Source of the DNA: Eubacteriales bacterium
GTDB lineage: Bacteria; Bacillota; Clostridia; Oscillospirales; CAG-272
Reading direction: 5' to 3'
Length of the DNA: 32,057 nt
Assembly (NCBI GenBank): GCA_045594865.1
Contig: JAZNZI010000135.1
Coordinates: 1 to 32,057 of the forward strand
In this document: in pieces, positions 1-32,057 of the stretch
How the letters are laid out: each line of letters starts with the position of its first letter
Numbering within the stretch: the stretch's first letter is position 1
Made by a program: the position numbers and the translations under genes
Notes under the pieces: model-generated
What the model was told of the DNA's origin: nothing
Seen by the model: only the letters and a program-made list of their open reading frames with translations
Database searches by the model: none

Positions 1-849
1 TCACTTGCTAAACTGAGAAAGATCACCGAGGAGGGAGTTACCTTCAACTCGCATATGGACGGAAAGCGCATATTTATGGGCCCCGAGGAGTCTATGCGGA
101 TCCAGTCACACCTTGGATCTACTATCGCTATGGCGTTTGACGAATGCGTAGAGAACCCCGCACCCTATCAGTACGTAAAGAACTCTCACGAGCGCACTAT
201 CCGCTGGCTGAAGAGATGCCGCGAGGAGATGGACAGACTTAATGCAAAAGAGGGAACTGTAAACCCTCATCAAATGCTTTTTGGCATTAACCAGGGCGGT
301 ACTTACGAGGATCTTAGAATTGAAAATATGAAGGCTATCCGCGAGATCGAATGCGACGGATACGCTATCGGAGGCCTTGCCGTAGGTGAGAGCGCTGACG
401 TTATGTATCACATCATTGAGACCGTTGAGCCCTATATGCCTGTGGATAAGCCCAGATATCTTATGGGGGTGGGCACGCCCCAGAATATCGTAGAGTCGGT
501 TTATCGCGGCGTTGATTTCTTTGACTGCGTAATGCCCAGCCGTAACGCAAGACACGGCAACCTCTTTACCTGGAAGGGTAAGATCAATCTTTTAAACGAA
601 AAGTATGCCGAGGACGGCAGACCTATCGCAGAGGAGTGCGGTTGCCCTGCCTGCCGTAATTACAGCAGAAGCTATATCAGACATCTCTTCAAGGCGAGAG
701 AGGCGCTTGGTATGCGACTTGCCGTGCTTCATAATCTTTACTTCTATAACGACCTTATGCAGAAGATACGCGATGCGCTTGACGAGGGACGCTACGAGGA
801 ATTCTACCACACCTACGTAGATCTTCTTGCGGAACGCAGAAAGGATTAA
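1..849 (+). CDS. tgt: tRNA-guanine(34) transglycosylase (queuine tRNA-ribosyltransferase), 5'-truncated by the window edge
   Basis: Frame is open from base 1 (SLAKLRKITEEGVTFNSHMDG). Motifs AFDEC, GINQGG, GGLAVGE, PRYLMGVG, DFFDCVMPSRNARHG and the Zn-binding CxCxxC...H are present. Confidence 0.97.
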   Translation, partial: SLAKLRKITEEGVTFNSHMDGKRIFMGPEESMRIQSHLGSTIAMAFDECVENPAPYQYVKNSHERTIRWLKRCREEMDRLNAKEGTVNPHQMLFGINQGGTYEDLRIENMKAIREIECDGYAIGGLAVGESADVMYHIIETVEPYMPVDKPRYLMGVGTPQNIVESVYRGVDFFDCVMPSRNARHGNLFTWKGKINLLNEKYAEDGRPIAEECGCPACRNYSRSYIRHLFKAREALGMRLAVLHNLYFYNDLMQKIRDALDEGRYEEFYHTYVDLLAERRKD

Positions 850-850
850 A

Positions 851-1819
851 ATGGGATTTATTTCAAGGCAGATAGAGGATAGATATAGAAAAGTCCTTTT
901 TTCCAGGCACGATCCCGACGATAGAATCTACTACTTTTCTCACAGAGATTTTGGGGGACTTCTCAGACGTGAGTACTCCTTTGAGAGCAGTAAGGGATAT
1001 ATGCTCCGCGGTCAGTTTTACTTCTATGCGAACCCAAGAACCGATAGAATAATCATTTTTGACCACGGACTTGCCCCTTGGCACAGATCCTATATGCGTG
1101 AGATAGAGATGCTCTGCCGTCAGGGATACGCCGTTTATGCCTACGATCATACGGGCTGTGGCGACTCGGAGGGAGAGCACGTTATGGGCCTTTGCGGCTC
1201 GCTATGCGATCTTGACGATTGCCTTTACGTTTTTCGCGGCTTGGAGGAGCTTTCGGATAAGGAGATCTACATTGTAGGTCATAGCTGGGGCGGATTTTCA
1301 ACGCTCAATATTCTCGCCTTTCATCCCGAGGTAAAAAAGATCGTTGCTATGTCGGGCTTTATTTCGCTTGAGGTAATGCAGAAGCAGGTGGCGCCATTTA
1401 TCTTAGCGCCCTTCAGAAAGCAGATATTCGAGCTTGAGCGGAAGTACAATCCCGAGTACGTTTACTGCTCGGCGATAGACGCTCTGTCAAAGTGCGATAC
1501 ACCCGCTCTTGTCATTCACTCTGCCGACGATATGACCGTTAGTGCAAGGGCGAATTTTATGCGCCTTCAGCGCGAACTTGCAGGCAGACCTAATACCGAG
1601 TTTCTTCTTCTAACAGACAGGAATCATAATCCTACCTTTACAAAAGCAGCGGTTGAGTATAAAAAGGAGTTCTTTAAGGCGCTTGCCAAGCATAAAAAGC
1701 AGGGAACTCTCACCACCGATGAGGAAAAGGCTAAATTCATCGCATCCTACGACTGGAATAAAATGACCGAGCAGGATATAGAGGTATGGGATAGAATATA
1801 CTCATTCCTTGACAGATAG
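851..1819 (+). CDS. Alpha/beta fold hydrolase (serine esterase/lipase-like)
   Basis: HG oxyanion region (FDHGL), YDHTGCGDSEG, nucleophile elbow GHSWGG, IHSADD acid and NHNP His. ATG at 851, just after the tgt stop, is preferred over the 827 start. Confidence 0.85.
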   Translation: MGFISRQIEDRYRKVLFSRHDPDDRIYYFSHRDFGGLLRREYSFESSKGYMLRGQFYFYANPRTDRIIIFDHGLAPWHRSYMREIEMLCRQGYAVYAYDHTGCGDSEGEHVMGLCGSLCDLDDCLYVFRGLEELSDKEIYIVGHSWGGFSTLNILAFHPEVKKIVAMSGFISLEVMQKQVAPFILAPFRKQIFELERKYNPEYVYCSAIDALSKCDTPALVIHSADDMTVSARANFMRLQRELAGRPNTEFLLLTDRNHNPTFTKAAVEYKKEFFKALAKHKKQGTLTTDEEKAKFIASYDWNKMTEQDIEVWDRIYSFLDR

Positions 1820-1853
1820 ATATTGTAAAAAAATGCTAAAATTTTATTAATCG

Positions 1854-1884
1854 TGTAACCTTTTGGTGCTTTTGTGTGTCTTAT
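1854..1884 (+). promoter_or_regulatory. Putative ECF sigma-factor promoter (sigma-V/X/W-like)
   Basis: TGTAAC (1854-1859) followed by CTTTT, a 17-nt spacer, then TGTC-TTAT (1877-1884). This resembles Bacillota ECF consensus TGwAAC-N16/17-CGTC. Confidence 0.55.
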
Positions 1885-1914
1885 GTTATAAATACGAATA
1901 ATATGGGGGAGAGT

Positions 1915-2973
1915 ATGAGAAATTTGTCTATTTATTCACCGAAAATTAAGTTGATTTTGCTCTCGCTTATGCATCTTGTGACCGATGGACTGTGCGCGTA
2001 TCTTGCTTTTGTAAAGTTATATCCGGATAATCCCGAAGGGAGCATATTTATTTTCTTTGGATATAACATTTTAGCGTTCGTAACCCAGTCTCCTGTAGGA
2101 ATGATGATTGATAAATATAATAAGCCTAAGCTGTTTCTCGCGGTGAGCATTATTTCTATGATTCTCGGCTATCTGCTCAGTGATTTGTGGTTTTTGTCGG
2201 TAATATTTATTGGTATAAGTAATTCTATATTTCACGTCGCAGGCGGAAAGTACGTTAGCGACAAGAGCGGGAATGATATCTCGCATCTCGGAATATTCGT
2301 TTCTACCGGAGCCATTGGGCTTGTGCTCGGGCAAAGATATCTATCCTTCCTGCCCCTGCCTTATTTGCTCTTTTCCGTGCTTATTATTTGCGGACTTCTT
2401 GTGATTTTTTTCGAGGACAGCGAAACTAAGTCCTATCCGGAGGAATACGAGTCGAATAAAGGCGAAACGTATGCTATACTTGCTATAATCGCTGTTGTTG
2501 TGATACGCTCTTTTGTTGGAAAGGTAGCCTCGCCCGTCTTTCCCCTTTCGGGAAACATGTTTTTAGTTATGGCGATTGCAACAGCTCTCGGCAAGGCGGC
2601 AGGAGGTATCTTTTCCAAATTCATCGGAATTAAAGCTACCACATATATCTCAATGCTTGCCTCTGCGATCTGTCTGACGCTTGGAACGGAAAGTATACCG
2701 ATATTTATCCTTGGAATATTCGCATTTAATTTTTCAATGCCCATAACATTGTATTATGCAAATATTCTTATGAAGGGAAGCGAGGGGTTTGCTTTCGGCA
2801 CACTTGCTGCAGCCTTGATACCCGGATTTTTTATCGCTATGTCATTTACATATTCAACCGTTATGCGAGTAATCACAGCGATACTTTGCCTTATATCGAT
2901 GCTTATAATAATCATTGTTTCAAAGAGAATAAAAAATGCTGATAAAAGCTTTAGTATTAACAGAAATAATTGA
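1915..2973 (+). CDS. MFS-like multi-pass membrane protein (resembles FSR-annotated MFS transporters)
   Basis: About 11-12 hydrophobic segments in two halves, with HLVTD in TM1 and loop motif GMMIDKYN after TM2. The start is uncertain (1876, 1903 or 1915); ATG 1915 follows GGGGGAGAG and lies downstream of the predicted promoter. Confidence 0.7.
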   Translation: MRNLSIYSPKIKLILLSLMHLVTDGLCAYLAFVKLYPDNPEGSIFIFFGYNILAFVTQSPVGMMIDKYNKPKLFLAVSIISMILGYLLSDLWFLSVIFIGISNSIFHVAGGKYVSDKSGNDISHLGIFVSTGAIGLVLGQRYLSFLPLPYLLFSVLIICGLLVIFFEDSETKSYPEEYESNKGETYAILAIIAVVVIRSFVGKVASPVFPLSGNMFLVMAIATALGKAAGGIFSKFIGIKATTYISMLASAICLTLGTESIPIFILGIFAFNFSMPITLYYANILMKGSEGFAFGTLAAALIPGFFIAMSFTYSTVMRVITAILCLISMLIIIIVSKRIKNADKSFSINRNN

Positions 2974-3265
2974 GTGTATAGCACTCTATTTCCTTAAAGA
3001 ACGAGATAAAATACTATATGTATATTGGGTGGCGTTGACTGCATTTACCAACCTGTGTGCCAATCTTTATATTGTTCTTGTCTTTTCGGGAAATAATTTT
3101 CAGTATTGGTTGACGGCTGCTGTAATTGAGATTTTAGTCTTTATAAGCGAATTTCTATTCTGTCTTGCCTATACCAAAGATAAACTAAAGAGCGTTAAAT
3201 ATAGCGCTGTATGCAATATTTCCAGCTTTATTATTGGACTCATTTTCTTGCCATTATTTATTTAA
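2936..3265 (+). CDS. Small four-TM hypothetical membrane protein with LTxxxE / TN / ExxVxxxE / NxxS motifs
   Basis: 109-aa hydrophobic ORF overlapping the end of the MFS gene, with charged or polar residues regularly placed inside its helices. Confidence 0.75.
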   Translation: MLIKALVLTEIIECIALYFLKERDKILYVYWVALTAFTNLCANLYIVLVFSGNNFQYWLTAAVIEILVFISEFLFCLAYTKDKLKSVKYSAVCNISSFIIGLIFLPLFI

Positions 3266-3277
3266 GGAGGATACACT

Positions 3278-3424
3278 ATGTTTTCGCTTGATGTCTTGCC
3301 GCCATCACCGTCAGAAATTCTTTTTTATAGATTATCCGAGGCTGAGTTTACAACGGTACTTTGTGTCATAGGCGTTGTAATTGTGCTTATTCTTGGTATA
3401 CTTCTTTTTAAAAAGAAGAGATAA
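3278..3424 (+). CDS. 48-aa single-TM micro-protein MFSLDVLPPSPSEILFYRLSEAEFTTVLCVIGVVIVLILGILLFKKKR
   Basis: Translated by hand. AAGGAGG (3264-3270) lies 7 nt before the ATG and overlaps the upstream stop. The C-terminal hydrophobic helix is followed by KKKR. Paralogous to the next ORF. Confidence 0.8.
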   Translation: MFSLDVLPPSPSEILFYRLSEAEFTTVLCVIGVVIVLILGILLFKKKR

Positions 3425-3438
3425 TTTAGGAGGATATT

Positions 3439-3561
3439 ATGTTTTTACTTGATGTTTTAGTTTCGCCACTTGCGTTGCTGCTTTATCCACCGATCGGTAT
3501 TACTGTAGGTATAATAATTGCGCTGATAATAATTGTCACTATTCTCATAAAAAGGCGTTGA
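3439..3561 (+). CDS. 40-aa single-TM micro-protein MFLLDVLVSPLALLLYPPIGITVGIIIALIIIVTILIKRR
   Basis: Translated by hand. AGGAGG (3428-3433) lies 5 nt before the ATG. Shares the MFxLDVL start and the TM plus basic tail with the preceding ORF. Confidence 0.8.
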   Translation: MFLLDVLVSPLALLLYPPIGITVGIIIALIIIVTILIKRR

Positions 3562-3590
3562 AAGCGCACGAAAAATCTTCTACATATGAA

Positions 3591-3616
3591 AAGGGAGAAC
3601 CAACCGGTTCTCCCTT
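3591..3616. terminator. Probable bidirectional intrinsic terminator
   Basis: Perfect 11-bp stem AAGGGAGAACC/GGTTCTCCCTT with a 4-nt loop, between convergent genes. Confidence 0.8.
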
Positions 3617-3624
3617 AGATTTTA

Positions 3625-4026
3625 TTAATCCAATTTAAGCTTATCCCCACTACAATGACCGTCAAACATACCTGTCATATCGCAGGTAAACTTGCCGTCG
3701 TTTTCTTTGAATCCTATCGCGAGAAGCAGTCTTTCATCCGCGGCATCGCTGGCTGCCTCGCAGATATGCGCGCCGCACAGATCAATAAAGTTCATCGTCT
3801 GTCTTGCAAGGATAAACATTGCCTCAAAGTCGCCTCTCTCACCCGCTTCCTTAAGGTCAAATATGTATCCCACCTTGCCGATCTCAAACTGCGACATACC
3901 CATGATCTCGCCGCTGTCTATATCAAACATAACGTAGGCGAAGGCGTCCGCGCGGTATTTCACGCCGCACTCCTTGCATATTTCCTTTTGCTTCTCCTTA
4001 TCCTGAACAGGTGTGATCTTAAACAT
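3625..4026 (-). CDS. Hypothetical protein (133 aa, possibly GNAT-like fold)
   Basis: Start overlaps the rluB end, with GGAAG/AGGA-type RBS bases upstream. The pattern ...LLLAIGFKE... is reminiscent of GNAT C-terminal motifs. Function not assignable. Confidence 0.65.
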   Translation of the reverse strand: MFKITPVQDKEKQKEICKECGVKYRADAFAYVMFDIDSGEIMGMSQFEIGKVGYIFDLKEAGERGDFEAMFILARQTMNFIDLCGAHICEAASDAADERLLLAIGFKENDGKFTCDMTGMFDGHCSGDKLKLD

Positions 4027-4756
4027 TTTTTACTTCCTTCGTAGCCTTATAAAGATAATCTACCTCACTCTGCTCAAGGTATCTCCACTTTCCTGTGGGA
4101 AGTCCGTCAAGCTTCAGATTACCGATAGATACGCGGGACAGACGCTTTACCGTAAGGTCAGCAGCCTCGCACATCTTTCTTATCTGTCTGTTTCTGCCCT
4201 CGAAGAGAGTGAATTTCAGCACGGTGCCATTCTCGTCCTCGCCGGTTATTATAACGTCGCAGGGCTTTATCTTATAGCCGTCGATCTCCAGGGGAGAGGT
4301 GAGTATATCAAGCTGACTCTCGGTAACCGAGCCGCCAACCTTAACGCGATATACCTTGGGTATGGAGTGGCTTGGGTGGGTAAGACGGTTTTTCAGCTCG
4401 CCGTCGTCGGTCAGCAGGATCATACCCTCGCTAATCATGTCAAGTCTGCCAACGGGATAAACCCTCGCATCCACACCCACAAGCAGATCGGTCACGCACT
4501 TCCTACCTCTGTCATCGGTGGTAGAGGAGAGATATCCTCTCGGCTTGTTTAGCATAATATAGGTGTACTTGCGCTTCTCGTATCTTACGCGCTTGCCCTT
4601 GTATGCTACTGCGTCCTCGGCGGGATTTATCTTCACTCCAATAGAAGCCACGTGACCGTTGACTGAGAAGTTTCCTCTTTCGATCTCCGCCTCTGCCGCT
4701 CTTCTGGACATAAGTCCCGCATCTGCTATAAATTTCTGAAGTCTGATCTTTTCCAT
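4019..4756 (-). CDS. rluB: RsuA/RluB-family rRNA pseudouridine synthase
   Basis: S4 domain (RLQKFIADAGLMSRRAAE), LNKPRG, catalytic VGRLD and EGRNRQIRKM. The start is placed at MEKIRL (4756). Confidence 0.9.
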   Translation of the reverse strand: MEKIRLQKFIADAGLMSRRAAEAEIERGNFSVNGHVASIGVKINPAEDAVAYKGKRVRYEKRKYTYIMLNKPRGYLSSTTDDRGRKCVTDLLVGVDARVYPVGRLDMISEGMILLTDDGELKNRLTHPSHSIPKVYRVKVGGSVTESQLDILTSPLEIDGYKIKPCDVIITGEDENGTVLKFTLFEGRNRQIRKMCEAADLTVKRLSRVSIGNLKLDGLPTGKWRYLEQSEVDYLYKATKEVKNV

Positions 4757-4778
4757 TATTTTCTCCGTTGTCCTGTTG

Positions 4779-5915
4779 TTAGTCAAATATAGATAGGATT
4801 CTTTCAAAAAATCCCTTGCTTTCCTTTTGGTTCACGCTTTCCAAGGCCACGAGAGGCACTCGTGCAACCTCTTCGCCGTCTGCGGTGTAAATGATCTCTC
4901 CAAGCTTTTCGCCTCTGCTAATGGGTGCAATTCCGTATTTAATAAGCCTTACGTGCTCGGTGATATATCGATCTCCCCGTTTTACGATTATATCGGCTCC
5001 GTCGGGATTTGCTACTGTAAGGTACTCGCTTTCGCCGTCAAGCAGGGGGATTTTATACATATGATCAAACCCGCGCGCCAGCGTGATTTTTTCAAGACTC
5101 TCAAAGCCATAGTCAAGCATTTTTTCGTGGTCGCTCCAATCGCTTGGCGCATCAAGAGTGACCGTGATAAAGGTAAGGCCGTCCTTTTCCGCTGCTCCGA
5201 CGAGGCATCTGCCGCTTTTCTTCGTGAAACCTGTCTTGATTCCTATGCATCCGTCGTAAAGGCGCAGCAGCTTGTTATGGTTAACGTAGGTGCGCGTTCT
5301 GTCCTCGGTGGCAAAGGTTTTCTTATAAGTAGAAGCAATTTTCCTGAAGGCGGGATTTTTCAGTGCCTCGGCAGCTATGAGCGAAAGCTCTCTTGCCGTG
5401 GTATAATGCTCATCATCGTCAAGTCCGTGGGGGTTAGTAAAATGCGTGTCGGTCAGACCAAGCCTGAAGGCTCTGTCGTTCATAAGGGCAGAGAAGCCCT
5501 CGATGTCACCGCCAATATGGCAGGCAATAGCCACCGCCGCGTCGTTTGCGCTTTGAAGCAGAAGCGCGTACAGAAGCTCCTCCATAGTAAGAACGTCGCC
5601 TAAGCGCAGATAGGCGGATGAGCCTTCGGTGCCTATAGCCGAATCGTCGATCTCAACAAGCTCGCTCGGGTCACTGTTTTCAAGAGCCACGAGAGCGGTC
5701 ATTATCTTGGTCGTACTCGCCATGGGCAGCCTTACGTCTGCGTTCTTTGAATAGAGGAAATTATCAATTTCAGGCTGATAAAGCACGGCAGACTTGGCAC
5801 TTACCGAAAACCCACCGCTTTTATGCTCACCGAAGGCATATATGGTGAGGAAGGAAAATATAAACGCCACTATCAGCAAAACGGCAATATATATACTTAT
5901 GCTGTTTCTTTTCAT
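4779..5915 (-). CDS. D-alanyl-D-alanine carboxypeptidase (peptidase S11, DacB/DacF-like)
   Basis: N-terminal signal/TM, MASTTK (SxxK), SAN (SxN), NPHGL, KTG and a PBP5 C-terminal domain. It lies in the scpAB...rluB context typical of sporulation DacB. Confidence 0.92.
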   Translation of the reverse strand: MKRNSISIYIAVLLIVAFIFSFLTIYAFGEHKSGGFSVSAKSAVLYQPEIDNFLYSKNADVRLPMASTTKIMTALVALENSDPSELVEIDDSAIGTEGSSAYLRLGDVLTMEELLYALLLQSANDAAVAIACHIGGDIEGFSALMNDRAFRLGLTDTHFTNPHGLDDDEHYTTARELSLIAAEALKNPAFRKIASTYKKTFATEDRTRTYVNHNKLLRLYDGCIGIKTGFTKKSGRCLVGAAEKDGLTFITVTLDAPSDWSDHEKMLDYGFESLEKITLARGFDHMYKIPLLDGESEYLTVANPDGADIIVKRGDRYITEHVRLIKYGIAPISRGEKLGEIIYTADGEEVARVPLVALESVNQKESKGFFERILSIFD

Positions 5916-5973
5916 TTTTAAGATCCTTTTTTTCTTATCCTTTGAAAGAAAGGATTTTTCTATTCAATGAAAT

Positions 5974-6351
5974 TTATGACAGCGCATTCTTTATTTTCTC
6001 AATTATCTCGGGAGACTTCTCGACAAGATTTACGATCTTGTCAATATCACCGACACCGCCGTTTATGTGTATAAGATTGACCTCGGCATCTCTGCCGACG
6101 GTTAAAAAGGCAATTGGTGTGATGGCAAGTCCCGTGCCACCGCCACCGCCGAAATTCTGATCGGTTTCCTGCCGACCTCCGCCGTAGTCGATGCCGCCGG
6201 TCGCAATTCCCATAGCCACCTTTGACACAGGGATAACCGTCACTCCGCTTGGCGTTGTTATGGCGTTTCCTATAACCGTTTCCATATCGGTAAAGCTTTT
6301 TATTCCGTCCATAGAAGCCTTTATAATGTCACTCATTTTATTCTCCGACAT
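5974..6351 (-). CDS. ytfJ: Sporulation protein YtfJ/GerW family
   Basis: Motifs TVIGNAI, VIPVSKV, FGGGGGTG and ITPIAFL. Confidence 0.9.
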   Translation of the reverse strand: MSENKMSDIIKASMDGIKSFTDMETVIGNAITTPSGVTVIPVSKVAMGIATGGIDYGGGRQETDQNFGGGGGTGLAITPIAFLTVGRDAEVNLIHINGGVGDIDKIVNLVEKSPEIIEKIKNALS

Positions 6352-6353
6352 AG

Positions 6354-6875
6354 CTATTCCTTCCGTTTCTTTTCTTCGTTTATGCCACGCTTAAAGGTCA
6401 AAAGGGCGTAGATTAACTGATAAAGACGGAGCTTTGCGGTAATATGATATTGTGCTCCTGTGACGTCGGGGGATGAAATGATTGCATTATCCTCGAGGGC
6501 GAGCCTTTGCGTTTTGGTTTTTAGATAGGCTATCACGGCATAGATCAGTCCCTGGTAGCCAAAGGGACGGACGAGAGACATTCCGTCAAAGGATTTTATC
6601 TTGCAGGGCAGAATTATCCGCTTGATCAGTAGCTCGCATTCGCTGATTCTGGCAAGCGTGCCTGCAATCACGCGAATATATGCTCTTGTGCTAAGCTTCT
6701 TTTTCTTGTCCTCATTCTGTCGCGATTTTTCCTCGCTGATAAGATGAAGCGCCAGCAGGGGAAGATGGAACTGTACTCTTAATTTTTCTTCCTTTATCAC
6801 TCTGACCCACACCTTTCGCGTCAGAATGAAAAAGAGTAAAAACGAAATAATCAGTCCGATCAGTACCCCTGCCAT
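6354..6875 (-). CDS. Hypothetical membrane-anchored protein, positional YtfI/DUF2953-like
   Basis: N-terminal TM, basic composition, GGAGG RBS; lies immediately upstream of ytfJ. Confidence 0.55.
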   Translation of the reverse strand: MAGVLIGLIISFLLFFILTRKVWVRVIKEEKLRVQFHLPLLALHLISEEKSRQNEDKKKKLSTRAYIRVIAGTLARISECELLIKRIILPCKIKSFDGMSLVRPFGYQGLIYAVIAYLKTKTQRLALEDNAIISSPDVTGAQYHITAKLRLYQLIYALLTFKRGINEEKKRKE

Positions 6876-6883
6876 AGGCCTCC

Positions 6884-7672
6884 TTACATATCGTCGACTA
6901 TAATATCGTCCTCAGCCGAATGCTCGTCCTCGTATGCCACAGCCTCGGTGGATGCGTTATCTTCGGCTGCTGCTTCCTCGGACTGCTCGGGTACGGCAAG
7001 ATCCTCGTCGGAGATGGCGATCTGCTCGGTCTCCTCAAGAGCCTCGTCAACGCTGTCCATTCTTGCAAACATAGCCTTGATCTCGTCTGCCGTCTGGGGC
7101 AGGGCGTCAATGCTTGTAAGTCCAAATGCGCGGAGGAAATCGGGGGTCGTGCCGTAGAGCATAGGACGGCCGGGTGCATCAAGACGTCCCTTGGACTCAA
7201 TAAGTCCGCGGTCGATAAGATTGTTCATAGCATAGGAGGAGTCAACGCGTCTGAGAGTGTCGACGAAAACTCTCGTCACGGGCTGATTGTACGCAACGAT
7301 CGCAAGCGCCTCCATAGAAGAGGAGGAAAGCGAGCCGCTCTTTCTGATACCAAGCGCATCGCGTATCTCGGTGAGATAGTATTTCTTGGTGCAGAGCTGG
7401 CAGGAATCGGCGTATGTAAGCAGGATAACTCCTCTCGGAATCTCGGAGTTGTTGTAAATTGCCGAGTATTTTGCTACCTTTTCCTTGATTCTTGAGGGGG
7501 TGGTTTCAAATACTCTTGCAAGGGTTGCATATGTAATAGGATGTCCTGCGGCAAAGAGAATAGCCTCAAGCGCCTCCTCAAAAACAACAGCGCGCTCGCT
7601 CTGCTGTATTTCCTCGGCAGTTTCCTTGTTCTCGGTCTCTGCCGCCGCTTCATCTCTTATTATGTCACTCAT
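6884..7672 (-). CDS. scpB: SMC-Scp complex subunit ScpB
   Basis: EAILFAAG, LAIVAYNQPVTR and GRPMLYGTTPDFLRAFGL, with an acidic C-terminal tail. Confidence 0.95.
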   Translation of the reverse strand: MSDIIRDEAAAETENKETAEEIQQSERAVVFEEALEAILFAAGHPITYATLARVFETTPSRIKEKVAKYSAIYNNSEIPRGVILLTYADSCQLCTKKYYLTEIRDALGIRKSGSLSSSSMEALAIVAYNQPVTRVFVDTLRRVDSSYAMNNLIDRGLIESKGRLDAPGRPMLYGTTPDFLRAFGLTSIDALPQTADEIKAMFARMDSVDEALEETEQIAISDEDLAVPEQSEEAAAEDNASTEAVAYEDEHSAEDDIIVDDM

Positions 7673-7677
7673 TTATA

Positions 7678-8505
7678 TTATTTATCCTTTTCTTCGTCAT
7701 TTTCTGTTGGATCAGAGTCAAATTCGCTTTCTGTCGCCTGGTTTGGATCGTAGTCGGGGTTAAGCCTGAACATCATATCCAGACCGCGCTCGTTGTATTC
7801 CACCACATCGTCTATTACCGTCACGGTGGTGATAAGTATTCTGCGCAGCTTGATAAGCTCAAGTATACCCATAAATCTTGCCACGATCTCCGAGCGTGAT
7901 TCAGAGTCACGGAGCAGGAAGAATAGCGATGCCTCCTCCTTTTCGGCAAGCACCTCGCACATCTGCTCAATCTTCTCCTCGACGGATATTATCTTGTGCT
8001 TGATAAGAGGATTTACAAGCTCGGTAGGATGCTTCTGAGCATCGGCGATCTTCATTCGTTTGAGAACCGATTCAAGAGCCTTGATCAGCATTCCCGAGTC
8101 GAGATTCAGGGGCAGTCCCTTTTCGGGTGGTATCTCGTCGGTTCCCTTGACGAATCTTCCCGAATACTCATCGTATCTCGGCTTCAGCTCCTGCGCCACC
8201 AGCTTTGCCTGCTGATAAAGCATAAGCGCATCGGCAATCTCTCGACGGGGATCGTTCTCGTTACCCTCCTCGTGGGGAAGAAGCATACGGCTCTTTATGA
8301 GCATAAGCTCGCTTGCCATAACGATAAACTCGCTGGCAACGTCGGGGTCCATTTTCTGCGCCTCTTCAATATATTCCATATACTGATCGCAGATAAGGGC
8401 GATCGGTATATCCGCAATGCTGACCTTGTTTTTGCTTATAAGTGTAAGCAAAAGGTCCAGCGGTCCTTCGAATTGATCGAGGCGATAAGTCACTTGTTCA
8501 ATCAT
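7678..8505 (-). CDS. scpA: Segregation and condensation protein A (kleisin)
   Basis: FEGPLDLLLTLI, EFIVMASELMLIKSRMLLP and FMGILELIK. Confidence 0.95.
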   Translation of the reverse strand: MIEQVTYRLDQFEGPLDLLLTLISKNKVSIADIPIALICDQYMEYIEEAQKMDPDVASEFIVMASELMLIKSRMLLPHEEGNENDPRREIADALMLYQQAKLVAQELKPRYDEYSGRFVKGTDEIPPEKGLPLNLDSGMLIKALESVLKRMKIADAQKHPTELVNPLIKHKIISVEEKIEQMCEVLAEKEEASLFFLLRDSESRSEIVARFMGILELIKLRRILITTVTVIDDVVEYNERGLDMMFRLNPDYDPNQATESEFDSDPTENDEEKDK

Positions 8506-8525
8506 AAAAACGTCCTACTTTAAAA

Positions 8526-9269
8526 TCAAACTTTCAAAAAGGGGATCAGCTGCCAGAAGCCGAGCATAAGGTCGGAGACCCAACCGATTACTGTACCGAG
8601 CATATCCGACAGAGAGAGTATTCCCGCAAGCCAGTAAAGCACGGGATTGCTTGCAACAAAGGGAATCATTCGCACGCCCTGCGCCGCATAGTCGCCGAGC
8701 AATAGCCAGATAACTACGCCGTAATATATTTTACGCTCGTATTTCATAATGGCAAAATAGGTCTTTGGAGGCAGAAAAACGTTAAGCAGCCTTGAGCCGT
8801 CAAAGGGCGGTATAGGCAACAGGTTAAATAAGCCAAGACCGATATTTACCGAGTGGAAAATAAAGAGAAACGTGAGCGTATTGTTGATTACGTGGTATAA
8901 AAAGTTCTTTGACTCAAAGGTCATATCCCTTACAAGCGCAAAGGTAAGCAGATAAAGAAACGCGGCAAAAAATCCGAGTATCAGGTTGGACAGCGGTCCT
9001 GCCGCCGCAGTGATCGCAAAGCCCTTTTTGGGATCCTTGAAATTTCTCGCGTTGATCGGAACGGGCTTCGCCCATCCAACGTGAAACAGCACCATACAGA
9101 TCGCGCCGTATGGATCAAGGTGCTTCAGCGGATTGAGAGTAAGTCTGCCAATATTCTTCGCAGTATCATCACCCATTTTATACGCCGCATAGCCGTGACA
9201 GTATTCGTGTACCGTCAGAGCAATAAGCGCGGCAAGGGCGGATAAAATATAGTATATCACAGTTTCCAT
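8526..9269 (-). CDS. Site-2 protease family (M50) intramembrane metalloprotease
   Basis: HEYCH (HExxH), GRLTLNPLKHLDP, GWAKPVP, AGPLSN and FNLLPIPPFDG. Confidence 0.93.
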   Translation of the reverse strand: METVIYYILSALAALIALTVHEYCHGYAAYKMGDDTAKNIGRLTLNPLKHLDPYGAICMVLFHVGWAKPVPINARNFKDPKKGFAITAAAGPLSNLILGFFAAFLYLLTFALVRDMTFESKNFLYHVINNTLTFLFIFHSVNIGLGLFNLLPIPPFDGSRLLNVFLPPKTYFAIMKYERKIYYGVVIWLLLGDYAAQGVRMIPFVASNPVLYWLAGILSLSDMLGTVIGWVSDLMLGFWQLIPFLKV

Positions 9270-9287
9270 AAATAATCCTTTTCCGAA

Positions 9288-9887
9288 TTAAGAAATTGCG
9301 TCGGATATTCTTCTCCAAACCTCATCCTTGCCGTCACGTGTCACCGACGAGAAGGGAATAACTTCTATTCCCGTACCGTTAAAATATTGGTTTTGCAGAT
9401 CCTCGAGCGCATTTTTAAGGGCGGTCTTAGACAGCTTATCGGTCTTCGTCGCCACCACGATAAAGGGGATCTCGCGCTCAAGCATCATATTGATCATCAT
9501 AATATCATCGTCCGAGGGTCCCGTTCTGATATCTATAAGCTGAATTACCAGCTTAAGCGCATCAGCAGAGGGGTTTTTAAGAAAATAATCCTCGGTAAGC
9601 GTGCTCCAGGAGCGTTTTGAGTCCATGGAGCGCTTTGCATACCCGTAGCCGGGTAGGTCAACCAGATAAAGCTTCTTGTCAACATTGTAGAAGTTTATGG
9701 TTATGGTCTTTCCGGGAGCAGATGAAACCCTTGCCAGCGATTTTCTACTCAGCAAAGTGTTGATAAGCGAGCTCTTGCCCACGTTGGATCTGCCCGAGAG
9801 AGCGATCTGCGGTCTGGGATCGCGTGGGAACTGCCTCTGCGCACCCGCGGTAAGAGCGATATCGCAATTATTGACGTTTATTTTCAT
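9288..9887 (-). CDS. engB: Ribosome biogenesis GTP-binding protein YsxC/EngB
   Basis: GRSNVGKSS, PGKT, DLPGYG and TKTDK; directly downstream of lon, as usual. Confidence 0.96.
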   Translation of the reverse strand: MKINVNNCDIALTAGAQRQFPRDPRPQIALSGRSNVGKSSLINTLLSRKSLARVSSAPGKTITINFYNVDKKLYLVDLPGYGYAKRSMDSKRSWSTLTEDYFLKNPSADALKLVIQLIDIRTGPSDDDIMMINMMLEREIPFIVVATKTDKLSKTALKNALEDLQNQYFNGTGIEVIPFSSVTRDGKDEVWRRISDAIS

Positions 9888-9911
9888 TGTTATGCCCGTC
9901 CTTTTAAAAGT

Positions 9912-12245
9912 TTAGCGACAGAGAGCCGCCACAAGAACGTCGTCGGCGGTCTTACAGGGGATGAACTTAAGATGCTCTCTTGCCTCGGCGTCAATATCGT
10001 CAAGGTCGCGCATATTATCCTCGGGAATAAGCACGGTGCTGATACCCGCTCTGTATGCTGCGAGAGTTTTCTCTTTAAGCCCGCCGATAGGCAAAACCTT
10101 TCCGCGCAGGGTGATCTCGCCCGTCATAGCCACGTCGCGCTTTACGGATATGCCTGCGAGGGCGCTGACCATAGCAGTCACCATAGTCACACCTGCGGAG
10201 GGGCCGTCCTTGGGAATTGCACCCTCGGGGAAGTGAACGTGGATATCCTTGTCTTTATAAAAGTCGGGACTGATGCCGTATTTTTCTGCCACGGTGCGAA
10301 CGTAGGAATGAGCGATCTTTGCAGATTCTTTCATAACCTCGCCCAGTGAGCCTGTAAGCTCAATTTTACCTCCGCCCTCCATAACGGCAACCTCTACCTT
10401 GAGTAGATCGCCACCTGCCTGGGTGTAGGCAAGTCCGTTTACTATGCCGATAGGATCTCTTTCCTCAAGGCGCTCGGGAATTACCTTGCGCTTGCCAAGA
10501 TATTCTGAAATGTTCTTCTCAGTGATGCGAACGCTCTTTGCTTTGCCCTCGGCAATTTTCTTCGCGCTCTTACGGATAAGAGATGCGAGCTCTCTCTCAA
10601 GATTTCTCACGCCCGCCTCCTTGGTGTAGTTGCGGATAAGGGCGAGAATACCTCCGTCGGTGATCTTAAACACGCGTGCGGGAACACCGTTGCGCTTAAG
10701 CTGCTTTGGGATAAGATGATTTTTTGCAATATCCAGCTTCTCGGAGTCGTTGTAGGTGGAAATCTCAATAACCTCCATACGGTCGAGTAGGGGAGAGGGA
10801 ATACCGTCGTAGCTGTTTGCAGTTGCGATAAACAGAGTATCCGACAGGTCGATGGGAATCTCCATAAAGTTGTCGCGGAAGGACTTGTTCTGCTCGGGAT
10901 CAAGTACCTCAAGCAGTGCAGAGGTGGGATCGCCGCGGAAGTTAGAGGAGAGCTTATCTATCTCGTCGAGAACGATAACCGGGTTCTCGCTCTTTGGATT
11001 GATTATCGGAGTGACGATACGGCCGGGCATAGCGACAAGGTAGGTCTTGCTGTGACCGCGGATCTCTGCCGCGTCGTGCATACCGCCGAGGGAAACGCGG
11101 GCATATTTTCTGCCGAGCGCACGGGCAACAGATGCCGCAATAGAGGTCTTACCCACACCGGGAGGGCCTACGAGGCAGATTATCTGATTCTTTACGTCAG
11201 GGCTGAACTGTCTTACAGCCACGAACTCGAGAATTCTGTCCTTAACCTTGGTAAGTCCGTCGTGGTCGCTGTCGAGAATGTTCTTTGCCTCCTCAACGGA
11301 GATCCTTTCCTCGCTCTTGATGCCGAAGGGGTAGTCAAGGCAGGTGTCAAGATAACTGCGAATAACCGTACCCTCAGCCGCGCCAAAGGGAGTTTTTGAA
11401 AGCTTGGAAAGCTCTTTATAGAGCTTTTCCTTGATCTCCTCGGGCATTTTTGCTGCGGAAATCTTCTCGTCGTACTCCTTAAGCTCGTCGTCATCCTCGA
11501 ATTCGCCAAGCTCGGACTGAAGCGCCTTTATTTGCTCACGAAGGAAGTAGTCCTTCTGATTTTTGTCAATTTTTTCGCGCACGCTGCGCTGAATATCTCT
11601 CTCACACCGGAGGATCATAAGCTCCTCGGCGAGAGCTACAAGTAGCTTTTCAAGACGCGCCTTTGATGTGACAGCCTCAAGTACCGTCTGCTTATTTTTA
11701 TAGTCGATAATTGCCGAGGATGCAACAAAATCGGCAAAGTACCCCGGAGACTTGATGGCTTCTGCGGCAATTCTTATCTCCTCGTCAAAATTAGGATGCA
11801 CCTCGACCATCTGTCTGAGCATATTGTTGGCCTCAAGCATCAGCGCCTGAAGCTGCTCGTTCGGCTTGAAGCTCTGTCTTTCCTTCTTAGCGATAACCGA
11901 AGCAATAAGGTATCCGCTCTCCTCGTGAACGGGACCGATCTTCGCTCTGTAAAGTCCCTCGAAGATTACCGACAGATTTCCGTGGGGATTCTTAACCACG
12001 TGCTTTATCTCTGCCACAACACCCATACGGTACAGATCCTCGTCCTTAGGCTCCTCGCAGGAAATATCCTTTTGCGTTACCAGCAGCACTCTTGCGTCGT
12101 GCATAGTTGCCGCGGCGGTAAATGCCTTAAGCGACATAGGTCTTACTATTTCTATGTTTACCTGTACAGCAGGGAAGCCGACCAGTCCGCGCAGTGGGAT
12201 CAAGGGCAGCGTCATTTCTTCAAATATATCTATTCTATCAGACAT
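9912..12245 (-). CDS. lon: ATP-dependent protease La (LonA)
   Basis: N domain (LPLIPLRG), Walker A GPPGVGKT, Walker B VLDEID, ALLEVLDPEQN, catalytic PKDGPSAG and PIGGLKEK. Confidence 0.97.
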   Translation of the reverse strand: MSDRIDIFEEMTLPLIPLRGLVGFPAVQVNIEIVRPMSLKAFTAAATMHDARVLLVTQKDISCEEPKDEDLYRMGVVAEIKHVVKNPHGNLSVIFEGLYRAKIGPVHEESGYLIASVIAKKERQSFKPNEQLQALMLEANNMLRQMVEVHPNFDEEIRIAAEAIKSPGYFADFVASSAIIDYKNKQTVLEAVTSKARLEKLLVALAEELMILRCERDIQRSVREKIDKNQKDYFLREQIKALQSELGEFEDDDELKEYDEKISAAKMPEEIKEKLYKELSKLSKTPFGAAEGTVIRSYLDTCLDYPFGIKSEERISVEEAKNILDSDHDGLTKVKDRILEFVAVRQFSPDVKNQIICLVGPPGVGKTSIAASVARALGRKYARVSLGGMHDAAEIRGHSKTYLVAMPGRIVTPIINPKSENPVIVLDEIDKLSSNFRGDPTSALLEVLDPEQNKSFRDNFMEIPIDLSDTLFIATANSYDGIPSPLLDRMEVIEISTYNDSEKLDIAKNHLIPKQLKRNGVPARVFKITDGGILALIRNYTKEAGVRNLERELASLIRKSAKKIAEGKAKSVRITEKNISEYLGKRKVIPERLEERDPIGIVNGLAYTQAGGDLLKVEVAVMEGGGKIELTGSLGEVMKESAKIAHSYVRTVAEKYGISPDFYKDKDIHVHFPEGAIPKDGPSAGVTMVTAMVSALAGISVKRDVAMTGEITLRGKVLPIGGLKEKTLAAYRAGISTVLIPEDNMRDLDDIDAEAREHLKFIPCKTADDVLVAALCR

Positions 12246-12340
12246 TTTATTTTACCTTTCTTCGCCTTTGCAGCGGGGAACACCCGATAATCTCATATAA
12301 ATCCAACCGAAATCCGCATCAGCGCATACAAAATCAGTAT

Positions 12341-12369
12341 ATTATAACATAAATAAAAGGAAAAGTCTA
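12341..12369 (-). promoter_or_regulatory. Sigma-A promoter for the lon operon
   Basis: Minus strand TAGACT-N17-TATAAT with an extended TGn. Confidence 0.6.
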
Positions 12370-12440
12370 TAGTTTTAATAAATTTAACAATAGATTTAAA
12401 AATACTTTACTTCTTTCAATATTATTTTACTTATTTTAAA

Positions 12441-12469
12441 TTGACTATCATAAATAAATGTGCTATAAT
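12441..12469 (+). promoter_or_regulatory. Sigma-A promoter for the ruvC operon
   Basis: TTGACT-N17-TATAAT with an extended TGc. Confidence 0.7.
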
Positions 12470-12515
12470 AATTAAATAGAAAAATATGGCCATTTGGCAG
12501 ATGGGAGGCGCTTCT

Positions 12516-13016
12516 ATGAGAATACTTGGTATTGACCCTGGACTTGCTATCGTGGGTTGGGCTGTTCTTGACAGCAATCGGGGTCAGCTTCGGCCTGTTG
12601 CATTCGGCGCAATTACCACGCCCGCGCACACCTCGGTGGAATCTCGGCTTCTTACTATAAAGACCGATCTTGAGAGCATAATAGACAAGTATCATCCCGA
12701 CGAGATGGCGATAGAGGAGCTTTTCTTCAACACAAACATTACCACGGGTATTACGGTTGCAGAGGCGCGCGGAGTTATTCTTTGCACCGCTCAAGCCAAG
12801 GGCTTGAAGATCAGCGAATACACACCCCTGCAGGTAAAGCAGGCGGTGGTCGGATACGGCAAGGCAGAGAAGCATCAGGTTATCGCAATGGTCACCTCAA
12901 TATTGAAGCTGAAAAAGCCGCCGAAGCCCGACGATACCGCCGATGCGGTTGCTATTGCCATCTGCCACTCACAGTGTGCAGGCTCGGCAATCGGAAAATA
13001 CTTTAATCAAAGATAG
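12516..13016 (+). CDS. ruvC: Crossover junction endodeoxyribonuclease RuvC
   Basis: MRILGIDPG, AIEELFF, EYTPLQVKQAVVGYGKAEK and PDDTADA. GGAGG precedes ATG 12516. Confidence 0.96.
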   Translation: MRILGIDPGLAIVGWAVLDSNRGQLRPVAFGAITTPAHTSVESRLLTIKTDLESIIDKYHPDEMAIEELFFNTNITTGITVAEARGVILCTAQAKGLKISEYTPLQVKQAVVGYGKAEKHQVIAMVTSILKLKKPPKPDDTADAVAIAICHSQCAGSAIGKYFNQR

Positions 13017-13025
13017 GATAGAATT

Positions 13026-13892
13026 ATGTGGTTAGCAGATAATTGGAAAGACTATACAGTAATAGATACCTCCTCGGGCGAGAAGCTTGAAAGGTGGGGA
13101 AAGTACACCCTCATTCGTCCCGACCCCCAGGTGATTTGGAAGACAGATAAGAAAAATCCTCTTTGGCGCACCGCTGATGCAAGCTATAAGCGCAGTCGCT
13201 CGGGCGGAGGCGCGTGGAGTGATAACAAGCTTCCCGAGAGCTGGGTGATCTCATACCGCGACCTTTCCTTCCGCATTAAGCCGATGGGCTTTAAGCATAC
13301 GGGTCTTTTTCCCGAGCAGGCGGCAAATTGGGATTGGTTTAGCGATCTGATCAAGAACGCAGAAAGACCTATCAAGGTGCTTAATCTTTTTGCATACACA
13401 GGCGGTGCAACCGTAGCAGCAGCCAAGGCGGGCGCGCAGGTCGTTCACGTCGACGCGGCAAAGGGCATGGTTGCGGCGGCGAAGGATAACGCAAGGCTTT
13501 CGGGACTTGCAGATGCGCCTATCAGATATATCGTTGACGATTGCAAGAAATTTATCGAACGTGAGATCCGTCGAGGAAATAAGTACGACGGTATAATTAT
13601 GGACCCTCCTTCCTATGGCAGAGGCCCTACGGGAGAGGTGTGGAAGATAGAGGAGAATATCGACGAGTTTGTTGCTCTTACTGCAAATCTTCTCTCGGAT
13701 GAGCCTATCTTCTTCCTCCTTAATTCCTATACCACAGGTCTTTCGGCATCAACGATGAAGTACATAACGTCGGTACGTCTTTTATCAAAAAGAGGGGGAT
13801 ATTCCGAGGCAGACGAGCTTGGATTACCTGTTGGCGACTCCGGACTCGCACTTCCTTGCGGCTCCAGCGTACGCGTGACCTTCAAAAAATAA
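13026..13892 (+). CDS. Class I SAM-dependent methyltransferase (RlmI/RlmK-like)
   Basis: HTGLFPEQ, VLNLFAYTG and MDPPSYG. Confidence 0.88.
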   Translation: MWLADNWKDYTVIDTSSGEKLERWGKYTLIRPDPQVIWKTDKKNPLWRTADASYKRSRSGGGAWSDNKLPESWVISYRDLSFRIKPMGFKHTGLFPEQAANWDWFSDLIKNAERPIKVLNLFAYTGGATVAAAKAGAQVVHVDAAKGMVAAAKDNARLSGLADAPIRYIVDDCKKFIEREIRRGNKYDGIIMDPPSYGRGPTGEVWKIEENIDEFVALTANLLSDEPIFFLLNSYTTGLSASTMKYITSVRLLSKRGGYSEADELGLPVGDSGLALPCGSSVRVTFKK

Positions 13893-13906
13893 GATAGGAA
13901 AAAATA

Positions 13907-14773
13907 ATGAAAGATTATATTATTAAAACCGAAAATCTCGGCTTTACCTATGAGGATTCCGCAGAGGAAAATTCATCCGAGATTCCCGCACTCATCGGGG
14001 TTAATATAAATATTGAGCGGGGCGAGTACGTTGCTATCCTTGGTCACAACGGCTCGGGTAAATCCACCCTCGCTAAGCTCTTAAATATGATACTTGCGCC
14101 TACCGTGGGAAAAATATATATCGACGGCACCGATATTACCGCCGAGGATTTCAGCGAGGATGACGTTTTCGACATCCGCCGCAAGATTGGTATGGTGTTC
14201 CAGAATCCCGATAATCAGCTTGTAGCTACTATCGTGGAGGAGGATGTTGCCTTCGGCCCCGAGAACCTCGGACTTCCTCGCGAGGAGATACGCAGACGGG
14301 TCAATTCCTCGCTTGCTCTCGTTGGTATGACCGAGTATGCCCGCCACGCACCTCACAAGCTTTCAGGCGGACAGAAGCAGCGCGTTGCCATAGCGGGCAT
14401 TATCGCTATGAAGCCCCAGGTTATTATCTTTGACGAGTCTACCGCTATGCTGGATCCTTTGGGCAGACGCGAGGTGGTGGATATTATGGAGCGCCTTAAC
14501 AGAGATGAGGGTATAACCGTTCTTAATATTACTCACTATATGGAGGAGGCTGCAAAAGCCGACCGCGTTATCGTTATCAACGACGGTAAAATTGCCCTTG
14601 ACGGAACTCCGAGAGAGGTGTTCGGTCAGGTGGATAGGCTTCGTTCTATGGGACTTGAAGCGCCTCAGGGCAACGAGCTTGTGCTTGAGCTGAAAAAGGC
14701 AGGACTTAAAATTAACGGTGAATCTCTCACCGAGGATGAGTGTATTGAAACACTCTATAAACTTCTTTCGTAA
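13907..14773 (+). CDS. ecfA1: Energy-coupling factor transporter ATPase A1
   Basis: GHNGSGKST, VFQNPDNQ, LSGGQKQR and FDEST; lies in an ecfA-ecfA'-ecfT-truA cluster. Confidence 0.93.
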   Translation: MKDYIIKTENLGFTYEDSAEENSSEIPALIGVNINIERGEYVAILGHNGSGKSTLAKLLNMILAPTVGKIYIDGTDITAEDFSEDDVFDIRRKIGMVFQNPDNQLVATIVEEDVAFGPENLGLPREEIRRRVNSSLALVGMTEYARHAPHKLSGGQKQRVAIAGIIAMKPQVIIFDESTAMLDPLGRREVVDIMERLNRDEGITVLNITHYMEEAAKADRVIVINDGKIALDGTPREVFGQVDRLRSMGLEAPQGNELVLELKKAGLKINGESLTEDECIETLYKLLS

Positions 14774-14790
14774 GATGAGGAAAGCAAAAA

Positions 14791-15654
14791 ATGAATGATA
14801 TTCTAAGAGTAGAAAACCTTTCCTACGTTTACGGAAAGGGAACACCCTTTGAAAAGGTTGCGCTTGATAATATCAGTGTCTCCTTTGTAAAGGGCAAAAT
14901 CACAGGACTTATCGGTCACACAGGCTCCGGTAAATCCACACTTGTAAATTTGCTTAACGGACTGCTGAAGCCCACCTCGGGTAAGGTCTATCTTGACGGC
15001 AAGGATATTTGGGAAAATCCCAAGGAAATATCCAAGATCAGATTTAGAGTAGGCCTTGTTATGCAGTATCCCGAGTATCAGCTTTTTGATGAAACCGTAA
15101 GAGCCGATATAGGCTTCGCCCCCCGCAACCTCGGGCTATCCGACGAGGAGATAGAGGAGCGGGTTAATTTAGCCGCCCGCTTTGCAGGCATCGAAGCTGA
15201 TATGCTTGATAAATCCCCCTTTGAGCTTTCAGGCGGACAGAAGCGCCGCGTTGCTATCGCGGGTATTATCGCTATGCGTCCTGACGTGCTTGTCCTTGAC
15301 GAGCCTGCGGCGGGTCTTGATCCTCGCGGCAGACGTGAGATTCTCGGCAGCCTTCGCAATTATGCCGAGAGTATGAACGCCTCTGTAATCCTCGTCAGTC
15401 ACTCTATGGAGGATATGGCGCATTATTGCGACAACGTAGTTGTAATGAATTCTGCCAAGGTTTATCGTACGGGAACTGTAAAAGAGATCTTCTCGGAGGC
15501 AGACGACCTTATATCCGTTGGACTCGACGTTCCTATGATCGCTCGGGTTGCGGGCGAGCTTGTAAAGCGCGGTATTGACCTTAAGGGTGAGCTTTATACC
15601 GTTGAGGGAGTTAAGGCGGCAATACTTGAATACGTAAAGGAGGGTGGAAGATGA
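14791..15654 (+). CDS. ecfA2: Energy-coupling factor transporter ATPase A2
   Basis: GTPFEK, GHTGSGKST, QYPEYQLF, SPFELSGGQKRR and LDEP. Confidence 0.93.
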   Translation: MNDILRVENLSYVYGKGTPFEKVALDNISVSFVKGKITGLIGHTGSGKSTLVNLLNGLLKPTSGKVYLDGKDIWENPKEISKIRFRVGLVMQYPEYQLFDETVRADIGFAPRNLGLSDEEIEERVNLAARFAGIEADMLDKSPFELSGGQKRRVAIAGIIAMRPDVLVLDEPAAGLDPRGRREILGSLRNYAESMNASVILVSHSMEDMAHYCDNVVVMNSAKVYRTGTVKEIFSEADDLISVGLDVPMIARVAGELVKRGIDLKGELYTVEGVKAAILEYVKEGGR

Positions 15655-16511
15655 TTTCTGATATTACCCTCGGTCAATTTTTCCCTGGATACTCACCTAT
15701 ACACAGGCTTGATCCCAGGACAAAGATCATTCTTGCAACGTTGTTTATCATAGCTGTATTCGTGGCGGTAAATCCCGTAAGCTTCCTTTTGCTTACCGTG
15801 CTTACACTTGTGCTTATTGCTATTAGCCGTATTTCCTTTAAGGTGATATTGAAAAGCATAAAGCCTATAGTTTTTATTCTACTTTTCACGGCTCTTATTA
15901 ATATCTTTATGACCAAGGGCGAGGGAACACCTCTCTTGTCATTCTGGATCATAAATATTTATGAGGAGGGTATTGCCAGAGCGGTTATGATGGCGCTTCG
16001 CGTTATTATTCTCATCGTGGGTACCAGTATTCTCTTAACCTATACCACGTCACCTATTTCTCTGACAGACGGTCTTGAGTCGCTTCTTTATCCATTGAAG
16101 AAAATAAACGTACCAGTCCACACCTTTGCAATGATGATGTCTATTGCGCTCAGATTTATCCCCACTCTCGTGGAGGAGACCGAGAAGATTATGAACGCGC
16201 AGAAATCCCGCGGAGCAGACTTCACCTCGGGTAGTCTCGTTCAGCGCGCAAAGGCGCTTATTCCTCTTCTCGTTCCGCTGTTCGTGTCATCCTTCAAGCG
16301 GGCAGAGGAGCTGGCAACGGCTATGGAGTGCCGATGCTACAGAGGTGATAAAAACAGAACCAAGCTTGTAAAGCTTGAATATCACGGCTGTGACTTTGCA
16401 TTTATGTCGATTTTCGCGCTTCTCCTTGCAGGAATTATCTGCCTTGCAATTTTGCCTTATAATTTTGAGTCCTTCGGCATAATTTATGATTTGCTATTCT
16501 ACAGGGTATAA
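15651..16511 (+). CDS. ecfT: Energy-coupling factor transporter T component
   Basis: HRLDPRTK, ALRFIPTL, AQKSRG and AMECRCY. Confidence 0.93.
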   Translation: MISDITLGQFFPGYSPIHRLDPRTKIILATLFIIAVFVAVNPVSFLLLTVLTLVLIAISRISFKVILKSIKPIVFILLFTALINIFMTKGEGTPLLSFWIINIYEEGIARAVMMALRVIILIVGTSILLTYTTSPISLTDGLESLLYPLKKINVPVHTFAMMMSIALRFIPTLVEETEKIMNAQKSRGADFTSGSLVQRAKALIPLLVPLFVSSFKRAEELATAMECRCYRGDKNRTKLVKLEYHGCDFAFMSIFALLLAGIICLAILPYNFESFGIIYDLLFYRV

Positions 16512-16520
16512 GGTGGTTTT

Positions 16521-17264
16521 ATGAAATATTTTGCAAAGATAAGCTATCTTGGCACCGCCTTTCACGGCTTTCAGGTGCAGCCGGGGCTTCGTACCGTTCA
16601 GGGCGAGCTTAACGCTGCCTTGAATCAGGCGTTCGGACTTCCTTGCAGGGTGACAGGCTGCAGTCGCACCGATGCAGGTGTTCACGCGAATGAGTTTTGC
16701 CTCACCGTTGAATGTGACGGAGGAACTATCCCTGCAGACAAGCTGCCTATCGCGGTAGCGCGTTTTCTGCCGACCGATCTTTCGCTTTTCTATGCCGAGG
16801 AATGCTCGGATGATTTTCACCCCCGCTATGACGTAAAGGAAAAGGAATATTTATACAGAATAATCAACAGACCGATATACGATCCCTTCGACTTTGGCAG
16901 AGCCTGGTTCTTATCAAGACCAATCACAGACGAGGGACTTCTGCTTATGAAGCAGGCGGCAAAGCATTTTATAGGTAAAATGGATTTTTCCACCTTTATG
17001 TCCGAAGGCTCTGACGTGGAGGATACGGTACGAAATGTGACCGCACTTTCTGTTGAAAGATGTGGCGATCTTATTGAGGTTCGCATTTGTGCCGACGGCT
17101 TTTTATACAATATGGTACGCATAATCGTAGGCACTCTTACCGAGGTGGCATTCGGCAGAATATCTCCCGACGGTATTCCCGATATTATATCATCACGCGA
17201 CCGCTCCCGCGCGGGAATGACCGCGCCTGCCGACGGCTTGTTTTTAAACAAGGTTGTCTATTGA
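16521..17264 (+). CDS. truA: tRNA pseudouridine(38-40) synthase
   Basis: FHGFQVQ, SRTDAGVHA, GFLYNMVR and TAPADGL. Confidence 0.96.
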   Translation: MKYFAKISYLGTAFHGFQVQPGLRTVQGELNAALNQAFGLPCRVTGCSRTDAGVHANEFCLTVECDGGTIPADKLPIAVARFLPTDLSLFYAEECSDDFHPRYDVKEKEYLYRIINRPIYDPFDFGRAWFLSRPITDEGLLLMKQAAKHFIGKMDFSTFMSEGSDVEDTVRNVTALSVERCGDLIEVRICADGFLYNMVRIIVGTLTEVAFGRISPDGIPDIISSRDRSRAGMTAPADGLFLNKVVY

Positions 17265-17302
17265 TTTCCTCGGTTTCCACCAAAACAACAAAATAAAAAT
17301 TT

Positions 17303-17344
17303 GCTCCGTGTGACAAGATTAGAAAAAGTCATACGGAGCTTTTT
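17303..17344 (+). terminator. Putative intrinsic terminator between truA and the PBP gene
   Basis: GCTCCGTGTGAC...GTCATACGGAGC forms a 12-bp stem with one G-U pair, followed by TTTTT. Confidence 0.6.
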
Positions 17345-17357
17345 GTTGGGAGATAAC

Positions 17358-19721
17358 ATGAACAGACAGAAAAGTAAAATCAAACTTATAGCGTTTATTA
17401 TTTTTTCCTGCGCGCTTGTTGCGGCAATAGTATTCGGCGTGCTTACGATTAAGGTATATCGTGAGATTAGCTTTGAGGGAGATGAGCGGCTTTTTGAGAG
17501 CGCGGGAAGCTTTAATTCCACCACCTTTTACGCAAACGGCTCGGAGGGAAATGAAGAATACCTACCAATAGCAATCGAAGCAAGCGGAGGAATGCGAAAG
17601 ACCTTTTATTCTCTTGATGAGATAAGTCCGTTAATAAAGCAGGGATTTGTTGCCGTAGAGGATAAGATATTCTTTGAGCATAAGGGAATTGATCTGAAAA
17701 GAACGATTATGGCAACGGCAAATTATCTGTCAGGCAAAGATAAGGTTTTCGGCGCGTCTACCATAACTCAGCAGGTAATTAAAAATATAAGCGGAGATAA
17801 TCAGATTAGCATCAAGCGGAAGATGCAGGAAATTATCCGTGCCTTTCATATAGAGAGAAACTACACTAAGGAAGAAATACTGGAGGTATATCTGAACGTA
17901 ATTCCAATGAGCGAGAATATATACGGAGTTGGAGCGGCTGCCAGAGCATATTTCGGAAAGGATCCGTCAGAGCTTCTTCCCGAGGAGGCGGCAACACTAA
18001 TAGGTATTACAAATGCGCCTACAGCGTATAATCCGTATATCAATCCCGACGCCTGCAAGAGAAAGCGGGATATTGTGTTATCGGTTATGTATGATGACGG
18101 AGTGATAAGCAAGGTAGAGTATGAAAAAGCAAAAAGTGCGCCACTATCTGTAATTGCAAGAGAGGAGAGAGAGGACAGATTTGACTCCTGGTTTGTTGAG
18201 ACGGTAATAGATGAGGTGGTAGCGGATTATTCTGATAAATATAACGTTTCTTCCTCTGTGGCAAGAATGACCTTGCTTAGCGGCGGATACAAGGTGTATA
18301 CTACTATGGATATTGAGGTGCAAAGGAAGCTTGAAAGCTACTTTGAAAATACAGCCAATTTTCCCGAGGAGATAAGAGATGGACTGAATTACGCTATGAC
18401 GGTGACCGATGCAGATACGGGGTATCTCGTAGGCGTTATAGGCGGAGTAGGTAAAAAGAACGGAAACAGACTATTAAATCGAGCTACCACGCCTTACGTT
18501 CCCGCCTCAACACTTAAGCCTATTGCTCTGTACGCGCCCCTTATAGATGAGGGAAGGATAAACTGGGCAACGGTGTTTGATGACGTTCCGGTAAGCTTTA
18601 TAGAGGATGGTGAAGGATACCGCGAATATCCGAGGAACTCGCCGGCGGTATACGACGGACTTACTACAGTTAAGGATGCAATTCGCAATTCAAAGAACAC
18701 TGTTGCGGTAAGGCTTTGTAATATAAGAAAACCGAAGAGTGTATTTGCTTCTCTGAGAGATGATTTCGGCTTTTCAAGCCTTATCGAGAGGGATGGGGGA
18801 CTTACGGATATTGCGGTTGCGCCTATGGCTCTCGGTCAGCTTGGCAGGGGAGTGTCGCTTCAAAAAATGACAGAAAGCTACAGCGTGTTTTCTGGAGAGG
18901 GAGAGTGGCGCGAGGCGACAAGCTATATTGCTCTCGTGGACTATAACGGTAAGCCTGTCTTAGAAAAAGAGCAGGGGAGAAGGCAGATTTTCAAAAGCAC
19001 TACCGCGAGAATAATGAATCAGCTTCTGATGACCGTCACGGAGGACGGCACGGCTAAAAGCATTACTCTCAACAATAAAATCAATACCGCAGGTAAGACG
19101 GGAACCTCGGGCGGAAATAAGGACAAAAGCTTTATAGGCTACACGCCATACTATACGGCGGGAATATGGTGCGGATATGACGGCGACAGAGCCATCGGCT
19201 CTCTGTCAAAGAGTCATCTTAAAATATGGGACGAGGTGATGCATCTGCTTCACGAGGATATACTGAATAGTGAATACAAAAGGGAATTTTCAACAGATGG
19301 ACTTTCACGTCTGCCTTACTGCAAGGATTCGGGTAGACTTTACACCGAGGTGTGCAGATTTGATCCTCGCGGAAACAGACAGGAGATAGGCTATTTTACC
19401 GAGGATAATCTGCCCGTGGGGAAATGTGACAGGCACGTGCTTTGTAAATACGACAGTATAACAAAGGCGGTTGCGTGTGACGGCTGTCCCGAGGAGAATA
19501 TTATAAAGGTTGCTCTGATTTCGGTAAGCGACAGAAGCTTTCCAAAGGAAATTACCGTCACCGATGCAGAGTTCGTTTACCGGGATATAGACAGATATAC
19601 TCCTCGCCCGCAGGATTATGACCTGCCGTACTTTGAATATGCGCTTCCCGACGGAGTATTCGTCGGCAAAAGCAAGGATAAAAAACAGTTTAATTCAAAT
19701 TGTTATCTTCATGACGAATAG
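17358..19721 (+). CDS. Class A penicillin-binding protein (transglycosylase/transpeptidase, PBP1A-like)
   Basis: N-terminal TM; GT51 motifs EDKIFFEHKG, GASTITQQ, RKMQE and ILEVYLN; transpeptidase motifs STLK, SKN and KTGT. ATG 17358 follows GGGAGA. Confidence 0.93.
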   Translation: MNRQKSKIKLIAFIIFSCALVAAIVFGVLTIKVYREISFEGDERLFESAGSFNSTTFYANGSEGNEEYLPIAIEASGGMRKTFYSLDEISPLIKQGFVAVEDKIFFEHKGIDLKRTIMATANYLSGKDKVFGASTITQQVIKNISGDNQISIKRKMQEIIRAFHIERNYTKEEILEVYLNVIPMSENIYGVGAAARAYFGKDPSELLPEEAATLIGITNAPTAYNPYINPDACKRKRDIVLSVMYDDGVISKVEYEKAKSAPLSVIAREEREDRFDSWFVETVIDEVVADYSDKYNVSSSVARMTLLSGGYKVYTTMDIEVQRKLESYFENTANFPEEIRDGLNYAMTVTDADTGYLVGVIGGVGKKNGNRLLNRATTPYVPASTLKPIALYAPLIDEGRINWATVFDDVPVSFIEDGEGYREYPRNSPAVYDGLTTVKDAIRNSKNTVAVRLCNIRKPKSVFASLRDDFGFSSLIERDGGLTDIAVAPMALGQLGRGVSLQKMTESYSVFSGEGEWREATSYIALVDYNGKPVLEKEQGRRQIFKSTTARIMNQLLMTVTEDGTAKSITLNNKINTAGKTGTSGGNKDKSFIGYTPYYTAGIWCGYDGDRAIGSLSKSHLKIWDEVMHLLHEDILNSEYKREFSTDGLSRLPYCKDSGRLYTEVCRFDPRGNRQEIGYFTEDNLPVGKCDRHVLCKYDSITKAVACDGCPEENIIKVALISVSDRSFPKEITVTDAEFVYRDIDRYTPRPQDYDLPYFEYALPDGVFVGKSKDKKQFNSNCYLHDE

Positions 19722-19775
19722 TTATTTACTTTTTTCCTCCTTTGTGTTAAAATAAGAAAAAAGGAGGTGTGACGC

Positions 19776-20285
19776 GTGACCTACGAGATTGTTTATTCAT
19801 CGAGAAAAACTATATCACTTTGCATTAAAGATGGCGACCTTGTTGTCAAGGCACCCTTTGGAACGAAAAAAAGTAAAATTGAAAGCGTTGTTGCATCTCA
19901 TCAAGATTGGATCGACAAGCATATAGAAAGACAGAAGGAGCGCAATAAAAAGTTCGAGGATCTGACTGAGGAAAAGATCGAAATTCTCAGAAAATATGCA
20001 AAACAGATACTACCTATAAAAGTGACGTATTTTGCCAATATTATGGGTTTAAAGTTTGGCAGAATTACCATAACGAGTGCAAAGACCAGATTTGGCTCCT
20101 GCTCGTCAAAGGGGAATTTATCCTTCTCATACCGCCTTATGCTTTATCCTGAAGAAGCTATCGATTACGTGGTCGTTCACGAGCTTGCCCATCTTGTAGA
20201 GATGAACCACTCGCCGAGATTTTATAAAATAATTGAGGCGGTTTTGCCCGATTATAAGGAGAGAAAAAAACTACTGAAGCAATAA
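19776..20285 (+). CDS. YgjP/DUF45-like zinc metallohydrolase (often annotated as M48 family)
   Basis: TRFGSCS, DYVVVHELAH and NHSPRF, with AGGAGG before the GTG start. Confidence 0.88.
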   Translation: MTYEIVYSSRKTISLCIKDGDLVVKAPFGTKKSKIESVVASHQDWIDKHIERQKERNKKFEDLTEEKIEILRKYAKQILPIKVTYFANIMGLKFGRITITSAKTRFGSCSSKGNLSFSYRLMLYPEEAIDYVVVHELAHLVEMNHSPRFYKIIEAVLPDYKERKKLLKQ

Positions 20286-20323
20286 AAAAGGAAAGCGTTC
20301 ACCTCGCGCTTTCCTTTTTTATT
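20281..20323. terminator. Bidirectional intrinsic terminator
   Basis: AATAAAAAAGGAAAGCG / CGCTTTCCTTTTTTATT perfect inverted repeat between convergent genes. Confidence 0.85.
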
Positions 20324-20780
20324 AAACCTCAAGGGCGTGGGACACAAGTCTGTCGCCCTCGTAGCAGAGCTTAAGTGAAAAGAATCTCTCCTCCTTTTCC
20401 ATAAGCTCAAAGAATATCTTGTCCCCCTCCCAGATTGGCAGAGTGGGAATGATCTCCTTTTTCACCCATTCAAGCTCGCCCTCATCACAGTTGTAGTCTA
20501 TTTCGCCCTCGTATTCCGTCGCGGTAAACAGATGCATATATTCTGTTCCGTATAGGTCGGATACAAAGGTGATAATGCCTCTGTAATTAAGATTTATCAC
20601 GTCGACACCGGTTTCTTCCTTTATCTCACGCCTTGCACAGTCAAAGGGTGTCTCGCCCTCCTCAAGCTTTCCGCCGACGCCGATCCACTTGTCCTTGTTC
20701 ATATCGTTTATCTTCTTTATGCGGTGTATCATTAGGTATGCACCGTCTTTTTCTATATAGCAAAGAGTAGTGTTAAACAT
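20322..20780 (-). CDS. NUDIX hydrolase, 8-oxo-dGTP diphosphatase (MutX/MutT-like)
   Basis: Nudix box GGKLEEGETPFDCARREIKEETG, plus TTLCYI and LPIWEGD. Start placed at MFNTTL. Confidence 0.9.
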   Translation of the reverse strand: MFNTTLCYIEKDGAYLMIHRIKKINDMNKDKWIGVGGKLEEGETPFDCARREIKEETGVDVINLNYRGIITFVSDLYGTEYMHLFTATEYEGEIDYNCDEGELEWVKKEIIPTLPIWEGDKIFFELMEKEERFFSLKLCYEGDRLVSHALEV

Positions 20781-20880
20781 ATATCCTGCCTCACTTTCTG
20801 AAACTATTTTATCATTTTTTGATGGAAAATGCAAGCAGAAAAATAAAGTATGTATATTTTGTTAAAATATACAAAAGCGC

Positions 20881-20938
20881 TTGACTTTCGTTGTAAAATG
20901 TGTATAATAGTTAAGAGGTTAATTATTAATGACTTAAT
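20881..20938 (+). promoter_or_regulatory. Sigma-A promoter with two overlapping palindromic operator-like sites (probable MarR boxes)
   Basis: TTGACT-N16-TATAAT, then ATAGTTAA-gagg-TTAATTAT (20907-20926) and ATTAA-tgac-TTAAT (20925-20938). Confidence 0.6.
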
Positions 20939-20958
20939 CGTTTCAGAAAGGGGAAATT

Positions 20959-21411
20959 ATGGCAGAATCAAAGCTTTCAAGAGCTATAAATATGATGATA
21001 AAGACCGATCATATGCACAGGTCGCTTATAGATTCACAGGTGGGTACGCTTGGTATTCACCGTACGCAGCATAGGATACTTATGCACCTTGCCTGTCACG
21101 CAAGTCTTCCGTCGCAAAAGGAGCTTGCTGAGCATCTTAACGTGACACCTGCGGCGGTCACCGGTGCACTTAAGAAAATGGAGCAGGACGGATATGTGGA
21201 GCGCACGCTCGGTCAGGATAACAGATACAACGAGTTGAGGATAACCGAAAAGGGAAGAGCGCTCGTCACCGAGAGTTGCAAGATATTCGGCAAGGTAGAT
21301 GCTTCAATGTTCGAGGGCTTTACCGACGAGGAGCTTGACATTTACATCTCCTGCCTTGAAAGGTTGCAGGCAAATATGAAAAAACATTGTGAAAGGAAGA
21401 CCAACCAATGA
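20959..21411 (+). CDS. MarR family transcriptional regulator
   Basis: SQKELAEHLNVTPAAVTGALKKMEQDGYVER...DNR...ITEKG winged helix. Confidence 0.92.
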   Translation: MAESKLSRAINMMIKTDHMHRSLIDSQVGTLGIHRTQHRILMHLACHASLPSQKELAEHLNVTPAAVTGALKKMEQDGYVERTLGQDNRYNELRITEKGRALVTESCKIFGKVDASMFEGFTDEELDIYISCLERLQANMKKHCERKTNQ

Positions 21412-23138
21412 AAAGATGGTGGAAATATATAAAACCGTATCTTTCGTCCTTTATTCTCGGACCTGTCGGTATGATAGTAGAGGTAATCGGCGAGATGTTT
21501 ATGCCCATTTTGCTTGCCGAGCTTATTAACCGCGCAAACGAGGGAGAGCTCACTATCGGCGGTAGTATTGGTATAGCAGGCACTCTTATCGTTATCGTTC
21601 TTCTTATGATGACGGGTGGCGTGGCAGGCGCTTACTTCGGTGCTAAGGCATCGGTAAACTTCGCCGCTGACTTAAGACGTGATCTTTATGCTAAGGTACA
21701 GCAGTATTCCTTTGCTAATATTGATAAATTCTCTGCAAGCTCGCTTGTGACGAGAATGACGAATGACGTCACCCAGCTGCAGAACTTTGAAAATATGCTT
21801 CTCCGTATGGCACTAAGAGCACCGGGTATGATGATCGGCGGTATAATTATGGCTATAAGATTAAATCCCAGCCTTTCGGTTATTCTTGCCGTGACGATGC
21901 CTACGATGCTTATAGTTCTTTTATTCCTTATCAGAATGGGCTTTCCCAGATTTGAGAAGCTGCAAAAAAAGGTCGATAAGCTCAATTCCACAGTGCGCGA
22001 GAACGTCACAAATGTAAGAGTAGTGAAGTCCTTCGTTCGTGAGGATTATGAGATAGAGAAGTTCTCTAAGGATAACGCAGACCTTAAGAATAGCGGAATG
22101 AATGCGGTCAAGGTGATCATTTGGGCTATGCCTGTAATGAATATCTTTATGTATGTTTCGGTTATCGCAGTAATCTGGTCGGGTCATAACATCGTGCTTG
22201 ACGGCGGAATGCTCGTTGGAGATCTCTCTGCGTTTATCACATATACTACACAGATCCTCTCATCGCTTATGACTGTGTCAATGCTCTTTATGTTTGCTTC
22301 CCGTGCGCTTGCATCCGGTAGACGTGTGTGCGAGGTGCTTGATGAGAAAATCGATATAAATGACACAAATTACTCGGCAGAACACATAATCAGCCGCGGA
22401 GATATAGAGTTTAAGAACGTATCCTTCCGTTATTACAAGAATAGCGACGAGCCTGTGCTTGACAATATTAGCCTTACTATTCCCGCAGGCTCTACCGTTG
22501 GAATCATCGGCTCTACGGGCTGTGGAAAGACCACTCTCGTATCTTTGATTCCAAGACTTTATGACGTTGACGAGGGCGAGGTCGTTATTGACGGAGTGAA
22601 TGTAAAGGACTACTCGCTCGTTAATCTCCGCGACGGCATCGGTATGGTTCTGCAGAAGAATCTTCTCTTCTCGGGAAGCATTGAATATAATCTCCGTTGG
22701 GGTGATTTGGATGCGACCGATGAGGAGATGGTCAGGGCGGCAGAGCATTCTGCGGCACATAAGTTCGTATCCACCTTTAACGAGGGATATGATACCTCGC
22801 TTGACAAGGGCGGTACAAATCTATCGGGCGGTCAGAAGCAGAGACTTTGCATTGCCAGAGCATTGCTTAAAAAGCCTAAGATCCTTATTCTCGACGACTC
22901 CACCAGCGCGGTCGATACCGCAACCGAGGCGCAGATAAGAGAGGCATTTGCCACAGATCTGCCAGATTGTACAAAGATCATTATTGCCCAGCGTATCAGC
23001 TCGGTTAAGGATGCAGATTTTATTATTGTTATGAACGACGGCAGTGTGACGGGCGTGGGTACTCACGACGAGCTGCTTGAAAACAATGAAGAATACAGCG
23101 AGATTTACTACTCGCAAATGGACAGAAAGGAGGCGTAA
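21408..23138 (+). CDS. Heterodimeric ABC exporter subunit (TMD+NBD) with degenerate site
   Basis: GSTGCGKT and LSGGQ, with non-canonical Walker B LDDST and switch AQR, as in TM287/EfrA-type chains. Confidence 0.92.
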   Translation: MKRWWKYIKPYLSSFILGPVGMIVEVIGEMFMPILLAELINRANEGELTIGGSIGIAGTLIVIVLLMMTGGVAGAYFGAKASVNFAADLRRDLYAKVQQYSFANIDKFSASSLVTRMTNDVTQLQNFENMLLRMALRAPGMMIGGIIMAIRLNPSLSVILAVTMPTMLIVLLFLIRMGFPRFEKLQKKVDKLNSTVRENVTNVRVVKSFVREDYEIEKFSKDNADLKNSGMNAVKVIIWAMPVMNIFMYVSVIAVIWSGHNIVLDGGMLVGDLSAFITYTTQILSSLMTVSMLFMFASRALASGRRVCEVLDEKIDINDTNYSAEHIISRGDIEFKNVSFRYYKNSDEPVLDNISLTIPAGSTVGIIGSTGCGKTTLVSLIPRLYDVDEGEVVIDGVNVKDYSLVNLRDGIGMVLQKNLLFSGSIEYNLRWGDLDATDEEMVRAAEHSAAHKFVSTFNEGYDTSLDKGGTNLSGGQKQRLCIARALLKKPKILILDDSTSAVDTATEAQIREAFATDLPDCTKIIIAQRISSVKDADFIIVMNDGSVTGVGTHDELLENNEEYSEIYYSQMDRKEA

Positions 23139-23141
23139 TAT

Positions 23142-25091
23142 ATGGCAAGAAATCTTGAAGAACTTAAAAAGCAATATAACAGCGTCTCCCACGGTATGTC
23201 CCTCCGCGGTGGCGGACCGGGCAATAAGAACGGCGGGCGTGCAAAGGGAAAGCCTAAGAATATGGGTAAGACCGTCAGCAGAATTCTCTCCTACGTCGGA
23301 AAGTATAAGGGTTGCCTCGTTCTTGTCTTCGTTTGTATGCTTCTTACTACCGTAAGCTCGCTTTGCGCAGGATATCTTATTGCTCCCATAATCAACCGTA
23401 TGGTTAAGTCTGATGCAATTCTTGATCCCAGCCCGCTTGAAATAATGGCTGATAAGGTTATTGCGGCCTTTGCTGATACACCGCTTATCTCCTCGCTTAT
23501 GGTAAATACCGCTGCCGAGGTGACGGTATACGTTTTTGCTGCGCTGATAATTCTCGCCTTGGTTTACGGTATATCCGCCGTTGGAAGCTACATTCAGGGC
23601 AGACTTATGCTCTCGGTGTCGCAGAATTCTATTAAGACTATCAGGGACGATCTTTTCAAGGCACTCCAGAAGCTTCCCGTCAGATATTTCGACTCTCACC
23701 CTACGGGTGAAATTATGAGCCGCTTTACCAACGACGTCGACAACATCGACGTTATGCTTAATAACTCGCTTACCTCTATCGTCAGCGGTGTTATTTCACT
23801 CACGGGAACCTTTATCTTTATGCTTACCACAAATATTTGGCTCACGCTGATAACTATTCTTTTCCTGCCTCCGCTTATGTTTGCGGCAGGCACTATTGCA
23901 AAGAATTCCTCTAAATATTACAGCGCACAGCAGGCGGCTATTGGCGCCGTGAACGGATATATCGAGGAAACGATCAGCGGTCAAAAGGTAATCAAGGTCT
24001 TTAACCATGAGGACGAGTGCATTGACGAGATGAATTTGCTTAACGAGGATCTTCGTGACAAGCAGCAGAAAGCGCAATTCTGGGGTGGCGTCACAGGCCC
24101 GATTATGCACAATATTAGCCTTATATCCTATGCCATTACACTCGGCGTCGGCGGAATTCTAATCGTTACCACGGGCTTTACTCCCGGTGCGCTTACCGTA
24201 TTTGCTAACTACTCAAAGCAGTTCTCTATGCCCATAAGTCAGCTTTCTCAGCAGGTTTCCACCCTCTTTGCAGCTCTCGCGGGTGCAGAGCGCGTGTTTA
24301 ACGTTATAGATGAGACCCCCGAGGCTCCCGATGCTGAGGATGCCATTGACGAGCCTATCAAGGGACACGTTATTATGGAGAACGTCACCTTTGGCTATGA
24401 TCCCGACAAGGTGGTTCTTAAGAACATCTCTCTCTACGCAAGACCCGGTCAGAAGATCGCCTTCGTTGGCTCGACGGGTGCGGGTAAGACCACTATTACA
24501 AATCTTTTAAATCGCTTCTATGATATTGAAGAGGGAACCATTACCATTGACGGTAAGCCCTTAAAATCCTACAAGCGCGATTTTCTCCGTAAAAATATAG
24601 CTATGGTTCTTCAGGATACTCATCTCTTTACGGGAACTGTGCGTGAGAACATTCGTTATGGCAGACTTGACGCTACTGACGATGAGGTTATTGCGGCGGC
24701 AAAGACCGCCAGCGCTCACAGCTTCATTATGCGTCTTGAGCACGGCTATGATACTGTTCTCGAGGGGGACGGAGCAAATCTCTCTCAGGGACAGCGTCAG
24801 CTGCTTAATATAGCCCGCGCGGCTCTGTCAAAGGCGCCAATTCTCGTTCTTGATGAGGCAACCTCTTCCGTCGATACCCGTACCGAGCGTCACATAGAGC
24901 GAGGTATGGACAGACTTATGAAGGATAGAACTACCTTTATAATTGCTCACCGCCTTTCCACCGTCCGCAATTCAAATGCCATTATGGTGCTTGAGCAGGG
25001 CGAGATCATTGAGCGCGGAGACCACGACGATCTCTTAGCTCAAAAGGGCAGGTACTACGAGTTGTATACGGGTCTTAAGGAGCTTGATTAA
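23142..25091 (+). CDS. Heterodimeric ABC exporter subunit (TMD+NBD) with consensus catalytic residues
   Basis: GSTGAGKT, LSQGQ, LDEATS and AHRLST, as in TM288/EfrB-type chains. Confidence 0.92.
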   Translation: MARNLEELKKQYNSVSHGMSLRGGGPGNKNGGRAKGKPKNMGKTVSRILSYVGKYKGCLVLVFVCMLLTTVSSLCAGYLIAPIINRMVKSDAILDPSPLEIMADKVIAAFADTPLISSLMVNTAAEVTVYVFAALIILALVYGISAVGSYIQGRLMLSVSQNSIKTIRDDLFKALQKLPVRYFDSHPTGEIMSRFTNDVDNIDVMLNNSLTSIVSGVISLTGTFIFMLTTNIWLTLITILFLPPLMFAAGTIAKNSSKYYSAQQAAIGAVNGYIEETISGQKVIKVFNHEDECIDEMNLLNEDLRDKQQKAQFWGGVTGPIMHNISLISYAITLGVGGILIVTTGFTPGALTVFANYSKQFSMPISQLSQQVSTLFAALAGAERVFNVIDETPEAPDAEDAIDEPIKGHVIMENVTFGYDPDKVVLKNISLYARPGQKIAFVGSTGAGKTTITNLLNRFYDIEEGTITIDGKPLKSYKRDFLRKNIAMVLQDTHLFTGTVRENIRYGRLDATDDEVIAAAKTASAHSFIMRLEHGYDTVLEGDGANLSQGQRQLLNIARAALSKAPILVLDEATSSVDTRTERHIERGMDRLMKDRTTFIIAHRLSTVRNSNAIMVLEQGEIIERGDHDDLLAQKGRYYELYTGLKELD

Positions 25092-25100
25092 TAATAACGA

Positions 25101-25131
25101 AAAAGCGAGCCTCACAACGAGACTCGCTTTT
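25101..25131. terminator. Bidirectional intrinsic terminator
   Basis: AAAAGCGAGcCTC / GAGaCTCGCTTTT hairpin between the convergent ABC and gltX genes. Confidence 0.75.
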
Positions 25132-25157
25132 AATAATTTCATTTGTAGAAGAATAGT

Positions 25158-26603
25158 TTACGAAAGCTTAGAGAGCGCCTTATCAATTCTTGAGAGAGAT
25201 TCGTTCTTGCCGATAACCTCCATAATCTCGGTTGCGCCGCCGGGAGTTGCGGTCATACCAGAAACTGCGATTCGTACGCACCACATAAGAGTTCCCGTCT
25301 TGATAGAGAGCCTCTCTGCAATAGGCATAAGAGCGGCGAAGAGGGTGTCGTTGTCAAAGCTTTCTACACCCTCAAGGATAGCTTTTGTTTCGGTGAGAAC
25401 GGTCTTAACGATCTCGTAGTCGGCGATTTTGTTCTTCTTGTTGAGGAACAGCTCCTTTTCATACTCGGGCAGAGTGATGAAGAACGCCATTCTGTCGTTG
25501 ATCTCGGAGAGCTTTGCGATTCTGGTCTTAAGCAGACCAAGCATCTTTGCCTTGTTGATATTTTCGGGAAGCTCGGTCTTTATAAATGGGGCAACAAGCT
25601 CGGTGAACTTCTCATCCTCAAGCTTATGGATATACTCACCGTTGAACCAAAGCAGTTTTTCAAAGTCAAAAACGGAGGGAGATTTGGAAACGCCGTCAAT
25701 GGTGAAGGCTTCCTTCAGCTCCTCAAGAGTGAAGAACTCCTGCTCGTTATTTTTGGGACACCAGCCGAGCAGGGAAATGTAGTTGATAATTGCCTCGGGA
25801 AGATATCCGTCAGCAACAAGATCTTGGAAGGAAACAGCGCCGTGACGCTTCGAGAGCTTGGAGATATTTCCTTCGGCGTCCTTACCCATAAGGAGAGGAA
25901 GATGAACGTAGGTAGGTCTCTCCCAGCCGTACGCGTCGTAGAGAAGCACGTACTTAGGTGTGGAGGTCAGGTACTCCGAGCCGCGAACAACGTGGGTGAC
26001 GCCCATAAGATGGTCGTCAATAACGTGGCAGAAGTTGTAGGTAGGGTAGCCGTCAGCCTTCATAAGAATCTGGTCCTGCAGCTCCTCGTTATTCATAGAG
26101 ATATCGCCGAAGACCTCGTCGTGATAGCTTGTCACACCCTCGGTGGGCATTTTCTGACGAATAACAAAGGGAAGTCCTGCGGCGAGATTTGCCTCAACCT
26201 CCTCCTTTGAGAGATTACGGCAATGTCTGTCGTAGCCACCAAGCGCATCAGCCTCGTGAAGTTGCTCAAGGCGCTCCTTGGTGCAGAAGCAGTAGTATGC
26301 GTGTCCCATCTCAACAAGCTTCTTTGCATACTCCATATAGATCTCCTTACGTTCTGACTGAACGTAGGGACCGTGGTCACCGCCAACGTCGGGACCCTCA
26401 TCATAGTTAAGTCCGGTTGTTGCAAGAGTGGACTTGATAACGTCGGTCGCCCCCTCAACAAGTCTCTCGCGATCAGTATCCTCAATACGAAGAATAAACT
26501 TACCTCCGTCGTGCTTGCCGATAAGATAAGAATAAAGCGCTGTTCTCAGATTTCCTATATGCATATAGCCTGTGGGACTGGGCGCAAATCTTGTTACTGT
26601 CAT
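25158..26603 (-). CDS. gltX: Glutamate--tRNA ligase
   Basis: RFAPSPTG, HIGN, LRIEDTD, THVVRG and KLSKR. Confidence 0.97.
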   Translation of the reverse strand: MTVTRFAPSPTGYMHIGNLRTALYSYLIGKHDGGKFILRIEDTDRERLVEGATDVIKSTLATTGLNYDEGPDVGGDHGPYVQSERKEIYMEYAKKLVEMGHAYYCFCTKERLEQLHEADALGGYDRHCRNLSKEEVEANLAAGLPFVIRQKMPTEGVTSYHDEVFGDISMNNEELQDQILMKADGYPTYNFCHVIDDHLMGVTHVVRGSEYLTSTPKYVLLYDAYGWERPTYVHLPLLMGKDAEGNISKLSKRHGAVSFQDLVADGYLPEAIINYISLLGWCPKNNEQEFFTLEELKEAFTIDGVSKSPSVFDFEKLLWFNGEYIHKLEDEKFTELVAPFIKTELPENINKAKMLGLLKTRIAKLSEINDRMAFFITLPEYEKELFLNKKNKIADYEIVKTVLTETKAILEGVESFDNDTLFAALMPIAERLSIKTGTLMWCVRIAVSGMTATPGGATEIMEVIGKNESLSRIDKALSKLS

Positions 26604-26645
26604 TTTATTTACTCCTTTTTAGGTATATCAAAAAATTCACATTTT

Positions 26646-26723
26646 ATTTTAACATAAAATTAATATTTAGTCAATCTAAATGTGTAAAAATATTTGACAA
26701 TCTATGATAAAATATGTTAAAAT
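26646..26723. promoter_or_regulatory. Back-to-back sigma-A promoters for gltX (-) and the histidine kinase (+)
   Basis: Minus strand: TTGACT-N17-TAAAAT (26674-26646). Plus strand: TTGACA-N18-TAAAAT (26694-26723). Both have a TGn extension. Confidence 0.65.
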
Positions 26724-26756
26724 ACATTTAACAAACTATAATCAGGAGAAAACCGA

Positions 26757-28259
26757 GTGTTCAAGACGACCTTTTCAAAATATCTTACCGCACTGGTAAT
26801 CATAATACTTGTCAGCTTCATTATTCTGTCAGGTATCATCACTTCGCTTGTTAGAAATTATGCGTTTAGTGATACTGAGCAGAGATTAGATAAGGAAAGC
26901 TCTATTATTGTAGAGGTTATTAAGGCTGACGGAGTCCTCCCTATATCCCAAGAGGTATTTGAGGTTGCCGAGGCGATAGAGCCTATGGTAAACCTTAACT
27001 CCGACTATGACGTTATGATCTTAGACAAAACAGGTAAAATCATTCTGTCAACCGCTCACGAAAGTGATGATGATGAGCATAAGGTGGCGCTAATTGATCT
27101 TGAACGTGGCTTTGGAAATATAAATATTTCGGATTTCACAAGACGCACGGGCGAAGGCGGTGAGGTCAGCTATGTTTATAACGGAACAATTGGCGGATCA
27201 CTTTCGGATCAGTATATGGCATTTGCCAAGCCTGTAGAGCGCGAGAGTGAGATCGAGTGCTACGTTATGACCATGACCTCCACCAACCGAGAGAGTAATT
27301 TCGTAAAAATTACAAGACAGGTGGTAATCAACAGCTCTATATGTGTTCTTCTTGCAGCCGTTATTGCTGCTTATTTTATAACAGAACGTATTGTACATCC
27401 TCTGCGTAAAATGACCAATGCCGCAAAGAGCTTTGCCAAGGGGGATTTCTCCGTAAGAGTATCGGTTAACAAGAGCAACGATGAGATAGCTGCCCTCGGA
27501 ACTGCATTTAATAATATGGCGGATTCGCTTGAGAATCTTGAAAAAATGCGTAATTCATTTCTCGCGAATATTTCCCACGATCTTCGTACTCCGATGACTA
27601 CCATATCGGGCTTCATTGACGGCATCAATTCGGGCGCTATTCCACCCGAAAAGCACGAGTATTACCTTGGCGTTATTTCTGCAGAGGTACACAGGCTGTC
27701 AAGGCTTGTTTCTCAGTTGCTTGACGTCTCAAGACTTGAATCGGGCGAGAGAAAGTTCAACTATACAGATTTCGATATTGCCGAGGTGGCGAGACTTATT
27801 CTTATCTCATTTGAGCAGAAGATCGAGGATAAGAGGCTGGACGTAGAGTTCTATTCTGAAAAAGATGCTATGTACGTTCGTGCAGATAAGGACGCTATTT
27901 ATCAGGTAATGTACAACCTCTGTCACAATGCGATAAAGTTCTCAAGGGAAGAGGGAAAGCTCAGAATTTCCATCTCCAAGATCACCGATACGAAGATTAA
28001 GGTGACTGTTTACGATCAGGGACAGAGCCTAACTGACGAGGATGCAAAAATGGTCTTCGACAGATTCTACAAGACCGATAAGAGTCGCGGACTTGATAAG
28101 ACGGGTGTTGGTCTTGGTCTCTATATTTCCAAGACTATTATTGATGCTCACGAAGAAACTATCGGCGTTGAATCCATCGACAATGACGGCTGCGAATTCT
28201 GGTTTACTCTGACCGAGGGAGTTCAGCCGCAGAAGAGAAAGCCACCGTCGGATAAATAA
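26757..28259 (+). CDS. HAMP-domain sensor histidine kinase (HisKA + HATPase_c)
   Basis: Two TM segments, HAMP (DEIAALGTAFNNMA), H-box ISHDLRTP, N-box NLCHNAIKF and DxG/F/GxGLGL boxes. AGGAG precedes the GTG start. Confidence 0.93.
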   Translation: MFKTTFSKYLTALVIIILVSFIILSGIITSLVRNYAFSDTEQRLDKESSIIVEVIKADGVLPISQEVFEVAEAIEPMVNLNSDYDVMILDKTGKIILSTAHESDDDEHKVALIDLERGFGNINISDFTRRTGEGGEVSYVYNGTIGGSLSDQYMAFAKPVERESEIECYVMTMTSTNRESNFVKITRQVVINSSICVLLAAVIAAYFITERIVHPLRKMTNAAKSFAKGDFSVRVSVNKSNDEIAALGTAFNNMADSLENLEKMRNSFLANISHDLRTPMTTISGFIDGINSGAIPPEKHEYYLGVISAEVHRLSRLVSQLLDVSRLESGERKFNYTDFDIAEVARLILISFEQKIEDKRLDVEFYSEKDAMYVRADKDAIYQVMYNLCHNAIKFSREEGKLRISISKITDTKIKVTVYDQGQSLTDEDAKMVFDRFYKTDKSRGLDKTGVGLGLYISKTIIDAHEETIGVESIDNDGCEFWFTLTEGVQPQKRKPPSDK

Positions 28260-28270
28260 AAAAAACAACA

Positions 28271-28302
28271 AGCCGTGCTTTGCTAAAACGCAAAACACGG
28301 CT
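28271..28302. terminator. Hairpin between convergent genes, probable terminator
   Basis: AGCCGTGcTTTGC / GCAAAaCACGGCT inverted repeat, preceded by an A-run. Confidence 0.6.
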
Positions 28303-28329
28303 ATAATTTTAGGCAGAATTGTTATTCGG

Positions 28330-29190
28330 TTAAATTATGCCTGTGATTGTCAGCACGGCAACGCCGGGAGTGGTTGTGACTACACCCGTTTCACTGTCGC
28401 GCGTGAAGGTGGCTGCAGGAACGGGAATTGCTCCGCCGATCGTGGTGAATTCACCCGTCTGCTCGTCGTAGGTGTACTCTGTTCCTTCGTTTAATAGTTC
28501 TCCGTTCAGGGACACGGTGATGCCCGTAAGAATAGGATTAAAGGTATCGGATACGGAAAGATTGTCTGTTGCCACTACTGCGGTATTTCCTGTGTTCTGT
28601 ATGATAAAGGTGTAGGTGACCTCGTCACCGCAGGTGAGTGTCAGGGGATTGACTGCCTTCGCAATTGAGAGAAGTGGCTCATCTCTTGTGGGAATCTGTG
28701 CGCTATCGGTCAGCTCCTCGCATATGCCCTCGCCTCCCGCGGATACCGAGTTGAAAATCGAAGATCCTGCCGAAAGGGGAGCGAAGGAATTCGCTCTTAC
28801 CTCATAGAGAATAATAACGTTTCCTCCCGCAGGAACGTCAATTCCGCTGATAACAAGCGTATCACCCGCTACAACGGTTGGAGCGGACTGCAGAACACCG
28901 TTCTGATAGTAGAGCACAGAACCGTCTACATAGGTTAGGGGAACGAATTCTGCCGTACCGCCTGTGAGAGTGTATGCTCCGAGGTCATCGGTAAGCGTAA
29001 TGCCGTTTTTTGCTACCGAATCGGCGTTTACCAGCGTTATCGCGTAAACGATTCCGTCGCCGGGGCCGTAATCGGTTGAAACGGCTGTTTTGGTTAAGCA
29101 AAGCCCCGAAACAAGCTCTCCCTCGGTCACGTTAGAGTTCGTCACCCTGCCGGCAAAGGTGAGCGTTGCCTGATTATAAAAAGTTGCCAT
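28330..29190 (-). CDS. DUF11-like repeat protein (two beta-sandwich repeats), no signal peptide
   Basis: Repeats LTKTA..YGPGDGIVYAITLVN and IAKAV..TCGDEVTYTFIIQNTG, followed by LTDDL/VSDTF. AAGGAG precedes ATG 29190. Confidence 0.75.
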   Translation of the reverse strand: MATFYNQATLTFAGRVTNSNVTEGELVSGLCLTKTAVSTDYGPGDGIVYAITLVNADSVAKNGITLTDDLGAYTLTGGTAEFVPLTYVDGSVLYYQNGVLQSAPTVVAGDTLVISGIDVPAGGNVIILYEVRANSFAPLSAGSSIFNSVSAGGEGICEELTDSAQIPTRDEPLLSIAKAVNPLTLTCGDEVTYTFIIQNTGNTAVVATDNLSVSDTFNPILTGITVSLNGELLNEGTEYTYDEQTGEFTTIGGAIPVPAATFTRDSETGVVTTTPGVAVLTITGII

Positions 29191-29237
29191 TTGTTTCTCC
29201 TTGTCTTTTATGGAGGGCCATTTTCCCTCCCAAGTGC

Positions 29238-29265
29238 AGTATATGAAAAAAGACAAAAAACGTCA
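29238..29265 (-). promoter_or_regulatory. Putative sigma-K (late mother-cell) promoter
   Basis: Minus strand tgAC-N16-CATAtacT matches the sigma-K consensus AC-N16-CATAnnnT. Confidence 0.5.
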
Positions 29266-29286
29266 ATTTTATTATCATTTTCTCTA

Positions 29287-29315
29287 TTGACATTTATTTA
29301 GTTCTGTGATACAAT
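29287..29315 (+). promoter_or_regulatory. Sigma-A promoter of tRNA-Leu
   Basis: TTGACA-N17-TACAAT with a TGn extension, 12 nt before the tRNA. Confidence 0.75.
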
Positions 29316-29327
29316 AACAAAGGCAAT

Positions 29328-29410
29328 GCGGGCGTGGCGGAACTGGCAGACGCGCCAGACTTAGGATCTGGTGGATTTCCGTGCAGGTTCAAGTCCTGTC
29401 GCCCGCACCA
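29328..29410 (+). tRNA. tRNA-Leu (anticodon TAG)
   Basis: Acceptor stem GCGGGCG/CGCCCGC plus ACCA, D-loop GGAACTGGCAGAC, anticodon arm CCAGA-CTTAGGA-TCTGG, long variable arm and GGTTCAAGTCC T-arm. Confidence 0.97.
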
Positions 29411-29455
29411 TATCGAGTGTTCATAACGAAAGTGATGAACACTCGATACTTTTTT
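29411..29455 (+). terminator. Strong hairpin/terminator directly after tRNA-Leu
   Basis: 14-bp perfect stem TATCGAGTGTTCAT/ATGAACACTCGATA followed by a T-run. Confidence 0.85.
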
Positions 29456-29511
29456 GCCTTAGCTTTCAAATATTGTGTTGTTTGTGAGCAGGTTTTCTGC
29501 ACCTTTTTCTT

Positions 29512-29845
29512 TTATACCGCTATTGCTTGGTAGGTTACGGAAACACCTTGTCTTGTATCGAGGGTGTGCTTTACTTGCGGTGCATCGGGTATCTCCACGC
29601 AACCGACGAAGCGGTAATGAATGACGATCTGCTGCACTCTCGACTTGCCCGTTCCTGTGATGTGATGAACCTCTATCTTGTCAATCAGTTCGTGGAGCAT
29701 TGCGGGTGTAAGCGTTTGCATTTCCATAAATCTCCGTACCGCCTTGATAAAATTGTCCTTTGAGGTTTTCATTCCGTCAAGCTCGCTCAGACGTTCCCGC
29801 AAAGCGAGGATTTGTTTCTTCAAATCACTCTGCTCGGTATCGTTT
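29512..29845 (-). pseudogene. C-terminal fragment (DUF4368-like) of a large serine recombinase, TnpX-like
   Basis: EQSDLKKQI coiled coil then LTPAMLHELIDKIEVH...RVQQIVIHYRFVG. The catalytic, recombinase and Zn-ribbon domains are absent, and the frame closes shortly upstream. Confidence 0.75.
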
Positions 29846-30016
29846 ATGTGCGGGAAAATTATTTTCCAAAATTCTTCCGAAACGGCTTCTCATACTGTGT
29901 CCGTTTCCTTCTCGAAATTTGCTTTTGACAAGATACATAACGCCATTGAAGTGATAGACCGTATTACTTTCGGGGATAAGGATGCGCCTTACGTTCTGTT
30001 TTGGGTTTTCTCTCAA
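29825..30016 (-). CDS. Small TnpW-like transposon-encoded protein, 3' end probably altered by deletion
   Basis: AAGGAGG RBS (30033-30027) and a TTG start overlapping the upstream TGA. The pattern NGVMYLVKSKF...MRSRFGRIL resembles small proteins found upstream of recombinases. Confidence 0.45.
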   Translation of the reverse strand: MRENPKQNVRRILIPESNTVYHFNGVMYLVKSKFREGNGHSMRSRFGRILENNFPAHKRYRAE

Positions 30017-30135
30017 AAAGACCGATCCTCCTTATCATCTCGTTTTCTTTGCCAATCTTCAAGTAGCTTAAAGATCGTTTCCGTTATTTGCTTCGGTGTA
30101 TAACTGCGCGGGAAATACTTTTGAATATCGTTATA
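30013..30135 (-). pseudogene. C-terminal tail of a mobile-element ParB/RepB/Spo0J-like protein
   Basis: KYFPRSYTPKQITETIFKLLEDWQRKR resembles, from recall, the C-terminus of ParB-like proteins of clostridial integrative elements. Confidence 0.55.
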
Positions 30136-30695
30136 AGCTTCTATCTTTGTACCGTCTACGAAAAGATTCTTGAATTTAACCTCTCCCATTTCATAAAGCT
30201 TATTTACAAATTGGTAGAACAATCCCTCTATTGCTTCGGATAATTTCTCATCCTCAAATCTTGAAATTGTTGCGTGACTTGGCGCAGGCTCTCCGTTTAA
30301 GAGCCACATAAAGCGTATATCCGTTTTGCAGGCTTCAGCAATAGCTCTTCCGGAATACAAGTGCTTCATATACCCATACACAATTACCTCAAATATTGTG
30401 ATTGGATTCACCTTTCTCCAATTGCGAAGATACGTATTGAACAGTTCTGTATAATCCAAGCTCTCGCAAATTTCCGCTACTTTGAATACAAAATCTCCCT
30501 CGGGAATACAAATTCCTAAATCTAACGGTAAAACTACTTGATTTTTTCTTTCATTGTTGTATAATTACCTCGCTGCTTTGTGTTGGTTATTTTTGGCGAT
30601 TTAATTATACTAAAAAGCAAGCGGATGCTCAATACCTTTCGGTAAAAAGCATCCGCTTTTTTCTTTTTTACAGGCTATCTTAATGAGACAGCCCC
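30136..30695 (-). mobile_element. Truncated IS1182-family element (left end plus transposase N-terminus)
   Basis: QVVLPLDLG...ESLDYTEL...YGYM..YSGRAIAEACKTDIRFMWL..PAPSHATISRF...FVDGTKIEA (DUF772 plus the first DDE Asp). There is a probable frameshift in the A-run near 30545 and hairpins at 30619-30658 and 30673-30693. Boundaries are approximate. Confidence 0.8.
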
Positions 30696-30701
30696 TTTTA
30701 A

Positions 30702-32057
30702 TTAAACAGTAGCCGTTTCGGGCTTGTTCGTTTTCTTGCTTTTGATTCTGTCAATGATCTTGTAGCTGAGAAGCGTAATGCCAATAAAGGCAAAATTCAG
30801 CGCAGTGAAAAGAACAAAGACGGTGACTACAAGGATAGGATATATCTCAAATTTGCCGAACTGCCAGTGAACAAGACCTGTAAAGCCTGCAAAGGGGAGA
30901 TAGTCAACGGCAACCTCGGGACTGAACATATAGAAATGGTTAACAGAGTATCCCGGCACGCCGTCAATACCGTTGATTATCGTACCCAAAATAAAGATGA
31001 AGACAAAGTAGACCACAAATATTCTTATCATATTCTTGAACGCGCTCTTATCAAGCCTTGGGAATACGCCGAGAGAAACTCCGAGAACGGGGAACATAAC
31101 CACGAAGCTATGCTCGTAAATATAGTGCATAGGCCAGAATGAAACCGCGTCAACGTCAAAGGTGAACAGAGTTATTGCAATCGCCGCTCCAACCAGATTT
31201 GCAACGTAGCCGAAATCAAACATTTTCTTATCTCTTGTGATTATTATATAAAGATAGAAGAATGCGGCGATATTGCAAAGCTGAAGCGGAAGTCTTGAAA
31301 AGGTAAATCCGCGTAAGAAGGGAGACAGGGTATGCATAACCTGCGCGATTACCATAAATGATAAGAACGTGAACTTATCCTTTTGGCTGCGCTTTCTGAA
31401 CACGAAGTGAAGCACGACGATCTCCGTGATAAGCGCGCCAATCCAGATGAAATGAAGGTTGCCGAACATTTTAGCAGAAAGTCCCATATTATCGAAAAGG
31501 GTTTTCGGTATATATGAGGGCATCATCTGCATCATAATTAGCGGAGTAATGCCGAGAAGCATAAGTATCTCTCTCGGTGTTTTCATGCTGATTTTATGCT
31601 TGTAGGTAAGCTTCATAAGCACGGGAATGATAATAGCAAATATCAGCTCAAGGGTATATAATACGTGCCTTACGTGAACGTTGATATATTCTCCGCCTGC
31701 GCCCTCTGCTGTAAAGTATGCAAAGGTGTCGTCATAAAGTATAGCGGCAAGTATGCTTACAGGTAGGGAAAAGTAGCTTGCAATATTGCGGAAAAGTCTG
31801 CTGTCAAAGAACACGGACATAGGCAGAACCGCATATCCAATATGATATGCCCAGCGCATAAATGACTGCAGGGGATCATCCAAAGGACCGACCGTTTCTA
31901 CGAATGAATCGGAAAGAAAGTATCTGACTACTCCCATCAGACAGAAAGAGACGGCGAGTATTTTTAATACAAGCTGTGGATTAATCTTATTCCACTTTTC
32001 AAAAGCATACTTTAATGCTAAAATTGCAATAATCGAAAGACCTATAGTGATTAAAGT
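30702..32057 (-). CDS. Multi-pass membrane protein with a C-terminal YwaF/TMEM164-like domain, 5'-truncated by the window edge
   Basis: The frame stays open from 31937 to 32057. Motifs HFIWI, LPLQLCNIA, YEHSFV and NHFYM, with many TM segments. Confidence 0.7.
   Translation of the reverse strand, partial: TLITIGLSIIAILALKYAFEKWNKINPQLVLKILAVSFCLMGVVRYFLSDSFVETVGPLDDPLQSFMRWAYHIGYAVLPMSVFFDSRLFRNIASYFSLPVSILAAILYDDTFAYFTAEGAGGEYINVHVRHVLYTLELIFAIIIPVLMKLTYKHKISMKTPREILMLLGITPLIMMQMMPSYIPKTLFDNMGLSAKMFGNLHFIWIGALITEIVVLHFVFRKRSQKDKFTFLSFMVIAQVMHTLSPFLRGFTFSRLPLQLCNIAAFFYLYIIITRDKKMFDFGYVANLVGAAIAITLFTFDVDAVSFWPMHYIYEHSFVVMFPVLGVSLGVFPRLDKSAFKNMIRIFVVYFVFIFILGTIINGIDGVPGYSVNHFYMFSPEVAVDYLPFAGFTGLVHWQFGKFEIYPILVVTVFVLFTALNFAFIGITLLSYKIIDRIKSKKTNKPETATV

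Follow-up and report, generated by a model that had tools for sequence, protein, structure and literature searches.

The window analysed here is a stretch of 32,057 nucleotides from a Eubacteriales genome. Between genes for a TGT and an S4-domain pseudouridine synthase, it carries a four-gene unit with the following features:

1863-1892, + strand: weak candidate promoter, TTGGTG-18 nt-TGnTATAAA, picked by eye and uncertain
1915-2973, + strand: divergent MFS-fold membrane protein, 352 aa (Pfam MFS_1, AlphaFold, Foldseek)
2936-3265, + strand: 109-aa four-helix membrane protein (ORF, AlphaFold, invariant columns)
3278-3424, + strand: micro-protein 1, 48 aa, MFSLDVLPPSP..., one hydrophobic span and a KKKR tail (AAGGAGGA upstream)
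3439-3561, + strand: micro-protein 2, 40 aa, MFLLDVLVSP..., one hydrophobic span and a KRR tail (AGGAGGA upstream)
3591-3616, + strand: intrinsic terminator hairpin with a T-rich tail (found by scan: 11-bp stem, 6 G-C pairs, 4-nt loop)

The four-gene unit is real. The initial annotation had described four same-strand ORFs, all encoding membrane proteins, in a segment AT-richer than the two flanking genes and closed by a terminator, and each of these elements was recovered. The ORFs are present at their proposed coordinates, the scan returned the same hairpin at 3591-3616, the identities of the flanking genes were borne out, and the products comprise an MFS fold, a four-helix bundle and two single-span micro-proteins. 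G+C content is 0.33-0.45 over positions 1800-3600 and 0.46-0.52 on either side. The promoter placed at 1854-1884 was not recovered: a consensus scan gave no + strand sigma-70-like site there or at 1863-1892, and such sites in the region numbered 7 against 7.2 expected. The 109-aa ORF begins inside the MFS gene, overlapping its end by 38 nt, an arrangement that fits coupled translation. A GGAGG box precedes each micro-protein ORF, with gaps of 12 nt for micro-protein 1 and 14 nt for micro-protein 2. A convergent ORF (3625-4026) lies beyond the terminator, which may thus act in both directions. Parts of the stretch were present in just two runs in the RNA archives: one, labelled transcriptomic but probably DNA, has contigs over 2890-3160, 3242-3395 and 3418-3570, and the other, a metatranscriptome, has one 262-nt contig over 1719-1980. 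In a check of insertion synteny, the flanking hydrolase was found in 2 of 5 same-genus genomes, in a different context there.

Translation of the first gene most likely starts at ATG 1915 and not at GTG 1876, because GGGGGAGAG lies just upstream of the ATG and the relatives begin MR... The product has about 12 transmembrane helices, and its AlphaFold model (pLDDT 92.3, pTM 0.90) shows the twelve-helix fold as two six-helix bundles. A Foldseek search with the model returned 260 PDB matches at E<=0.001; those listed are all MFS transporters, the top ones with TM scores of 0.6-0.7 and the best being 6zgr and 6g9x, both bacterial entries named 'MFS transporter'. By sequence the relationship is marginal: Pfam MFS_1 (PF07690) reaches its gathering threshold over residues 45-180 only (33.7 bits, cut-off 33.4), a profile of 35 sequences finds no solved chain at E<=0.01, and searches against NCBIfam (0 families at E<=1), PADLOC and PHROGs gave nothing. 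In MFS proteins, motif A, G-x3-D-[RK]-x-G-[RK]-[RK], lies between helices 2 and 3. The corresponding region reads G62-MMI-D66-K-YNKPK, in which G62 and D66 are invariant among the 35 aligned sequences and the remainder departs from the motif; H20, N51, Q58, N103, H107, R198 and K227 are likewise invariant. One source automatically labels 6 of the 120 relatives listed 'FSR family fosmidomycin resistance protein-like MFS transporter', but membership of the Fsr family was rejected, as no curated NCBIfam model matched at E<=1.

The 109-aa protein is modelled with high confidence (pLDDT 94.5) as a bundle of four helices at residues 2-19, 25-48, 54-80 and 83-108. These enclose a buried polar core of T9, E13, T38, E65, E72, N94, S97 and G101, invariant in an alignment of 35 sequences, most of which share 17-30% identity with the window's protein. 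The domain is abundant, with 7,996 representative clusters (50% identity) at E<=0.001, the best 150 of which were looked at, and its distribution is patchy, with carriers in 49 of 401 genomes of the order and 23 of 401 of the phylum. It occurs in Bacillota and also in Methanosarcina. The protein belongs to no Pfam or NCBIfam family; Pfam gave no match at E<=1 for the protein itself, nor at E<=1 or E<=0.1 for 23 relatives. The four-helix profile found nothing among the sequences of solved structures, and the ESM Atlas, queried with the protein and a fusion relative, returned only clusters of 'hypothetical protein'. Fold searches of the model (Foldseek, VIA) gave only generic helical bundles (Z 9.0; Foldseek E>=1.1), and a match to a CDP-DAG synthetase fold (TM 0.62, probability 0.5) was treated as not informative.

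Several known families of small or catalytic membrane proteins were compared with this protein. The sequence model of the small multidrug resistance (EmrE-like) family, PF00893, is matched neither by the protein nor by its 23 relatives, and EmrE-like chains are absent among the Foldseek and VIA matches listed. The TRAP/TTT small subunits DctQ and TctB have no Pfam or NCBIfam match in it, and known membrane peptidases (signal peptidase II, prepilin peptidase, CPBP/Rce1, rhomboid) no Pfam match. Its invariant residues, T, E, E, E, N, S and G, include neither an Asp pair nor His or Cys; a new catalytic type would still be compatible with them. The enzyme role that the initial annotation had allowed for is not demonstrated by anything recovered here.

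The D-V..P motif noted in the two micro-proteins was confirmed and is conserved: all 31 aligned micro-proteins have D5 and nearly all have P11, and the N-terminal consensus reads hydrophobic-[A/L]-D-[V/I]-[I/V]-x(0-3)-P. The term micro-protein fits the window's own two genes but names only one form of the family: motif carriers are either leaderless micro-proteins of 37-60 aa or proteins of 60-500 aa, the longest 514 aa, in which the motif follows a signal peptide. Leaderless proteins have 2-10 hydrophobic residues ahead of the Asp, the last of them (-1) being L or A. In the signal-peptide form V or A stands at -3 in 49/55 and A at -1 in 52/55, which predicts a signal peptidase cut leaving the Asp as residue 1. 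Two features outside the requirements of the search pattern recur in both forms: Pro at +4 to +8 (36/37 leaderless and 44/55 signal-type proteins, whereas the overall frequency of Pro is 5%) and a helix followed by at least two K/R (37/37 and 54/55). Outside the module, only 2 of 106 ORFs with a signal-peptide-like start have an A-D-hydrophobic junction, and one of these is a module member just upstream. The exact sequences of micro-proteins 1 and 2 occur in 27 and 32 public contigs, respectively, and are unnamed there.

These proteins do not conform to established sorting signals. LPXTG is absent from both micro-proteins, and the corresponding models score below their cut-offs (TIGR01167, 14.7 against 15.9; PF00746, 12.6 against 20) and align only with the helix and tail, so that the proteins were rejected as sortase substrates. 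Substrates of a PEP-CTERM-type exosortase or archaeosortase were rejected too, the motif being N-terminal and the neighbours having no family match. The proposed analogy with LPXTG, PEP-CTERM and GlyGly-CTERM signals fails on position, since the motif is at the N-terminus and, in the larger relatives (up to 514 aa), a whole protein length away from the C-terminal helix. Searches of the four-helix protein and the micro-proteins against Pfam, NCBIfam, PADLOC and PHROGs gave nothing above threshold; the anti-phage (PADLOC) and phage (PHROGs) models yielded only chance-level matches at E>=0.012.

The genes of the unit stay together across genomes. A genome-wide scan with the MFS alignment collected 80 public loci whose MFS proteins are 28-98% identical to the window's, and in all 80 a four-helix relative lies beside the MFS gene on the same strand. 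It is downstream in 75, within about 100 nt in 65 of these, and upstream in the remaining 5, which are archaeal-type. Within the order, sampled by 401 genomes, a strong MFS match was obtained in 27, of which 25 have the pair; in the other two the MFS gene is at a contig end. A motif membrane protein lies within 2.5 kb downstream in 69/80 loci (92 such genes in 175 kb), against 6/80 loci upstream and 4/80 on the whole opposite strand in 550 kb, counts that overstate independence because the pattern, [A/L]-D-[V/I]-x..P, was written after examples had been seen and many of the loci are related. No other neighbour is conserved over 20 loci, up to 8 kb on each side, which marks the unit as self-contained. 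This co-occurrence, well above the controls, bears out the proposal that the genes form one conserved functional unit. Carriers of the module include many gut anaerobes and some archaea, among them the cultured Flintibacter muris DSM 110149, [Clostridium] polysaccharolyticum DSM 1801 and Methanosarcina sp. KYL-1. A plasmid collection queried with the MFS protein and a four-helix relative gave no match. As had been suspected, the cluster matched no named or characterised system in the libraries and literature searched. The refuting checks that the initial annotation had set were carried out and did not overturn the finding. The part of the full-text literature that was accessible held nothing relevant to the module; such text cannot be searched for motifs, and a printed description may exist.

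Natural fusions join the small domain to the motif proteins and, together with the linkage counts, place the micro-proteins with the 109-aa protein as proposed. P0205 and P0143 run from the four-helix domain through the motif (..A-A-D-L-I-W-T-P or ..L-A-D-V-I-S-Y-E) to an ectodomain or helix and a basic tail. Fusions in reverse order, of about 250-430 aa, have a signal peptide, the sequence A-D-x-G-P-K with the junction between A and D, an ectodomain and then the four-helix domain. P0130 is a tandem duplication of the four-helix domain. Stand-alone four-helix genes have an MFS neighbour in 21/21 loci, and ectodomain-fused ones have no MFS gene within 1.5 kb in 8/8.

We tentatively favour, at somewhat short of even probability, a tripartite membrane complex in which the four-helix subunit couples single-pass partners, through their outer Asp motif, to the MFS transporter. 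From the linkage, folds, motif and fusions observed we infer the binding, topology and transport that the model needs. The divergent MFS-fold protein would be the transporter of a small solute, and the 109-aa protein its obligatory small subunit, with both termini predicted outside by the positive-inside rule and its three invariant Glu, together with Asn, Ser and Thr, near mid-bilayer. The third component would be at least one single-pass protein with its N-terminus outside and its basic tail inside, whose exposed motif may dock onto the outer face of the four-helix subunit. Because the partners' transmembrane helices lack sequence conservation, the short motif would have to account for any contact. 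The window's two bare micro-proteins would serve as regulatory or structural subunits, and the partners in relatives would add ectodomains, for example SH3-like ones. Against the complex, a catalytic role would suit the invariant Glu, Ser and Asn of the four-helix protein equally well, and a single docking mode does not obviously fit both the hydrophobic lead-in of the leaderless proteins and the predicted first-residue Asp of the signal-type ones. A complex prediction for the MFS protein, the four-helix protein and micro-protein 1, each with its own alignment, scored 0.23 against a mark of 0.32, an uncontrolled result that is neutral on binding.

The invariant polar residues also lend themselves to the main rival account, in which the four-helix protein is a small intramembrane enzyme that uses its Glu, Ser and Asn to cleave or modify (for example acylate) the motif proteins at the junction between [A/L] and D, with the MFS protein supplying a co-substrate or removing a product. 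The motif proteins share only the short motif, helix and basic tail; their lengths run from 37 to 514 aa, their ectodomains are unrelated, and each locus encodes 1-4 of them, which is the pattern of substrates of a dedicated sorting enzyme. The constrained residues before the Asp (hydrophobic, with L/A at -1 in leaderless forms) look like a cleavage site, and T9, E13, E65, E72, N94 and S97 are strictly invariant in 35 otherwise divergent sequences. Nevertheless, the protein resembles no known peptidase or transferase family or fold, its polar core is mid-membrane whereas the motif is extracytoplasmic, the signal-type proteins already have a standard signal-peptidase site, and the ectodomain-to-four-helix fusions would be single-turnover, self-acting enzymes. 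Nor does the window's genome hold scattered motif proteins: its leaderless motif ORFs are the operon's two only, and signal-type matches number 9 against 5 in a reversed-sequence control. We regard processing or sorting as possible but unlikely. Equally doubtful is the broader idea that the polar core and the N-terminal Asp-Pro motif are the halves of an unrecognised envelope protein-recognition system, an N-terminal counterpart of sortase and exosortase in which a minimal intramembrane enzyme or receptor would recognise single-pass proteins by their N-termini and perhaps cleave or modify these.

The same membrane-embedded Glu, with Asn, Ser and Thr, could instead bind or conduct a cation or protons, with the invariant Asp of the partner completing or gating the site and the MFS protein using or regulating the flux; the duplication in P0130 would suggest that the domain works as a dimer. 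This ion-coupled device is improbable, since it draws purely on residue chemistry and the fold searches matched no known channel or carrier, and it overlaps the complex model without excluding it. Two adjoining hydrophobic peptides of 40-48 aa beside a four-helix protein and a transporter, in a patchily distributed unit with G+C below its flanks, might also suggest a toxin or bacteriocin locus with membrane-active micro-proteins, the 109-aa protein as immunity factor and the MFS protein as exporter. Such a locus is very unlikely. Homologous loci place the motif on signal-peptide proteins of 190-514 aa with ectodomains and membrane anchors, which are not secreted peptides; the fully hydrophobic 20-residue span with its KKKR tail is an anchor and not an amphipathic helix; PADLOC, PHROGs and the Pfam bacteriocin and immunity models had no match; and the plasmid collection held no copies. 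Scarcely credible is a chance juxtaposition, in which an ordinary MFS efflux gene, barely at the MFS_1 threshold and with relatives auto-named FSR-like by one source, happens to precede unrelated or spurious small ORFs of the short hydrophobic kind that arise easily. The co-occurrence counts with their strand and position controls already contradict it, as do the conservation of frames and motif across loci whose MFS proteins are 28-98% identical to the window's, the four-helix/motif fusions and the strong ribosome-binding sites.

The tripartite complex has partial parallels in known systems. Monocarboxylate transporters are MFS carriers with the single-pass ancillary subunits basigin or embigin, and the module likewise pairs an MFS-fold carrier with type I single-pass partners of variable ectodomain. 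It differs in always having a third, four-helix subunit, in that association of the partner is predicted, and in that the conserved element of the partner is the outer N-terminal Asp motif and not the helix. TRAP/TTT transporters comprise a large 12-helix subunit, a small 4-helix subunit (DctQ or TctB) and an extracytoplasmic binding protein, an architecture that the module echoes with its large carrier, small four-helix subunit and extracytoplasmic partner. There is, however, no sequence relation (no Pfam match), the carrier has an MFS fold, and the third component can be a 40-aa peptide without a binding domain. As in the sortase/LPXTG, exosortase/PEP-CTERM and rhombosortase/GlyGly-CTERM systems, diverse proteins share a short motif, a helix and a basic cluster and are encoded beside a polytopic membrane protein with invariant polar residues. 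In the module, by contrast, the motif is N-terminal and far from the helix in the larger proteins, a sortase or exosortase homologue is lacking, and a Cys/His/Arg or Ser/His set is absent from the four-helix protein. AcrZ is a small-protein regulator that acts with the transporter AcrB, and the one-helix micro-proteins of 40-60 aa are similarly encoded with, or would act on, a transporter. Unlike AcrZ, they are members of a family whose hallmark, an outer N-terminal motif, is shared with large proteins, and they are proposed to depend on a separate four-helix partner.

For two of the module's three components there is no family, no name and no solved relative, although one of them, the four-helix domain, is abundant. 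The linkage rules are strict enough to let partners be predicted from sequence alone. The cultured carriers permit direct testing of either hypothesis, complex or processing. If the parts bind one another, the module would be a new build of prokaryotic transporter, in which a dedicated adaptor subunit is combined with single-pass partners that can be exchanged. That would also assign a function to a group of 37-60-aa micro-proteins that are unnamed in the sources consulted. As an enzyme, the small protein would represent a new class of envelope protein processing.

Four tightly packed ORFs on the + strand, which the initial annotation had described as coupled, lie between the TGT and hydrolase genes and a convergent block:

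1-849, TGT gene
827-1819, alpha/beta hydrolase ORF (Abhydrolase_1, Hydrolase_4)
1915-2973, + strand, MFS-fold ORF, 352 aa
2936-3265, + strand, four-helix ORF, 109 aa, starting 38 nt within the MFS-fold ORF
3278-3424, + strand, micro-protein 1 ORF, 48 aa
3439-3561, + strand, micro-protein 2 ORF, 40 aa
3591-3616, 11-pair hairpin followed by a T-rich tail (terminator scan)
3625-4026, - strand, unnamed convergent 133-aa ORF, no family in Pfam or NCBIfam
4019-6351, - strand, pseudouridine synthase with S4 domain, S11 D-Ala-D-Ala carboxypeptidase and YtfJ in a row

The ATG at 1915 is the best start of the MFS-fold ORF, since GGGGGAGAG lies directly upstream and the relatives likewise begin MR. Each micro-protein ORF has a GGAGG box before it and a gap of 12-14 nt to the preceding stop. 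The unit is AT-richer than its surroundings, as had been noticed (G+C 0.33-0.45 vs 0.46-0.52 on both flanks), and the scan recovers the proposed terminator at 3591-3616, which may act in both directions because the convergent ORF ends 9 nt past it. At 1854-1884, where a promoter-like site had been proposed, the scan has none, and its total of sites is no higher than in shuffles. A weak extended -10 candidate is seen at 1863-1892, by eye only. A 262-nt metatranscriptomic contig covers 1719-1980 (hydrolase end, intergenic region and MFS start) with four differences, and proves neither transcription nor read-through; public RNA data as a whole cover the unit too sparsely to demonstrate that it is transcribed. 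The hydrolase ORF start overlaps the TGT gene end by 23 nt, and the hydrolase homologue in a genome of the same genus has another gene context. The row containing the sporulation protein YtfJ suggests that the host is a spore-former.

The largest product is a true, very divergent MFS-fold protein. Its MFS_1 (Pfam) score of 33.7 against a threshold of 33.4 bits comes from the N-terminal half only, NCBIfam has no family for it, and a 35-sequence profile found no sequence match among solved chains. AlphaFold models it with confidence (pLDDT 92.3, pTM 0.90), and this model gave 260 PDB matches at E<=0.001 in Foldseek, those listed being MFS transporters: 6zgr, 6g9x (titled 'MFS transporter'), VMAT1/2, OxlT, FucP and NorA. 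The invariant polar residues of the 35 sequences include H20, N51, Q58, D66, N103, H107, R198 and K227. More than 560 relatives exist; the names among those listed are only 'hypothetical protein' and the automatic 'FSR family fosmidomycin resistance protein-like MFS transporter'.

The 109-aa protein matches no family in Pfam, NCBIfam, PADLOC or PHROGs. It is modeled as a four-helix bundle (pLDDT 94.5; helices 2-19, 25-48, 54-80 and 83-108), for which fold searches returned generic bundles and nothing more specific. By the positive-inside rule, its basic loops KERDK and KDKLKSVK would place both ends outside. In 35 aligned sequences, most with 17-30% identity to the protein of the window, T9, E13, E65, E72, N94, S97 and G101 never vary and T38 hardly does; together these residues make up a buried polar core. 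The four-helix profile matched 7,996 proteins at E<=0.001 (3,422 at E<=1e-10) among 1.84 billion representatives, and none of 15 scanned has a Pfam domain over the region. Single variants include two four-helix domains in tandem (P0130), a Gly/Met/Ile-rich repeat inserted into the second outer loop (P0162), and a partial response-regulator receiver domain before the four-helix domain (P0269, possibly a chimera or a truncated call).

The two larger genes were expected to co-occur, and they do. When the MFS alignment was run against the genomes of 185,579 species, it gave 328 relatives, and 80 loci were kept; a same-strand four-helix gene adjoins the MFS gene in every one. It lies downstream in 75, within about 100 nt in 65 of these, and upstream in five (L110, L112, L114, L123 and L126), titled Methanosarcina, Methanosarcinaceae or Methanobacteriota, plus one Bacteroidales bin. 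Four of these five loci continue with a 72-84-aa motif protein of signal-peptide type (..VVRADVVSPGATA..). The module thus crosses the bacteria-archaea boundary. Most loci carry titles of Clostridia, Oscillospiraceae, Ruminococcus or Acutalibacteraceae bins from animal guts, and the titles also include the cultured Flintibacter muris and [Clostridium] polysaccharolyticum. Within the order, sampled as 401 genomes, 49 have a match to the four-helix profile and 34 to the MFS profile. A four-helix gene directly adjoins on the same strand in 25 of 27 genomes with a strong MFS match, the other two MFS genes running out at contig ends; seven weaker MFS matches have no such partner. No other conserved neighbor was found across 20 module loci, up to 8 kb on each side.

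The two micro-proteins are not peculiar to the window: at their position, relatives encode proteins that share an N-terminal Asp-Pro motif (hydrophobic-[A/L]-D-[V/I]-[I/V]-x(0-3)-P) and a helix followed by a basic cluster, and little else. The initial annotation knew only micro-proteins; this leaderless form of 37-60 aa recurs (MFLLDVLSP.., MIVDVVPGP.., MSLIPILADVIFSP...), but the third component also comprises proteins of 61-514 aa with the motif after a signal peptide (..VYA/DVIWEPxD.., ..ADA/DALSPGEWF.., the slash marking the junction). Their ectodomains vary, some being weakly SH3-like. One subclass (L116, L119, L121, L129, L134, L145, L152), with the motif ..ADADAL.PGEWF.. or ..AYADAMPAEDAW.., has a Cys-rich tail, CPQCG..FCKKCG, which looks like a zinc ribbon and would give the partner a cytoplasmic domain. 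Tandem copies occur as four micro-protein genes in a row (L115, 4840-5659) and as ectodomain paralogues of about 264-356 aa, four in L083 (3813-7421) and three in L067 (8474-11232).

The predicted small motif-bearing ORFs beside the larger genes were borne out: of 80 loci, 69 have at least one motif gene on the same strand in the 2.5 kb downstream (92 genes in 175 kb), as do 65 of the 71 with at least 1 kb of downstream sequence. The count used a single fixed pattern, written after examples had been seen, on related loci, so these are not independent trials. Upstream, six of 80 loci match, at least three with apparently genuine, upstream-placed members; the whole opposite strand (550 kb) gives four of 80. 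Of the 11 loci with no downstream match, four have less than 400 nt there; a contig end truncates the motif protein in one, the gene is placed upstream in two, variant candidates exist in one, and nothing is visible in three. Two features not demanded by the pattern are still close to universal: Pro at +4 to +8 after Asp (36/37 leaderless, 44/55 signal-type; overall Pro 5%) and at least two K/R directly after the helix (37/37 and 54/55). Signal-type proteins have V or A at -3 (49/55) and A at -1 (52/55), as expected of an ordinary signal-peptidase site, and Asp would then be the first residue of the mature chain. The A-D-hydrophobic junction is no general habit of carrier genomes, being found outside the module in two of 106 ORFs that start like a signal peptide, one of the two a module member. 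In the genome that the window comes from (78% complete), no leaderless motif ORF occurs besides the operon's two, and nine signal-type matches were no more convincing than five in a reversed-sequence control. The exact sequences of the two micro-proteins occur, unnamed, in public protein sets (27 and 32 contigs).

The components are also found fused. In P0205 (365 aa) the four-helix domain runs straight into ..QTAAADLIWTPSDDFY.., then come an ectodomain, a helix and RRFWKKEK; in P0143 (159 aa) it precedes ..VIALADVISYE.., a helix and RNRKK. In a second, more widespread fusion, an ectodomain of ~150-200 aa stands between a signal peptide and a C-terminal four-helix domain; the mature start is A/D-x-G-P-K (slash again at the junction) in 36 of 39 (many near-identical) and A/N-S-A-E-P-P in two, with one unparsed. 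Ectodomain-fused genes had no MFS neighbor within 1.5 kb (0/8 loci) and no conserved neighbor in 11 loci, whereas stand-alone four-helix genes adjoin an MFS gene in 21 of 21. From this difference it follows that the four-helix domain is constantly paired with the N-terminal Asp-Pro motif, and that the MFS protein joins them whenever they are on separate polypeptides.

We tentatively favor a physical complex, in which the four-helix protein would serve the MFS carrier as an adaptor subunit and the single-pass proteins would be interchangeable partners, bound through the N-terminal motif at their outer end. Subunits fit better than an enzyme with substrates, because fusions occur in both orders, the coding regions overlap, the components are strictly encoded at one locus and the fused form is self-contained. 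The main rival, a processing or sorting system in which the invariant Glu, Ser and Asn of the four-helix protein would be catalytic, draws support from how varied the motif proteins are and from the constrained residues before Asp in leaderless forms; it is nevertheless rather unlikely, as signal-type proteins carry standard signal-peptidase sites, the polar core lies mid-membrane and a self-fused architecture exists. An ion-binding or gating role of the four-helix carboxylates, compatible with either reading, seems less probable still. A bacteriocin-type locus is highly improbable and does not survive the occurrence of the same motif on large anchored proteins, and chance juxtaposition is excluded by the strand and position controls.

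In layout, the module is akin to MFS carriers that have single-pass ancillary proteins and to tripartite TRAP/TTT transporters. The likeness to dedicated sorting systems drawn in the initial annotation holds for layout, but the module has the defining features of no system compared, whether transporter or sorting type. A search of literature listings returned nothing relevant on the module, and an earlier description may exist. The most conservative reading is an MFS transporter variant with accessory subunits; we rate the module as lying outside the known kinds of system.

Follow-up and report, generated by a model that had tools for sequence, protein, structure and literature searches.

Micro-proteins of fewer than 50 amino acids are routinely lost from annotation, and to our knowledge few of them have a clear partner. 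Several membrane systems nevertheless offer points of reference. In the cobalt/nickel importers of the ECF type, a small membrane partner (CbiN or NikN) is encoded beside the main component (CbiM or NikM) and is fused to it in some genomes, and a free N-terminus is inserted into the protein, where it contributes to the binding site. Transporters of the SMR/EmrE type are about 110 amino acids long, with four transmembrane (TM) helices and a conserved Glu in TM1. In the available part of one source (PMC12648545), KdpF, AcrZ and MgtS are described as small single-pass subunits or modulators of transporters, KdpF being encoded in the operon of its transporter and stabilising the complex. CcoQ and CcoS of the cbb3 oxidase are given there as small subunits with the N-terminus outside and the C-terminus inside (N-out/C-in; PMC12648545).

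The window analysed here, a stretch of 32,057 nucleotides from a member of the Eubacteriales, contains four genes named X, Y, S1 and S2, which form a single tight co-directional operon with S1 and S2 in the last positions (Table 1). These two micro-proteins are probably anciently duplicated copies of a protein, S, that constitutes the small third component of a conserved X-Y-S membrane cassette. As far as sequence comparison can tell, S would most likely work as the small subunit of its transporter-like X-Y pair. The end of X overlaps the start of Y by 38 nt, and gaps of 12 and 14 nt, each with an AGGAGG, precede S1 and S2 respectively; the first of these ribosome-binding sites (RBS) shares a base with the end of the Y stop codon (TAA, 3263-3265). 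The two open reading frames (ORFs) and the AGGAGG before each of them, as claimed in the original prediction, are both present in the sequence. S1 starts with the motif MFSLDVLPPSP, continues with an acidic linker and a single TM helix, and ends in a KKKR tail. In S2, the motif MFLLDVLVSP leads directly into the hydrophobic stretch, followed by a KRR tail. The terminator that closes the operon also serves the convergent gene at 3625-4026, and its predicted fold (-21.5 kcal/mol, z -4.56) was equalled by none of 200 shuffles. The ORF of X opens at a GTG at position 1876, upstream of the ATG listed in Table 1, which is preceded by GGGGGAG.

Table 1. Features of the X-Y-S1-S2 operon in the window.
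Feature	Positions	Strand	Description
X	1915..2973	+	MFS-like membrane protein of divergent sequence; 352 aa, counted from the ATG at 1915
Y	2936..3265	+	109 aa, four-TM protein with an invariant polar core
S1 RBS	3265..3270	+	AGGAGG with a spacing of 7 nt to the S1 ATG; seen in the sequence itself
S1	3278..3424	+	48 aa, MFSLDVLPPSPSEILFYRLSEAEFTTVLCVIGVVIVLILGILLFKKKR
S2 RBS	3428..3433	+	AGGAGG with a spacing of 5 nt to the S2 ATG; seen in the sequence itself
S2	3439..3561	+	40 aa, MFLLDVLVSPLALLLYPPIGITVGIIIALIIIVTILIKRR
Intrinsic terminator	3591..3626	+	11-bp stem, loop of 4, T-rich tail; end of the operon

The specificity of this arrangement was evaluated by pattern scanning. A relaxed form of the motif combined with a TM helix and a basic tail was found in 2 of the 910 ORF-starts (25-160 aa) on both strands of the window, and these are S1 and S2. 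The same two genes are the only ATG-initiated ORFs of 30-70 aa in the window in which a GGAGG located 5-13 nt upstream is associated with a hydrophobic run of at least 17 residues. A stricter pattern was applied to both strands of the window and of 30 related loci, 264,812 bases altogether, and retained 24 of 8213 ORF-starts, corresponding to 22 ORFs. Each of the 24 is immediately downstream of Y or of a fused XY gene, and none is found elsewhere. This strict pattern was derived from these same sequences, and therefore only its specificity counts as a control. Since the matches are confined to S1 and S2 in the window and to the positions downstream of Y or XY in the loci, a chance origin of the two ORFs is excluded.

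The broader alternative, in which S1 and S2 are fortuitous ORFs or non-coding DNA, such as a 3' UTR or a regulatory RNA of the X-Y operon, is extremely improbable. The two genes are indeed short, and their RBS and first codons show striking conservation at the DNA level. Against this alternative, the S ORFs are open in 22 loci belonging to two phyla, where length changes involve whole codons. Each of the 66 motif-bearing S proteins possesses the motif Asp, followed 2-5 residues later by a Pro. The spacing of the Shine-Dalgarno sites is also correct, and Rfam, searched over the whole window at the gathering threshold, returned no match except one tRNA at 29328-29407; upstream of X, it returned no riboswitch or other RNA in the window and 16 loci. 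Within the motif, the codons for Phe, the second Leu, Asp and Val vary synonymously among loci, and selection therefore acts on the protein. As judged from dN/dS values of 0.16 and 0.22, S is under purifying selection; the corresponding values for X in the same pairs are 0.10-0.15, with 0.42 between the window and L001 resting on 12 differences, and those for Y range from 0.21 to 0.56. The selection on the N-terminal motif that had been proposed from the two genes of the window is thus supported in the whole set. Aligned as DNA, S1 and S2 are identical mainly over the RBS and first six codons, with scattered identity elsewhere. One statement required correction. The genes are unannotated as far as names are concerned, but not as gene calls, given that the public protein set contains an unnamed predicted protein for each of them, P0001 with 98% identity to S1 and P0149 with 98% identity to S2.

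The same build is found in every S protein: an N-terminal M-x-x-L-D-[VI]..P is joined by a linker, which varies from 0 to about 110 residues, to a single TM helix that is followed by a Lys/Arg tail. Residues M1, D5 and P10 are invariant in the alignment of the Bacillota sequences, and M1, L3 and D5 in that of the Bacteroidota. A search with S1 as a single sequence recovered only its near-identical twin, and a set of 5.8 billion proteins contained 45 further small proteins, 34 of them at E<=1e-3. The motif is carried by 44 of these 45; one is named 'hypothetical protein' and the others are unnamed. When the S profiles of the two phyla are compared, only the six motif columns align (probability 32%, E 4.7e-4), and the link between phyla is therefore one of motif, build and gene order, not of length-wide homology. 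Neither S1 nor S2 belongs to a family of Pfam, NCBIfam, PHROGs or PADLOC. The PHROGs scan covered X, Y, S1 and S2 of the window and left out the Lys/Glu-rich S of L016, which in PADLOC gives low-complexity coiled-coil matches only. Against PDB sequences, the S profile matched nothing but helix-plus-Lys stretches of a generic kind in unrelated single-pass proteins (E 0.016 at best). A literature search found the string 'MFLLDV' in no paper, and searches on small membrane proteins, MFS accessory subunits and microbiome small proteins returned nothing on the S family, even if catalogue supplements may list unnamed entries. S is thus a new small-protein family, whose probable kind, the micro-protein transporter subunit, is already known in general.

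S1 and S2 are paralogues of one family, and their duplication is old, as already supposed. Two S copies are present in six sources, namely the window, L001, L003, L007, L008 and L011. In all six, the copy with a polar linker comes first, and the second copy either has no linker (window, L001, L003 and L007) or keeps a short one (L008 and L011). Copies of the same type are 40-56% identical across genomes, versus 25-34% for the two copies within one genome. S1 is identical in L001, its next-closest relatives being L002_S (44%) and L003_S1 (42%); S2 differs from that of L001 by one synonymous change and is followed by L004_S (50%) and L002_S (47%). A fused S1-S2 form of 80 aa, P0159, was also observed, and its topology does not fit the model.

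The 30 related loci were collected with X as bait and belong to the Bacillota and the Bacteroidota. A canonical S follows Y or XY directly in 22 of them, at a distance of 10-98 nt that is no greater than 31 nt in 18 of the 23 sources (the window and these 22 loci). In the Bacillota, S is preceded by a GGAGG- or GGAG-type site. A variant S is found in L021, and L013 and L024 have a canonical Y and no S. X and Y constitute a single ORF in 9 of the 30 loci; S is present in all nine, as well as in the 12 closest Bacillota loci. According to the X tree, the fused or separate state changed at least twice, and 32 of the best 150 Y matches are proteins of at least 331 aa with Y at the C-terminus. Fusions that include S are rare: one of these best 150 matches, P0268, is a natural Y-S fusion, which could instead reflect a lost stop codon or a sequencing error. 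In P0291, an S-like peptide, MTILDAIAP, is located at the N-terminus of Y. On the basis of the XY fusions in nine loci and of the one Y-S fusion, S is therefore read as the putative small subunit of an X-Y-S complex.

X resembles the MFS proteins at the limit of detection, with 33.1 bits (E 3.8e-8) against Pfam MFS_1 for a cut-off of 33.4; it has no match in NCBIfam, and its profile has none at E<=1 among PDB sequences. Its 341 homologues are mostly 352 aa long and many carry a precomputed PF07690 label; among the 120 of these 341 matches listed, at least five are designated by JGI as 'FSR family fosmidomycin resistance protein-like MFS transporter'. When the Atlas was queried with stored homologues, all clusters returned were either MFS-like or labelled 'hypothetical protein'. 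A hydropathy scan of X indicates 12 TM helices with a central charged loop, and the distribution of Lys and Arg (17 on the cytoplasmic side versus 4 outside) fits the MFS plan of 12 helices in two bundles of six with both termini inside; the Bacteroidota X parts have 11 helices by hydropathy. Y has no match in Pfam (0 families at E<=1), NCBIfam, PHROGs, PADLOC or PDB sequences, and the Bacteroidota Y of L018 has no Pfam (E<=1) or NCBIfam family either. The Y profile matches 4294 representative proteins at E<=1e-3 and 805 at <=1e-10. Residues T38, E72, N94 and S97 of Y are invariant, T9, E13, N39, E65 and G101 are near-invariant, and an alignment of 48 rows has ten invariant columns. No match to X was found in PHROGs or PADLOC, no relation between Y and X by hhalign, and no match to an XY fusion among plasmids by TBLASTN.

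The neighbors of the cassette vary by lineage and provide no consistent functional clue. Alpha/beta hydrolases are located upstream in the window, L004 and L010, TMEM164-type acyltransferases nearby in L003, L009 and L011, and a PlsC-like acyltransferase in L013; a FadD-like ligase overlaps the start of XY in L023. This setting bears a likeness to the lplT-aas pair of E. coli and gives a weak lead to a role in lysolipid transport. Other lineages have ClpB-like, RnfC-like, GH97 or PFOR neighbors instead. The substrate itself might be a lipid or acyl compound, a weak lead from the neighboring genes, or a cation, an equally weak one from the many buried Glu, Asn, His, Asp and Cys residues of Y and X. 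L001 and L006 contain an ORF that matches the alpha/beta hydrolase in size and place only.

The original prediction had assigned S an N-out/C-in topology. This part of the proposal is plausible: the N-part is net negative in 61 of the 66 proteins and the tail is positive (+2 to +9) in all of them. The exceptions are P0154 (+1, with a mis-called start) and four Lys/Glu-rich forms belonging to one Bacteroidota clade (L014, L015, L016 and L019), with N-parts of 94-117 residues and a net charge of +9 to +13. Such N-parts would be hard to translocate unless a signal peptide were present, and by the positive-inside rule they would stay in the cytoplasm, so that this clade speaks against the assignment. 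The partners agree with it. Y contains no Lys or Arg at its N-terminus, loop 2 and C-terminus, versus 7 in loops 1 and 3, and this one-sided bias therefore points to a fixed topology of Y. The XY fusion of L014 has 15 TM helices and a C-terminus predicted outside. N-out tails generally carry an acidic residue close to the N-terminus, so part of the S motif may serve insertion, not docking. The sequence features of N-out/C-in proteins that depend on YidC only are found in S generally and not in the four Lys/Glu-rich forms; in the available parts of two sources, N-out small proteins are inserted by YidC in a manner that depends on the charges of the N-terminal region (PMC8548208, PMC8920935). 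As the S genes are the terminal part of a conserved X-Y-S cassette, docking of the motif on the partners is likelier than its display to the outside world.

In the mechanism proposed for a small subunit, S would be inserted N-out/C-in without a signal peptide, as are the small proteins handled by YidC, and its helix would pack on Y and X. The motif would then lie at the outer face beside both termini of Y, which are also predicted outside, and could there complete, cap or gate the complex. S1 and S2 would be alternative or co-resident isoforms of this subunit. If this is true, S should co-purify with Y and X and have its N-terminus outside, and a change of the Asp or a block of the free N-terminus should abolish function.

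The same cassette can also be conceived with S in the opposite orientation, tail-anchored with a cytoplasmic N-terminus. The LLD motif would then be a tethered plug acting on the Arg/Lys-rich loops of Y or on the cytoplasmic mouth of X, and the linker would be its leash. The basic N-parts of the four-member Bacteroidota clade favor this arrangement, as do the freely varying linker length, expected of a leash, and the two conserved basic loops of Y that could pair with the invariant Asp. It is nonetheless unlikely in view of the charge distribution that prevails in the rest of the family, of the XY fusions, which end after an odd number of helices, and of the position of the motif in the fused forms, directly after the C-terminus of Y in P0268 and before TM1 of Y in P0291, both ends being predicted outside. 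Somewhat less probable is a third role, partly overlapping with that of a subunit, in which S would be a transient regulator or assembly factor that stabilises or destabilises X-Y and not a stoichiometric part of it. The existence of L013 and L024 suggests that X-Y may work alone, and MgtS and MgtR modulate the stability of transporters, according to the available part of PMC12648545. The constant presence of S in the XY-fusion loci and in the closest Bacillota loci, its tight spacing in the same operon and the fusion forms weigh against this role without being decisive.

A more distant alternative considers S as a cargo or precursor, comparable to a pheromone, a bacteriocin or a sorting signal, which Y would process at the motif and X would export, or as a membrane-active peptide against which X-Y would protect. 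Tandem genes for small peptides next to a transporter recall peptide-export loci, the S2 type (motif, TM helix, basic tail) looks like a bare C-terminal sorting signal, and the buried invariant Glu and Asn of Y could be catalytic. S1 also gives weak matches to anchor models, 12.6 bits with Pfam Gram_pos_anchor and 14.7 bits with NCBIfam LPXTG_anchor, but these are below the respective cut-offs of 20 and 15.9 and come from the helix and tail; S2 has no match. This alternative is very unlikely. No LPXTG-type motif is found, the motif lies 10-110 residues from the helix in most S proteins, and a cleavage at this place would free only about 5-9 residues. The Y-S fusion and the motif-Y fusion suit a subunit better. 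In addition, the cassette is kept in two phyla with a purifying selection similar to that of X, S1 and S2 have no match in PHROGs or PADLOC, and the neighborhood does not regularly include a protease, a kinase or an ABC-type partner.

A bolder version of the subunit reading, possible but doubtful, takes into account the N-terminus of Y. In the 10 distinct Bacillota loci with S (L001 being excluded as a near-copy of the window), Y has a short N-terminus in nine, with L004 read from a later ATG. The Y of L006, the same ORF as that of L004, is listed only with an 8-residue extension from the first ATG. All nine XY-fusion loci have an S as well. In the four loci with Y and no canonical S, Y bears an N-terminal extension containing D or E. 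This pattern also counts in favor of the subunit reading as such. It can be imagined that a free N-terminal peptide of the type Met-hydrophobic-hydrophobic-Leu-Asp-hydrophobic must sit at the outer face by TM1 of Y, supplied in cis by an extension of Y or in trans by S, the latter being obligatory if the N-terminus of Y is fused to X. S would then be the detachable cap-plus-last-helix of a split protein of 16-17 helices, and a substrate or ion site, or its gate, would be formed in part by the alpha-amino group and Asp of S together with Glu and Asn residues buried in Y. We know of no such modular split architecture described for MFS-type transporters. If this is correct, a Y with its own acidic N-terminal extension should need no S, and the cassette would illustrate clearly how, in nature, one part of a transporter can be either a domain or a free micro-protein, the two being exchangeable.

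Whatever its exact role, S is a micro-protein with an invariant N-terminal motif, tied to two specific membrane proteins by gene order and gene fusions. The Y family is large, with the 4294 representative clusters mentioned above, and nameless in the libraries searched, which makes the whole cassette a membrane system of considerable size among gut anaerobes, and an uncharacterised one.

Several known systems share individual traits with this cassette. The Phe and acidic residue in the hydrophobic N-terminus of S evoke the type IV pilins, which are characterized by a basic leader, a Gly before the Phe and a prepilin peptidase. This candidate was rejected: S has neither the leader nor the Gly, carries its basic residues at the opposite end, and is not linked to a prepilin peptidase gene. 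A type I toxin is ruled out by the conserved sense operon with X-Y and by the fusion forms. Like C-terminal sorting signals, proteins of the S2 type have a short motif followed by a hydrophobic helix and then a Lys/Arg cluster, but S differs from LPXTG signals by the absence of an LPXTG-type motif, of a passenger domain and of an N-terminal signal peptide. The whole protein is limited to 40-48 aa in S1 and S2, the motif occupies the very N-terminus, often a long way from the helix, and no sortase or exosortase homologue is encoded in the cassette. Most S proteins resemble the Pf3-coat type in that a short acidic N-tail precedes a single TM helix and the C-terminus is basic. This likeness, as that with CcoQ and CcoS, is limited to the topology class, from which the four Bacteroidota S with strongly basic N-parts differ; the match of S1 to the phage coat Gp8 model is 11.3 bits for a cut-off of 24.6.

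For its part, Y resembles SMR/EmrE in size (about 110 aa), in the number of its TM helices (four) and in the Glu conserved in TM1, but differs from it by the absence of a Pfam match at E<=1, a one-sided Lys/Arg bias, further invariant Glu, Asn, Thr and Ser residues and the fusion to an MFS-like protein in many genomes. The small partners of the cobalt/nickel importers offer a parallel for a component that is either separate or fused. CbiN/CbiM and the cassette have no sequence relation. X is MFS-like rather than an ECF S-component, the cassette is linked to neither an ECF ATPase nor a T component, and S and Y are devoid of the metal-binding His. The ECF genes of the window, at 13907-16508, are 10 kb from the cassette and on their own.

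The closest parallel in function is provided by KdpF of KdpFABC, AcrZ of AcrAB-TolC and MgtS/MgtR, which, as described in the available part of PMC12648545, are like S in having fewer than 50 aa, one TM helix and, by prediction for S, a larger transporter as partner. With 48 and 40 aa, one helix each and their position at the end of the X-Y operon, S1 and S2 fit the functional class of KdpF and AcrZ, not their sequence family. Indeed, S has no sequence relation to KdpF, AcrZ or MgtS, from which it is distinguished by an invariant N-terminal motif and a variable linker. Its predicted partners are an MFS-like protein and a four-TM protein, in a cassette that is found in two phyla and whose parts are either fused or split.

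X, the MFS-like gene, and Y, which encodes a four-helix membrane protein, are followed in the window by S1 and S2, two members of a micro-protein family named S. Both products begin with M-F-x-L-D-V-L, have a proline three to five residues past the aspartate and contain one long hydrophobic stretch. The original prediction had described two adjacent tandem ORFs sharing motif, transmembrane helix, basic tail and AGGAGG ribosome-binding site. This description is correct: among 910 ORF-starts of 25-160 aa on both strands of the window, the motif/helix/tail build was found in S1 and S2 only. They are also the sole ATG-initiated ORFs of 30-70 aa in the window with a GGAGG at the right distance and a hydrophobic run of at least 17 residues. 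The two genes are spaced by 14 nt and, as had also been proposed, alignment of their DNA places the likeness mainly in the ribosome-binding site and the first six codons. Searches of Pfam, NCBIfam and PDB sequences gave sub-threshold matches only, coming from the helix and basic tail, and both proteins fall below the LPXTG-anchor cut-offs of Pfam and NCBIfam.

Features of the S operon in the window
Feature	Position	Strand	Description
AGGAGG RBS of S1	3265-3270	+	7 nt ahead of S1 ATG; overlaps Y stop codon
S1	3278-3424	+	48 aa, ends KKKR
AGGAGG RBS of S2	3428-3433	+	5 nt ahead of S2 ATG
S2	3439-3561	+	40 aa, ends KRR
Hairpin, 11 bp + T-rich tail	3591-3616		downstream of S2; -21.5 kcal/mol, z -4.56, 0/200 shuffles as stable

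An alignment of X homologues was used as bait in one scan of genome contigs, yielding 30 loci (L001-L030) whose titles name uncultured Clostridia/Eubacteriales, Ruminococcus, Lachnospiraceae, Prevotella/Bacteroidales and a few others. Canonical S lies directly after Y in 22 of them, namely the 12 closest Bacillota loci (L001-L012), each with a single copy or two, and ten Bacteroidota loci (L014-L019, L022, which is cut by the contig end, L023, L025 and L030). L021 has an S variant with a hydrophobic extension ahead of the motif. The locus scan found Y and no S in L013 and L024, and no Y in L020 and L027; L026 and L028 combine a distant Y-like gene with other small membrane ORFs, and L029 ends 229 nt past its Y-like ORF. 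Across 264,812 bases with 8213 ORF-starts, the motif, helix and basic-tail pattern occurred at 24, each of them in the post-Y position. A profile of 16 Bacillota S proteins retrieved 45 small proteins (34 at E<=1e-3) from a public set of 5.8 billion, all unnamed bar one 'hypothetical protein'; a single-sequence search with S1 returned one protein only. The Bacillota and Bacteroidota profiles are linked through six motif columns only, so that the family is defined by motif, build and gene order. In L021, two tandem variant ORFs (5304-5525 and 5522-5674) lie past a fused XY ORF, both with a hydrophobic N-terminal stretch before LILMDVV; a C-terminal helix and basic tail are present in the first ORF, and the second, without a helix, precedes a histidine-kinase-like gene.

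The pool of S proteins comprised 67 unique sequences (26 from the window and loci and 45 from the protein set, 71 before merging of duplicates), leaving out two identical copies from L001. The motif is present in 66, the exception being an N-terminally truncated entry. The aspartate is kept in all 66, a count partly by construction because the pool was anchored on this residue, and is residue 5 in 56; a proline follows within 2-5 residues in 66/66, leucine precedes in 58 and valine or isoleucine comes next in 52. In MAFFT alignments, which are independent of this anchoring, the Bacillota proteins never vary at M1, D5 and P10, nor the Bacteroidota ones at M1, L3 and D5. Synonymous changes occur in the codons of the motif (TTT/TTC, CTT/CTC, GAT/GAC and each of the four Val codons). 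Nei-Gojobori dN/dS, calculated from small counts, is 0.16 for S in L002/L005 (14 synonymous, 9 non-synonymous differences) and 0.22 in L004/L006 (6 and 4); that of X is 0.10-0.15 in the same pairs and 0.42 for window/L001 (12 differences), and that of Y 0.21-0.56. The conserved Asp and Pro and the low dN/dS of S bear out the proposed selection on the N-terminal motif. S genes of Bacillota have Shine-Dalgarno sites and those of Bacteroidota do not; genes without such sites are usual in Bacteroidota. It is almost certain that the S genes are real and part of an X-Y-S cassette.

Two S copies occur in six sources: the window, L001, L003, L007, L008 and L011. In 6/6, a polar, acidic linker separates motif from helix in the first copy. 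The second copy of the window, L001, L003 and L007 has no such linker, its motif being followed at once by hydrophobic residues; that of L008 and L011 keeps a short one. Single-copy genomes retain either type. Copies of the same type are more alike across genomes (40-56% identity) than the two copies within one genome (25-34%), figures that are rough for such short sequences, and the duplication is therefore old, as first suggested.

Upstream, the X ORF opens at 1876, and the ATG at 1915, behind GGGGGAG, is most likely the true start since it gives 352 aa, the usual homologue length. The last 38 nt of X overlap the start of Y (2936-3265, 109 aa). By its sequence, X is a divergent MFS-like protein, scoring 33.1 bits against Pfam MFS_1 (cut-off 33.4), with 12 helices and 17 Lys+Arg inside vs 4 outside in a hydropathy scan. 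Y gave no family match in Pfam, NCBIfam, PHROGs, PADLOC or PDB sequences, and hhalign found no sequence relation between Y and X. Its buried polar residues (T, E, T, N, E, E, N, S) are invariant, within 10 invariant columns of a 48-row alignment. A weak hhalign match (probability 14.6%, E 0.0018) joins TM1-2 of Y, its first half, to TM3-4, pairing the TM1 Glu with a TM3 Glu, both basic loops, and TN with CN, a hint that a two-helix hairpin may have been duplicated within the protein.

Outside the operon, the gene content of the window is that of an ordinary chromosome from a spore-forming member of Clostridia (tgt, ScpA/B, Lon, RuvC, PBPs and YtfJ, among others). A convergent ORF (3625-4026, minus strand, 133 aa), without family at useful E-values, shares its terminator with the S operon; a like-sized ORF occupies the same place in L001, L004, L007, L008 and L012 (136 aa, plus strand). 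A tRNA (29328-29407) is followed by a minus-strand DUF4368 fragment (29512-29823) and a DUF772 transposase-domain ORF (30013-30459); the stretch 29328-30456 looks like a mobile-element remnant at a tRNA. A TMEM164-family protein of 410 aa is encoded at 30702-31937.

The linkage of X, Y and S is also visible in gene fusions. A single ORF encodes X and Y in 9 of the 30 loci and, among the best 150 of 4294 Y profile matches, 32 are of at least 331 aa with a C-terminal Y and 105 are stand-alone at <=135 aa. In the X tree, X and Y are separate genes throughout the Bacillota rows, which group together (support 92/97); the Bacteroidota rows, which form a clade (100/99), are fused except for one re-split group. 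The tree requires a minimum of two switches between fused and separate. S itself is rarely fused. P0268, an entry of the protein set (167 aa), joins Y directly to an MFLDVIAEP motif, a helix and a Lys-rich tail, and reads as a natural Y-S fusion; P0291 carries MTILDAIAP on the Y N-terminus. P0159 (80 aa, one member, one contig) is an apparent fusion of S1-type and S2-type proteins, in which the first helix is followed without a break by another motif, LLDMLNP, and another helix; this two-helix topology is at odds with the N-out/C-in model, and the entry may be a deletion or assembly artefact. The X parts of L014-L019, L021-L025 and L030, fused or separate, end past helix 11, without the twelfth helix of Bacillota X, so that in Bacteroidota Y TM1 might take the place of helix 12 in the MFS fold.

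These fusions bear on topology. From its charge distribution, X would have both ends inside. The Bacteroidota X part ends past helix 11, thus outside, and is continued by Y, whose Lys and Arg all lie in loops 1 and 3 (7 vs 0 elsewhere); the L014 fusion has 15 helices, 19 vs 4 Lys+Arg and an outside C-terminus in a hydropathy scan. Y is therefore predicted to be N-out/C-out. In P0268, the S motif would then come after the outer terminus of Y; from there, the S helix would cross back to the cytoplasm with its basic tail. This arrangement agrees with the charge bias of S, whose N-part is negative in 61/66 and tail positive in 66/66, and with the small N-out proteins inserted by YidC that are described in PMC8548208 and PMC8920935. 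The N-terminus of S is thus probably outside, and the original N-out/C-in prediction would fit most of the family. It does not account for one Bacteroidota clade (L014, L015, L016, L019; support 96/88), in which the S N-parts, of 94-117 residues, are Lys/Glu-rich with a net charge of +9 to +13. The opposite orientation, with the N-terminus in the cytoplasm, would spare these basic N-parts a difficult membrane crossing, but is unlikely in view of the charge bias of most S proteins and the P0268 motif at the outside end of Y. In this clade (L014:5346-5750, L015:1809-2237, L016:4136-4582, L019:5348-5731), a linker of ~60-90 residues with KKAEKK-type repeats, probably coiled-coil-like, separates the LLD motif from the helix.

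A further pattern concerns the Y N-terminus. It is not free in the 9 XY fusions, all of which have S, and is short in nine of 10 distinct Bacillota S loci, L001 being left out as a near-copy of the window. The L004 Y is short as read from a later ATG at 5025; the L006 ORF matches it and is listed only from the first ATG, with an 8-residue extension. The 4 loci with Y or a Y-like gene and without canonical S all have a Y N-terminal extension with Asp/Glu at residues 2-5 (MALEIVIN, MNTDDLLIA, MEGLWSA, MFGDILSN); L017, with extension and S together, is the exception (4/4 vs 1/12, Fisher's test p 0.0027, the loci not being phylogenetically independent). Among stand-alone Y matches, Asp/Glu occurs in residues 2-6 of 38/72 extended N-termini, vs about 24% expected from composition, and of 4/20 short ones, an excess that is suggestive only because acidic N-tails are common in N-out proteins. 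A function supplied by S in trans or by a Y extension in cis is a suggestive lead.

Taken as a whole, the reading we lean towards is that S is a small subunit of an X-Y-S transporter complex, its N-terminal motif acting at the outer face beside Y. Buried Glu/Asn of Y and the invariant His, Asp and Cys of X TM1 give a weak lead to a cation as substrate. Cassette neighbours differ between lineages; they include a FadD-like ligase whose gene overlaps the start of XY in L023, along with acyltransferases of the TMEM164 type or PlsC-like and alpha/beta hydrolases, an equally weak lead to a lipid or acyl compound. Large proteins with a MatE efflux domain and a cytidylate-kinase-like domain (Cytidylate_kin2) are encoded upstream of X at L003:24-2018 and L009:1805-3889; a TMEM164-type acyltransferase, also upstream of X, comes after this gene in L003 and before it in L009. 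Rfam searches of the window and 16 loci found no riboswitch ahead of X. In a search of three loci, a Gut-1 RNA (RF01706) match was seen at L005:3734-3808 (plus strand), 48 nt past the S stop (50.5 bits vs gathering 50, E 1.7e-7), with three hairpins and GUGAA after each; neither L002, a close relative, nor L001 gave such a match at E<=0.01, and the window gave none at the gathering threshold. Literature searches by motif string and on small membrane proteins, accessory subunits of MFS transporters and microbiome small proteins found no paper on the S family. Among known systems, KdpF, AcrZ and MgtS are presented in PMC12648545 as small single-pass proteins acting on transporters. S falls outside their sequence families and that of the Pf3-coat type; it resembles the former in kind, as a small single-pass protein with a transporter, and, by its predicted topology, the latter in topology class.
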